Positions 1 through 64,000 of a stretch of DNA of 64,000 nucleotides are shown piece by piece. The notes below the pieces were generated by a model that was not told where the DNA came from, made no database searches, and was given only the letters and a program-made list of their open reading frames with translations. Position 1 is the stretch's first letter. Every line of letters starts with the position of its first letter. Position numbers and translations under genes: made by a program. The DNA comes from an uncultured delta proteobacterium (GTDB taxonomy: Bacteria > Myxococcota_A > Polyangia > Polyangiales > B10-G4): positions 864,001-928,000 of the forward strand of contig CAVSGI010000009.1 in assembly GCA_963727445.1 (NCBI GenBank). Reading direction: 5' to 3'.

Positions 1-1
1 A

Positions 2-577
2 TCCCACGAAGCCCCGCCGCTCTCCGTGGACCTCGGTCTGAGCGCCTGGGGCTCGGGGGTGATGGCCGACGCTGACCCGCCCTACACCCCGCCCTCCCTG
101 ACGGCGGAGCTCCGGTACCAGGCGCCACAGAGCGCCCTCGGGTGGGGGTCGGTCGACCTCTCCGCCCACCCGGAGGACCACGAGATCCGCGTGAGCGTGA
201 TGCTCGGCGCCCCCGTCGCCGGCGCCCGCTGGGAACACTGCAAAGAGCTCCACATGCGTGTGGACGGTGAGGAGACGAAGCACCCGACGCGCTACAGCGG
301 GGTGCCGATGGACGGGGGCGGCGTCTACGACGCGGTCAGCGTCGAGCTGACCATCGACGACGTGCGCCGCATGTCCCGGGGCCGCGACGTTCACCTGGGG
401 CTCTGCGGAGATGTGCTGAGCCTCCCCGCCGCCGAGCGCGCCTCGCTTTCGAGCTTCGTCCGGCGCTTCGAGGAGATGGCGACCTATGACGGGCCGCCTC
501 CGCCGAAGCCGCCCCGCGAGCTGGACGGAGAGCCCGAGGGCGCCGAAGACGAGCCGGCGCCACCGATCGCCGCCTGA
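2..577 (+). CDS. Hypothetical protein, probably 5'-truncated by the window edge
   Basis: Frame is open back to base 2; high-GC codon usage; Pro/Glu-rich C-terminus. Confidence 0.6.
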   Translation, partial: SHEAPPLSVDLGLSAWGSGVMADADPPYTPPSLTAELRYQAPQSALGWGSVDLSAHPEDHEIRVSVMLGAPVAGARWEHCKELHMRVDGEETKHPTRYSGVPMDGGGVYDAVSVELTIDDVRRMSRGRDVHLGLCGDVLSLPAAERASLSSFVRRFEEMATYDGPPPPKPPRELDGEPEGAEDEPAPPIAA

Positions 578-633
578 ACCTGGCGAGGCACGTGCCCATT
601 GAAATTGAAGCCCGGGCGGCTAACTCTCCCGCC

Positions 634-1080
634 ATGGAGCGCTTCCGGAACATCCTCATCGCCACCGACTTCTCCGCTGCTTCGGAGCTCGCCGTCCAGG
701 CGGCGCCGATGATCGAGGGAGGCGAGGGCACGCGGGCGACGCTGGTTCACGTGGTGAACACGCCGGTCCTCGACCCGGGCGACGTCAATCAGACGGTCCA
801 GCAGGCGAAGGAGCTCGAGACCGCGATCCACGAGCATCTCGACCGCATGCAGTCGCAGCTCGAAGGCAAGATCCCGAGCGTGAAGACCGCGGTCGTGCGG
901 AGCGCCAACGCCGCCGACGCCATCTGTGAGCTCGCCACCGACGAGCACATGGATCTCATCATCCTGGGCACGACCGGGCTGACGGGCGTCGCCCGCTTCC
1001 TCATCGGGAGCGTGGCCGAGCGTGTCGTCCGCCACGCACCCTGCCCGGTGCTGGTGATGCGCGAGCGCAAGAACGCCTGA
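634..1080 (+). CDS. Universal stress protein (UspA family)
   Basis: ILIATDFS at N-terminus; DLIILGTTG...IGSVAERVVRHAPCPVLV at C-terminus. Confidence 0.93.
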   Translation: MERFRNILIATDFSAASELAVQAAPMIEGGEGTRATLVHVVNTPVLDPGDVNQTVQQAKELETAIHEHLDRMQSQLEGKIPSVKTAVVRSANAADAICELATDEHMDLIILGTTGLTGVARFLIGSVAERVVRHAPCPVLVMRERKNA

Positions 1081-1306
1081 GGACGGGCGATCCGCCCGCG
1101 GCTTCGGAGGCGCTCAGGAGAGCGATTGCACCAGCATGTGTATCGCCAGCCCGCCACAGGCGAGGATCGCCCAGGTGTCGAGGCTCGACAGCAGCTGGGC
1201 GAAGGTGGCGAGGGCTCGGCGCATGGTTTCACCATGAACACGATGTCTGAAGAATCTCTGACCATCGAGATTTCGCTGCGATCGCGGGCGCGCTATGCTG
1301 CCGCCC

Positions 1307-1822
1307 ATGCATCTTCGCCTCACCATATATGCGTTTGTCGTGACGACCCTCGTCGCTTGCGGAGATGACGGCCGACCCACCGATACCGGGACCGGCGCGG
1401 ACACGGGGACCGGCGCGGACACCGGCGCCGGCTCGGACACCGGGACGGGGAGCGACACGGGCACCGCTGGCGACACGGGCACCGCTGGCGACACGGGCAC
1501 CGCTGGCGACACGGGCACCGCTGGCGACACGGGCACCGCTGGCGACACGGGCACCGGCGGCGACACGGGCACCGGCGGCGACACGGGCACCGCTGGCGAC
1601 GCGTGCACGCCCATCACCACCGACGCCTCGCACATCGGCGACGACTGCGCGGGGGGCGGCAGCTGCCCCTCCGGTTACACCTGTCAGTCCTTCTCCGGCT
1701 TCGTCCTCACCCAGTCCTGCCAGATCCTCTGCGAGTCGGACTGCCAGTGCCCCACCGGCGGCACTTGCACGGAGATCACCGACAAGTCGGCGATGCCCTG
1801 GAAGCAGTGCGTCATCCCGTGA
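1307..1822 (+). CDS. Lipoprotein with GDTGTA repeat linker and Cys-rich C-terminal domain
   Basis: Lipobox TLVAC; tandem GDTGTA/GDTGTG repeats; many Cys. Confidence 0.8.
   Translation: MHLRLTIYAFVVTTLVACGDDGRPTDTGTGADTGTGADTGAGSDTGTGSDTGTAGDTGTAGDTGTAGDTGTAGDTGTAGDTGTGGDTGTGGDTGTAGDACTPITTDASHIGDDCAGGGSCPSGYTCQSFSGFVLTQSCQILCESDCQCPTGGTCTEITDKSAMPWKQCVIP
1380..1600 (+). repeat. In-frame 18-bp tandem repeat (ggcgacacgggcaccgct)n
   Basis: Directly visible tandem array with degenerate 5' units. Confidence 0.9.
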
Positions 1823-1834
1823 AGGGGCCGGCGC

Positions 1835-2413
1835 TCAGGCGAGCGCTCGCGACAGAAGCGTCTTCGCGCGGCCTTCGAGCGTGATGCGCTTTGCTGCGGC
1901 CCGGCCGTCCTCGCTCATCTTCGCCCACGTCTTCTGCAGGATGACGATCACCTTGTCGTCCTCTTTGTCGGCGATGAAGGGCGCGTAGTAGTGGGCGAGG
2001 AACACCAGGCAGGCGACGTCCTCGAGGGTCTGGGCGTCGGCGTCCTTCGAGAGGTTCTTCTTGCGCAGCAGGCTCTTCACCCGCGCGATGCTGTCCTCGT
2101 CGTAGCCCACCGCCGCCATGATCTCCGCGGCGTGCGCGGCGTGGCGCTTCGCGAGCTCGGTGCGCCAGCGGTGATATCCCGCGCGGTCCATGGGGTAGCT
2201 GTCCCGCGGCACCTCGAAGCGGCGGATGTGCTGCGCGCGACACGCGATCGCGAGCGCCTCGTCCGCCTCTGGTCGAAACGCGCTCAGGCGCGCTGACATC
2301 CGCCGCCCGTAGAGCAAGGCCTTCGGCACACGCTCGCCCTCTGCCTCTTCGCTCTCGGGGTCTTCGGCGTTCGCCTCGTCAATCCGCGACAGCGCCTCTT
2401 CGAGACGGCTCAT
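1835..2413 (-). CDS. DUF4202-like protein
   Basis: IDEANAEDP, YGRRMS, RAQHIRRFEVPR, QTLEDVACLVFL and KTWAKMS motifs. Confidence 0.82.
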   Translation of the reverse strand: MSRLEEALSRIDEANAEDPESEEAEGERVPKALLYGRRMSARLSAFRPEADEALAIACRAQHIRRFEVPRDSYPMDRAGYHRWRTELAKRHAAHAAEIMAAVGYDEDSIARVKSLLRKKNLSKDADAQTLEDVACLVFLAHYYAPFIADKEDDKVIVILQKTWAKMSEDGRAAAKRITLEGRAKTLLSRALA

Positions 2414-3060
2414 CGCCGATTCCGGTTCTTGTTGCGGAGCTGCTCGCGGATCGACTCCTGATGCTCGAGCTGCGCGTTCAACCACTGCTCGGGCAGCGCG
2501 ATGAAGCGCCCGCGCACCACGGTCTCGCGGAGGTTGTTGCGGCTGCGAACGGTGGCCTCGAAGCTGCCGCTCACCGACCCTTCGTCTGCGGCTTCGATGG
2601 TGACCAGGCCCTCGGCGCTCCGCAGGTCACCCGAGGGGCCCATCCCGACGGTGACGGTGCACACGTCCGAGTCGCGGCCTGCGTGCTGGGCGCGGGTCTC
2701 GTCGTCGGCGCTCAGGACCGGGTAGCTCCCAGGGACGAAGCCCTCGCCGTAGAAGGTGATCATCACGCCCGTCTCGGCGTCCTCGCCGAGAAGGACCTGG
2801 CTGACCATTCGGCTCCGGCCGAGCTTCGCCACGAGCTGCCGAACGGGATGCTCGAAGCTGGAATCGTCCGCGTTCCAGGTGGGGAACACCACGTTCCCGC
2901 GGCCGCGGGCCGGGGCCTCGACCTCGGAAAGCTCGGGGATCTGAGGCTCGGGAGGCGCCTCGGGCTCACGAGGCGGGGGGACCGGTGGGGGATCCTCCGA
3001 GCAGCCAGCGTAGGAGAGGAGGGCGAAGAGCGAAAACACCCCAAGAGGCAGGCGACGCAT
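2410..3060 (-). CDS. Hypothetical lipoprotein
   Basis: Lipobox YAGC, Pro-rich linker; 4-bp overlap with downstream gene. Confidence 0.7.
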   Translation of the reverse strand: MRRLPLGVFSLFALLSYAGCSEDPPPVPPPREPEAPPEPQIPELSEVEAPARGRGNVVFPTWNADDSSFEHPVRQLVAKLGRSRMVSQVLLGEDAETGVMITFYGEGFVPGSYPVLSADDETRAQHAGRDSDVCTVTVGMGPSGDLRSAEGLVTIEAADEGSVSGSFEATVRSRNNLRETVVRGRFIALPEQWLNAQLEHQESIREQLRNKNRNRR

Positions 3061-3170
3061 GGCCTCTTTAAACCGCATTTACATTCGAGAGGAAACCGTC
3101 AGGCCATACTGACGTGATTCGGTGGTGAAACTGGTCGTTCGACAGAATCGCGCTCGTCGCGACCCTCTGG

Positions 3171-4721
3171 TTGCCCGCGGGGGCCTTCGCCCAGGCTGCC
3201 CAGCCGATGGCGCAACAGAGCGATCAGCCGCTCGAGTCCCGAAGCTGGCACCTGGCGCTCGATCAGGCGATCCCCAAGCTGGACTCCTGCCTGGTGGCCG
3301 AGGAGGCAATCTACGACCTCGGAGCCAGCTGGGAGCGGGTGCTCGGCGAGGCGGACTGGGATCCGATGGCGCGCGAGCCCCGCGCGTGGGTCCGCCACGT
3401 GGGTCCCCATCTGAGGCGGGCATTCTTCAACCGCCGCCTTCCGCCGGACGTGCGGCAGCTCGCGCTGATCCTCCTGGTGGAGACGCAGAACCCCGACATG
3501 CGGCCGGTCTACCGCCGGATGCTCGAGCTCGACCACTGCCCCACCGAGTGGCTCGCGCTCGCCGCGCAGGGCCTGTCGCTCCTCGGAAACCCCGAGGACG
3601 GCGCGGCCGTCGCACGGGCTTTCGTCTCGCGCGTCCCCACAGACGGCCACGCGCCCCGGCCATCGGCGTGGGCGCTCTGCGCCGCCACCGCACGGATGAT
3701 CGGCCCTGGCGAGGTGTCCCCGGAGGTGGCGGACGCGGCCCGACGGCTCTTCCTCTTCGGCCCGCAGCTCGCCGTCCAGAGCTGTATGCCGCTGGTGACG
3801 CGTTTGCCGGATGCCGCGGAGCTCGCTTGCCGCGTGCTCGACGAAGACGGGTGGCCCGAAGCGGTGAGCGATGAGGATCCCCGCAACCACGAGATGCTGC
3901 ACTGGTATGGACGCGGGGGCGCGTTCATCCTCCTCGGTCAGGTCGGTGGGGAGGACGCCCTCAATCGTCTCGCTGCGGGGCTCGCCGAGGATTCGCTGAT
4001 GGCGGCGCCGACGCGCGATGGCGCGGTTCAGGGGCTCGCCGCACGGGCGGGGCCGCGCGCGCGTGCTCTGCTTCGGCAAGCGCTCGCGGATCCCGCGCGC
4101 CGCACGCCCCGCGTGGCCTACGCGCTCCTGCGCCTCGGCGACGAGGAGAGCGCGCCGGTGTTGCGCCGGGTCGCGCTCGAGCCGAGCAGCCTGGTCGAGA
4201 TGCGCATGAGCGCCGCCAACGCTTACACTCTGCTCGCGCCCGGAGCGGCTGGGCTCGCCCGCCGGTGGGAGGAGGGCCTGTCGCGCTCTGCCGACCTCGG
4301 CCCGCCTTTCGAGGCGCTGGACGAGCGCATGGCGCAGATGGTCGGTCGGATGGTGGGCGCCGAGCGCTGCCGCAGCGATTATCGCTGCTGGGCAGAGGCC
4401 CTGAGCGATCCCGATCGGCAGGTCGCGGCGCGTGCCTTCTGGCAGCTCGCCAGGCGCCAGGAGCATTCGCCCGAGGAGGCGGAGGCGCTGGCGGCCATCG
4501 CCGCCGAGACCCTGGCGCGCACGCCGCCCAACACGGAGCACGACGTGGTGGCGGGGGCCATCGCGCTTCTGGCGCGCCTCGACCGCTCGGCCGTTCGGCC
4601 CTGGCTCTCGGTGATCCGGCGCGCGCGGGTCGCATGGGCCGGACGCACCAATCCCATGGGCCTGCCCTTCGACATTCCGCTGGCGCTGGCCGAGCTCGAG
4701 CGCCGACTGCTCCGCATGTAG
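3171..4721 (+). CDS. Hypothetical alpha-helical (HEAT-repeat-like) protein
   Basis: Long ORF with ALADP/ALSDPD helical repeat motifs; start uncertain. Confidence 0.6.
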   Translation: MPAGAFAQAAQPMAQQSDQPLESRSWHLALDQAIPKLDSCLVAEEAIYDLGASWERVLGEADWDPMAREPRAWVRHVGPHLRRAFFNRRLPPDVRQLALILLVETQNPDMRPVYRRMLELDHCPTEWLALAAQGLSLLGNPEDGAAVARAFVSRVPTDGHAPRPSAWALCAATARMIGPGEVSPEVADAARRLFLFGPQLAVQSCMPLVTRLPDAAELACRVLDEDGWPEAVSDEDPRNHEMLHWYGRGGAFILLGQVGGEDALNRLAAGLAEDSLMAAPTRDGAVQGLAARAGPRARALLRQALADPARRTPRVAYALLRLGDEESAPVLRRVALEPSSLVEMRMSAANAYTLLAPGAAGLARRWEEGLSRSADLGPPFEALDERMAQMVGRMVGAERCRSDYRCWAEALSDPDRQVAARAFWQLARRQEHSPEEAEALAAIAAETLARTPPNTEHDVVAGAIALLARLDRSAVRPWLSVIRRARVAWAGRTNPMGLPFDIPLALAELERRLLRM

Positions 4722-4734
4722 TAGGCTCCCGGCC

Positions 4735-5586
4735 GTGATCGGTGCGAGCCGAACGGCCGTCCTCGTGGCTGGCTACCGCGCCCGCGCCTCCGCGCGCGAG
4801 GACGCGATCATCTCCGATCCGTGGGCAGCGCCTCTTTCGGGCGAAGAGGGACGCGCGCTGACCACCCGCTTCGACGGGCCACAGCCGCACCTCGAGCTCT
4901 GGATCGCCGTGCGCACCGCCCACCTCGACGCGCGGATCCGCCACCACACGAAGGGCGCGATCGACCAGGTGGTGATCCTCGGCGCAGGCCTCGACACACG
5001 CGCGGCGCGCCTCGCCTCCGAAGGCGTCGCCTTCTTCGAGGTGGACCACCCGGACACCCAGCGCGAGAAGCTCGCGCGCCTCGCGCGTCTCGATGGATAT
5101 CCCGAGGACGCCGCCGTTTACGTAGGGTGCGATTTCTCGGATCACGCGTCCGACTTCATCACGCGCCTCGACAGTGAGGGCTTCGACCGGCGCGCGCCCG
5201 CGGTCGTCGTCTGGGAGGGCGTGACGCCCTATCTCGAAGAGTCGGCGGTGCGCGCGACCGTTTCTCGCATCGCTCGGGCCTGCCATCCAGAGTCGGTGCT
5301 CCTCTTCGACTTCCTCGGCAAGAACGCGGCGAGGCGCGGGCGCGGCGACGAAGCCGACGAGGACACGCGCACCGCGGTCGACGAGCTCGGAGAACCGCTC
5401 AGGTTCGGAACCAACGACATCATTCCCCTGCTCTACGAGTGCGGCATGCGGCAGATTCACGTTCGCGGCTTCGACGAGCTGGGGCTCGACTACACCGGCA
5501 CCTACGTGCGCGAACGCAAATGGCGTTTTCAGTACCTGGCCGAAGCCAGCGTCGCGCCTTCACCCAGAGCGCGGACTTCGAGATGA
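4735..5586 (+). CDS. SAM-dependent methyltransferase (LCM/TIGR00027-like)
   Basis: QVVILGAGLDTRA, FEVDHP and WEGVTPYL motifs. Confidence 0.9.
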   Translation: MIGASRTAVLVAGYRARASAREDAIISDPWAAPLSGEEGRALTTRFDGPQPHLELWIAVRTAHLDARIRHHTKGAIDQVVILGAGLDTRAARLASEGVAFFEVDHPDTQREKLARLARLDGYPEDAAVYVGCDFSDHASDFITRLDSEGFDRRAPAVVVWEGVTPYLEESAVRATVSRIARACHPESVLLFDFLGKNAARRGRGDEADEDTRTAVDELGEPLRFGTNDIIPLLYECGMRQIHVRGFDELGLDYTGTYVRERKWRFQYLAEASVAPSPRARTSR

Positions 5587-6386
5587 ACCTCACCACGACC
5601 GTCGACGGATACGACGTGACCCTCCGGCGCCTCAGCGGACCGGAGCCGACCCTGGTGCTGATCCACGGCGCGGGGCGCAACCATCTGGCGTGGGACGAGG
5701 TGCTGCCGAAGATCGGCGGCCTCGACCTCGTGATCCCGAGTCTCCCCGGGCGGTGTGGATCGGAGGGCGTGCCCCTTTCGAACGTGGCCGAGGCGGCCCA
5801 GTGGCTGCGCAAGCTCCTGACGAAGATCGGGGTGAAGAAGGTGGTGCTCGCCGGTCACAGCTACGGTGGGGCGGTAGCGCTCGAGTACGCGATCACCGAA
5901 AGGGAGAGCACCGACCCACGCAGCCCCGAGCTGGTGGGCCTCGCCCTGATCAACAGCGGCGCCCGCCTGCGCGTGAAGCAGAGCCTGCTGAGCGAGCTCG
6001 AAGACGCAGCGAACGCCGGCATTCACGTGAACATGGTGGACGAGCTCTATCAGCGCGATTCGGACCCGGCGATCGTGCGCCGGGAAGAGGCGGCGGCGAC
6101 GCGCACGCCTCCAGAGGTCGCGTTGGTGGACTGGCAGGCGGCGAACGCCTTCGATCGCATGGAAGCGCTCGCCGAGGTGAGCGTTCCGACCCTCGTCGTC
6201 GTCGGCACCGAGGACCTGCACACGCCGCCGAAGTACGCCGAGTACCTCGCCGATCACATCGAAGGCGCCACCCTCGAGATCGTCGAAGGCGCCGGGCACA
6301 TGCTGCCCTTCGAGCGCCACGACACCCTCGCTGAAAAGCTGCACGACTTCGTGAAGGGGCTCGAGGACTCGGCCGAAAAGAGCTGA
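5583..6386 (+). CDS. Alpha/beta-fold hydrolase
   Basis: LIHGAG, GHSYGG nucleophile elbow, GAGHM; ATGA overlap with upstream gene. Confidence 0.9.
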   Translation: MNLTTTVDGYDVTLRRLSGPEPTLVLIHGAGRNHLAWDEVLPKIGGLDLVIPSLPGRCGSEGVPLSNVAEAAQWLRKLLTKIGVKKVVLAGHSYGGAVALEYAITERESTDPRSPELVGLALINSGARLRVKQSLLSELEDAANAGIHVNMVDELYQRDSDPAIVRREEAAATRTPPEVALVDWQAANAFDRMEALAEVSVPTLVVVGTEDLHTPPKYAEYLADHIEGATLEIVEGAGHMLPFERHDTLAEKLHDFVKGLEDSAEKS

Positions 6387-6457
6387 GCAAGGTCTCCGGT
6401 CGCGAGTTGCCTACGGACGATCGGCGCATACCTGATCGTCAAACGTTGGAGGCTGCC

Positions 6458-6955
6458 ATGACCGCAGGCGAGATTTGCGTTCGGGAGGTCGTGTTCATCA
6501 CTCCCGGAGAGAACGTGTCCACCGCCGCGCGGCTGATGCACGAGCATCATGTCGGCTGTCTGGTGGTCGTGAAGGACGATGCGAGCGCGCGTACCCCGAT
6601 CGGGATCGTCACCGATCGCGATATCGCGGTTCGAACGATCGGGCGGGGGGTCGAGACGCCCGGCAGAGTGCCGGTGAAAGAGATCATGACGGCCGAACCG
6701 GTGGTCGTCTCGGCCGCCATCTCGGCCCAGGACGCCCTCAAGCGGATGCGGCATCGGGGTGTGCGCCGTGTGCCGGTGGTCGACGAGACCGGAGCCATCG
6801 TCGGCCTCCTCAGCTTCGACGACCTGCTCGAGTGGCTCGCGGTACAGTTCCTCGATCTGTCTCGCGTGCTCTCGCGAGAGCAGCGGATCGAGAAACAGGA
6901 GACGATGCCGCCGGCGATGCAGCGCGTGGCGGGAGGGTCGCGGCCGCGAGGATAG
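6458..6955 (+). CDS. CBS-domain protein
   Basis: Two CBS repeats (GIVTDRDI; RRVPVVD...GLLSFDDL). Confidence 0.9.
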   Translation: MTAGEICVREVVFITPGENVSTAARLMHEHHVGCLVVVKDDASARTPIGIVTDRDIAVRTIGRGVETPGRVPVKEIMTAEPVVVSAAISAQDALKRMRHRGVRRVPVVDETGAIVGLLSFDDLLEWLAVQFLDLSRVLSREQRIEKQETMPPAMQRVAGGSRPRG

Positions 6956-6985
6956 GGTTGTCCCTCACACGACGGCTTCTACGGG

Positions 6986-7207
6986 ATGGATATGCCCGCG
7001 AAGCCGACCCAATCCAACGAGCCCTCTGAGCCCCACCAGCCCGAGTCACCCGAGCGTCATCGATATCGAAAGCACCGTCACAAGCACTACCGGCGACATC
7101 ATCACCTCGACCCGAGCATCGCCATCCCGGAGATCGAGCCACCGGAGATCGATTTCCCCGAGATCGAGCTGCCCGCGGTCGAGCCGGACCGCGAGCCTCA
7201 TCCCTGA
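6986..7207 (+). CDS. Small His/Pro/Glu-rich hypothetical protein
   Basis: Fills the intergenic gap; IPEIEPPEIDFPEIELP repeats; low certainty. Confidence 0.35.
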   Translation: MDMPAKPTQSNEPSEPHQPESPERHRYRKHRHKHYRRHHHLDPSIAIPEIEPPEIDFPEIELPAVEPDREPHP

Positions 7208-8649
7208 AGGCGCGCCGCAGAGGTACCGCGGGAGAGCGACGCCAGCGCCCCCAGCGTCGCGACGGGGATGACCGCGAGGCACACGGTGTGAAAGCCGCGG
7301 GCGAGGGCTTCGGCGTCGGCGCTCCGTGGAACGTGAGCGAGCGTCCCGATGCTTCCATCGGTGACGAAGTGGGCGAGGATGGTGCCGGCGAGCACGATCC
7401 CCGACGACTGTCCGAGGAAGCGGAAGAGGGCGATCAGACCGCTGGCGACGCCGCGATCGCGCGCGGGCGCTGCGTTCATGATGGCGTTGTTGTTCGGCGC
7501 CAGGAAGGAACCGAGGCCCAGACCGATGAGCGCGACGCGCCACAGGACGTTCGGAACGGACGTGCTGGCATCCACCCGTGAAAGCAGACCCGCTGCGCAC
7601 CCCGCGAGGATTAGGCCCATCGTCGTGAGGCCGCGCGACCCGATGCGATCGGAGAGGCGCCCGGCGATGGGGGAGGTCAGCATGATCGAGAGCGGCAGCG
7701 GGAGCATGTAGAGCCCCGCCTGTTCGGTGGTCTGCCCGCGGAGCGCTACCCAATAGAAGGGAAGCGAGAAGACCATCGACACCAGCGACATGGTGCCGAG
7801 CAGCCCGGCGATCTGTCCGGCGACGAAGGGACGGATGGACAGCAGCGCGGGATCGACGATGGGTGCCGGCGCCCGTGACTGCCACCAGGTGAAGGAGGCG
7901 AGGGCGACGACGCCGATCCCGGCGGCCGTGATCGTGGCGCCGTTCGTCCAACCCCACTCGGGGCCACGGCTCACCGCCATCAGTACGCCCACCAGGCCGA
8001 CCAGAAGGAGTGCCGCGCCGAACCAGTCGATGTGGCGCTGTTCGGCGCTCGGCGCGAGCGCGGGGAGCACTCGCCACGCGAGGAGCGAGCCCACGATCGC
8101 CACCGGCACGTTGACCCAGAAGATCGCGTGCCACGACAAGCGCGTCACCAGGAAGCCCCCGAGGACCGGGCCGATCGCCGCCCCGCCGCTGATGAGGATC
8201 GACTGGACGCCCATGGCGACTCCGCGCTTCCCGGCGGGGAAGACGTCACTCAAGATCGCCAGCGTGTTGCTCGTGATCAGCGCCCCGCCGACGGCCTGCG
8301 CCACGCGCGCTCCGATGAGCATGGGGATGCTGCCGCTCGCCGCCGCGAGAAGGCTCGCCGAGCCGAAGGCGCCCAGGCCGACGATGTAGAGGCGCTTGCG
8401 CCCGAAGACGTCGGAGAGCCTGCCCAGGGTCGGCACGAGCCCGATCATCGTCAGCGAGTAGGCGATGACCGTCCACTCGAGGTCCGGCACCGTGGCGTGC
8501 AGGTCCACCGCCATCGTCGGCAGCGCGATGTTCACGATGGTGACGTCCACCACCACCATGAATTGCCCGATCGCGACCGCGAGCAGTGACCACCAAGGGC
8601 TGCGCGAGTCGCCGCTGGTGGGGGCCTGCATGGGGCGGGAGCTTGCCAC
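7198..8649 (-). CDS. MFS transporter, DHA2 (EmrB/QacA) family
   Basis: DVTIVNIALP, GRLSDVFGRKR motif A, WHAIFWVNVP; many hydrophobic segments. Confidence 0.92.
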   Translation of the reverse strand: MASSRPMQAPTSGDSRSPWWSLLAVAIGQFMVVVDVTIVNIALPTMAVDLHATVPDLEWTVIAYSLTMIGLVPTLGRLSDVFGRKRLYIVGLGAFGSASLLAAASGSIPMLIGARVAQAVGGALITSNTLAILSDVFPAGKRGVAMGVQSILISGGAAIGPVLGGFLVTRLSWHAIFWVNVPVAIVGSLLAWRVLPALAPSAEQRHIDWFGAALLLVGLVGVLMAVSRGPEWGWTNGATITAAGIGVVALASFTWWQSRAPAPIVDPALLSIRPFVAGQIAGLLGTMSLVSMVFSLPFYWVALRGQTTEQAGLYMLPLPLSIMLTSPIAGRLSDRIGSRGLTTMGLILAGCAAGLLSRVDASTSVPNVLWRVALIGLGLGSFLAPNNNAIMNAAPARDRGVASGLIALFRFLGQSSGIVLAGTILAHFVTDGSIGTLAHVPRSADAEALARGFHTVCLAVIPVATLGALASLSRGTSAARLQG

Positions 8650-8775
8650 GTGTCACGACGGCCGTGGGTCCCGGGCGCGCTCGCGAAGCGACCATGCTTT
8701 GGGGCTGTTGACACCCGAGAGAGGCATGATTAGCGGTGAATTCAGCCCAGAAACGACACCTGAGAGGTTCGGACC

Positions 8776-9532
8776 ATGGTTCTCGTCACCACGCGACAGC
8801 CATTCATCCCTGCCCCCGTGACCGAGGCCCTCCGCGAGCAGGGCGTCGTCTCGCAGATCGTCGCCAGCGGCAGCACCGACGGCGATCTGATCGACCATGC
8901 CTGGGAGGCGCGACCCTCGCACATCGTCGCCATACCCAGTCTCCCTACCCTCGCAGATGCCCCTCCCATGCCGGGAGACGACGCTCTGCTCGCGGAGGCC
9001 CTCTCGGCGTGCGCTTCGCCGGCTCGGCCGCAACTGATCTGGGTCACGGCCGCCCCAGAGGGGGCGAAGGAGCTCACGGAGATCCGTCGGGCAGGGGTGA
9101 CCTACACCATCGTGCGCGTTGGCCGCGTGGTGCGGCCGAGCGACCTCGTTTCGGTGCCGATTCGGGATACGGAGGTCCTGGTCCCCGCAGATCTCGAGGT
9201 GCCGGAAGAGGGCCTGACGTTCCGTCGCCTCCATCGCGTCTGCGGTTGCCGAAGCGGTCGGGGACGAGGCCCTCGCCGGGCGGACGCTCGATCGTGTCGC
9301 GCGGGGCGAAGACGCCTGGATGCGCGTCGTGGAGAGCCACGGTGCTCGCGCGCGCGGCGTCAGCCGCGGCCGCGCGCGGTGGTCACGCTTCTGGGGCGGG
9401 CGCGTGTTGGCGCTCGCCGACGCTCGAAACACGACGAGGGCCCCGGCCGAGGCCGGGGTGGCCCCCGGCCCCGCTCTCGGGTCACCTGTGCTTTCGACCG
9501 AGGAGCACGTCGAAACGAGGGCCGGGGCGTGA
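8776..9532 (+). CDS. Hypothetical (degenerate NAD(P)-binding/NmrA-like) protein, frameshifted near 9220
   Basis: GVTYTIVRVG motif; plausible reading continues in the frame of ORF 9320..9532 after an extra T. Confidence 0.5.
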
Positions 9533-9561
9533 ATCGACCGCGAACGAGAAAGGAGGAAACG

Positions 9562-10002
9562 ATGGAGAGCTTGGTAGGACTCGACTGGTCGGAGTTGGCG
9601 AAAGGGACGATCGCGCCGGTGGGCGATTGGGCGATTGACGGTGGGCCCCCACCTCTGGACGAGGCCCTCGCGGAGCTCGACGAAGCGGTCTACGCAGAGC
9701 CGGATCGCGTTCGCACGCTCCTGGTCGCCGTCGAGGAGGCCATCGCCGAGCACCTCTCGTCGATGAGCACGGCCGAGCCGTACCTCGACGTGGCCCTGTC
9801 GACGGGCCGCCATGCCCGGCGCCTCGAGCGGGTGCGTGAGCGCTACGCGTCGCTCGCGGAGGAGTGCGAACGCCTGCGCGAGAGCGAATCGCTCACGCTC
9901 CACGGCGTTCGCAAGCTCAGCGCGCGAATCGCGAAGCTCCAACAAGAGGAGAGTGATCTCATCCTCGAAGCGTTGTGGACCGACGTGGGGGCGGTGGACT
10001 GA
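9562..10002 (+). CDS. Hypothetical helical protein (possibly hemerythrin-like fold)
   Basis: Strong AGGAGG SD before ATG 9562; amphipathic helices. Confidence 0.65.
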   Translation: MESLVGLDWSELAKGTIAPVGDWAIDGGPPPLDEALAELDEAVYAEPDRVRTLLVAVEEAIAEHLSSMSTAEPYLDVALSTGRHARRLERVRERYASLAEECERLRESESLTLHGVRKLSARIAKLQQEESDLILEALWTDVGAVD

Positions 10003-10015
10003 GGGCGTCCTCGGC

Positions 10016-11826
10016 TCAGAGTGAATCCCGGAACGCCCTCAGCCGCTCTCGCTCGTCCCCATCGAGCGCGTCGCCGGCGAGGGCTTCGTCCACCACGTGC
10101 CGTGACTCGGCGCCGTAGACCGTGGTCAAGAGGCGTTGGGCCTGCCGGCCGACGTGGCCGTGGCCGGAGAGGAGCGCGAGGTTTCGGCTCATCAGCGGGT
10201 CGTTCTTCACGTTGGGGTCGAGGCTGTAGGCGCGCTCGTAGCGCTCGATGGCGTCAGGTCGCCAGCCGCGCGAGTAGTACCCGTGGCCGAGCAGGAGAAA
10301 GACCCGCGCGTCGTCGCGGTTGCGCTGGGCGTAGCGGCGCAGCGTTCGGTGAGCCGAGTTGCTCATCTCGCGGCCGCTGCGGATGGCGCGGCGGATCGAA
10401 GCGAGAGTCCGCGGGACGGGCGGCTCCCAGGGATTGCCGTTCGCCTCGACGGCCGGTGCGACGGTTGGGACCGGCTCCTCGGCCGTGTCCTGCTCTTCCT
10501 CACCCGCCAGCGCTTCCGCCACACGGGCGATGGCGCCCTCGAACCCGTCGTCCTCCTCGGCGGTCTCTTCCCCGGCCTCCGCGGACCGGGTGACGGTGCC
10601 GTCGTCGCCATGCGCTGCAGGCGGGGGACGGCCGGCGGCGTGACCGGCGCTTCGTCCCCGCCGTTCGCCATCGGCGCCGCGGTCGCTTCGTCCTCGCCGA
10701 CGAGGTTGATCACGAAGAGCGCCGCGACCGTCAGCCCCGCGAGCACGGTCGCCGCCGCACCCAGCGCGATCAGCGACAGGCCGCGGCGCGACGGGCGCTT
10801 CGCCACGTCGGTGGCGGCCGCCGAGCTCTGCCCGGTGTCGGCGATGGCCGTCGGCGCGTGCGCGGGATCCGAGGCCGCGTGGGGAGCCGGCCGTCCCGCC
10901 GCGGTGGGCGCGCGGCTGGGCCGCGCCATGTCGCCTTTCGGCACCGGCGTCCCGGTGACGAGGGTCTCGAGTCGGCAGAACGCCTCCAGCATCTCGCCTG
11001 CGTTCGCGAACCGCTCGCCGGCCTCCTTGGCGGTGGCCTTTTCGAGGAAGGCGACGAGCGCCGGTGATGCCGACAGGCCCGGGCAGACGCGGTCGATTCG
11101 AAGGCAGGGGCGTCACGAGGTGGTGTCGGATCAAGTCGACCGGCTCCCCGCGATAGGGCCGCTCTCCGGTGAGCATCTCGAAGAGGACGATTCCGGCGCT
11201 GTAGACGTCGCTCGGCGCCTCACCCCCCTGACCGGTCCCCTGCTCCGGGGACATGTAGGCCGGTGTTCCCACGATGGTGCCGGTCTTGGTCAGCGCCGGT
11301 CCCGCGCGACCCACGCGCTCCCCCGCGACGAACTTGGCGAGACCGAAGTCGAGGAGCTTCACGTGCACCGGCGCGTCGCTCATGCGCTGCAGGAACACGT
11401 TGGCCGGTTTGAGGTCGCGATGGGCCAGGCCCTTGCTGTGAGCGAAGGAGAGCGCGCGAAGCGTCTGCTCGAAGATGAGCCGAACGCGCCCGGGATCGAG
11501 GGGCGCGCCCTGCGCGATCACCTCGTCGAGGGCTTCCCCTCGAGGAGCTCCATCACCAGGTAGGGCACGTTGTCGACGAGGCCATAGTCGGTGACCGTGA
11601 CGATGTGCGGGTGGGCCATCGCGGCGTGGTTCTTGGCCTCGCGCTCGAAGCGCAGGCGCAGCTCCTCGCTCTCGCCGAACTCGGGCAGCAGCACCTTGAC
11701 CGCCACCGGGCGTTCGAGCTTGAGGTGGGTCGCGCGATAGACCGTCCCCATGCCGCCCTCGCCAATCGGCTCGAGCAGCCGGTAGCGACCGTCGAGAACA
11801 CTGCCTGGTTCGTACGACGTCCTCAC
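10016..11826 (-). CDS. Ser/Thr protein kinase with TM and C-terminal TPR-like region; several frameshifts (~11530, ~11100, ~10610)
   Basis: GEGGMG, VAVKVL, HRDLKPAN, DFG and GTPAYMSPEQ distributed across frames. Confidence 0.85.
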
Positions 11827-11891
11827 GTGCGACGGATTCTATCCCATGGCCGGCGGGGCGGATTCGAACGCGATACCCCGGGCCTCTCGGC

Positions 11892-13098
11892 CTACGGAGT
11901 CACGGTGGTCACGCCCACGGTGCAGGTGGCATCCACGTCCGGATCCCCACCCTCCGGTCAGGACCGTGTAGGTGCCGCTCGTCGGGCAATCGAACTCCGC
12001 GTAGCTGCAGTAGTCGCCGCAGCCGTCATCGTCGTTGGCCAGCGCGGTGCGCGAGCCGCAGGGCTCGGTGCCCTCACAGACGCGGAGCACGGTGTCGCCG
12101 ACGCAGGTGCCGAGCATGCAGCCCATCCCGCAACCGACGCCGATCCGCTCGCCGGGCGTACAGGTCCGGCCCGCCGTCCCTTCGATGGCGAAGCCGCAGT
12201 TGCGCCACACGCCGGTCTGGATGCCTTCGCAGGTCAGGGTGGGGTCCGGATCGGGCATGTCGGGCGCGATGGTCACCGGGATCTCGGCGACGTTGTTGGT
12301 GTAGTCGAGCTCGGTGAGGATCATCGTCTCGTTGAGCGCGAGGCGCAGCGTGTAGTCGCCCGGTGCCACGTCGGTGACGTCGACCCACTGACAGTCGAGG
12401 CTCGCGTCGTAGTTGTCGGCCCATCCCCGCTGGATGCCCTGATTGTCGCAATCGTACTGTTCGGTGCGCCGCACCGTCGGGTCGTCGGTGATGTACTGCT
12501 CGGAGTCGAGGAGGCAGAACGCCTGCTTGTGCCCGAAGCCCACCTCGGTCCCGCTCGCGTCCCTGAGGGTGTAGTCGGCGTAGCCGTTGAAGTGGTAGTG
12601 CATGTGACAGTCCGAGTAGACGAAGGAGGGGTTGTCGTCGCTCGGCGCGCCCAGGTGCAGGTCCCCGGTGCCGATGTTGGGTGTCACGGTGTCGAAGCGG
12701 AGCAGCCGGCGCCAACCCGACTCGCTCACGCAGCCTTCGACCACCGCACAGTGATCGGGCTCGAAGTAGGCCCACTCCACGTGGGCGGTCTCCATGGCGC
12801 GGTCGGGGAGGACGGTCAGGTCGGGCAGCGGGCATTCACCCTCGCTGGTCGCGGTCACGCACTCCCATCCGAGGCCCGCGGGGCAACACAGATCGCCAGC
12901 GGTGCCGCAGTCGGCGCCGCAGGGGCTGGCTTCGGGTGAGGTGTCGGCGCTGGTGTCGGGGCTGCCGGTGTCGGGCGGCGCGGTGTCGAGCGCCGCATCC
13001 ATGCCCGAATCCATCGGTGGCGCATCATCGTCTCCGCAGGCGCCGAGGGTCAGTACCAGGAGACCGATCGCCATGGGGGCGAGATGCTTCTTCTTCAC
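11892..13098 (-). CDS. Lysyl-oxidase-family lipoprotein (frameshift near 11945)
   Basis: Lipobox LGAC; RRLLRFD, CHMHYHF, GHKQAFCLLD, GWADNY, LDCQWVDVTDVAPGDY motifs; GTG start with GGAGGA SD. Confidence 0.85.
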
Positions 13099-13205
13099 GT
13101 CCCGAGGATCCTCCCAAAGGCGGGCCTCGCGCAAGCGGATCGATGCGCCCGTGAACCCGATGGGCGGGATCGGGGCGGCGCTTCGGGTGTACGCTCCGAG
13201 GCCCG

Positions 13206-14243
13206 ATGCTCTTCCGCCAGCTCTTCGACCGCGAGTCCTGCACCTACACCTACCTCCTGGCTTCCGCGCCCGGCCGCGAGGCGATCTTGATCGATCCCGT
13301 TCTGAGGAACGTCGATCGCTACCTGAAGCTCCTCGAGGAGCTCGAGCTCCGCCTGGTGAAGGCGGTGGATACCCACGTGCATGCCGATCACGTGACCGGC
13401 CTCGGCGCGCTCCGGGATCACACCAGGTGCGTGACGGTGATGGGCGCCGAGAGCGCCGTGGACGTGGTGAGCGTGCGCGTCAGCGACGGAGACGGCGTGA
13501 CCTGTGACGGCGTTCGGATCGAAGCGATGTACACGCCAGGCCACACCGACGACAGTTACAGCTTTCGCATGAACGACCGCGTGTTCACCGGCGACACGCT
13601 GCTGATACGCGGTACGGGGCGTACCGACTTCCAGAACGGTGATCCGCGGGCGCAGTATCACTCGCTCTTCGAGCGGCTGCTGAAGCTGCCTGACGACACC
13701 CAGGTCTATCCGGCGCACGACTACAAGGGAGACACCGTCAGCACCATCGCCGAAGAGCGGCGGTTCAATCCCCGGCTTCAGGTGAGCTCCGTCGACGAGT
13801 ACGTCGAGCTGATGAACAACCTCGACCTGCCCAACCCGAAGATGATGGACGTCGCGGTCCCTGCCAACGTTCGGATCGGGCTGAGTCAGGCGGACCTACG
13901 CGCGCGCGGCTGGTCGATCGACGTGGACAGCGCGGTGGACGTGAAGGACGACGTGCTCTTCGTGGACCTGCGCGAGGCGTCGGAGAGGAAGCGTCACGGC
14001 GCGCTCGTAGGCGCGGTGCACTTTCCCTACGGCGAGCTCGAGGCCGGGCTCTCGTCGGGAGGAACGCTCCGCAAGTTGATGGAGCGCCACGAGGGGCCGG
14101 TCGTCTTCTACTGCGCTTTCGGGGAGCGGTCGGCCATGGCTACCGAGCGGGCTCACTCCCAGGGCCTCGACGCGGCCCTGAATCTCGAGGGCGGCATCGA
14201 CGCCTGGAAGTCGGCCGGACACACGGTCGAGCCGGTCACCTGA
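13206..14243 (+). CDS. MBL-fold persulfide dioxygenase (ETHE1-like) fused to a rhodanese domain
   Basis: LFRQLFD..SCTYTYLL, THVHADHVTG, TPGHT, FTGDTLLIRGTGRTDFQ; C-terminal YCAFGERS...LEGGIDAW. Confidence 0.9.
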   Translation: MLFRQLFDRESCTYTYLLASAPGREAILIDPVLRNVDRYLKLLEELELRLVKAVDTHVHADHVTGLGALRDHTRCVTVMGAESAVDVVSVRVSDGDGVTCDGVRIEAMYTPGHTDDSYSFRMNDRVFTGDTLLIRGTGRTDFQNGDPRAQYHSLFERLLKLPDDTQVYPAHDYKGDTVSTIAEERRFNPRLQVSSVDEYVELMNNLDLPNPKMMDVAVPANVRIGLSQADLRARGWSIDVDSAVDVKDDVLFVDLREASERKRHGALVGAVHFPYGELEAGLSSGGTLRKLMERHEGPVVFYCAFGERSAMATERAHSQGLDAALNLEGGIDAWKSAGHTVEPVT

Positions 14244-15477
14244 GGCGGCGCGCGAGGCCCATCGCCACCACCCCCGCGCCCACCAGCGCGATCACGGGAC
14301 CTATCACCATCCCGTTGTCGCCCCCGAGGAACGACGCGAAGATACCGAGCAGAACCAGGCTGGCGCCCGCCGCTACTGCGATCTCCGAGGAGGTCGTGCC
14401 CTTACGGCCTTTCGCCTTCGTGCGCTGCTTCTTCTGAGCGGCCGGGTTCGAGGACGCCGCGCTCGAGTCCGCGCGCTCCAGCGCATCGAGCGCGGGTGCG
14501 GACTGAGGGTCGTCGAGGATCACCGGCGGCACGCGCTCGGTCTTCCGTGGATCGAAATCGATCAGCAACGGCTCGACCGACGCTTCGTCCACCAGCTTCC
14601 CCGACACGTCCGGATGCGCGACGCCGACGGAGTCGTGCTGGTGATACCGCACCAGGTCTGTGAGGAGCTGCTTGACGGTCTGGTATCGGTCGGCCGGGTC
14701 GAGTCGCGTGCACTTGCGCACAATCCGCACCAGCCCCTCGGGGCTGTCCTTCAGCTCCTCGAGCGGCAACAGATCTTCGCCCGCCAGGAGCCGATGGCGG
14801 CCACAGAGGAGGAAATAGAGCACGCGGCCGAGTGAGAAGACGTCCGAGCGGGGATCGATTTGGTCGCCGACCTTGGCTTCGGGCGACGCGTAGGTGTGAA
14901 AGGCATTGGGGTCGGCGGAGTCACCGGAGGTACCGAGGAGGAGGTTCGTACCGGAGGCGCCCGCGATCCACGGGGTGCCGTCTTCGTCGAGGAGGACGGC
15001 GGCCGGGCTGAGGGCGCCGTGGGTGATCCCCGCGTCGTGCAGGTGCTCGACCGCCTCCGCCACGGTCGCGAAGACGACGAGCTTCTGTCCGAGCTCCCAA
15101 GACCGTTCGTCTGCGAGGCTTCCCCCCGTGCAGAGGCGCGTGGTGAAAGCCGTTCGGTCGGCAGCGAGAGACACCGGCTTGGCGACGTTCGCGGGGCTCT
15201 TGCCGCGGAGCGCCGACACGAAGGCGTCGAGTCGCTGCTCGAATGTGCCCTTGGCCTCCTGCGTCACGCGCGCTCCGAGCACGTGCACCGCGACCTCTTC
15301 CGAGCGGAGCTGGCCGCGGAAGCAATAGCCGAGCAGGCCGGTGCTGAGCCGCTCGACGAGCTCCGCGTCCGCTCTCACTTCGCCGGGCTGCGGACCCTCC
15401 GATGCAGGCGTCACCGCCTTCAGCGCCGAGATGGAGCCGAAGATACTCGGGAGCTCGTCGTCAGCCATGTCCGGCAA
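14236..15477 (-). CDS. Protein kinase-like (probable pseudokinase) with C-terminal TM helices
   Basis: YASPE and RSDVFSLG present, but HGALSPAAV replaces HRDxKPxN and there is no DFG. Confidence 0.75.
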   Translation of the reverse strand: MPDMADDELPSIFGSISALKAVTPASEGPQPGEVRADAELVERLSTGLLGYCFRGQLRSEEVAVHVLGARVTQEAKGTFEQRLDAFVSALRGKSPANVAKPVSLAADRTAFTTRLCTGGSLADERSWELGQKLVVFATVAEAVEHLHDAGITHGALSPAAVLLDEDGTPWIAGASGTNLLLGTSGDSADPNAFHTYASPEAKVGDQIDPRSDVFSLGRVLYFLLCGRHRLLAGEDLLPLEELKDSPEGLVRIVRKCTRLDPADRYQTVKQLLTDLVRYHQHDSVGVAHPDVSGKLVDEASVEPLLIDFDPRKTERVPPVILDDPQSAPALDALERADSSAASSNPAAQKKQRTKAKGRKGTTSSEIAVAAGASLVLLGIFASFLGGDNGMVIGPVIALVGAGVVAMGLARRLR

Positions 15478-15485
15478 ACATCATA

Positions 15486-16834
<1,349 letters not shown>

Positions 16835-16838
<4 letters not shown>

Positions 16839-18592
16839 CGCAGGTCTTCGATGACCCGCTCCCGGGCCCCCGCACCGACCTCTACCACGGCGCTCCCCGG
16901 CGCGCTGAGCGAGGGGTTCTCGAAGCGCAAGCGATGCCGCCCCGCCGAGACTTCGTATCCCTGGATCGGGGTGGTGCCGATGGGTCGTCCGTCGACGAAG
17001 ACCGTCGACCACGGGTTGGTGTTGATGTCGAGGAGCCCCGTCTCCCGGGCGCCGCGCACCTCAGCGCGCCGACCTCCCATTTCCGTTCCCGTTCCCGTTC
17101 CCGTTCCCATTCCCGCATTCGGTGTGGACGCAGTCGGCAGAGGCCCCTCTCGTTGGATATCCGGCCGTGGCCCTTCACCCCGGTGGGGTTCGTCCGCGTG
17201 GTCCGCAGGAACCGTCTCCGCCTCCGATCTCGCCCCCGGCACGGCCAACGCCTCGGCCTCGGCCTCCCCCCACGTCCTCGCCACGAAGAGGGTCATCGCC
17301 GCGAGCGCCACCAGCACCAGAGTCAGCGCGGCGTAGAGCCGACCGCGGCCACTCGGCGGCAGACGCGGAGCGTCCTGCTCACGCTCCTGGCTCCACTTCG
17401 GCGTCGGTTCGGGCTGGGGGGCCGGCTCCGGTCGTGCTTCGTTCACGGGGGGGGCCAGAGCCGCGCTCTCGGCGGTTCGATAGACGCTGAAGGGCTCGTC
17501 GGTGGGGACGGGCGCGAGCTGCATGCCCAGAAGGGCGTCGAAGGCCGCGCCGGTGTCGTTCTGTTGCGCGGGGATGGCCGGCATCGCCAGCTCGGTGGGA
17601 GCGAATGAGATGTTGTTCATCCGAACCGTCATCCCCGACCGAAGCGTCACCAGCTGCTGGCGCTCCTCGTCGACGACGGTGCGCACGAAGTCCGCCAGGT
17701 CGGCCGTCGACAAGAGGAACGCGCGCTTCATCGCGTGACGCTCGAGCTCCTGGCGCATCGCTGCAGCGGAAGGATGGCGGTCCGCGGGGTCGGGGGCGAG
17801 CGCGCGCATCACGATGGACTCGAGCTCCTCCGCGATCGCGCTCGTGAGCTCGCGGGGGCGCGGAAAGCGGCCCTCGAGGATGGCCGGGATCGAGGAAGGG
17901 TCGTCCTCGGCGATCGGCGGTCGCCCCGTCAGCATCTCGTAGAGCACCGCGCCCAGCGAATAGAGGTCGGCCCGCGGGTCCACCACCTCTCCGCGCAGCT
18001 GCTCGGGCGCCATGTAGGGCAGCTTCCCCTTCACCTCGCCCGCGATCGACGCGCTGTCCTTCATCGTGCTCTTGGCGATGCCGAAGTCGGCGACCTTCAC
18101 CTCGCCCTCGAAGGAGATCAGCAGATTGCCCGGCGAGACGTCGCGATGGACGATCGACAGAGGCTCGCCTTCACCGGACGTTCGCCGATGCGCGTAGTCG
18201 AGGCCCTTGAGTGCCTCGACGGCGATCAAGATGGCGTGGCGGTGCGGGATGGGTTGCGCCAGGCGGTCGAAGCAGATCGAGATCAGATCCGCGAGATCGA
18301 TCCCGTCGACGAACTCCATCGCCAGAAACCACCGCTCGTCGATGCGCCCCACGTCGAAGGCGGTGACCACATTGGCGTGGCTCAGGCTCATCGCCACCTT
18401 CGCCTCCTCGACGAAGAGGCGCTCCATCGCCTCGTCCATCGAGAGCGCGGGCCGCACCACCTTCAGCGCCACCGGCTTCTCGACGCCCAACGACTCCATC
18501 ACCGCTTGATAGACCTCGCCCATCCCGCCGGTGGCGATGCGGCCCACGATGCGATAACGGCCGGCCGCCCTCTGCGGAAGCAAGGAGCTCAC
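16835..18592 (-). CDS. Ser/Thr protein kinase with TM and PEGA-like C-terminal domain
   Basis: [37 protein letters not shown]...GTTPI. Confidence 0.92.
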
Positions 18593-18924
18593 CTCAGAGA
18601 GCAGGTGACCGACGGCGTGAACGCGCGCGCCGGCGAGCCGCGGCGCGTGACCACCTCTTCGGTCGCTCCGCCCGCCACGTCCACCGCGTGCTGCTGGGGG
18701 TCCACGTCGGTGGAGACGAGGCAATGAGCGGCCTCGCGGCAGCTGCTCTCGATCACCACCACGTGGTTGTATCCGAGGCCCCGATAACGGGCCTCCCCGT
18801 GGTAGGCGATGCACTCGGGCGTCTGGCCCGGACTGTCGTCGTCGGCCATTCCCCGACCCCCGATCGCGAGGACCGAAAGGACGATGGCCGATAGGAGGCC
18901 GAGGAGTCGAAGACGAGAGCCCAC
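18589..18924 (-). CDS. Small secreted Cys-containing hypothetical protein
   Basis: Signal peptide; 4 Cys; GTGA overlap with the kinase start. Confidence 0.65.
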   Translation of the reverse strand: MGSRLRLLGLLSAIVLSVLAIGGRGMADDDSPGQTPECIAYHGEARYRGLGYNHVVVIESSCREAAHCLVSTDVDPQQHAVDVAGGATEEVVTRRGSPARAFTPSVTCSLR

Positions 18925-19022
18925 GAAATCAAAGATATTTCCCTTTCCTGAGAGTGCAAGTTCGTCGCCTTGCCCCACCCCCCGTCCACATGTAGGTTGC
19001 CGGCCTTCTCACTGAGGAATTC

Positions 19023-20426
19023 ATGCGCGCCCATTCTTTGCTCATTTTCTCCGCCATCGCCCTCACCCTCGCCGCCTGCGGGGATGATGGGGCCTCCGAC
19101 ACCGGCCCCACGGACGGTGGTGGCGACGCCGCCGACACCACTCCGCCCACCGACACCGGCACCGATACCGGCGCCATGGATTCCGCCATGGACAGCACGG
19201 TTCCCGGCTGTGAGACGGACTGTGAGTTCATCGACGTCGTGGCGGGCGCAACCCACAGCTGCGCGCTTCGCGCCAACGGCACCATCTGGTGTTGGGGCGG
19301 CAACATCAACGGCGCTCTCGGCGACGGCCGCATGCGCCACGGCATGCAGTGCGGGATGATGGAAGGTGGGGACGTTCCCGACTGCTCGCCCCCGGTGCAG
19401 GTGGCCGTCATCGACGACGCGACCGCGCTGAGCTCGCGTGGCGGGATCGAGAACTGCGCTCTGCGTTCGAGCGGTGGCGCCTGGTGCTGGGGCCAGCAGA
19501 GCGTGGCGCCGGCGACCGGCGGTGAGCCCCCCAAGCGCTACACCCCGGAGGCGCGGAGCGGCCTCGACTCCGTCGAGACCATCAGCGACGGATTCGATCA
19601 CACCTGTGGCGTCGCCGCGGGGCAGGCGGTCTGCATCGGTCTCAACCAATCGGGTCAGATTGGCGACGGCACCAAGGTCGACGCCCGCACCGCCTACACG
19701 GTCCCGATGCCCACCGACATGGAGATCGTCGAGGCCGGCGCCGCCTCGGACTTCACCTGCGGGCTCGCTGGCGGTTCCGCCTGGTGCTGGGGCAACAACG
19801 ACTCGGGTCAGCTCGGCGACGGCGTCGATGCCCACATGGGCGGCTGCATGGGCTCGGTCGCCATGTACGACTGCAGCCTCACGCCGGTGGAGGTCACGAT
19901 GCCCGACGGCATCACCTTCTCCGACATCAAGTTGGGCGCCGGCCATGCTTGTGCCCTCGGCAGCGACAACAACGCCTATTGCTGGGGCGCCAACAACTAC
20001 GGCCAGCTGGGCCTGGGCAACCTGGACGCGTCCAGCGTGCCCGTGCAGATCACCGACACGGGTGATGTCGCCGCGCTCGACGCCGGCGCGGTCTTCACCT
20101 GCCTCCTGTACACCTCCGGCGCGGTCTCCTGCTTCGGCGACAACCAGGAGGGCCAGATCGGCGATGGCAGCTTGGATCACGGCGGCGACTGTGGTGGCGC
20201 GGCCACCGGGTGCTGCGGTCCGATGGGAACCGACTGCTCCTGGGACATCTCGCCGGTCTCCGGTCTCACCGACGCCGTCACCATCGGCCTCGGCTGGCGT
20301 CACGCGTGCGCGATCCGCATGACCGGCGACGTCGTGTGCTGGGGCTACAACAGCAAGATGCAGCTCGGCGACACAACTCGCGATCGGCGTGACGCGCCTG
20401 TCACCGTGATGTCCCTGGGCGACTAG
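19023..20426 (+). CDS. RCC1-repeat lipoprotein
   Basis: Lipobox LAAC; repeated H(S/T/A)C...WCWGxNxxGQLG. Confidence 0.9.
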   Translation: MRAHSLLIFSAIALTLAACGDDGASDTGPTDGGGDAADTTPPTDTGTDTGAMDSAMDSTVPGCETDCEFIDVVAGATHSCALRANGTIWCWGGNINGALGDGRMRHGMQCGMMEGGDVPDCSPPVQVAVIDDATALSSRGGIENCALRSSGGAWCWGQQSVAPATGGEPPKRYTPEARSGLDSVETISDGFDHTCGVAAGQAVCIGLNQSGQIGDGTKVDARTAYTVPMPTDMEIVEAGAASDFTCGLAGGSAWCWGNNDSGQLGDGVDAHMGGCMGSVAMYDCSLTPVEVTMPDGITFSDIKLGAGHACALGSDNNAYCWGANNYGQLGLGNLDASSVPVQITDTGDVAALDAGAVFTCLLYTSGAVSCFGDNQEGQIGDGSLDHGGDCGGAATGCCGPMGTDCSWDISPVSGLTDAVTIGLGWRHACAIRMTGDVVCWGYNSKMQLGDTTRDRRDAPVTVMSLGD

Positions 20427-20435
20427 CCTGCTCCG

Positions 20436-21894
20436 ATGAGCGGCGCGCTCTTCCCGAACGTCAGCCCCGATCGTCCGGCGCTCAGCGTCGAAGATCGGAC
20501 GCTGACGCACGGTGAGCTGGCGCGCGCTCTGTCGCGTCACTTCGAACGGCTCTCGTCGGCGGGAGTGTCGCCCGGTGACCGTGTCGCGGTCTGGACCGAG
20601 CGCACCCTCGAGACGCCGGTAGCCCTCCTCGGCAATGCCGCGGCGGGCATCGTGAGCGTCCCGCTCAACGCGTCCCTGGGCGAGCGCGAGCTCGCCCACA
20701 TCCTTCGTCACGCGAAGCCCAAGCTGGTGGTGGCCACCAGCCCCGCGAGCGCTTCGCGCACCCCCGATCATTCGGTGGTCGAGGCGACGGTCGACACCGC
20801 GGGCGAGCCTCGGCTCTCCGTGCGGGATGCCGACGACGCGCCTCTACTGATCCTCTACACCTCCGGCACCACCGGCCCGCCCAAGGGCGCCGTGCTCACG
20901 GCGAAGAACGCCGCCGCGAACATCGACGGCCTGGCCGCCGCCTGGGCCTGGACGCCACGAGACACCGTGGTGCACGCCCTGCCGCTCTTCCACGTCCACG
21001 GGCTGATCCTCGGGCTCTTCGGGAGCCGTCGCGTCGGGGGTCATCTCCACTGGGTGCCGCGCTTTTCGCCGGAGAGGGTCGCCGGGGCTCTCTCGGCAGG
21101 CGGGACGATGCTCTTCGCGGTTCCCACGATGTACCACCGACTGGTGGAAGCCGCGGAGGCCGACGCTTCGATCGCGTCGACGCTGGCGGGCGCGCGCCTG
21201 CTCATCAGCGGGTCGGCGGGTCTGCCCGTCCGCGAGCATCGGCGCATGGAGGCGATCACCGGCCGGAAGGTCATCGAGCGCTATGGCCTCACCGAAACCC
21301 TGATCAACACGGCCGTTCATCACGACGCGCCGAGGCCGGGCTACGTGGGCCCGCCGGTTCCGGGCGTCCAGCTCCGGCTCGTCGACGACGCGCGTCAGCC
21401 GATGGACGCGCGAGACGACGCGACCATCGGAGAGGTGGCGGTGCGCGGGCCGTCGGTCTTCGCGGGCTACCTCGACGACCCCGAGGCCACCGCCAAGGTG
21501 CGGGACGACGACGGCTGGTTCTACACCGGAGACCTCGCCACCATGACCGAGGACGGCGTCCTGCGCATCGTCGGGCGGCGCGCCACCGATTCTGATCAAG
21601 ACCGGCGGCTTCAAGGTCGGCGCTGGCGAGGTGGAGGCGGCGCTCCTCGAGGAGGTGGGGGTGGCCGAGGCAGCCGTCACCGGCGTGCCCGATGAGGATC
21701 TCGGGCAGCGCATCGTGGCGTACGTGGTGCCGCGCGACGCGGCCGCGCCTCCCGACGCCGACGCGCTGATCCGTGCCGTCGCCAATGCCCTCGCACCCCA
21801 CAAGCGTCCCCGGCAGATCCGCTTCGTCGAGGCGCTGCCGCGCAACGCGATGGGGAAGGTGCAGAAGAAGCGCCTCGGAGAGCTCGACCCTTGA
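20436..21894 (+). CDS. Acyl-CoA synthetase (MatB/ACSF3-like), frameshift near 21591
   Basis: YTSGTTGPPKG, ERYGLTET, WFYTGD; removing one T restores D-LIKTGGFKV...LPRNAMGKVQK. Confidence 0.9.
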
Positions 21895-22877
21895 AGTCCG
21901 AGGACGGCTATCGCCTCGATCCGCTGAGTGGGGAGTTCATCGCGGTGACCCCCGGACGGCGCAAGGCCTACAAGCCCCGCACCCGGCCTGCAGAGATGCC
22001 GCAGATCGCAGGCCGCTGTCCCTTCTGCCCCGGCCACGAGTCGGACACCGAGGAGACAATCGCCCAGACGCCCGCGTCGGGACCCTGGCAGGTGCGCGTG
22101 GTGAAGAACATCTATCCCCTCGCGAGTGAGGGCGCCGAGGTGGAGCCGGTGACGGGTGGCGTGCTCGAGGCGGCGCGCGGCATGCACGAAGTGGTGGTGG
22201 AGCACCGCGCGCACGACGTGGACATGCCCGACTACGACGACGCGCATCTGGCAGCGGTCCTTCGCACCTACCGAGACCGCGTCGCGGCGCTCTCGTCCAT
22301 GGAAGGCGTGGCGTCGGTGGCCGCTTTCCGCAACCGCGGCCGCCGCGCGGGCTCGTCCCAGCCGCACCCTCATGGCCAGGTGGTCGCCGTCCCGGTCGTC
22401 GCGCCGCGGCAGGCGAGGCGCCAGGCCCTCGCCCGTGCCCACCACGACGAGGCCGGCGAGTCGCTCCTCGACACGATGGTGAAGGCCGAGCTCCGCGCCG
22501 AGCTTCGCGTCATCGAAGAGCGTCGCGGCTTCGTGTCGTTCGTCCCCTTCGCGGCGCGCCAGAACCATCACCTGCGCATCGCGATGCTCGGCGCGCGAGG
22601 AGGCTTCGGCGGCGTCACGGACGACACCATCGCCGCCCTCGCCGAGGCTCTGGGGCGCGCCCTCGTCCGGGTGAGGGCGGCGACCGGCGACGCGCCCTAC
22701 AACATCCTCTTCGAGTCGCCGCCGGTGGGGGCGCAGAGCCACGCCGGCGCCTTCTGGTATGTGGACGTGCTGCCGCGGCGGGGCGGTCACGCCGGTTTCG
22801 AGCTGGGCTCGGGGATCGAGGTGGTGACGGTTCTACCCGAGCGTGCGGCCGAGGAGCTGCGCGCCGCGCCCTTCTGA
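21891..22877 (+). CDS. galT: Galactose-1-phosphate uridylyltransferase (GalT family)
   Basis: CPFCPGHE, VVKNIYP, GMHEVVVE, AGSSQPHPHGQ (HxHxQ), AGFELGSG. Confidence 0.82.
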   Translation: MKSEDGYRLDPLSGEFIAVTPGRRKAYKPRTRPAEMPQIAGRCPFCPGHESDTEETIAQTPASGPWQVRVVKNIYPLASEGAEVEPVTGGVLEAARGMHEVVVEHRAHDVDMPDYDDAHLAAVLRTYRDRVAALSSMEGVASVAAFRNRGRRAGSSQPHPHGQVVAVPVVAPRQARRQALARAHHDEAGESLLDTMVKAELRAELRVIEERRGFVSFVPFAARQNHHLRIAMLGARGGFGGVTDDTIAALAEALGRALVRVRAATGDAPYNILFESPPVGAQSHAGAFWYVDVLPRRGGHAGFELGSGIEVVTVLPERAAEELRAAPF

Positions 22878-22878
22878 T

Positions 22879-24192
22879 ATGCTCCTCGCCGTGAGGCGCT
22901 GCGCCCATCTCTCGATCGCTCTCGCTCTGCTCGCCACGTCGAGCGTCGCCTTCGCCCAGGCGGGCGGGCTCGGCGCGCCGCCGCCTCCGCCGGGCGGGAC
23001 GCCTCCAGCCGGGCAGCCGCAGGAGGGCGCCGAAGGCGGCGCCGCGGGGGAGGAGACCACGCCGGCCGCTGGAGGCGCGAGTGGCGAAGGGGAGGGGACG
23101 GGTGCCGAAGGCCAAGGCACGCCCGCCGAAGGCGAGGGCGAGGGCACGCCCGCCGCGGGTGAGGGCGAGGGAACGCCCGCCGAGGGCGAAACGCCCCCTG
23201 GCGACACGCAGCCCGTGAACCAGCTCCAGCTCATCGTCATCGACGCCGCGCCCTACGGCATCGATCCGGTGGTCGGTCGTCACGTCTCGGATCAGATGCG
23301 CGCGACCGGCGCGGCCATGGGCTACACGGTGGTGTCGCCGGAGGCGACGGTGCAGGCCGCCCAGAGCCTTCAGATGCCCTATCCACCGAGCCCGGCCGAT
23401 CTGTGGCGCGTCAGCTACGCGAGCCAGTCGCAGCGTGGCGCCTTCGCCCGGGTGTGGGCGCACGGGGGCGTCTACGTCATCGAGATCACCGTCGCCAGCC
23501 TCGACAACAGCGGCCCCTTCATCTCGCGCGGAAACGCGGGCGCGTCGGATCTGCACGCGGTGGTGGATCAACTGCTCCGCGAGGCGCTGCCACCGCCCGA
23601 CGCCTGGCAACCAGGCACGCCCACCGCCGGCGGGGCAACCAACTTCTCGCAGGGGATGACGCAGGCGCCGCAGGAGACCGAAGAAGAGCGCCTGGCCCGC
23701 GAGCAGGAAGAGGCCGAGCGGCGTGCGCGCGAAGAGGAGGATCGCCGTCGCACCGAAGAAGCCATGAAGTATCGCTGGCATCTGGTCCTACAGACCGAAG
23801 GGGCCATCGGGACCTCGCAGCAGGGCTTCTACAATCACCTGGTCGGCGCGCGCGTCGACTTCCGGGTCTCCCGCGCCATCCTCTTCGGCGTCTACTTCGC
23901 CTACGCCAACCTCGCAGGCAAGGGCGGCCGCGCCGACAACATCTACTTCTCGATCATGGCCGAGGATCGGATCCGGATCTCCTCTTCGAGCGACATCTCG
24001 ATCCCGCTCCGCGTTCACCTGGGCTATCTGCCCTTCAACGGGCCCGTGATCCGGCTCTCGGCGGGGATCAACATTCCGCTCTCGAGTCGCTTCGAGTTGG
24101 GCTTCGACCTGCTCGCTCCGACCTTCTGGATCCTTCCGGACCGCACGGCGGTGTCGCTCAACGTGGCGGCCGAGCTGATCCTACGGCTCTGA
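22879..24192 (+). CDS. Secreted hypothetical protein with EGEGTPA repeats and possible C-terminal outer-membrane beta-barrel
   Basis: Signal peptide AFA-Q; low-complexity repeats; amphipathic beta strands at the C-terminus. Confidence 0.7.
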   Translation: MLLAVRRCAHLSIALALLATSSVAFAQAGGLGAPPPPPGGTPPAGQPQEGAEGGAAGEETTPAAGGASGEGEGTGAEGQGTPAEGEGEGTPAAGEGEGTPAEGETPPGDTQPVNQLQLIVIDAAPYGIDPVVGRHVSDQMRATGAAMGYTVVSPEATVQAAQSLQMPYPPSPADLWRVSYASQSQRGAFARVWAHGGVYVIEITVASLDNSGPFISRGNAGASDLHAVVDQLLREALPPPDAWQPGTPTAGGATNFSQGMTQAPQETEEERLAREQEEAERRAREEEDRRRTEEAMKYRWHLVLQTEGAIGTSQQGFYNHLVGARVDFRVSRAILFGVYFAYANLAGKGGRADNIYFSIMAEDRIRISSSSDISIPLRVHLGYLPFNGPVIRLSAGINIPLSSRFELGFDLLAPTFWILPDRTAVSLNVAAELILRL

Positions 24193-24199
24193 GCCGGGG

Positions 24200-26548
24200 T
24201 CAGTTGGCCGCTTCGAACTGGAAGGGATAGGCGACGCGCACCTCGCCGCCGCCCTCCGGAGCGGGGAAGGTCCAACGCCGCACCGCCGCGACCAAACACG
24301 ACTCCACGGATTCGTTTCCGAGAGTGGAGCCATCGACCGTGGCGCTGGTGACCGAGCCGCTCGCCCCGACCACGAAGGAGACGGTCACCCGGCCCGCGAG
24401 GTTCGGGCTCTGTGCCAGCGCCCGCTCGTAGCAGTAGCGCGCTTCGTTGATGTGCCGGCGAATCACGCGGCGAATGACCTCGGGGCTCAGAGAGCCCTGG
24501 ACCGCGCTCGAGCCGGTGCGAACGCGCGGGGTGGGCCGGTCGTCGCTGGGAGGCCGCATGGTCGGGGTGCCGCCGCTGGAGCCGATCCCGCCGAGGTCCG
24601 CGAGCCCGATGACGCCGCCGTTCCCGAGGAGCGCTTCGAGCGTTTCCTCCGCTTCCGCCACCGCGTCCGGGTTCCCCTGGAGCAGACCGAGCACGCCCGC
24701 CGCAGCATCCGCGGGCGGTAGCTCGCCCAGATAGAGCGCCGGGGTGAAGCCGCGCGCCTTCGCCAGGCCCACGAAGCGCGAGACGTCTGCTGCGCTCGCT
24801 CCCGGTGCGACGCGCAGGTAGGCGATGGGCTCCTGGGCGAAGTCGACGCGGCCGCCGAGGTCGTCTGGCGCGAGCCGAAGAGGAGCCCGCGACGAGGTGG
24901 GGCGTGGGGTGAGGGTGAGCTCTGTCGCTCCCGCTTCGATGGTGCCCCGATAGGACTCGGGATCGGCCGCCACGAATGCCATCGGCAACGACGATGGAAG
25001 CCGAACCTTCACCGACACGGGCTGCTCAATCATCGCGGCGACCAAGGGGAGCTGCGCTGCAACGGCAGCGCGGCCTTCGGGGGAGACGTCTCCCGGAAGC
25101 CCCGTCCACCAGATCGACTTCGCGCCGGCGGCTTCAGCGGATTCGATCACACGGCTGAGCGTGGCGTGGTCCGTGCGTCGATCGAACGCGAGGCTGAGGC
25201 TCGGCTCGGCCGAGGGGAGGGTCTCGGCGCCCTCTACTTGGCCGAGCATGCCGAGGAGGCCCGTCTGGGGAGGCGGCTCGTCGAGGTCTCCGCCCGCGGG
25301 GCTCACGAGCTGGTGCAGGCTCGCGGTGACCGCCTCCGCACCTGCACCGATGGGGACGGATGGCTGGCCCGCGAGGGGGACCAGGTTTCCTTCGAGCACC
25401 AGCGCATGCACGGCCGGTGGCGTCTCCATCCCGCCGTCGGCGCCGTCGAGCGGCACGGGCTCGAAGCTCGGGTGGTCGCGCCAGGGCGGGCGCGCGAGCT
25501 CGGCGAGACCTGCCGGCGCCGCGCGAACGATGTACTCGTCGAGGCCGACCACGAGCAGCACCACCAAAGCCGACACGACGCCGCCGATCACCATGCCGGC
25601 GCTCACCTTGCTGCGCGTCGCCGACAGGCCGACGAGGGCGAGCAGTGGCACCACGCCGAGGACGATCCCCCACCGCGCGACGGCCGTCGCGGGGGCGAGC
25701 TCTTCGGCCGCGGCGACGAGCACCTCCATGCGTGCGTCCGGAGAGACCATCGCCAACGCGCTGAAAACCTCCATCCGCGCGGCGGTCGCGGCGGCGGCGG
25801 CCGCGGCGACGAAGGCCAGGGAGCCCGCGGCGACCGCGCCGACGGCGAGCGCTGCGCTCCGGTGCTTCGGTGCGTCGCTGCCCACCGCAGCGCCCGCGAG
25901 GCCGGCGGCGATGGTGGCGCCGAGCGCGACGGCGATGGGGGTGCTCGCCGCCATCGGGCTCACGGTCATCAGCCATCCACCGGCCCCGAGGAAGGGAAGG
26001 GCGAGCAGCGCGATGCCCGCCCCCAAAAGAGAACGATCCGGCGCGCGCTGGCCGAGCGCGGCGATGGCGAGCCCGAGGCTCGTGCCGAGGAGCGTGCCGG
26101 AGGCGACGCCGGCGCCGTAGAGGAGCGCGCCACTCGACTCCGCATAGCCCTGCGCGATCATCGGGGCGCGCGAGCTGGGATCTGCGAAGCTCAGCGCCTG
26201 CTCGACCATGTACATGCCGTAGCGATGGCCCGCGAGCCCGATGAGCCATGGCAAGGCCGCCGCGAAGAGCGCGAGCGCCGTGGGTACCCGCCGGCCCGTG
26301 CCTGCGACGCCGATCAGCGCGCCCGCCACGATCCCCGCGAAGGGTGCGGCGAGCATGATGAGATAGAAGGCGATCCCCGTCTGCTCAGCGAAGGCGACCG
26401 CCTCGTCGGGCCCGCCAGCGCCCACCCAGGGCACGAGCAGGCAGCAGCCTGTCGAGAGCACCAGCGGCAGCGCGGCGGCGATCCCGGCGAGGGCCTTGCT
26501 CGGCTCTCTCGTGTCGGTCGGGACCTCCGGCGCCGGGTCGCGCGTCAT
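24200..26548 (-). CDS. Multi-TM protein with C-terminal TonB-C/AgmX-PglI-like domain
   Basis: GSLSPEVIRRVIRRH...CYERAL...GRVTVSFVV...WTFPAPEGG...YPFQF; many N-terminal TM helices. Confidence 0.8.
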   Translation of the reverse strand: MTRDPAPEVPTDTREPSKALAGIAAALPLVLSTGCCLLVPWVGAGGPDEAVAFAEQTGIAFYLIMLAAPFAGIVAGALIGVAGTGRRVPTALALFAAALPWLIGLAGHRYGMYMVEQALSFADPSSRAPMIAQGYAESSGALLYGAGVASGTLLGTSLGLAIAALGQRAPDRSLLGAGIALLALPFLGAGGWLMTVSPMAASTPIAVALGATIAAGLAGAAVGSDAPKHRSAALAVGAVAAGSLAFVAAAAAAATAARMEVFSALAMVSPDARMEVLVAAAEELAPATAVARWGIVLGVVPLLALVGLSATRSKVSAGMVIGGVVSALVVLLVVGLDEYIVRAAPAGLAELARPPWRDHPSFEPVPLDGADGGMETPPAVHALVLEGNLVPLAGQPSVPIGAGAEAVTASLHQLVSPAGGDLDEPPPQTGLLGMLGQVEGAETLPSAEPSLSLAFDRRTDHATLSRVIESAEAAGAKSIWWTGLPGDVSPEGRAAVAAQLPLVAAMIEQPVSVKVRLPSSLPMAFVAADPESYRGTIEAGATELTLTPRPTSSRAPLRLAPDDLGGRVDFAQEPIAYLRVAPGASAADVSRFVGLAKARGFTPALYLGELPPADAAAGVLGLLQGNPDAVAEAEETLEALLGNGGVIGLADLGGIGSSGGTPTMRPPSDDRPTPRVRTGSSAVQGSLSPEVIRRVIRRHINEARYCYERALAQSPNLAGRVTVSFVVGASGSVTSATVDGSTLGNESVESCLVAAVRRWTFPAPEGGGEVRVAYPFQFEAAN

Positions 26549-26552
26549 CGAC

Positions 26553-27275
26553 TCAGAACCGCCCGCTCAGCGCATCGAGGCGGAGCTTCCACACCATCAG
26601 GATGGCTTCGGCGAAGATCTTCCGGCTCATCTTGCTCTGACCCGCGCGCCGGTCGACGAAGATGATCGGGACTTCCTTCACCGCGAATCCCTTGCGCAGC
26701 GCGCGATAGGTGAGCTCGATCTGAAACGAATATCCCTCGGAGCGCACGTCATCGAGGTCGATGGCGCGCAGCACGTCGGCGCGGAAGGCCTTGTAGCCAC
26801 TCGTGAGGTCGCGAACCGAGAGGCCGAGGATCGTCCGGCTGTAGAGCGAGCCGCCTTTCGAAAGGACGTGGCGCCCCACGCCCCAGCCTTCGACGCCGCC
26901 GCCTGGGATGTTCCGCGAGCCGATGACCACACCCGCACCGTCTTCGATCGCCGCGAGGAACTCCGGCAGGTAGCGCGGGTCGTGGCTGAGATCGGTGTCC
27001 ATCTCGAGCACGACGTCGTAGTCACGCTCGAGACCCCAGCGGAAAGCGTCGAGATAGGCGCTGCCCAGCCCCATCTTGCCGGGCCGGTGCATCACGTGAA
27101 CCCGCGCGTCCTCCTCGGCGATCCCGTCGGCCAGCTCCCCCGTCCCATCGGGGGAGTTGTCGTCCACGATCAGCACGTCCACCTCGGGAACGACGCGAAA
27201 GACGCTTTCGAGAAAGGGCTCGAGGTTCTCGCGCTCGTCGTAGGTCGGGGTGACGATGAGGACCCTGGGCGCCAT
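26553..27275 (-). CDS. Polyprenol-monophosphomannose synthase (GT2, Ppm1/DPM1-like)
   Basis: PTYDEREN, VDDNSPDGT, GLGSAY, MDTDLSH, GYSFQIEL, GQSKMS. Confidence 0.92.
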   Translation of the reverse strand: MAPRVLIVTPTYDERENLEPFLESVFRVVPEVDVLIVDDNSPDGTGELADGIAEEDARVHVMHRPGKMGLGSAYLDAFRWGLERDYDVVLEMDTDLSHDPRYLPEFLAAIEDGAGVVIGSRNIPGGGVEGWGVGRHVLSKGGSLYSRTILGLSVRDLTSGYKAFRADVLRAIDLDDVRSEGYSFQIELTYRALRKGFAVKEVPIIFVDRRAGQSKMSRKIFAEAILMVWKLRLDALSGRF

Positions 27276-27364
27276 GGCGGGCGCAAGCTAGCCCGGATCG
27301 ACCCCAACGGCTACGCCGAGTCCTCCATCGCCGAGATCCTGCTTGCACCCTGGTCTGTTTCGGG

Positions 27365-27384
27365 TATTCTGTGAATACAGAATA
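27365..27384. promoter_or_regulatory. AT-rich palindrome TATTCTGT-gaat-ACAGAATA, candidate operator in a divergent promoter
   Basis: Perfect 8-bp inverted repeat with 4-bp spacer, ending 22 bp before ATG 27407. Confidence 0.55.
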
Positions 27385-27406
27385 TAGATAAGACGAGGTG
27401 TCCGAC

Positions 27407-28120
27407 ATGGCCCACCCCAAAAGGCAAGCGATCGTCGACGAGATCCCCAGCCGCTACAGCCCCACGCTTCACATCAGCCTCACGGTTGGCAGTGGGCTCG
27501 CGGTGCTGATCCTGGCGATGTTCATGATTCGGGAGCTGAGCTTCTACGAGCTGCTCACCGTTCCCGTGATGTGGCTCCTGGCCAATCTGGGGGAGTGGTA
27601 CGCCCACAAGTACATCCTGCACCGGCGTGTGCCGGGGATGACCATCCTCTACGACCAGCACACCCCACGCCACCACGTGGTCTATCCGCACGACGAGATG
27701 GCCATCGAGAGCCGTCGGGAGCTCCATCTCGTCCTGATCCCACCCTTCGGTGTCGCGATGATCACCCTGTCCGCCTCACCCTTCGCGGCGGCCTTCGGTT
27801 ACTTCTGGTCAGCGAACGCGGGGTGGTTGGTGCTCGTAGCCGTAGCCTTGTACATGGTGTCTTATGAGGTCACCCACCTCCTCTATCACCTGCCCGAGGA
27901 TCACTTCATCACGCGTTCACGCGCGGTTCGCTTTCTTCGAGAGCACCATCGCCGTCATCACGATCCGCGGTTGATGCAGCGCTGGAATTTCAACGTCACG
28001 GTTCCTCTGTGGGACGTGATCCTCGGAACGCGCATCTCCGATGCGGCCTGGGCCGCGCACCTGGGCGAGGCGCAGCCCGTCCAAAACCCCGACCCCGAGG
28101 CTGCTCCCGTTCGCACCTGA
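27407..28120 (+). CDS. Sterol desaturase / fatty acid hydroxylase family protein
   Basis: His boxes HKYILH, HTPRHH, HLLYH, HHRRHH; NFNVTVPLWD. Confidence 0.88.
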   Translation: MAHPKRQAIVDEIPSRYSPTLHISLTVGSGLAVLILAMFMIRELSFYELLTVPVMWLLANLGEWYAHKYILHRRVPGMTILYDQHTPRHHVVYPHDEMAIESRRELHLVLIPPFGVAMITLSASPFAAAFGYFWSANAGWLVLVAVALYMVSYEVTHLLYHLPEDHFITRSRAVRFLREHHRRHHDPRLMQRWNFNVTVPLWDVILGTRISDAAWAAHLGEAQPVQNPDPEAAPVRT

Positions 28121-28168
28121 TTCGTCCGGTACGAGGTCCCAGACGAATTTCGTTGTAAGCTCAGGCGC

Positions 28169-28951
28169 ATGAGGCTCCTGAGTTGTGTCGTGCTCGCGGG
28201 GGGGATCTTCCTGATCTCACACGGGGCGGCGGCACAAGCGGCGGCCGGTGAGGACGCCGACGAGGAGGGAGCGCATTTTCTCCTCCGTCAGGGCCTCGAG
28301 TTGGTCGAGCACGGCGACTGGTCTCGCGCGGCGGATCGCTTTCGCACCGCGCTGCGCATGAGCCCGTCGCCAACGATCGAATATCACCTCGCGCGCTCGC
28401 TCTTCGAGCTCGGGCAGCTCAACGAGGCGGAAGAGCTGGTGGTCGCCATCCGAGCGCAGAGCGACGTTCCGGCCGAATTACAGGCGCAGGTCGAGGAGCT
28501 GGCGCAGCGAATTCCTTCGGGCGGCGGGACACTCACCATCCGCGTCGACGGGCCGAACGACGTCGAGATCTTTCTCGACAATCGTTCCCTGCCACCCTCG
28601 CGGCTTCAGGCGCCCATGACCGCCGCCATCGGCAGTCACATCGTCGAGGCACGCAGGGACCACGGGGTCCTCGCCCGTGAGGACGTGACCGTGAGCCGAG
28701 ATACACCTGCGGAGGCCGTCCTCCACATCGCGGTCGCGGACGATCCCCTCGTCGGCAGCGGCGGCGAGAGCCCCGCAGCACCACAGGAGGAAGGATCTCT
28801 GCTGAGCGATTGGCGATTCTGGGCGATCGCCGGCGGGGCCGCGGTGGTGGTGGCGGCGGTCGTCATCATCCTCGCCGTGACCCTGAGCACGAGTCACGTC
28901 GAGGATCCCATCGTCGGTGACTTCCAACCGGGGGTGCTCACATGGCAGTGA
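28169..28951 (+). CDS. Secreted TPR + PEGA-like protein with C-terminal TM
   Basis: Signal peptide, TPR-like helices, PEGA-like beta region, hydrophobic C-terminal helix. Confidence 0.72.
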   Translation: MRLLSCVVLAGGIFLISHGAAAQAAAGEDADEEGAHFLLRQGLELVEHGDWSRAADRFRTALRMSPSPTIEYHLARSLFELGQLNEAEELVVAIRAQSDVPAELQAQVEELAQRIPSGGGTLTIRVDGPNDVEIFLDNRSLPPSRLQAPMTAAIGSHIVEARRDHGVLAREDVTVSRDTPAEAVLHIAVADDPLVGSGGESPAAPQEEGSLLSDWRFWAIAGGAAVVVAAVVIILAVTLSTSHVEDPIVGDFQPGVLTWQ

Positions 28952-29808
28952 GACGCCCAGCCGAGAGTGCGCCCCGTCCCCGCTGGCTCTTGCTCAGCCT
29001 CCTGCTGCTGTCCGCATGCGGAACCTCGCCGCGCACCGAGGTGGTCCTGCTGGTGTCGACGGATTACGCCGTGCCTTCCGAGGTCGACGCCTTCAACGCG
29101 ACCGTCGACGCGCCGGACATGGAGATCCAGACCGCGAGCGCGACGCTGTCGAGCCCCTCCGATGAGCCGCGGACACTCGGGCTCGTCTACCGCGACGGAC
29201 CGCTCGGACCCTTCGACGCGACCATCCAGGGAATGCTTGGAGGTGGCGTGGTCGCTACTCGTCGCGCGCGCTTCACTTTTCAGGAAGGCCGCACCCTCGT
29301 GCTACGCATCCACCTCTCGCGCTCGTGTGAGAGCGTCCGCTGTGCAGGGGACGAGACCTGCGAGGACGGCGCCTGTCGACCCATCCTGGTCGCCCCCGAT
29401 GAGCTCCAGCCCTGGCCGCCCACCATGATGGATGCGGCGACCGATGCCTTGGATGGGGCCGTGGATTCGGCCCCGCCCGACGCCGCGATGGATGGGTCCA
29501 TGGATTCCGGCCCGATGGACGCTGGGGTGGATGCCGAAGCGGGGACGTTGCCCACCTGCGACAGCCTCTTCGCCGATCGGGTCGACTACGACGCCTGCGA
29601 CCAACGGCCCTCCGAGTGTGAGTTCTTTGCGAATCCCGCGTCGAACATGAGCTGTGGTCAAGTGTGTGCAGCCGCGGGCGAGACCTGCGTCAGCGCCTCC
29701 ATCCCTGCCAACGACACCGGCCGCAACCGCTGCAACGCCGCCATGGCCAGCACCTGCGACGCGTTGGAGGACCTGCTTCTGTGTGTATGCTCGCGTACAC
29801 CACGTTGA
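28942..29808 (+). CDS. Cys-rich lipoprotein
   Basis: Lipobox LSAC; Cys clusters; DA/MD low-complexity linker. Confidence 0.72.
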   Translation: MAVRRPAESAPRPRWLLLSLLLLSACGTSPRTEVVLLVSTDYAVPSEVDAFNATVDAPDMEIQTASATLSSPSDEPRTLGLVYRDGPLGPFDATIQGMLGGGVVATRRARFTFQEGRTLVLRIHLSRSCESVRCAGDETCEDGACRPILVAPDELQPWPPTMMDAATDALDGAVDSAPPDAAMDGSMDSGPMDAGVDAEAGTLPTCDSLFADRVDYDACDQRPSECEFFANPASNMSCGQVCAAAGETCVSASIPANDTGRNRCNAAMASTCDALEDLLLCVCSRTPR

Positions 29809-29852
29809 CGGAAGACCTCAGGTAGAGCGGATCATTTCCGGAAATTCGGTGT

Positions 29853-31937
29853 ATGCTCTCCGGGATGTCCGGGTCGCCCGAGTCCCCGGAAGACGAGGAC
29901 GTGAACGAGCCTGCTGGGAAGAAAGCGCCCGGCCTCACGCCCATCGCTCCGTCCAAAAAGCGTGACGAGCAACGCTCGGGGATCACGCCACGTCCATCGC
30001 CCGAAGCGATCGCGAAGCCGCCGGCGAAGAGCGGGAGCACGGCATCGACCGACAAGGACGACGCGAAGGACATCGATCGCGCGACGCAGAGCGAATCCGG
30101 CGTCGCTGCGGTGAAGAAGGCCATCGTTCCGCCCAAGGCCAAGCTGCCGGGCAAGCTGCCACCAACGCCCAAGGTCCCGAGCGTCGCGAAGTCGAAGAAG
30201 GACGAGGGTGAGGCGTCGAAGGCTGCGAAGCCCCCGCCGCCGAAGAAGGCCGAGAAGGAAGTCGAGAAGAAGGCGGAGCAGAAGGACGCAGTGGCAGCGC
30301 TCGGGTCGATGTCCTCGCCCTTCCCGGACGAGACGAAGGATCCGGAGGACTCGTCGGCCACGATGCGCCCTCCGGACGCGGGTGAGCTGTCGAACCCGAG
30401 CGAGCCGCTGCCCGTCGACGACTCTCTCGACATCTCCGTCGAGTCTCTCATCCCGGGCCCGATGGACGACCAGGATCCCTTCCTGACGTCGCTGCCGCCG
30501 TCAGCCATCGCGTTCGGCCGCTATCACCTCCTCGGCCGATTGGCGGTCGGTGGTATGGCGGAGATCTTCCTCGCCAACGAGCAGACCGAGGGCGGTGCTT
30601 CGCGTCACGTCGTGGTGAAGATGGCGCGCCCCCATCTGACGGAGCTCACCGGCTTCGACGACATGTTCACCAACGAGGGGCGCGTGGCCATGCGGCTCAC
30701 GCACCCGAACATCTGCCACGTCTACGAGTTCGGCAAGGAGCGCGGCCGTTACTTCATGGCGATGGAGTGGGTCAACGGCGTGTCGGTGCGCGATCTGACG
30801 CGTCGAGCCAAGCAGCGGGGCGAGCAGCTGCCTCTCGACGTGGTGGTCAAGATCATCGCGCAGGTCGCGGACGCGCTCGACTACGCGCACCGCCTCCGGG
30901 ACGCGCGCGGACGCTCGCTGAACATCGTCCATCGCGACGTCAGCCCTCACAACATCATGGTGAGCTACGACGGCGTGGTGAAGCTGCTCGACTTCGGTGT
31001 GGCCAAGGGTGGGCACACGAAGGAGACGACGCAGTCGGGCACCGTGAAGGGCAAGTTCAACTACATGTCGCCCCAGCAGTGCACGGGCCGCTCGATCGAC
31101 GGCCGCGCCGACATCTTCTCGCTCGGCGTCTGCTTGTGGGAGGCGCTGACGGCGAAGGCGCTATTCAAGCGGGAGACTCAGTACGAGACATTCAAGGCGA
31201 TCATCGAGGACGAGGTCCCCGCGATCTCCAGTTTTCGCGACGACGTGCCGGAGGAGCTCGACCAGCTCCTCGGCAAGGCGCTCGCGAAGACGCTCGCCGA
31301 TCGCTACAAGACCGCTGGCGAGTTCCACGACGACCTCGCTCACTTCCTGCAGAGGCGCGGTGAGGTGGTGTCGTCGTCCCGCTTGTCCCGCTACATGGAA
31401 GGCCTCTTCGAAGAGGAGATCGCGAACGGACCCGAGCTCGAGACCAGCGAGGAGATCTTCGCTCGGATCGCCCCTGCGGAATCCCTCAAGGCCGAGAGCG
31501 CCAAGCCCTCGACCGCGCCGAAGAACAAATGGCTCCTGCCGCTGGTCGCCGGCGTCCTCGGCGTGCTGGCCGGCGTCGTCCTGATCGTCACCCTCGCCTC
31601 CGACGGCGACGACCAGGCGAACACGAACAACCCTCAGATCGCCACGCCGCCACCGGAGACGGCTCCCCCCGACAATCCGCCCCCTGACACCACCATGGCG
31701 CAGATCGTCGAAGAGCCCGTGATGGAAGTCGAAGCCCCCGTCATGGACGTCGCCATGGACGAGATGGAAGAAGAAGAAGTGTCGGCCATGTCGGACGAAG
31801 AGGAAGTGGTCGGCGAGGGCTCGAGCGAAGAAGAAGACGGACACGAAGACGAGACCGAAGCCGGGATGCACCACCGGGGCATGCGGCGCTCCATGCGCTC
31901 CACGATGGGCGGCTTCGTCACCGATCCCGGCTTCTGA
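29853..31937 (+). CDS. Ser/Thr protein kinase with long Lys/Pro-rich N-terminus and TM
   Basis: GGMAEIF, HRDVSPHN, DFG, GKFNYMSPQQ. Confidence 0.92.
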   Translation: MLSGMSGSPESPEDEDVNEPAGKKAPGLTPIAPSKKRDEQRSGITPRPSPEAIAKPPAKSGSTASTDKDDAKDIDRATQSESGVAAVKKAIVPPKAKLPGKLPPTPKVPSVAKSKKDEGEASKAAKPPPPKKAEKEVEKKAEQKDAVAALGSMSSPFPDETKDPEDSSATMRPPDAGELSNPSEPLPVDDSLDISVESLIPGPMDDQDPFLTSLPPSAIAFGRYHLLGRLAVGGMAEIFLANEQTEGGASRHVVVKMARPHLTELTGFDDMFTNEGRVAMRLTHPNICHVYEFGKERGRYFMAMEWVNGVSVRDLTRRAKQRGEQLPLDVVVKIIAQVADALDYAHRLRDARGRSLNIVHRDVSPHNIMVSYDGVVKLLDFGVAKGGHTKETTQSGTVKGKFNYMSPQQCTGRSIDGRADIFSLGVCLWEALTAKALFKRETQYETFKAIIEDEVPAISSFRDDVPEELDQLLGKALAKTLADRYKTAGEFHDDLAHFLQRRGEVVSSSRLSRYMEGLFEEEIANGPELETSEEIFARIAPAESLKAESAKPSTAPKNKWLLPLVAGVLGVLAGVVLIVTLASDGDDQANTNNPQIATPPPETAPPDNPPPDTTMAQIVEEPVMEVEAPVMDVAMDEMEEEEVSAMSDEEEVVGEGSSEEEDGHEDETEAGMHHRGMRRSMRSTMGGFVTDPGF

Positions 31938-32026
31938 CGGCGTGGCCATCAGCCCCGAATCGGGCTATTTAGATTCCGCGGCCTCCGCCCTCGTGGCGGA
32001 CGCTGCAGATCACCCGAGGCTCATTG

Positions 32027-33805
<1,779 letters not shown>

Positions 33806-33814
33806 TCGCGAGCC

Positions 33815-35111
33815 ATGCGCCTTCTGCGTTTGAGCGGACGCTTCATCCTGGTGGTGTGGGTGGTCCTCGGGTCGCTCTATCGCTGGGCGGCGGAGCGGGC
33901 GATCGCGGCGACGCTCACCCTCGAGGACGAAGACCGCCTCGCGGGGATCGAGTTGGCGCGCATGCTCGAGCGGCTCGGCGCCACCTACGTGAAGTTCGGG
34001 CAGATCCTCAGCACGCGCCCCGACCTGTTGCCCCCCGGCGTCATCCGGGGGCTTTCGCGGCTCCAGGACGCGGTGCCCCCAGGCCCTTTCAGCGCGGTCG
34101 AGCGGACGATTCGCGAAGATCTCGGGGCGCTGCGGAGCCGATTCGTCGAGCTCGACCCGACGCCCCTGGCGGCTGCGTCGGTAGCCCAGGTACATCGCGG
34201 GCGTCTCGAGAGCGGCGAGGAAGTGGCGGTCAAGGTGCAGCGCCGGGAGGCACGCGCGCAGATCGAGCGCGACCTGGTGTTGATGGAGATCGGCGCGCGG
34301 ATCCTCCACCGGCTCCCGATGCTCCACCCCCTCTCGCTGCCCGGGATGGTGGAGCGCTTCTCCGAGGCGATGCACGGACAGCTCGACTTTCGGCGCGAGG
34401 CCGCGAACAACCGGCGCTTCGCCGAGAGCTTCGCCGACACTCCGGGCATCGACGTGCCGGCGCTCTTCGACGAGCTCTGCTCGGAGCGGGTGCTGACGAT
34501 GGCGCTCATCGACGGGGTGCGCGCCTCCGAGCCGGAGAAGGTGGGCGGTCATCGCGCGGAGCTCGCGCGGCGCGGGGCCGAGGCGGTGCTCGAGATGGTC
34601 TTCGTCGACGGATTCGTCCACGCCGATCTGCACCCGGGCAACATCCTGCTCACAGCCGACGGACGTTTCGTGATGATCGATCTCGGCCTGGTGGCGGAGA
34701 TCCCGGACGACATGGTCAAGCCCTGGTGTCTGACCTTCATGGCCCTCGCGCAGCGCAACGGGGAGGAGCTGGCCCGGCTCTTCTACGTCTACGCACCGAG
34801 CGTGAGGAACGTGGACTACCTGGTCTTCCGCGACGAGAATCGTCGCTTTCTTCGACGGCTTCTACGGCAAGGCGCTGGGGGAGGTGGAGGTCAGCGCGGT
34901 CGTCGGCGGCGCCATGGCCGTGCTGCGCCGTCACCACGTCGCCATCGACCCGGTCTACACCGTCGTGAACATCGCGGTCCTCGTGGCCGAGGGGCTCGGG
35001 AAGCAGCTCGACCCCAGCGTGGACCTGGTCGAGATGGCCTTCCCCTATCTGGTGCGCGCCATCGCCGAATCGCCTCCTGGCAAGGCTCCCCTACGCGACG
35101 TTCCGGCTTAG
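33815..35111 (+). CDS. ABC1/UbiB (AarF) atypical kinase, frameshift near 34838
   Basis: YVKFGQILSTRPD, AASVAQVH, VAVKVQR, HADLHPGN; C-terminus (EGLGKQLDP) lies in the shifted frame. Confidence 0.88.
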
Positions 35112-35168
35112 AAACGCCCGGCTGGGCGCCGCCTGGCGACTCTGGGGATTCGTGATTAGGGTAGGGCC

Positions 35169-35693
35169 GTGTTGGGAAAGCTCTTCCTCCTCTTCACCGT
35201 CGTCCCTTTCGTGGAGCTCTACCTCCTGCTCCTCATCGGTGATCTCGTGGGTTTCTGGCCCACCGTCGCCATCGTCCTGACCACCGGGATCGTTGGCGCG
35301 TGGTTGGCCAAGAAGGAGGGCCTGCGCGTCTATCACAAGTGGCAGGAGGCGCTGGCCGAGTACCGCATGCCCGAAGAGGGCGTGCTCGGAGGAGTGCTGG
35401 TGCTCATCGGCGGCGTCCTCCTCGTGACACCCGGCGTGCTCACCGACATCACCGGCCTGCTCCTGCTCCTGCCGCCGACGCGCAAGCTCATCGCGGCCGT
35501 GGTGCGCAAGCGGATCGAGCGGCGCATCGAGGATGGATCGGTCCGCGTCGTGGGCTTCACGAGCGTCAGCGGCGTGGGCGGGATGGGCGGCGTGCGCCGG
35601 AGCTCCGCCCCGCCAGGGGTGATCGACGTCGAGGGTGAGGTCGTCGAGGAGAAGGCGAAGCAGCCCCCGCGACTTCTCGACGTCGAGGGCTGA
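35169..35693 (+). CDS. fxsA: FxsA family membrane protein
   Basis: LFLLFTVVPFVELYLL...LLVTPGVLTDITGLLLL. Confidence 0.88.
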   Translation: MLGKLFLLFTVVPFVELYLLLLIGDLVGFWPTVAIVLTTGIVGAWLAKKEGLRVYHKWQEALAEYRMPEEGVLGGVLVLIGGVLLVTPGVLTDITGLLLLLPPTRKLIAAVVRKRIERRIEDGSVRVVGFTSVSGVGGMGGVRRSSAPPGVIDVEGEVVEEKAKQPPRLLDVEG

Positions 35694-35733
35694 GGCCCTC
35701 CCTCTGCATGCCGTCCTCGGGTAATGTCGGGGG

Positions 35734-38190
35734 ATGGTGTCCCGTCCCCCCTCCGCTTCTCTCTTCGCGTTCCTCTCGTTCCTCGTCCTGTCCGTCGCCG
35801 GTTGCGACTGCGCGGCGAAGCCGAGCATGACGCCATGCTCGTCGACCGCGGACTGCGCGAGCGGCGAGGCGTGCGTCGACGGCACGTGTGAAGCCGGAGG
35901 CGGTGACACCGGCACCGACGGGACCACGATGTGCCCGGATGGGCGACGTGGCTGCGGCCCCGCGGGCGTTTGCTGTCCCGGCGACCTGGTCTGCGCTTCC
36001 GGCGCCTGCGCGACCGACTGCGGCGGCGCGGCGGCGTGCGGTGGCATGTGCTGCGAGGTTGGCCAGGTGTGCATGGGCGACGCGTGCATCGCCGAGTGCG
36101 CGGACCCGACGCAGCTTTGCGGCGCCTCGAACGAGCTCTGCTGCGCCGACGGAGAGGCGTGCTTGTCGAACGCCTGCGTCACTCTCGGGGGCGCCTGCAC
36201 CACCACCGACGACTGCGAGGTGGACGAGCTCTGCGATCCCGTCCTGATGCGCTGCGTTCCACGTAGCGCGGTCGAGGTCTGCGAGTACCGTCCGCCGATC
36301 GGCGACTTCAACCCGGCCATCGCCTGCCGCTGGCTTCCCGCCGCCGGTGACCGCGTGAACTCGGACGACGTGGTCATGGCGCCCGCGGTCGCCAACCTCA
36401 CCGACGACAACGGCGACGGCGTGACCGACACCCACGACATTCCCGACATCGCCCTGGTGAGCTTCAACCGGCCGGCGGACGGCTGCTGCACCGCGAACGG
36501 AACGCTCCGCATCATCGATGGACGCTGCAACATGGACGGTACGATGAACACCATCGCGACGATCTCGTCGCCCTTCATCGACAACTCGACCGGGATCGCC
36601 CTCGGCAACCTCCACCCGGACACGCATGCCTGACGAGGCCAACCCGGAGATCGTCGCCACCATCCAGCGAAACGGCACCATCGCCTTCCGCCGCACGGCC
36701 GACGACGGGTCGGCCTGGGAGGTGATGTGGCACAACACCATGTACCTGCCGGCTGCGCGCTACAACAGCTCGGGCGCCGCGCCCTCCCTCGCCGACCTCG
36801 ACGGTGACGGGCAGCCCGAGGTCATCGTCGGCAACGTCGTGCTCAACGGGCTCGACGGGTCGTTGGTGTGGGACGGTGACGTGACTGTCGGTCCCAACGC
36901 CGGCGTCGGCAACAACGCCTTCCTCGGCCCGACCTCGACCATCGCCGACCTCGACCTCGACGGGACACCCGAGGTCATCGCCGGCAACACCGTCTACGAC
37001 GGCCCGACCGGCGCCGAGGTCTGGACCTACGACTACACGAGCAGCAACTCCAGCTGCGGGGGAAGCGTCCCCTGCGACGGTTACAACGCCGTCGGCGACT
37101 TCGACGCCGACCCCGAGGGCGAGGTGGTGATCGTCCGGCGCGGGCAGGTCTTCGTCCTCGAGCACGACGGCACCGAGAAAGCCGTGAGTCGACATCCCCA
37201 CGGTCGCCTGCACCAACAACGAGGGCGGCCCGCCCACCGTGGCGGACTTCGACGGCGACGGAAACGCCGAGATCGGCGTCGCCACCGCCGACTTCTACAT
37301 CGTCTTCGATCTGGACTGCACGGGCATGCCGCTGCCGGCCGAATGCGACGCGCAGTACATCCGATGGCGCCAGCGCAACATGGACTGCTCGTCACGCGTC
37401 CACCGGCTCGAGCGTCTTCGACTTCGACGGGGATGGTCGCGCCGAGGTGGTTTACGCCGACGAGCAGGACTTCTACATCTTCGACGGAAACGACGGCACG
37501 ATCCTCTTCGACGATCCGGGCCACACCAGCAACACCCGGATCGAGATGCCCATCGTGGTCGACGTCGACAACGACGGGAAGAGCGAGGTGCTCGTGCCCG
37601 AGGCGCCTCCCACGGACTCCACCCCGGACGGTCTGGTGGTGTGGACCGACGCCGGCAACAACTGGGTGCGCACCCGCCGCATCTGGAACCAGCACACCTA
37701 TCACGTCACCAACATCACCGAGGACGGCCAGGTCCCCCGCATGGAGACGCCCAACTGGTCGATGTCTCGCCTGAACAACTTCCGTCAGAACGTGCAGCCC
37801 TCGGGCGCCTTCGATGCGCCCGACCTCTTCGTGCAGAGCATCGATGTCGAGTCGTGCAACGCGAGCACCAGCACCTTCGAGATCGCGGTGACGGTGGGTA
37901 ACCGCGGCGCGCTGGCGGTCGCGGCTGGCGTTCCGGTGACGGCGACGGCCACCCCTACGGGCGGAATGCCCGAGTCGCTCGGCGTCCAGCGGACGACCGA
38001 CTACATCCTCCCCGGCGGAACGGAGACGCTGATCTTCACCTGGATGCCGAGCGGGGGCTTTTCGTTCATGGACTTCAGGGTCACCGCGCGCGTCGACGAC
38101 GATGGAATGGGCGGCGCCGAATACAACGAGTGCGACGAGGACAACAACGAAGCCACGAGCGACGTGCTCATGGTCTGCTCCTTCGGCTGA
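35734..38190 (+). CDS. Large secreted Cys-rich FG-GAP/VCBS-repeat protein with CARDB-like C-terminus; frameshifts near 36625, 37190 and 37400
   Basis: Repeated ADLDGDGxPEV/DFDGDG motifs over four frame segments; IWNQHTYHVTN; ECDEDNN. Confidence 0.8.
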
Positions 38191-38191
38191 T

Positions 38192-39100
38192 TCAGCCGTC
38201 GGCGAGCGCGGCGTCGGCGAGCGGGGCGGCGTCGCGGGTGGTGAGCGAGTGGTCGTAGCGGTGGGCGCGGATGCCCTCTTCGCGGAAGCGCAGAGCGAGC
38301 TCGGTGCGGACGTCGTGGGTGAGCATCCAGGCGTTGGCGGGACCGTCGGCCCATCCGGCGACCCAGCACTGGATGCCCTCCTTGGCGGTCTCCATCACCC
38401 AGAAGCGGGGTTCTTCGTAGGGCGCGAAGTGCTCGCTCGCGCGCGTCGCCTCGATGGCGATCTCCTTCACCCGCGTCAAGTCGGTGTCGTAGGAGACCCA
38501 GAACTCGACGTAGGGCCACAGGTAGTGATCGAAGATGGTGTAGTTGAGGATCTTCGACTGGAGCATCTGCGCGTTGGGGATGACGTAGCGCTTCCAGTCC
38601 CAGCGCTTCAGCGTGGTGTGGGTGATGGTGATGTCTTCGATGGTTCCGTAGTGACCATCGAGGACGACCGTGTCGCCGATGCGGAGCACCCTCGAAAAGG
38701 AGATGGTCAGGCCGGCGATGGCATTTTCGATCACCGGGCGGGCGGCGACGCCGATGGTCACGGTGATCACCGCAGCGACCACGGAGACGAGCGCCGCCGG
38801 CACCAGGGTGAGGAAGGGGAGGCTCAACACCAGCGCCGTCACCAGGATGACCATCGGGATCGCGAGGCGCCGCGTCACCGTGAATCGGCTCTCGATGCTC
38901 TCGATGGCCCGCTCCGTCGCCTGCCTTTGCAGGTTCTCGACCGGGCCATCACCGTCCACCGCAGCGGTCAGGTCGCGCCGCTCGACGAGCCGCACGCGTT
39001 TGTCTGCGTTACGGCGGAGCGCGTACAAGACTCGAATCAAGGTCAGGAGCCCTACGGCGCTGACGATGGCGACGTATGCGTGGAGGGGGTCGAGCTGCAT
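38192..39100 (-). CDS. Small-conductance mechanosensitive channel (MscS family)
   Basis: ENAIAGL...RIGDTV..GTIEDI..T.....IPN; TM N-terminus. Confidence 0.87.
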   Translation of the reverse strand: MQLDPLHAYVAIVSAVGLLTLIRVLYALRRNADKRVRLVERRDLTAAVDGDGPVENLQRQATERAIESIESRFTVTRRLAIPMVILVTALVLSLPFLTLVPAALVSVVAAVITVTIGVAARPVIENAIAGLTISFSRVLRIGDTVVLDGHYGTIEDITITHTTLKRWDWKRYVIPNAQMLQSKILNYTIFDHYLWPYVEFWVSYDTDLTRVKEIAIEATRASEHFAPYEEPRFWVMETAKEGIQCWVAGWADGPANAWMLTHDVRTELALRFREEGIRAHRYDHSLTTRDAAPLADAALADG

Positions 39101-39150
39101 GTACGCGCCGCAGTGTGGCGCGGCCGACGCTCCCTGTCGATGGTCGCAGC

Positions 39151-40467
39151 TCAGTCGCTCTCCGCCGCCTCCCAGCGGAGCTCGCTCGCCGCGGCGCGAA
39201 GCTCCACACCGCAGAGCGTCAGCACGAAGTCGGTCCCGTCGCTGTCGAGCTCGGGGTTGGCGCGGTCGTCCATGGTGGGGACGACGCGCAGCGGACCGAC
39301 CGGCTCTTCAGCGCCGACGTCGAAGGCCTCGACCACCGCCACGCGGCTGCCGGGCGGGTAGCGCAAGAGCATGGACCGGCCGCCGACCCGCGCCAGACCG
39401 AGGCGTGACGGTCCGATCGGCTGCTGAACCGGCGCCGCGCAGCGCGTCCCCTCCGGCCTGTCGAGGCTGCATTCGAAGAGCCGCGCCTCCGCGTCGCCCG
39501 CGTAAGCGAGGGTCGGGCCGTCGTCGCTGCAGGCGAGATGGACCTCCCGCCCGTCCTCGCCGCGGAGCGCTACGGCGAGCGCTTCATCACCGACCTGCTC
39601 ACGGCTCAGCACCTCGTGCTCCGGGCCGAGGGCGATCCAGTGCACGCTGCTTTCCGTCGCGAGGACGAGGTGAGAGCTCGACGCGGCGCCGCACGCCCTC
39701 AGCCTGCGCCACGCATCCTCCTCGCTGGCGCCTCGGGCGACGACCACCGGCGCGTCCGCGCCTTCGTCGCGCACTTCGATCTGCCCGTCGGGCCTCGCCC
39801 GAAAGCTGTAAAGCGTCCCGCCCACCCGCGCGGCGTCCGCGAGCGGGTCGTCCGCACCGATGCTCAGATTCACCGCGGTGGTCGGACAGTCGTCGCCGCG
39901 GACGAATGCAGGGAGCACTTCCTCGTCCCACGGCGCGACGGGCGCGGTCGCCTCCGGAAAAGGCGAACCTTCGCCCCCGTAGCTCGACCAGAGCGAGGCG
40001 ACGTCCGCGTCGACGCGCATCACGAGCGCGGCGAGCGCGCGCAGCTCGCGGAACGAAAAGGGCCGGCGGCCATCGTCGTCGGCGAAGGGCGTCTCGTAGG
40101 GGCCGGGCACGGGTGCGCCCGCCTCTGGCGGCCTCAGCGCGGAGAGCTCCTCGAGCGTTGCGTGCGCTTCGGAGAAGCACGTGAATGGATAGTGCGCCGA
40201 AGGCGGCGCGAGGGCCAGTGAGCGATCCCGGGCGCGCACCATGGACAGGGCGAGCGCCTCGGCGTCTTCGTCGCTTCCCGGAGGCGCGTTCGTCAGACAC
40301 CAGCGCACGTCACTCCAGCGCTGGGCAAGCGCGCCGACCTCCGCGAGGAACGCGCGCTTCGCCATCCACCGCTGGTAGTGCTTCATCAGGGCCCACCCGC
40401 CGCCGGCGAGCATCAGGACCGCGACGAGGCCGATCGCCCATCCGCTCCGGTCGTTTTTTCGCACCAC
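39151..40467 (-). CDS. Hypothetical membrane-anchored protein
   Basis: Long ORF, N-terminal TM helix. Confidence 0.6.
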   Translation of the reverse strand: MVRKNDRSGWAIGLVAVLMLAGGGWALMKHYQRWMAKRAFLAEVGALAQRWSDVRWCLTNAPPGSDEDAEALALSMVRARDRSLALAPPSAHYPFTCFSEAHATLEELSALRPPEAGAPVPGPYETPFADDDGRRPFSFRELRALAALVMRVDADVASLWSSYGGEGSPFPEATAPVAPWDEEVLPAFVRGDDCPTTAVNLSIGADDPLADAARVGGTLYSFRARPDGQIEVRDEGADAPVVVARGASEEDAWRRLRACGAASSSHLVLATESSVHWIALGPEHEVLSREQVGDEALAVALRGEDGREVHLACSDDGPTLAYAGDAEARLFECSLDRPEGTRCAAPVQQPIGPSRLGLARVGGRSMLLRYPPGSRVAVVEAFDVGAEEPVGPLRVVPTMDDRANPELDSDGTDFVLTLCGVELRAAASELRWEAAESD

Positions 40468-40537
40468 GGCGCGACTCTACCTGGTTCTCTCCGGGTGCGC
40501 GTGGACGTGGCAATCGATGGGCGCTATAGCCGCCGCC

Positions 40538-43282
40538 ATGGCTCGCACGCGCATCTCCACCCTCGTCGCCCTCGTGCTCTTCGCCGCTTCCTGTGGAGGT
40601 GGCGTCGCGACCGGGCCCTCCATCGCCCAGGAAGAAGCGGACCTGCCCGACACGCCGCCCGAGGAGGACCCGCCCCTCGGCCGACTCCCCGAGGACGTGA
40701 CGCCGAAGCACTACGAGGTGAAGCTCCGCGTCGTCCCGACCGAGGAGCGCTTCAGCGGAACCGTCGACATCCTCGCGACCCTCGATGCGCCGCGGAACGT
40801 GATCTGGATGCACGGACGGGACCTCGCGGTGTCGGCGGTGACGGTGACGCCCGCGGGCGGAGAGCCCATCGACGCGGCCTGGGAGCAGGTGGACGAAGAG
40901 GGTGTGGTCGCGGTGCGGCTCGATTCGGTCATCCAGCCCGGTGACGCGATGATCCATGTCGAGTACGACGCTCCCTTCAACCGGCAGCTCGAAGGGCTCT
41001 ACCGCGTGGACACCGCCGGCGAGAGCTACGCTTTCACCCAGATGGAGGCGATCAGCGCGCGGCGCGCCTTCCCTGGCTTCGACGAGCCCCGCTTCAAGGT
41101 GCCCTTCGACTTCACCCTCGAGGTGAAGGCCGACCACGTGGCTGCGGCCAACACTCAGGCTGCCTCCGAAGAGGAGATCGGCGGCGGGATGAAGCGCGTG
41201 CGCTTCGCGACCACCGAGCCGATGCCGACCTATCTGGTGGCCTTCGCCGTCGGGCCCCTCGACGTGGTCGTCGGCGATCCGATCCCGCCCAACGACGCCC
41301 GCCGGCGGCCGCTCCCTTTCCGCGGGCTCGCGGTGAAGGGACAGGGGGAGCGCCTGGCGTACGCGCTCGAGAACACGCCTGCGATCCTGGCGCAGCTCGA
41401 GACCTACTTCGGCATCGCGTACCCCTACGACAAGCTCGACATCGTCGCCGTGCCCGACTTCGGCGCCGGCGCCATGGAGAACATCGGCCTGGTGACCTTC
41501 CGCGAGTGGCTGCTCCTGGTCGACCCGGAGGAGGCCGAGGAGGACCAGAAGCGCGCCTTCGCCGGGGTGATGGCCCACGAGCTGGCCCACATGTGGTTCG
41601 GCAACCTGGTCACGATGCCCTGGTGGAACGACATCTGGCTCAACGAGGCCTTCGCGACCTGGATGGCGAGCAAGGTGATCCGCGCCCTCTACCCGCAGTA
41701 CCGCGCCGACGTGAGCCAGCTCGTTCGTGTCGAGGGCGCGATGGAGCCCGACAGCCTCACCACCGCGCGCCGCATCCGTCAGCCGATCGAGAGCAACCAC
41801 GACATCCGGAACGCCTTCGACGCCATCACCTACTCGAAGGGTGGCGGCGTTCTCGAGATGTTCGAGCGTTGGATGGGCGTCGACACCTTCCGCGAGGGCT
41901 TGCGCCTCTACATGAACGACCATCGCTTCGGCAACGCGACCGCCGAGGATCTCTTCGCGGCGCTCAGCCAGGCGTCGAACCGCGACGTCGCCACGCCCTT
42001 TTCGACCTTCGTCGATCAGCCAGGCGTTCCGACGGTCGCCGTGACGCTCTCCTGCGAAGGCGACACCCACGAGCTCCGCCTCGCGCAGTCGCGCTATCTG
42101 CCCGTGGGCTCCGAGGGTGACCGCAACGAGACCTGGGAGATCCCCCTCTGCGCCCGCTATCCGGTCGACGGTGAGGTCCAGCAGAGCTGCGAGCTCCTCA
42201 CCCAGGCCCAGGGCACCCTCGCTCTCGAAGGGGAGGCATGCCCCGATTGGGTCATGCCGAACGCCGACGGCGCCGGCTACTTCCGCTTCACGCTCCCGTC
42301 GGCGCAGCTCGAGAGCCTGAGGACCCACGGCCTCTCCGAGCTCACGGCGCGGGAGCGCCTGGCCGTCGCCGACAGCCTGAAGGGGGGCTTCGAGAGCGCC
42401 GAGCTGCCGGCGGCCGACGTGCTCGCCGCGCTCTCGCCCCTCGTCCGCGACGAGGTCCGGCAGGTGGCTGTGGCCCCGATGGACGTGATCCGCTTCGTGC
42501 GCCGGCGCATCACGACCGGCGAGGAGAAGGAGCGCCTCGACGTGTGGGCGCGGCGCCTCTATCAACCGACGTATCGGCGGCTCGGCTGGGCGCCGCGACG
42601 CGGTCGCACCGAAGACGGCGAGACCGCGCTCTTGCGCGCCGACGTCATCAACTTCCTCGCCATGAGCGTGGAGGACCCGGCGGTGCGTCGCGAGGCTGTG
42701 CGCCGCGGACGCGCCTACGTCGGCTTTGGCGGCGATGGCGAGATCCATCCGGACGCCGTCGACCCGAACCTCGCGGACGTCGCGCTGGGCGTCGCGGTCC
42801 AGGAGGGCGACGCCGCGTTCTTCGAAGCACTTCTCGAAAAGTTCGTCGCTTCCTCCGACGCGACGCTGCGCAATCGCCTCCTGGGCGCGCTCTCCAAGGC
42901 CAAGAGCGAAGAGCTCTCCGCGCGCGCCATCGCGCTCACCCTCGATGATCGCCTCCGCGTCAACGAGATGTTCACGCCGCTGATGACGCAGCTCAGCATG
43001 GAGGAGACCCGCGAGCGTGCCTGGGCCTGGCTGCAGCAGAACTTCGACGCCTTCGTCGAGCGCGCCGGCCCGGGGCGCGCCGGGTACACGCCCTTCGTCG
43101 CGACCTCCTTCTGCGACGCCGGCCGGGTGGAGGAGATGCAGGCGTTCTTCGGCCCGCGCGTCGACGAGCTCCCGGGTGGTCCCCGCAATCTCGCGACCGC
43201 CCTCGAGGCGATGCGCCTCTGCGCTGCCCGCGTGGACGCGCAGCGACAGTCCACTGCGCAGTTCCTTTCCCGGCGTCGCTGA
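40538..43282 (+). CDS. M1-family aminopeptidase lipoprotein (ERAP1-like C-terminus)
   Basis: GAMEN, HELAH...WLNEAFA (HEXXH-X18-E); lipobox AASC. Confidence 0.95.
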   Translation: MARTRISTLVALVLFAASCGGGVATGPSIAQEEADLPDTPPEEDPPLGRLPEDVTPKHYEVKLRVVPTEERFSGTVDILATLDAPRNVIWMHGRDLAVSAVTVTPAGGEPIDAAWEQVDEEGVVAVRLDSVIQPGDAMIHVEYDAPFNRQLEGLYRVDTAGESYAFTQMEAISARRAFPGFDEPRFKVPFDFTLEVKADHVAAANTQAASEEEIGGGMKRVRFATTEPMPTYLVAFAVGPLDVVVGDPIPPNDARRRPLPFRGLAVKGQGERLAYALENTPAILAQLETYFGIAYPYDKLDIVAVPDFGAGAMENIGLVTFREWLLLVDPEEAEEDQKRAFAGVMAHELAHMWFGNLVTMPWWNDIWLNEAFATWMASKVIRALYPQYRADVSQLVRVEGAMEPDSLTTARRIRQPIESNHDIRNAFDAITYSKGGGVLEMFERWMGVDTFREGLRLYMNDHRFGNATAEDLFAALSQASNRDVATPFSTFVDQPGVPTVAVTLSCEGDTHELRLAQSRYLPVGSEGDRNETWEIPLCARYPVDGEVQQSCELLTQAQGTLALEGEACPDWVMPNADGAGYFRFTLPSAQLESLRTHGLSELTARERLAVADSLKGGFESAELPAADVLAALSPLVRDEVRQVAVAPMDVIRFVRRRITTGEEKERLDVWARRLYQPTYRRLGWAPRRGRTEDGETALLRADVINFLAMSVEDPAVRREAVRRGRAYVGFGGDGEIHPDAVDPNLADVALGVAVQEGDAAFFEALLEKFVASSDATLRNRLLGALSKAKSEELSARAIALTLDDRLRVNEMFTPLMTQLSMEETRERAWAWLQQNFDAFVERAGPGRAGYTPFVATSFCDAGRVEEMQAFFGPRVDELPGGPRNLATALEAMRLCAARVDAQRQSTAQFLSRRR

Positions 43283-43332
43283 GCCAGGACCGCCCACCAC
43301 CCGTCGTTTTCGCCCGATTTCCGCGCGAAAGC

Positions 43333-44613
43333 GTGTCAACGCGTGCCATTCGGGCTGGCCCGATCCGTGCTTCGTCGTCTGGCGTGCCCTCTCGGCCCGC
43401 CGCGCTCGTGCTCCTCTGGCTCTCTGGCTGTTACCAATCCCACGGGCTCCCCGAGGGCGAGCCGCCGCCGGAGACCGCCGACGCAGGCCCGGACGTCACC
43501 GATGCCGGCCCGGACGCGCTCGATGCGCTCCCCGACGTCCCCACCGACACGAGGACCTGCGAGGACGCGGGCCCCATCGAGCCGGGCGTGGAGCTGCTGG
43601 TGGACATGCTCTTCGTCGTCGACAGCTCGGGCTCCATGTCGGAGGAGCAGGCCGCGCTCGCGCGCGAGTTCCCGCGCATGGTGCGGATGCTCGTCACGGG
43701 GGATCTCGACGAGGACGGGCGTGCAGAGTTCGAGCCCGTGACAGACCTGCGCGTCGGCGTCATCACCACCGAGCTCTCCACGCACGGCATCGCGGTGCCC
43801 GGCTGCTCGGCGGACGTCCTCGACGGCGACGACGGCGCGCTTCGGACCCACGGCTACTGGTGGCGCGACGAGTGCCGTCGTCATTACCCATCGTTCCTCT
43901 CGTTTCGCGCAGAGGAGGGGGGCGCCGACCGTTTCGTCGCCGACTTCTCGTGTGTCGCCCAGGTCGGAAACGAAGGCTGCGGCATCGAGCAGCCACTCGA
44001 AGCGGCGCTCAAGGCGCTCACGCCTTCCACATCGGAGATCACCTTCGTCGATGGGACGGGGCGCCGCGACCTCGACAACACCGGCTTCGTCCGCGACGAC
44101 GCGGTGCTCGCGGTGGTCGTGGTCACCGACGAGGACGACTGCTCGGTGGCGGACCCCGAGCTCTACGACCTCGAGTCGGAGCGCTATCCCTTCGACCCGA
44201 TGACGGGCAACCTCCGCTGCTTCTCGTATCCCGAGGCGCTGACGCCGACCCGCCGCTACCTCGACGGTTTCCGGGGTTTCAAGGAAGACCCGAACGACTT
44301 CTTCTTCGCCGCCATCACCGGCGTGCCTCCGGACCTCGTCAACGACGCCACCGACATCGACTACGACGCGCTCCGCGCAGACCCGCGCATGGTGCCCCGC
44401 CCCGACCCGGCGCGCCCACAGGAGCGCCTCGCGCCCGCGTGTGACGTCGTGGGCATCGGCTTCGCGGCGCCCGCCGTGCGGCTCCTCGACGTCGTCCAAG
44501 GTCTGGGACAGAACGCGACGATTCGCTCCATCTGCGACGACACCTTCACCGAGGCGCTCGGCGGGATCACCTCTCAGCTCGGCCGGGTGATCCGGCGACA
44601 CCACTGCCGCTGA
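43333..44613 (+). CDS. vWA-domain lipoprotein (myxobacterial adhesin-like)
   Basis: Lipobox LSGC; DMLFVVDSSGSM MIDAS motif; VVTDEDDCS; start uncertain. Confidence 0.78.
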   Translation: MSTRAIRAGPIRASSSGVPSRPAALVLLWLSGCYQSHGLPEGEPPPETADAGPDVTDAGPDALDALPDVPTDTRTCEDAGPIEPGVELLVDMLFVVDSSGSMSEEQAALAREFPRMVRMLVTGDLDEDGRAEFEPVTDLRVGVITTELSTHGIAVPGCSADVLDGDDGALRTHGYWWRDECRRHYPSFLSFRAEEGGADRFVADFSCVAQVGNEGCGIEQPLEAALKALTPSTSEITFVDGTGRRDLDNTGFVRDDAVLAVVVVTDEDDCSVADPELYDLESERYPFDPMTGNLRCFSYPEALTPTRRYLDGFRGFKEDPNDFFFAAITGVPPDLVNDATDIDYDALRADPRMVPRPDPARPQERLAPACDVVGIGFAAPAVRLLDVVQGLGQNATIRSICDDTFTEALGGITSQLGRVIRRHHCR

Positions 44614-44733
44614 GGGTGCCGCTCGCCTCACGGCCCCTACCGCTCGGGCCGTCGCGTGCGCCGTTCGTCGCCCGGTCGCGGCGCGGCGAGCGCGGGCGCC
44701 ACAGCTTGGCGCGTGACCACGAAAGGAGGTCGC

Positions 44734-45285
44734 GTGCCACGAATCCTCACTCCTCTCCTCGCCTATCTCATCTTCGCCGCCTGGGCGCCGGCGGCGCATG
44801 CACAGAGCCCGGGGCGCCTCGAGCTCAGCTTCGACGGCGGCTACGGCGGCGGCTCGGAAGGCGGCTACGGCGAGCTGGCCATGGACTTCCGCGCCTACGC
44901 GCCGAGCGGCGTCGGCGGCGTCGTGCGGGCGGGGGTCGCGACGCAGATCTTCAGCAACGCCTTCGCGTTGGATCTGGGCGTTTCACTTCGGCTGAATCTC
45001 GCCGGTGACGAGAGCGGCGGCCTCGCACTCACCGGAGCCGTCGGACCGAGCGTCGCCTACGGGCCCTTCGACATCGACTGGGTCGATGCCTGGGGCGGCT
45101 TCGCGATGCTCGGCCTCGACTACTGGCATCGCCACTTCCTGATCGGGCTGGGCGTGACGGGGCACCTCCTGGTCGCCTCGTCTCACGACCGGCAGGCGAG
45201 CTGGGCGGGCGAAGAGCCGGGGCGCAACGATCCGATCATGACGCTCGCGCCGATGCTGCGCGTCGGTTGGGCGTGGGGAAACTGA
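44734..45285 (+). CDS. Secreted hypothetical protein, probable small outer-membrane beta-barrel
   Basis: AAGGAGG SD, signal peptide AHA-Q, amphipathic strands, C-terminal VGWAW. Confidence 0.65.
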   Translation: MPRILTPLLAYLIFAAWAPAAHAQSPGRLELSFDGGYGGGSEGGYGELAMDFRAYAPSGVGGVVRAGVATQIFSNAFALDLGVSLRLNLAGDESGGLALTGAVGPSVAYGPFDIDWVDAWGGFAMLGLDYWHRHFLIGLGVTGHLLVASSHDRQASWAGEEPGRNDPIMTLAPMLRVGWAWGN

Positions 45286-47129
45286 TGCGGCGCTTCATCC
45301 CATCCCTCGTCTTTCTGCTCGCCTGCGCGCCCACGCCGCCTTCGACGGAGCTCTTCGCCCACCCCTTTCCCGACGAGCGCCTCCGCGAGCCGGACGGGAC
45401 CCTGCGCATCGCCGAGTTCCCGGTCGGCACCGGCGCGCCCATTCGCCATCAGAGCGCGGCCTCTCTGCGGCGCGCGCGCGGCTTCGGCGTGGCGTCGCCC
45501 GTTCTCTTTCCCTTCGACGTGCCTCTCGACGAGGCGTCGCTGCCGAGCCTCGAAGCGAGCGCTGACGAAGACGCGTCGGTCCTCATCGTGAACGTCGATC
45601 GCGATTCGCCCGACCTGGGCGCCCGGGCGATCGTCGACGTGCGCTTCCTCGCCGACGCCGGACCCTTCGGCGGGACGAATCTGCTGGTCGCGCTCCCCTA
45701 TCCAGGCGTGCCCCTCGCGCGCGAGACGCTCTACGCCGCGGTCGTGACCACGCGGGTGCGCGCCGCCGACGGCACGCCGCTGCCGCCCTCGACGGAGCTC
45801 GCGCCCACGCCGGTGCACGCTGCCGCCGTCGACACGCTCGGCGAGCTCGGTGTCGCGCCGGACGCGATCGCCTCCCTCGCCGTATTCCGCACCGACGACC
45901 CGACCCGCGACCTCCGCGCCGCCGTCGCCCAGGCGCTTCGCGAGGACGCGCCGGCGCTCGACACCCCGACGATGATCGAAGAGTACGAGGGCTACTGCGT
46001 GTTCGGCGCCATGGTCGACATGCCCGTCTATCAGGAGGGAGAGCCGCCGTATCTCCACGACGGCGGCGGTTGGGTGTGGGATCGAGACGACCACCTCGTC
46101 CTTCAGCGCCGCGCCCCCTCCCGCGTCTTCATCACCGTGCCGCGCGTCGTCGCGCAGCGCTATCCGAGCGCGCTCTTCATCCGAGCGGGCGGCGGCGGTG
46201 ACCGCCCGCTGATGGATCGCGGCCCCCGCGACCGCGAGGGACACAGCGCTCCCGGGACCGGCATCGCCCGCGAGCTCGCCGAGGCGGGCTACGTCGGACT
46301 CTCGGTGGACGGCCCCCTCGGCGGCATTCGCAACACCGCCGGCTGGGACGAGCAGACCGCGGTCTTCAACCTCGTGAATCCCATCGCCATGCGGGACAAC
46401 GTACGGCAGTCGGCGCTCGAGCTGGCGCTCCTCGCAAATGCCATCGACGATCTCCACATCGACGCTTCCGCCTGTGAGGGGGCGGCGCCGGTGGTGCAGG
46501 TCGACGCCCATCCGGTGCTCATCGGCCACTCGACGGGCGCCACCATCGCGCCCATCGCCGCGACGGTGTCGCCGCGCTTCAGGGCCATGGTGCTCGCCGG
46601 CGCGGGCTCGAGCTGGGTGCGGCAGCTCGTCTACAAGGAGAGCCCGGCGCCTCTCAGACCGCTGGCGGAGGTGCTCTTCGGCTACTGGCCTCGTCGCACC
46701 CTCGTCGAGCACGACCCGATGCTCGGGCTCGTGCAGTGGGCGGGGGAGCCGGCGGATCCGATGGTCTACGCGCCGGAGCTCGAAGACCGCGACGTCCTCG
46801 TCTTTCAGGGCGTGGTCGACACCTACATCCCGCCGCCCATCGCCAACCCCACGGCGCTGTCGCTCGGCCTCGATCTCGCGGGAGAGCCTCTCGACGAAGG
46901 CGTCGGAGCCCGCTCCATCATCGACGACCTCGCCCTCGTCGGAGGAAGGGAGCGCCCCCTGCCGGCGGAATGCGACGCCTCGGGGCGCCTGCGGGTCGTC
47001 ACCCAGCTCGCGGACGACGGGATCGAGGACGGCCACGAGATCCTCTATCAGCGTGCCGAGGCACGGCTTCAGCTCAGGCGTTTCCTCGAAACGCTGGCGG
47101 AGGGCGACCCCGCGCTGGTCGGGTTGTGA
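45285..47129 (+). CDS. Lipoprotein with alpha/beta-hydrolase-like domain
   Basis: Lipobox LLAC; GHSTG elbow; RDNVRQSAL. Confidence 0.7.
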   Translation: MRRFIPSLVFLLACAPTPPSTELFAHPFPDERLREPDGTLRIAEFPVGTGAPIRHQSAASLRRARGFGVASPVLFPFDVPLDEASLPSLEASADEDASVLIVNVDRDSPDLGARAIVDVRFLADAGPFGGTNLLVALPYPGVPLARETLYAAVVTTRVRAADGTPLPPSTELAPTPVHAAAVDTLGELGVAPDAIASLAVFRTDDPTRDLRAAVAQALREDAPALDTPTMIEEYEGYCVFGAMVDMPVYQEGEPPYLHDGGGWVWDRDDHLVLQRRAPSRVFITVPRVVAQRYPSALFIRAGGGGDRPLMDRGPRDREGHSAPGTGIARELAEAGYVGLSVDGPLGGIRNTAGWDEQTAVFNLVNPIAMRDNVRQSALELALLANAIDDLHIDASACEGAAPVVQVDAHPVLIGHSTGATIAPIAATVSPRFRAMVLAGAGSSWVRQLVYKESPAPLRPLAEVLFGYWPRRTLVEHDPMLGLVQWAGEPADPMVYAPELEDRDVLVFQGVVDTYIPPPIANPTALSLGLDLAGEPLDEGVGARSIIDDLALVGGRERPLPAECDASGRLRVVTQLADDGIEDGHEILYQRAEARLQLRRFLETLAEGDPALVGL

Positions 47130-47132
47130 ACG

Positions 47133-48230
47133 GTGCTCGCCGTGCTAATCCGACGGGTCATGAGGGGTGAAGTCGCACTGGCGGACTGGCCGTCGAACGC
47201 CGAGCCGTCACGCGTGCTGCCCGCGAAGGCGATGTGGTTCTTCGTCGCGGGGCCGCCGGCGATGGCGCTCCTCTTCGACCCCGACTGCATCAAAGAGCCG
47301 ATGCACGTCCTCAGGGCGATGATCGCGCTCGTCACCTTCACGGTGGTCACCGGCATCTCTGTCCACTACGCCTTCGAGTGGACCCACGCGCGGCTCCGCG
47401 AATCGCCGGCGGCGCTCCGCCTTGCGGCGCATGCGCTCGTGACGCCGCTGGTGGTGGTCGCGGTGAGCCTGCCCCAGCTCCCCCTCGTCCGCTTCGTCTA
47501 TCCGGAGGTGGCGGGCGACGAGCTGACGGTCGTCTCGCGCGCCGTCCTGGTGAGCTACGCCTATCTCGCGGTGGCGAGCTTCATCGGCTACCTGCTCCGC
47601 CAGGCCGCGCGCGAGCGCAACCGCGCGCAGGAGGAGCGGATGCTGGCCCTCGAGTCGCGGCTGCGCGTGCTCCAGGCGCAGACCCAGCCGCACTTCCTCT
47701 TCAACAGCCTCAACGTCTGCGCCGGCCTCGTGCACGAGGACGCGGACTCGGCCGAGCGCACCCTCGACCGCCTCTCGGGCTTCCTCCGCTACTCTCTCGA
47801 GAGCACCGAGCGCCGCCTCGTTCCGCTCAGCGAAGAGCTCGACGCCATCGCCGACTACCTCGAGGTGCAGCGCCAGCGCTTCGGCTCGCGGCTCTCCTAC
47901 GAGATCGAGAGCGCGAAGCTCACCCATCGCGTCCCGCCGATGCTCCTTCAGCCGCTCGTCGAGAACGCGGTGCTCCACGGCATCGGGCGCGCGCCCGAAG
48001 GAGGCACCATCACCATCGACGCGAAGGTCGAGCAAGGCGCGCTGATGATTTCCGTCGAAGACGCGCGCCGCGGCGCCGCCGGCCCGAACCACGGCCATCG
48101 CGGCACCGGCCTCGGCCAGAAGAACGTGCGCGAGCGCCTGGCGCTCGTCTATGGCGCGGCCGCGCAGCTGGACGCCGAGCCCACCGCGGACGGCTACCGC
48201 GCGGTGGTCACCATTCCGGTGTCGGCGTGA
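47133..48230 (+). CDS. LytS/YehU-family sensor histidine kinase
   Basis: LQAQTQPHFLFNSLN, LQPLVENAVLHG, GTGLGQKNVRERL. Confidence 0.92.
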   Translation: MLAVLIRRVMRGEVALADWPSNAEPSRVLPAKAMWFFVAGPPAMALLFDPDCIKEPMHVLRAMIALVTFTVVTGISVHYAFEWTHARLRESPAALRLAAHALVTPLVVVAVSLPQLPLVRFVYPEVAGDELTVVSRAVLVSYAYLAVASFIGYLLRQAARERNRAQEERMLALESRLRVLQAQTQPHFLFNSLNVCAGLVHEDADSAERTLDRLSGFLRYSLESTERRLVPLSEELDAIADYLEVQRQRFGSRLSYEIESAKLTHRVPPMLLQPLVENAVLHGIGRAPEGGTITIDAKVEQGALMISVEDARRGAAGPNHGHRGTGLGQKNVRERLALVYGAAAQLDAEPTADGYRAVVTIPVSA

Positions 48231-48914
48231 GAGTCCTCGTCGTCGACGACGAGCCGATCGCGCGCGCCCGCATCCTGCGCGTTCTGTCGCGCATGGAAGG
48301 CGTCGAGGTCGCGGGCGAAGCCGAAAACGGCGTCGAGGCGCTCGAGCTCGCGCGCGAGCTCGCGCCCGACGTGCTCCTCCTCGACATCGACATGCCGGGG
48401 CTCGACGGGCTCGCGGTGGCCGAATCGCCCGACGTCCCGCCCGTCATCTTCACCACCGCGCACAAAGAACACGCCATCGACGCGTTCGCGGCGAACGCCT
48501 ACGACTACCTGCTCAAGCCGATTCTCGGAAGAGCGACTTCAGAAGGCGCTCGACAAGGTGGGCGAGCGCGCGCCAGCGTCGCCCAGCGAGCCCTGGCGCC
48601 TGGTCGTCGTCGACGGCTCACTGAAGCGCTTCGTCGACGCCCGTCAGGTGGAGGTCTTCTCCGCCGACAAGAAGTACGTCGCCTTCACCCTCGACGGCGA
48701 AGAGCTCCTCACCCGCGAGAGCCTCGACGCCCTCGAGACCCGCCTCGGACCTCTCGGCTTCTTGCGCGCCAGCCGCGGATCGCTCGTCCGGCGCGATGCG
48801 ATCACCGCCTACGACGCGGCCGACGGGGGCACGCTGGTGCTCGAAAGCGGCGCCCGGGTCGAGGTCAGCCGCCGTGCCGCGCCCGCCGTTCGAGCGGCTC
48901 TGGGCCTCTCTTAA
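48227..48914 (+). CDS. LytTR-family response regulator, frameshift near 48521
   Basis: [21 protein letters not shown]; LytTR domain (ADKKY, FLRASR, VSRR) in the shifted frame. Confidence 0.88.
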
Positions 48915-49020
48915 CTCTCGCCCCGAGGCCTTTCGTGCCTCCCTGTCGTGTGTCAGCTTGCCCGCTCCGAGGCTCTTAAACCGCTCATGGAGCGGCCACT
49001 GGGCCCGAGCAGGAGGCGCG

Positions 49021-50691
49021 ATGCGGGCACTTCACCTGGTTTTTTTCGGCGTCGTCGTCGCCGTCATGGCGATGGGCTGCGGCACCCGTGGGGACCGCCC
49101 GAGCGACGGGGGAACCTTCGACACGATGGACCCTCCGGTGGCGGGCTGCGACGCCTCCGTGGACAGCGATGGTGACGGCATCGCCGACGCCATCGACGGC
49201 AACGACGACACCGACGGTGACGGCACGCCCGACCGTCTGGACGATGACTCGGATGGCGACGGGATCAGCGACGCCGAGGAGCACGCGGGCTTCGGGCCGT
49301 GCAACATCGCGGACGCCGACATGGACGGCATCCCCAACCATCAGGACACCGACTCCGACAACGACGGCCTGAGCGACGCCGACGAGACGAACGTCTACTA
49401 CACCGATCCCCACAATCGCGACAGCGACGGCGACGGAGTGACCGACCTCGGCGAGGTCGCGGCCATGACCGATCCCAACGACGCCTCGAGCACCATCTCC
49501 GACGACGACTTCTTCGTGGTGCTTCCCTATCTCGGCGACCACGTGACGAAGACGCTGCGCTTCGGCACCGAGATCCAGCGCGCCGACATCTACTTCCTCA
49601 TCGACACCACCGGTTCGATGGGGCCGTCGATCGACAACGTACGTTCGTCTCTCTCGCGCATCGCCACCGCCCTCGCCGGGGAGATCCCCGACGTGCAGAT
49701 GGGCGTCGGCCACTTCGAGGACTTCCCCTTCGCGAGCGGGAGCCCCTTCGGCGACACCTTCTTCGGCGGGCCCGCCGACGTGGCGTACGGGAACGAACAG
49801 GACATCACGGGCGACGTCGCCGCGGTTCAGAGCGCGCTCGATGGTCTCGTCATCGGCGATGGTCACGACGGACCGGAGGCGCAGGTGCAGGCGCTCTATC
49901 AGACGGCGACCGGCGCGGGCGGCGACTGGAACTTCATGGGCAGCGCGGCGAGCTGGAGCCTGCCGCGGCGGGACTGCTTCGCGGTGCCCGACGAGGTCGG
50001 GCGTCGTCGCGGCTATCCCTGCTTCCGCCCCGGCTCGCTTCCGGTGGTGGTGCTCGTGACCGACATCGAGTGGCACAACGGCTACGCCACCGGCGACCAT
50101 TGGCCGTACTCGCAGATCAGCCCGGCCCCGCAGGGTCTGCCCGACGCGGCGATGGCGCTGAACGCCATCGGGGGTCGCTACGTCGGCGTGGTGGTGGACA
50201 GCGGCGGCGGCTCCTGGCCGATGGACCACGAGCAGGTCGCCATGATGACGGGGAGCGTCGACGGGACCGGCGCGCCGCTTGTCTACGACGCGGTGGCGGG
50301 CTCGGTCTCGGATCGCATCATCGACGGCATCCGCACGCTCGTCGGCAGCACGCCCCAGAACGTGACCACCGTGACCGAGAACGTGCCGCCCAATCCGGAC
50401 GGCGTGGACGCGACCGGCTTCATCATCTCGATCACCCCGCTCGAAGGGTATGGGCCCGGCGGCATCGCGGGCGCGGGCTACGACAGCAAAGACGATGTGG
50501 CCTTTTACGGTGTGACCCCCGGGACGGTGGTGGAGTTCGAGGTCGACTTCTACAACGACTTCGTCACGCCCCCGCCTACGGCGCAGGTCTACAAGGCCAA
50601 CATCGTCGTGATGGGCAACGGCGTGGCGCGTCTGAGCGAGCGCAACGTCTACATCATCGTTCCGCCGGAGGGCGGGACGGTCCTGATTTAG
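49021..50691 (+). CDS. Lipoprotein with thrombospondin type-3-like Ca-binding repeats and vWA domain
   Basis: Lipobox AMGC; repeated DSDGDGIx[18 protein letters not shown]-like motif. Confidence 0.85.
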
Positions 50692-50755
50692 CGCACATCC
50701 CGCGCCCCCGAGGCGGGTAGTCTTTCGCGCCGTCTCGTGTCACAACACCGGCCCC

Positions 50756-52432
<1,677 letters not shown>

Positions 52433-52453
52433 GCCGCCCCTCTCCGACCCGGC

Positions 52454-52580
52454 GGGGACGTCGTTCACTTTTGACGCAACCCAGGCGAGCGCGATCGAAC
52501 GCGGGTCGTTGCCGGATCGCGCGACCCGCGCTGGTCAAAAGTGCACTGCGTCCCCTTCCAACGTCCTTGGGGGGGACGCA
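52454..52580 (+). other. Nested inverted-repeat (structured) element downstream of ettA
   Basis: CACTTTTGAC/GTCAAAAGTG, GCGCGATC/GATCGCGC, CGCGGGTCG/CGACCCGCG, TGCGTCCCC/GGGGACGCA. Confidence 0.75.
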
Positions 52581-52759
52581 CGGATTCGGAGTTCGGATTC
52601 GGAGTTCGGATTCGGAGTTCGGATTCGGATTCGGAGTTCGGAGTTCGGATTCGGAGTTCGGATTCGGTGTCGGATTCGGATTCGGATTCGGAGTTCGGTG
52701 TCGGATTCGGATTCGGAGTCGGGGGCGGGTTCGGATTCGGAGTTCGGAGTTCGGATTCG
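52581..52759 (+). repeat. Mixed 6/7-bp microsatellite (CGGATT / CGGAGTT / CGGTGT), 179 bp
   Basis: Directly visible. Confidence 0.95.
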
Positions 52760-52764
52760 TGATC

Positions 52765-52827
52765 GGACCCTGAGGTGCGTGGTGTTGCTCATGGGGGGTA
52801 TGAGCAACACCACGCACCTCAGGGTCC
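52765..52827 (+). promoter_or_regulatory. Perfect 28-bp hairpin pairing with the first 28 nt of the four-helix-bundle gene; loop GGGGGGT
   Basis: GGACCCTGAGGTGCGTGGTGTTGCTCAT / ATGAGCAACACCACGCACCTCAGGGTCC. Confidence 0.9.
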
Positions 52828-53138
52828 TTCGGGATACGATCCAAATCATTCGGGAGCTTCGGCCGGTCATCGGGCGGCTGAAGAAGCGGAACGCGAAGCT
52901 AGCGGATCAGCTGGAGCGGGCCGCGACGAGCAGCGCGTTGAACCAGGGCGAAGGGAATGCGATGCGGGGCGGCAATCGCCGCAAGCACTTCGACATCGCG
53001 CTGGGCTCGACCCAGGAAGTGAGGGTCGCCCTCGAGACGGCGGCGGCCCTCGGGTACATCCCCGACGAGATCGTCACCCGATTCGATCCACGACTCGACT
53101 CGATCTGCGCGCGGCTGTATCGGCTCGCAGGGTATTGA
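52800..53138 (+). CDS. Four-helix-bundle protein (23S rRNA IVP / Avd-like superfamily)
   Basis: LADQLERAATSSALNQGEG, HFDIALGSTQEV, A..LGYI motifs; 112 aa. Confidence 0.88.
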   Translation: MSNTTHLRVLRDTIQIIRELRPVIGRLKKRNAKLADQLERAATSSALNQGEGNAMRGGNRRKHFDIALGSTQEVRVALETAAALGYIPDEIVTRFDPRLDSICARLYRLAGY

Positions 53139-53169
53139 GCGGCTCGCGGCGAGAAGCATCGGAGATTCG

Positions 53170-53206
53170 CGCGCGCGATCACTTTCCCCGGGGAAAGGAT
53201 GCGCGC
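53170..53206. other. Bulged palindrome GCGCGC(G)ATC(A)CTTTCCCC|GGGGAAAG-GAT-GCGCGC (motif M, copy 1)
   Basis: First 26 nt identical to 58837..58862. Confidence 0.75.
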
Positions 53207-53501
53207 CTGAGCTCTCCCTCCGCCGTTCGGTCCGCGCTCAAAGACTGCCGCTGAGACTCTGGTCGATCCACTTTGTCACCCCTCTGGGGGGACAAGCCTC
53301 TGCGCGTTGCACTGCGAAGCCATTCGCTGCGCGACGAATGAATCGTGACGAACCGAAGCGATCGAACTCCTTCGTCACAATCTCTGCCGTCGTGCCACTC
53401 ACCCCACGGGACGTCCGTATGCGTAACCGCAGTTGCGAACGAGTTGGGGGGGGGGTGTACGTTCATTGCACAGCTCTTGTGAGCAGAATAGGGGGGCCGC
53501 G

Positions 53502-55466
53502 ATGGGAATTCGAGGTCTACGAACCGAGCATGTGCTCGCGCTGTTCGTCGGGCTGCTCTCGATCGTGGCGAGTCCCGTGCGTGCGCAACAGCGACGCGCC
53601 GGGCCGCCCTTTCGCAACGACATCGTCGCGTCGTTCAGCAGCGGCACCGTCCTCATCGACGTCGACGGCTCCACCGCGATTACGACGATCACCGGCGGAC
53701 GGATGGCGCTCTCGACAGACAACGTCCATTGCACGCCAACAACCGCGGCACCATGCCCGTATACCGTCCTCGATCTGCGCGTCGCCGTGGCCGATTTTTC
53801 GATCGAAGGCCTCGACTTCGAGGAGGTCGCGCTCCTCAACGCCATCACCGCCGTCGATCGACCGGATGACGGGAGCGGGCTCCACGTTCGCCCAGTGATT
53901 CCATACTGGGTATTTGGCCGACTCGACGGAGAGCCCTTCGGGTTTCGCACGACACCAGACATGACCGAAGACGTGTTGGAGATCATGGATCTCGTGGTCA
54001 CACCAACCGAGAACCACGCCACGATCTTCGGCCACCTCTCGGGAACGATCGGGTCGCTGCACGTGCGCGCCACCATCATGGCGAGCGCAGACGAGCCGTT
54101 CGACAACGTTCCACCCGTCGCCGATGCCGGTCGCGATGTGTCGGCGACGACATCCTGTATCGCCGACGTGCTACCCGACGCGTCCGGGACCTTCGACCCG
54201 AACGGCAACGAAACGGGCGCGTGGTGGGAGCTGAACCAGTACGGCCTCGCGGAATCCGAAGACCCCGTACGACTCCAGCCGGGCGACTACGATCTCACGC
54301 TGGTCGCGCGGGACGACTTTGGTGGGGAAGCGAAGGACACGACGTTCGTCCACGTGAGTGACGACGGGACGAGCCCACCGCTCCCGGGCATGGCTGTCGT
54401 CTCGTTCGAGGTTCCTCCGGGGTCGGCGCCCGAGCGCTTCGCGCTCGTGGGAAGCGACGGCATCGAGCTGAAACCGAACGCTTCGGTGCTGACCGCCGAC
54501 AGTCGCGGTGCACCCGTATCGAGTGGTGGAGCGCTCACGATGAGCGTGAGTTCGCACGCGGGCGAGAGCTACGTTGCTGACGACACCCTGCTTCGGAACC
54601 GTGCGTGGATCGAGGGGGCGCTCCACGCGGGCGCCGGAGTGCAAACGGGTCACGACGTACGCATCGACGGGGGTATCCTGCGTGATGGGCCGTACGAGCC
54701 AGGTGTCGTCACGAGCTTCTACGTACCCACCGTGCCCCGCGAAGCGCCCTCGGTCGTCCTCCGACCCGGTGAGCACGCCAGCCTGGTTCCGGGGGCCTAC
54801 GAGCGTATCGCGCTCGGCCCAGGCGCGGTGCTCGAGCTCGCGCCCGGCGTATACGCAGTAAACGACCTGCGAGTTCCGCCGAACGCTCAGCTCCTCACGC
54901 GTGAGCAGGGCGAAGGCGTCCCTTCGATCCTCGCCGTGCACCAGACTGCCTTCTACCACGGCGATATCGTGGCAACCGAAGGCACGCCCTCACTCCTCAT
55001 CGCGTATCTCGGCATCGAGGCCTGGACGATCCACTCCGCCTTCAACGGCTGGATCGTCGCGCCGAACGCGACCCTCGTCCTCGCCGGTGTCGCGCACCGA
55101 GGCGGATTCATCGCCAGGCAGATCCTCGTGCAGCCACACGCCGTGATTACCCAGCAGGCTCTCTCCTGGGCGTTCGTCCGCGATTCACGTAACGCGTGCG
55201 CCCTCGAACCGCGGGTCACGTGCGTGAAAGAGGGCCCGGGCGGCCTCGTGGCGGTGTTCGGATATCGAAACGTGCTCGAGCACATCGGCGCGTTCGTCCC
55301 GGCGGGTCCGTTCAATCGGGTCGATGGATCGGCGAGGCCACCGCCGCCGTTCTTCTGGCCCGGGCAGGTGGACGAAGCGTTCGCAGTCTCCTTCACGGAG
55401 CGAGCCACCTGGGTCCTCGGCGGCCGGACCGCGACCGCAACGGAAGGGAGCACGCGATGTCCATGA
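53502..55466 (+). CDS. Secreted multidomain protein (PKD-like domain, beta-rich C-terminus)
   Basis: Signal peptide VRA-Q; NVPPVADAG...DASGTFDP PKD-like segment; atypical codon usage. Confidence 0.72.
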   Translation: MGIRGLRTEHVLALFVGLLSIVASPVRAQQRRAGPPFRNDIVASFSSGTVLIDVDGSTAITTITGGRMALSTDNVHCTPTTAAPCPYTVLDLRVAVADFSIEGLDFEEVALLNAITAVDRPDDGSGLHVRPVIPYWVFGRLDGEPFGFRTTPDMTEDVLEIMDLVVTPTENHATIFGHLSGTIGSLHVRATIMASADEPFDNVPPVADAGRDVSATTSCIADVLPDASGTFDPNGNETGAWWELNQYGLAESEDPVRLQPGDYDLTLVARDDFGGEAKDTTFVHVSDDGTSPPLPGMAVVSFEVPPGSAPERFALVGSDGIELKPNASVLTADSRGAPVSSGGALTMSVSSHAGESYVADDTLLRNRAWIEGALHAGAGVQTGHDVRIDGGILRDGPYEPGVVTSFYVPTVPREAPSVVLRPGEHASLVPGAYERIALGPGAVLELAPGVYAVNDLRVPPNAQLLTREQGEGVPSILAVHQTAFYHGDIVATEGTPSLLIAYLGIEAWTIHSAFNGWIVAPNATLVLAGVAHRGGFIARQILVQPHAVITQQALSWAFVRDSRNACALEPRVTCVKEGPGGLVAVFGYRNVLEHIGAFVPAGPFNRVDGSARPPPPFFWPGQVDEAFAVSFTERATWVLGGRTATATEGSTRCP

Positions 55467-55840
55467 CGCGTCATGTTCGTTTATCGGGGGTGGTGCTCGC
55501 AGCCGTCCTGTGTTTCTCGTGCGGCTCATCATCCGACGAGGTGCCCCCGACCGGCGTCGACCTCGACACGCCGGTGGAGTCGCTGGCGGGTTGGAGCGCG
55601 CTGATCGCGTCGATGGACCTTCCCGAAAATCGCGACGTCGGCTTGGCGAGCTGGGTGGAGACCTTTCGGGAAGGCCTGGACATCGCGCGTATGGGCGCGA
55701 CGCCGACCGATCGCGAGGAAGCCGAGACCGCGTGGTGGAATGAGGCGCGCCGTGCACTCCCCGCCATCGTCGGAACCGACAACGTCGATCGCGTCATCGC
55801 ATGGCTCGAGATGCTCTACGGCAACCGGGGGACGCCATGA
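55463..55840 (+). CDS. Small lipoprotein
   Basis: ATGA overlaps on both sides; lipobox-like CFSC. Confidence 0.65.
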   Translation: MTRHVRLSGVVLAAVLCFSCGSSSDEVPPTGVDLDTPVESLAGWSALIASMDLPENRDVGLASWVETFREGLDIARMGATPTDREEAETAWWNEARRALPAIVGTDNVDRVIAWLEMLYGNRGTP

Positions 55841-57674
55841 CACCGAAGCTCCAGCTGAGCCTTGCCGGCGCGATCACGGTATCGAGCCTCGTCGGGTGTG
55901 GCGGTGACGCTCACCCCCCGCCTCCTTCCCGTTGCTTCTCCGAGCAGAGCGTGATCACCTGCACGGCCAGCGCGACGGGCGTATGCTTGGAATACGACAT
56001 GACCGGCGCTTGCATCGGTGGAAGAGAAGACCAACCCGACCACGTTCCGGCCGAGGTCGTTGCGCTCGGTCATCCGCCCTGCGGTGCCTACGCACGGTTT
56101 GGGGTGACTCGGCCCGATGGCGGGCCACCGACCCCGGAGGAAGGCCAGGCTGAGTGTGAGCGGATTGATTGCGGTGATTGCGAGGCTCCTCCAGTAGACG
56201 GTGGGGTCGCCCCTTGTGAGTCCTGTGCCGCGACCTTCGTCGCTTGGGGGATGGAATGCCCTCCCGAAGACAGGACGTTGAGCGCCTGCCCCGAGGAGAG
56301 GCGTGGTGGCACTAGCACCGGGAGTGGTGATGGCGGCGTCGATGGCAGCGAGACACCCGAGCCCGGCTCCTTCCGCATCCTCAGCTTCCCCTGGGCCGGC
56401 CCGGGCGGGGGCATTGGGGACCCGGTCGCCGAGACCGAGCTGCCCGACGCATTGGCACCGACCGGCGGCATCACCGTCGTACGGATGGAAGTCCTGCCCG
56501 AGCTCGGCGCGCACGAGCCGCGCCTCTTCGTCGTCACCAGCGGCGTCGCCGGAGGTACGCCGCCGTTGGTGGCTGCGTTCACATTCGAGCCGAACGCGGA
56601 CGGAACCGGAGCCGAGGGCGTCCTCGACTACGGCCTCGACACGGATGGAGACGGCGATCCGGACAGCCCCTTTCCGCTGCCTGTTCCCGCCGCGCGCGGG
56701 GGCACCGCCGCCGTCACCTCGGTCGACTTCTTCACGGCCCTCTCGAGCGACGACCCCTGGGCGCTCGTCGGCACCACGAGTGGCGTCTTCCTCTTCGACA
56801 TGACCGAGGATGGTCCGATAGCCATCGTGGACCCGCTGTCCGCCGATCCCACGATGACCGGCACGGGCGCGGCGGTCGTCGCTAACATCTCCACGTTCTA
56901 CGGTCTGGATCCGGTGTTTCACGATCCGCTGGCTGGACAGACGTGGACGGCGTTCACGACCTCGATGACAGCGACCTCGACGTTGACCGTCACGCAGAAC
57001 CTCGGCGGACCTTCTCCGCAAGGAACGCTTACGAGCGCCTCAACAGATGGGGTATCGCGGAGCATGAGCGTCGCGGGAACCCCCGACTTTCCTCCGGGAA
57101 TCTGGGTCGGGGAAGTCCCGGCCGAAATCGAGAGCTTTCAATCGGGAAGCTTCTCTCCGGCAACGCTAGCCCGAAGAGAATCGGTCTCCGTCGAGGGCCC
57201 ACTAACCGTCAGCGCGCTCGCCGGTCCCGTCGCGACGAGCGCGAGCGATCAGCTCGTCGCCGCGCTCGACTCCACGAGCGGTGCGCCCACCGTCTCACTC
57301 CAGGCGTTCACCGGGGGAACCTCGACAACGTCCCGGCGATGACCGACTTCGCTGGTACCGTCGTCGGAATGGAACCGGTCGTTCTCGGGCCGGGAGGCCC
57401 GGTGGGGCCCGGCGTCTTTGGCGAGTTCTACGTCATCGTCCTGAGTCGCGGCCCGGGTGTGATCCGCGTGTTCTACCCGAGGACCGCGACCGCCGGCGGG
57501 TTCATCCTGAACGACGAGCAGGACCTGGAAGCGACGCTCACGCCCCTGGCATTCGCGCTTGGCCTCGAGCCGGGCGAGATCCCCGAGATACCCCCTCCCC
57601 CGGAGGAGCCGGAGCCGGAGGCGGGGCTCGCGTTCATCCACGTCCTGGTTCTCGAGGCGCCGACGGGGCCCTGA
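55837..57674 (+). CDS. Cys-rich lipoprotein, frameshift in a G-run near 57315
   Basis: Lipobox LVGC; coding continues in the frame of ORF 56943..57674. Confidence 0.68.
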
Positions 57675-57686
57675 GGTCGGAGGAGG

Positions 57687-58718
57687 ATGAGCAAGACGTT
57701 CATTGCAGCGGCCCTCCTCGCGCTTGGAACGGCGTGCAGCGGGCCGCCTGCGACGAACGACGCGAGCATGCCCGACGGTGGAGCGGGTGACGCGGGGACG
57801 ACAGGTTTCCTCACCGTGAGCAGCGTACACCGCGGAAACTGTGCCCTTCATTCGTCGAGGCGCGCGGTGTGCTGGGGGGACATCAACCCGGATGGTTTCT
57901 GGATCGACGATGTCGACGAGGCGGAAGCCGGCTTCGGGCCCTGCTTTCTTCGGGGTACGACGGCGATGTGTTTCAGGGTGGCGGACCTCGGCATGCAACC
58001 GTGGCCCGTCCCCCCTGCGGACTACCGAATGGTAGGCGCCGGCAACGCCCAAGCGTGCGGGCTCCGCACGGATGGGTCCGCGATTTGCTGGGACGCGGCC
58101 GGGCGCATCTACGACAATGATCCAATCTACACCGAAAGGTTCTTGAAGATCCGAGTCGATTGGGCGTTGGCGTGTGGGATCACCGAGTCCGGAAGCGCCT
58201 CGTGCTGGAACATTGGTATCCCTCCCGAGACGTTGTTTCCTGCACCGCTTCCCGGCGACGAGTACATCGATGCCAGCAACGATGGTTTCTCTTCGTGTGG
58301 AATCAATCTAGCCGGTGAGGTTCGGTGCGCGCCAGGAATCTGTCGCGTGGACGGGGCCACCGGCGAGACGACCTGCAACGAGCCGACCTTCCCAGCCGCC
58401 GACGGCGGGCGAGAGACGTGGTCCGAAGCCGCGGGCGATCCGCCGCCCGGGCCGTTCACGAAGATCTCCATGATGGCAGATGCCAGAAGCGCGGGTCTTT
58501 GCGCCCTCAGGCCCACCGGTGAGGTCGTCTGCTGGGGCCGGGCGTACGAGATGTACCTGCGCGACACCGAGCCTCACGGCGTCTTGTTCCGCGACATCGC
58601 CACAGGTTCCAGTCACGCCTGCGGCGTCACTCTCGACGATGGCGAGATCCTCTGCTGGGGCACCGCGCCCCCCGGCCAGGACTTCGGCCAGACGCGGCCC
58701 CCGCCGCCAGGGCCGTGA
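57687..58718 (+). CDS. Divergent RCC1-like repeat lipoprotein
   Basis: GGAGGAGG SD; lipobox GTAC; repeated ACG....G...CW(G). Confidence 0.78.
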   Translation: MSKTFIAAALLALGTACSGPPATNDASMPDGGAGDAGTTGFLTVSSVHRGNCALHSSRRAVCWGDINPDGFWIDDVDEAEAGFGPCFLRGTTAMCFRVADLGMQPWPVPPADYRMVGAGNAQACGLRTDGSAICWDAAGRIYDNDPIYTERFLKIRVDWALACGITESGSASCWNIGIPPETLFPAPLPGDEYIDASNDGFSSCGINLAGEVRCAPGICRVDGATGETTCNEPTFPAADGGRETWSEAAGDPPPGPFTKISMMADARSAGLCALRPTGEVVCWGRAYEMYLRDTEPHGVLFRDIATGSSHACGVTLDDGEILCWGTAPPGQDFGQTRPPPPGP

Positions 58719-58727
58719 GGGTCGAAT

Positions 58728-58799
58728 CGGCACAAGCCGCTGGGGGATGCGGCGGACGTGCCGAAGCAGATCGAGTATCGGAAGCTGACGCGGAGTTGA
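58728..58799 (+). pseudogene. ettA: Diverged fragment of the ettA 3' end
   Basis: Translates [23 protein letters not shown] vs Ett[24 protein letters not shown]. Confidence 0.85.
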
Positions 58800-58836
58800 A
58801 GGCGATCCAAGTCCGACTCATCGAGACGGCGGCGCC

Positions 58837-58862
58837 CGCGCGCGATCACTTTCCCCGGGGAA
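58837..58862. repeat. Motif M, copy 2
   Basis: CGCGCGCGATCACTTTCCCCGGGGAA identical to 53170..53195. Confidence 0.8.
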
Positions 58863-58909
58863 TGGACATCGCTGTCACAGCAGCCCGAAAGGCTCCAGGT
58901 GTCGCGGGC

Positions 58910-59392
58910 TCATTCGTCGAGGTCGTCGATCAGACCTGCCTCCTCGAGCATCGCGATATCGGCCTGATCCTTCGGCCGTCCCGCCGCGCGTTTCGTGAGC
59001 ACGTACTCGCGCTTTCCGAGAAAGGGAACCGTCTGGTCGTCGATGGTGATCTCGTTGCGGCCGCGCCATGCTTCTTCGAAGGTGACGCCATCGATGCCGG
59101 TCGTCACGTCGATCGCCAGTGGCGCTCGACCGATCGAGAACATCCGATCTCGTTCGGACATGTGCATAGGGATCTTCGCGACCAGCCTCTCGAACCCTCC
59201 GAACTCCGCGAGAGCATCGGCGAGCCGTCGTGCGTTCTCGCCTGACGCTTCGACGAAGACGTCGAGATCGTCTGAGAAGCGCGGCCTACCCAGCGTCGCC
59301 AGGACGTGGGCGCCGATCACCACGAAGCGAACGTCGTGGCGCTTCAGCGAGAACAAAAACTCTTTGAAGTCGCTGTGAAGGGCCGTCTTCAT
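58910..59392 (-). CDS. Predicted nucleotidyltransferase (DUF6036-like)
   Basis: FVVIGAHVL...GRPRFSDDLDVFV, IDGVTFEEAW, KRAAGRPKDQADI. Confidence 0.82.
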   Translation of the reverse strand: MKTALHSDFKEFLFSLKRHDVRFVVIGAHVLATLGRPRFSDDLDVFVEASGENARRLADALAEFGGFERLVAKIPMHMSERDRMFSIGRAPLAIDVTTGIDGVTFEEAWRGRNEITIDDQTVPFLGKREYVLTKRAAGRPKDQADIAMLEEAGLIDDLDE

Positions 59393-59531
59393 AGGCGCTC
59401 GTCCGTAGCTCTTCCAAGGCGATGAGTCCCTCGATGGGTGTCAACGCGGCGGCACGCTCGCGAATGAAGCGCTCGTTGTCGCTGGTCTGACCCAAGCGAA
59501 ATGACTCGTCCACGTGGATAGTGTGCCGCAT
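59286..59531 (-). CDS. Small partner protein overlapping the nucleotidyltransferase start (candidate TA partner)
   Basis: 81-aa ORF ...LTPIEGLIALEELR...RLQRVF, overlapping the downstream gene. Confidence 0.55.
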   Translation of the reverse strand: MRHTIHVDESFRLGQTSDNERFIRERAAALTPIEGLIALEELRTSAYEDGPSQRLQRVFVLAEAPRRSLRGDRRPRPGDAG

Positions 59532-59589
59532 TTTCGAGTCGGGGTCATGAACCGCCTCGACTTCGCGCGTGGCCTGGGGCGAGTACTCG

Positions 59590-60036
<447 letters not shown>

Positions 60037-60184
60037 GCCGCCCCTCTCCGACCCGGCGGGGACGTCGTTCACTTTTGACGCAACCCAGGCGAGCGCGATC
60101 GAACGCGGGTCGTTGCCGGATCGCGCGACCCGGGCTGGTCAAAAGTGCACTGCGTCCCCTTCCAACGTCCTTGGGGGGGACGCA

Positions 60185-60342
60185 CGGATTCGGAGGTCGG
60201 ATTCGGAGGTCGGATTCGGAGGTCGGATTCGGATTCGGATTCGGTGTCGGATTCGGATTCGGATTCGGAGTTCGGTGTCGGATTCGGATTCGGAGTCGGG
60301 GGCGGGGGCGGATTCGGAGTTCGGATTCGGAGTTCGGATTCG
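60185..60342 (+). repeat. Microsatellite copy B (CGGATT / CGGAGGT / CGGAGTT / CGGTGT), 158 bp
   Basis: Directly visible. Confidence 0.95.
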
Positions 60343-60347
60343 TGATC

Positions 60348-60410
60348 GGACCCTGAGGTGCGTGGTGTTGCTCATGGGGGGTATGAGCAACACCACGCAC
60401 CTCAGGGTCC
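60348..60410 (+). promoter_or_regulatory. Perfect 28-bp hairpin over the start of the four-helix-bundle gene, copy B
   Basis: Identical to 52765..52827. Confidence 0.9.
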
Positions 60411-60721
60411 TTCGGGATACGATCCAAATCATTCGTGAGCTTCGGCCGGTCATCGGGCGGCTGAAGAAGCGGAACGCGAAGCTGGCGGATCAGCTGGAGC
60501 GGGCCGCGACGAGCAGCGCGTTGAACCAGGGCGAAGGGAATGCGATGCGGGGCGGCAATCGCCGCAAGCACTTCGACATCGCGCTGGGCTCGACCCAGGA
60601 AGTGAGGGTCGCCCTCGAGACGGCGGCGGCCCTCGGGTACATCCCCGACGAGATCGTCACCCGATTCGATCCACGACTCGACTCGATCTGCGCGCGGCTG
60701 TATCGGCTCGCGGGGTATTGA
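60383..60721 (+). CDS. Four-helix-bundle protein, copy B (identical protein)
   Basis: Same 112-aa sequence; 3 synonymous SNPs. Confidence 0.88.
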   Translation: MSNTTHLRVLRDTIQIIRELRPVIGRLKKRNAKLADQLERAATSSALNQGEGNAMRGGNRRKHFDIALGSTQEVRVALETAAALGYIPDEIVTRFDPRLDSICARLYRLAGY

Positions 60722-60725
60722 GCGG

Positions 60726-62510
60726 GGCTCGCGAATGGCGTCCGCCGGCGGCCCGGCGGCGGATCGCCGATTCGGCGGCGCAACTGCCGACAATCACTGA
60801 CCGTGATGCGGGCACAGATGTTGCCGAGCCGCGTGCGTGCAGCGCCTCTCGTCGACGTCGCGGAAGTATGCCCGCCGCGACCGCGAGCGCTCCGCTCTGC
60901 ACCAGACGGTCCGTGAGCACCTCGAGACGTTCCTGGCGGAGACCCGGACCACGGACCGGGACGGCGTCGGTGTTCCGGCTTTCGTCGAGGCTGAGCTCCG
61001 GCGCTTCCTCGAATGCGGCGTCCTCGCTCATGGCTTCGCGCGCTTTCGCTGCGACGCGTGCGGCACGGACCGCCTCGTGGCGTTTAGCTGCAAGGGTCGC
61101 GGTTTCTGCCCTTCCTGCGGCGGGCGCCGCATGACCGCGCAGGCGGCGCACCTCGTCGACGAGGTCCTACCACCGGTCCGCATGCGGCAATGGGTGCTCA
61201 GCCTCCCCTTCGAGCTCCGCTATCGTCTCGCCTTCGACCACGAGCTCAGTCGCGCCGTCCTCGCCGTCTTCACGCGGGCGATCTTCGGCTTCCTCCGGGA
61301 CCGCGCGAAGAGGCGCGGGCATCCAGGAGGTCGCGCAGGCAGCGTCACGGTCATCCAGCGCTTCGGCGGCGCGCTCAATCTCAATCCGCACTTCCACACG
61401 CTCGTCCCGGATGGGGTGTTCCTCGAGGCGCCGGATGGATTCGGTCCGCTTTCACCGCCTCCCGCCCCCGACTGACGAGGAGGTCGCGGCCCTGCTCACC
61501 ACCCTCGTCGCGCGTCTGCGGCGCCTGTTGATCCGCCGCGGCGTCTGGCGGGAGGGCGACGACGGAACGGACTACGTCGATCCCACCCTTCACGAGCGCC
61601 TCGGCGCCGCCGCCATCCAGCAGGTCGCGCTCACCGGTCCGCGGGCACTTCTCTCCACGCGCCGCATCCGGACCGCTCCGCCCAAGACGTCACCGAAAGT
61701 CCTCGGCCGCCGCCGCGCCCGCCAGGACGGATTCGACCTGCACGCCAACACCGCCGTGCGCGGCAAGAACCGCCCGCGACTCGAGCGCATCTGCCGCTAC
61801 CTGCTCCGGCCCCCCGTGTCGGAGTCGCGCATCGAGCGGCACGGCGATCGTGTGCTGCTCACTCTGAAGACCCCCTACGATGACGGCACCACGCACCTGA
61901 GCTTCGAGCCCACCGAGCTCCTCGGGCGCCTCGCCGCCCTCGTCCCCCGCCCTCAGAAGAATCTCCTCCTCTACCACGGCGTCTTCGCGGCCAACGCGAA
62001 GCTGCGCAAGCAGGTCGTCGCGTACGGGCGTCCCTCCGAGCCAGGCAAGGGCCCGAAGCACAGCACGTCCAAACGCAAGCGTCACAACCCGAGCTGGGCA
62101 GAGCTCATGCGTCGCGGCCTCGACATCGACGCGCTCGAATGCCCGAAGTGCCACTCCCGCATGCGCTTCGTCGCCTCAATCCTGAGACCGGCCACCATCC
62201 GCCGCATCCTCGAGAGCCTCGACCTGCCGGCAGAGCCAGTCGTGCCCGCCCCGGCGCGCGCACCGCCCAACGACGACGACCTCTTCTTCGACGTCGCCTG
62301 AGCGGCTCCGTTCGAGTCGTCGACGTCGCGATCCGTCCGCCGCTCGACCCTCGCCTGAAGATCGGGTCATCATGCCTTTCATGCCCCGTCCGGTTTCCAG
62401 CCTCCACGGAAGCCAACCCCTTCACCGGACGCCCGAGTTTCGCAGTAGGTATGATCTGTCGACTCGCGCCTCCGGCGGGAGTGGCGGGAGGCCGTTTGTG
62501 ATGGCTATCC
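60726..62510 (+). mobile_element. IS91/ISCR-like element (ends inferred)
   Basis: Transposase plus oriIS-like CCGTTTGTGATGGCTATCC at 62492..62510, followed by a visible shift to AT-richer DNA; imperfect hairpin upstream. Confidence 0.6.
60837..62301 (+). CDS. IS91-family (HUH Y2, rolling-circle) transposase with N-terminal Zn-binding domain, frameshift near 61440
   Basis: CGVLAHGFARFRC..C, AFSCKGRGFCPSCG, RQWVLSLP, NPHFHTLV (HUH), LERICRYLLRP, YHGVFA, C-terminal CPKC. Confidence 0.92.
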
Positions 62511-62743
62511 ACAACCGACGACCTTCGGGTTATGAGGTGAAAAAATGGGTCGATCGGGTGGGTGGTGGAAGTGCTTGGGATTGCTTGATTTGCGAAATGA
62601 TAACTAGGAGTTGGGCTGCATCGCCGTGTCACGGGACGTCACGCGAGATCACGTCATCGCCCGAAGTCATGTCAACCACATGTCACCCCTGACCCCTGGG
62701 ATGTGGGATTCAGGCATTCCAGTGGGGTCCCAGCGCGGACGAA

Positions 62744-63793
62744 CTATGAACCTTGGGGGATGCGTTGCGGAAGATGAGTGCCGACGAGCTCACCCCAGCA
62801 GTACATTTCCTCGTCGGTGGTGAGGGCACAGGAGGACTCGTCGGAACAATCGAGGTCGATAACTGGTGGCAGACCGTCCACGAGTTGCGGTGTGATTTCA
62901 CATGAACGCCCGCCGCATGCATCTCGCCGCACCGGGGGGCTGGAGACTTGTCCGTACGTGTTCCTGCCCCAGCAGTAGACGTTCCCGCGTTCTCCCAAGG
63001 CACAACTATGCTCGGCTCCCGCGCAGACGGCGCCTACAGGTTCCGCAACTGTAGGCGTGACCAGCTCGACCGAGAAAGCAGTCGTCTCCCCATTTCCTAG
63101 CTGCCCCGAGTTGTTGGCTCCCCAGCACAGGATCCCCGTGGATCTTGCAACGCACACATGGCGCTGACCAATTGCCATGTCTTCGATCCCATTGAGCGCC
63201 ATGACAGATTCTGTTCGATACAGAGTCTCTTCACCAACGCACGCAGGTTGGCCTTGGTCGTTCCAGGAACACGACAGTCGTGGTCCCAACTCGATGCCAG
63301 TACCAGGCGCAGCTTCAGGCAGTCGGAACGGCGAGTCGCCAATGCACCGAACGCCGACGGTGCTTCCTCCGCAGGAGAGTTGTTCTGACAAAGAGATGTG
63401 GGCGACACCGAACAAACCTTCAACCTGGACCGGCGTTGTAGCGCATGAGAACTCGCTGCCGTCAACAAGGCAGCGCTCGCTCGCGCGGTCACCAATTTGA
63501 CTCCAACGATCGCTACCCCAGCACGAGACGACGCCGTCGTCGAACTGGCTGCAGGTGTGAAACCTGCCCGCAGCCATCTGGCTGGCAATGTCAACGAGCG
63601 GAACAGGCACGAGCATCGGTGACGCGACTCGATCTCCCTGGCCAAGTTGCCCGGCCCAGCTGTTTCCCCAACAAAGGACACGCCCCTCGCCGTTGAGCAT
63701 GCAGGAGTGCTCCGCCCCCATCGAAATCGAGGCAGTGAGTTCCAATGGGAGGGGCTGCGAAGGCTGCGAACAACCGAGAGCAAGAAACAACAT
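62744..63793 (-). CDS. RCC1-repeat lipoprotein with atypical, AT-richer codon usage
   Basis: Lipobox LALGC; repeated HSC...CWGxNxxGQLG; start could lie further upstream (63916). Confidence 0.82.
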   Translation of the reverse strand: MLFLALGCSQPSQPLPLELTASISMGAEHSCMLNGEGRVLCWGNSWAGQLGQGDRVASPMLVPVPLVDIASQMAAGRFHTCSQFDDGVVSCWGSDRWSQIGDRASERCLVDGSEFSCATTPVQVEGLFGVAHISLSEQLSCGGSTVGVRCIGDSPFRLPEAAPGTGIELGPRLSCSWNDQGQPACVGEETLYRTESVMALNGIEDMAIGQRHVCVARSTGILCWGANNSGQLGNGETTAFSVELVTPTVAEPVGAVCAGAEHSCALGERGNVYCWGRNTYGQVSSPPVRRDACGGRSCEITPQLVDGLPPVIDLDCSDESSCALTTDEEMYCWGELVGTHLPQRIPQGS

Positions 63794-64000
63794 GGGTACG
63801 AGGACGGGCGCCTTGGAGCTGCCCGGCCAGCCTCCCCTAGGTGCAGGAGTGGTCGCCGCGTGGTCCGCACGCGAAGGGCTAAAGTAGGAAGGACGCGAAG
63901 CGAAGATCATCGGCACGCGCTTAGCACGTCAGCGAGCGAAGCGTCCAAACCGGCTCGAGTGCCGGCTCCGCTGACCGTCGCTTCGGTAACCTGTGCCTGC

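Follow-up and report, generated by a model that had tools for sequence, protein, structure and literature searches.

A microsatellite-armed cassette with a four-helix-bundle gene behind ettA of a myxobacterial genome, probably a core-less member of a widespread family copied by an ISCR element

In a 64,000-nucleotide stretch of the genome of an uncultured delta proteobacterium (hereafter the window), the DNA behind ettA includes a small cassette formed by a microsatellite, a hairpin that pairs the start codon, and a gene of the PF05635/TIGR02436 family; the layout of microsatellite, hairpin and four-helix-bundle gene is order-wide. These three parts are the cassette proper, and the 700-bp unit that a preliminary description had taken for a single module is a composite. 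On balance we favour the reading that the locus is one member of a widespread myxobacterial cassette lying behind ettA, which adjoins an unrelated REP-type palindrome, has lost the core of its leader, and has been copied by an ISCR element. A broader proposal, possible but doubtful, comes from the comparison of leader sequences: four-helix cassettes of myxobacteria may carry two kinds of single-stranded DNA (ssDNA) promoters, the ancestral class of the window copy being a sigma54-type fold-back with a melted bubble, and the cassettes would then be selfish genes of the chromosome that sense ssDNA, switch on when DNA is transposed by rolling circle, transferred or damaged, and spread via their microsatellite arms.

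Results and discussion

Architecture of the region behind ettA

The window carries an intact ettA host gene (ABC-F, 50756 to 52432, plus strand, TIGR03719 above cut-off), followed by a REP/TIR-type palindrome at 52454 to 52555 (GGGGAC...CACTTTTGAC / GTCAAAAGTG...GTCCCC), which is a variant of a dispersed family, and by a small hairpin (GCGTCCCC / GGGGACGC, 52548 to 52579) that overlaps the right arm of this palindrome. The left arm of the cassette is a CGGATT/CGGAGTT microsatellite (52581 to 52759, plus strand) made of 6- and 7-nt units, with a TRF score of 249, whose length varies across the three copies in the genome. The start-codon hairpin (52765 to 52827, plus strand) has arms at 52765-52792 and 52800-52827 that form a perfect 28-bp stem with a 7-nt loop, and the start codon lies within the pairing; it corresponds to the outer stem of the leaders named class II below, without their inner promoter-like stem-loop. 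The 423-nt region that includes this hairpin folds with a z of -10.2 versus shuffled sequences. The gene for the four-helix-bundle protein (112 aa, 52800 to 53138, plus strand) was recognized by profile matches and a structure model. The microsatellite, the start-pairing hairpin and the ORF are all present as described earlier, supported by the TRF score, the perfect 28-bp stem and the PF05635/TIGR02436 matches, and the unit does occur twice, at 52433-53148 and 60037-60733.

A fusion to ettA or a long upstream ORF was considered as well; the frame is open back to 52422, but with just four stops in the three frames this is unremarkable. Rfam gave nothing at gathering score in the window, only sub-threshold matches to miRNA-like hairpins.

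Outside the cassette, the dispersed palindrome motif M (core TTTCCCCGGGGAAA) is located at 53170 to 53207. Cargo genes encoding PKD-like, RCC1-repeat and unknown proteins (53433 to 58718, plus strand) are placed between ettA-derived repeats, and are followed on the same strand by a diverged ettA tail (83%) with a 37-nt remnant that carries ORF pieces and a further motif M (58723 to 58870). Next come a promoterless 3' fragment of ettA (59590 to 60036, plus strand) and the second copy (60037 to 60733, plus strand), which includes the palindrome, the microsatellite (60185-60342), the hairpin (60348-60410) and the ORF (60383-60721). The series ends with an IS91/ISCR-type HUH transposase gene split over two frames (60837 to 62301, plus strand; matches to PF14319, PF04986 and NF052416) and the ori-type end repeat of the ISCR element (62389 to 62510, plus strand), for which blastn finds 46 places in the genome.

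The 700-bp unit is a composite

The limits that had been proposed for the unit did not hold. It was said to start at the ettA stop codon; the duplicated segment (51986-53148 and 59590-60733, 95% identity) instead begins inside ettA and includes its last 447 nt. The pentamer TGAGC, present at both ends and a candidate target duplication, consists of a stop codon followed by GC, and many genes end in it; it terminates 493 of 2569 (19%) long high-GC3 ORFs in this genome, and a copy on contig C12 has TGACG on the left in its place. A target duplication, as expected for a MITE or an insertion sequence, was therefore not found for the unit in the window, and the junctions of the paralogue on C14 carry no terminal repeats; by these features the element is not a MITE. 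The unit was also reported to be absent at the diverged ettA tail near 58799; in the 37-nt spacer there, 14 nt of the ORF (53032-53045) recur exactly, together with a stretch of 8 nt (52837-52844). Matches of at least 14 nt were obtained for 11 of 20,000 random genomic 37-mers, some of them taken from the unit's own copies. Given the 14-nt piece, this tail is likely a deletion remnant and not an empty site.

The structured leader of the preliminary description turned out to be a separate REP/TIR-type palindrome that is not specific to the cassette. In this genome, the main GGGGAC-ended family to which it is related numbers 174 arms, grouped in 55 clusters, and flanks a Y1 transposase gene on contig C9. 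The variant at 52454-52555 occurs only at four ettA-derived sites, and near-identical arms are present in three Parvibacter stretches, between unrelated genes. TIR repeats of this type, with the motif GGGGWSAS, are described in the available part of PMC3733652. The palindrome resembles the RAYT/TIRYT-associated REP/TIR repeats through its likeness to the Y1-flanking family of this genome, and differs from them in that it has one mismatch to GGGGWSAS, is limited to the four ettA-derived sites, and has no cognate transposase identified (PMC3733652, same part). Motif M, which had served as a landmark for the insertion, is likewise a dispersed palindrome, with 6 exact sites and 19 with at most one mismatch in the genome; its copies in the window are at 53170-53207 and 58837-58870. 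On contig C21, motif M directly follows an ori-type repeat.

These data bear on the original view that the whole of 52433-53142 is one self-contained element, inserted at the ettA stop with duplication of TGAGC. Palindrome, microsatellite, hairpin and ORF do travel together in three copies, and they are missing behind ettA in the loci of 29 out of 29 relatives. However, every full copy has ettA bases on its left side, ORF pieces persist at 58799, TGAGC is frequent at gene ends, and the leader belongs to a dispersed palindrome class; a search of 400 genomes of the order, with just two candidates scored per genome, found no convincing match for it (best E 1e-4). We consider this view very improbable.

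A cassette family present across the order

Of 31 genomes of the order, 16 have homologues of the four-helix gene, with up to 31 per genome and often as convergent pairs; this genome has 16 PF05635 matches. The family sample consisted of the loci from the homologue search plus 60 regions picked from the hit list, in which copies from the same genome are not independent of each other. In this sample, a period-6 tract was present upstream of 90 of 112 homologue starts (starts without a start codon or with short flanks being left out), compared with 26 of 3000 random windows and none of 140 ettA-locus windows, and a stem of at least 28 pairs was found at 92 of 117 starts versus 79 of 300 controls. 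The repeat unit varies between genomes. Homologues with microsatellite and hairpin at unrelated loci, of the kind that the preliminary description had suggested looking for, do exist, and the family is not confined to positions behind ettA; the case that would have refuted that description does not apply. In the literature searched, with subscription papers largely outside it, no description of a microsatellite-armed four-helix-bundle cassette was found.

Some additional features of these tracts were noted. This genome has 105 hexamer tracts of at least 50 bp, 17 of them within 600 bp of a four-helix gene, and 32 with the AACGGG unit of the paired cassettes; by eye, many of the latter seem to be coding, as dipeptide runs. 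A tandem array in another genome (G023, C6:166880-168790) consists of convergent pairs of four-helix genes with long GGACTC tracts between them. In three metagenome contigs (L157-L159), the four-helix genes appear, by eye, to be broken near the start by the 3' end of a group II intron.

The protein and its nearest known systems

The window protein is a true PF05635 member; it scores 47.1 bits against PF05635 (cut-off 33.8) and 51 bits against TIGR02436 (cut-off 24). The structure model (pLDDT 95) shows four long helices and matches Xcc0516 (2GSC) with a TM of 0.80, and also BT_0352; the match to Avd (4DWL; TM 0.81, rmsd 1.7, E 0.49, 10% identity) is weaker. Judging from the Avd-like fold of the model, there is about an even chance that the protein binds single-stranded nucleic acid as a ring. 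A peptide scan of genome contigs gave no close relatives; three distant metagenome loci and one 61% protein were found. The TIGR02436 proteins are a common group; to our knowledge, a function has been assigned to them only in diversity-generating retroelements (DGRs), and the conserved cis-architecture may give a first handle on when they are made.

Two systems with proteins of this fold were compared with the cassette. ORF-bearing intervening sequences (IVS) of 23S rRNA (S23p; Coxiella, Leptospira), as presented in the part of PMC4990558 consulted, share with it the protein family and fold, and are sporadic, horizontally acquired small elements on a long stem. In contrast, the stem of the cassette lies before and over the start codon and does not enclose the ORF, a microsatellite arm is present, and many copies are located between protein genes. 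The window element was rejected as a 23S IVS: it is behind ettA and not in a 23S rRNA gene, the window has no Rfam match, and among the repeats listed there is no inverted repeat that pairs the two flanks of the ORF. The DGR accessory protein Avd (PDB 4DWL; PMC10053308, in part) is alike in fold and unlike in sequence (10% identity), and the cassette has neither a linked reverse transcriptase nor, among the repeats listed, a template/variable repeat pair. A DGR was also rejected, given that the sole PF00078 match in the genome is on contig C1 and is unlinked.

Leader classes and the hairpin over the start codon

The leaders of the family were grouped by motifs that were defined after inspecting the data, and the leaders of one genome are not independent; the counts below are to be read with this in mind. 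Class I is of sigma70 type: in 20 leaders, the fold-back arm (the 5' arm read as its reverse complement) has a -35 box, a spacer of 16-18 nt and an xAxxxT box, which the gene-side arm never has; controls have them in 2 of 300. The window protein is closest to class II. In this class, the arm of the outer stem pairs with the opening 24 nt of the ORF that it precedes, and the own start was the best partner in 9 of 9 cases (18-24 of 24 positions versus 10-19). For the inner stem, 20 distinct leaders were compared, taken from 10 genomes, and their fold-back arms share the pattern GG-C-R-N-G-N7-C-R-C. The GG is on the fold-back arm in 20/20 and on the gene-side arm in 9/20, so that nine leaders have it on both arms, and GT or GA is found on the gene side in the other 11. 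After the inner stem there is an unpaired bubble, and an ATG or GTG is located 13-15 nt past the -12 C in 15 of the 20 leaders.

The sigma54 consensus has GG at -25/-24 and GC at -13/-12, ten bases apart. The GG/C spacing of class II fits this -24/-12 box; the -13/-12 pair is GC in 6 of 20 leaders, TC in 11 and CC in 3. Sigma54 is encoded in this genome, where N4-spaced boxes number 8, compared with 1 for N3 and 3 for N5. The class II pattern occurs once in the 9.5-Mb genome (G000), in a remnant on contig C8 that shares the outer stem of the window copy; the intact leader is at C8:368300-368450, and nine other genomes also have one. The remnant as a whole (C8:368203-368450) comprises a microsatellite and the intact class II fold-back, and of the four-helix gene, now lost, nine codons remain.

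The inner stem with the promoter boxes is missing from all three copies of the window type. Since the intact class II leader of this genome is found only on C8, with a similar outer stem, the perfect hairpin of the window is best read as a deletion form, and it is quite likely that the window copy lost its promoter-like core through a deletion. On contig C5 the whole hairpin is gone, a further collapse, and the same junction is present in a contig of DNA run X3. The ORFs of the three copies differ by 8 synonymous changes, 2 non-synonymous ones and a frameshift, the expected synonymous share being 0.26-0.31; by this count, the ORF shows the mark of purifying selection even though all three copies are without the core. 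The selection on the ORF suggests that the gene may be expressed in another way. The window thus illustrates that a cassette may lose its promoter-like core while its ORF still looks selected, and any model must explain this.

As to the intact leaders, we propose that a class II leader in single-stranded form refolds on the template strand to give a sigma54-like -24/-12 box with a pre-opened bubble, and that the gene is read only then; we hold this step to be nearly, if not quite, an even bet. In 12 of 14 class II leaders, 7 of 7 class III leaders and 5 of 14 class I leaders, the more stable fold is that of the template DNA strand and not of the sense strand. The picture across the classes is mixed; the class II value leans toward a role of the hairpin in DNA, and away from the idea of the preliminary description that the protein may bind its own leader as RNA. 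G.T pairs favour the sense strand by 34 to 10 in class I and are about even, 29 to 23, in class II. Sigma54 normally requires an activator even with a pre-opened bubble, according to the portion of PMC7057263 consulted. The nearest described case is that of the Frpo/ssi ssDNA promoters in the leading regions of conjugative plasmids, in which, as far as the accessible parts of PMC9849209 and PMC11541004 describe them, a fold-back rebuilds promoter boxes before a gene, as it would in the relatives of the window cassette. They differ in that the cassette is chromosomal, that the Frpo boxes are -35/-10 and those of the cassette have a -24/-12 look, that the window copy has no core, and that the function of the cassette is a prediction. 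By this analogy we infer that the intact leaders of the relatives may work like Frpo promoters. A sigma54 single-stranded promoter was not found in the literature searched, and the part of the ssDNA-promoter papers that was checked holds no mention of sigma54. If the -24/-12 fold-back works, single-stranded promoters would reach beyond the sigma70 type and beyond plasmids. The sigma54-like leader class, with leaders of 150 nt, would be a new and testable element.

The same hairpin could instead act in the mRNA, as a translational lock in which the start codon is paired and the G-rich ribosome site lies in the bulge; the lock would be released by the protein, or by RNase III cleavage of the kind known from the 23S IVS, and the window copy would then be permanently locked or differently controlled. 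This would account for the arm that tracks the first 24 nt of each ORF, for a gene-side bulge that is G-rich and SD-like, and for the class I stems that favour G.U on the sense strand, and there is a precedent in the 28-bp terminal stem of the Coxiella IVS, which is cut by RNase III (PMC4990558, in the part consulted). It leaves unexplained, however, why the 5' arm has promoter-like boxes when read as its reverse complement, and why the template strand is the more stable in 12/14 class II and 7/7 class III leaders, and an RNase III cut in this stem would presumably fall inside the ORF; we regard a lock in the mRNA as rather unlikely. Still less likely, in our judgement, is that the boxes of the 5' arm are an ordinary promoter of double-stranded DNA on the minus strand, which would be directed away from the gene and make a small RNA of the microsatellite repeat to be bound by the Avd-like protein. 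In duplex DNA the geometry of the fold-back arm is indeed that of a normal leftward promoter, the microsatellite lies just beyond the boxes in most loci, and Avd acts with a reverse transcriptase and RNA in DGRs (PMC10053308, in part); but this reading does not explain why the partner arm has its bubble exactly at the melting region, nor why the distance to the start codon is fixed, and the single reverse transcriptase match of the genome is on another contig.

Acquisition of the DNA behind ettA

The ettA locus was retrieved from 30 of 102 genomes with a match. A four-helix homologue within about 1.5 kb behind ettA was found in this genome only, and in none of the loci of 29 relatives. In 9 of these 29 the ettA locus includes hrpB, which in a congener starts 10 nt past the ettA stop; here hrpB is on another contig (C21:110196), so that the 3' flank of ettA has been rearranged. 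From these comparisons the sequence behind ettA is an acquisition. Of the insertion between the ettA stop and motif M that had been put forward, the acquired DNA behind ettA stands, and the boundaries and the empty site do not. At base level, no empty ettA allele of this species was found in the contigs of DNA runs X1-X4, which covered parts of the unit only; run X1, which may be related to the sample behind this genome, gave near-identical pieces of the ettA end, the hairpin and the ORF.

Other members of the family were searched for empty sites in congeners. Among seven loci queried in the congener, the site was clean at one (C14 396k); at C25, C27 and C9 186k the left flank alone was conserved, with no cassette after it, and at C6 and C14 128k there were no usable flanks. 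The paired cassette on C14 occupies 1.35 kb, where the congener has 23 bp between these flanks; the microsatellite of the cassette is outermost at the junctions, with no terminal repeats. In genome G299, from another genus, the cassette is missing in 5 of 5 congeners at flanks that are 92-99% identical, and the site borders a gene that is cut mid-way, which marks it as rearranged and not as a clean empty site. The class II flanks of genome G154 had no match in six congeners. We think it highly probable that the cassettes of the family are mobile although they lack a transposase of their own, and that their ends are the microsatellites.

A transposase of the Y1/RAYT type was examined as the mover and rejected as a rule: only 2 of 32 Y1 loci of the clade reach the score met by 90 of 112 cassette starts, no four-helix gene is present at any of these loci, and the clade was found in 8 of 45 genomes and not in several that are rich in cassettes. 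Apart from this, two related RAYT-like Y1 genes lie beside hexamer tracts in this genome (C10:985140-986236 and C9:168000-169900), and the RAYT-like Y1 clade has 45 matches in genome G030 and 10 in genome G002.

Duplication by an IS91/ISCR-type element

In addition to the two copies in the window, the genome has a third, frameshifted copy on C12, which starts with the last 14 nt of ettA and finishes in motif M, and fragments on C21, C10, C5 and C20. The second copy adjoins the upstream side of the IS91/ISCR-type transposase gene, and on C10 there is the same junction between the end of the ORF and the transposase, with bases of the ettA tail ahead of it. The two halves of the neighbouring transposase match PF14319 and PF04986 above cut-off and NF052416 below cut-off in each half, as in an HUH Y2 enzyme with a zinc-binding domain, and uninterrupted copies of 487 aa are found on C10 and C24. 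The ori-type repeat of about 120 bp is downstream of the transposase gene. Five of the eight extra copies or fragments are at most 2 kb upstream of an ori-type repeat on the same strand, versus 89 of 20,000 random sites; the other three are not near one, at 3.5, 10.6 and 70.9 kb.

The preliminary description had considered the unit as possibly mobile; self-mobility as the cause of the two copies is not supported, and the association of the extra copies with ori-type repeats points to rolling-circle capture of the ettA end. IS91/ISCR elements are known to transpose from one end and to take adjacent DNA along, and for ISCR1 the duplication of a neighbouring 3' segment, the 3'-CS, is described (PMC13181058 and PMC3575428, in the parts available). 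The geometry and the enrichment found here fit such one-ended capture. The likeness to IS91/ISCR transposition and to the duplications of ISCR1 complex integrons includes the HUH Y2 transposase, the ori-type end downstream, the captured DNA upstream, the duplicated 3' piece of a neighbouring gene and the lack of a target duplication; the differences are the host and the cargo, the 46 ori-type pieces, which are mostly without a transposase, and the ends, which here were placed by sequence alone (same sources, in part). The ettA fragment differs from the intact gene at 12 sites, all of them silent, as would be expected if the DNA came from the working gene of a sister strain. It is likely that one-ended rolling-circle transposition took the ettA end together with the cassette, and that the nested ettA-tail repeats arose when this DNA re-entered by homologous recombination. 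The window is in this respect a lesser case of the family, a stripped, hitchhiking copy that would be riding on an ISCR element.

The ori-type end itself is 120 bp long with a sharp left edge, and unrelated cargo genes lie between its pieces, mostly with no transposase. Besides the window (62389-62510), arrays of these pieces are found in this genome on C12 (9-55 kb), C21 (0.2-16 kb), C24, C11, C20 and C9 (929-934 kb), and transposase genes that by eye belong to an IS110-like family are located at the right end of several of the repeat copies. Between the ettA-derived repeats of the window, the minus strand at 58910-59505 carries a nucleotidyltransferase gene (DUF2204/AbiEii-like), which has a possible small partner upstream, in an arrangement like that of a two-gene toxin-antitoxin module.
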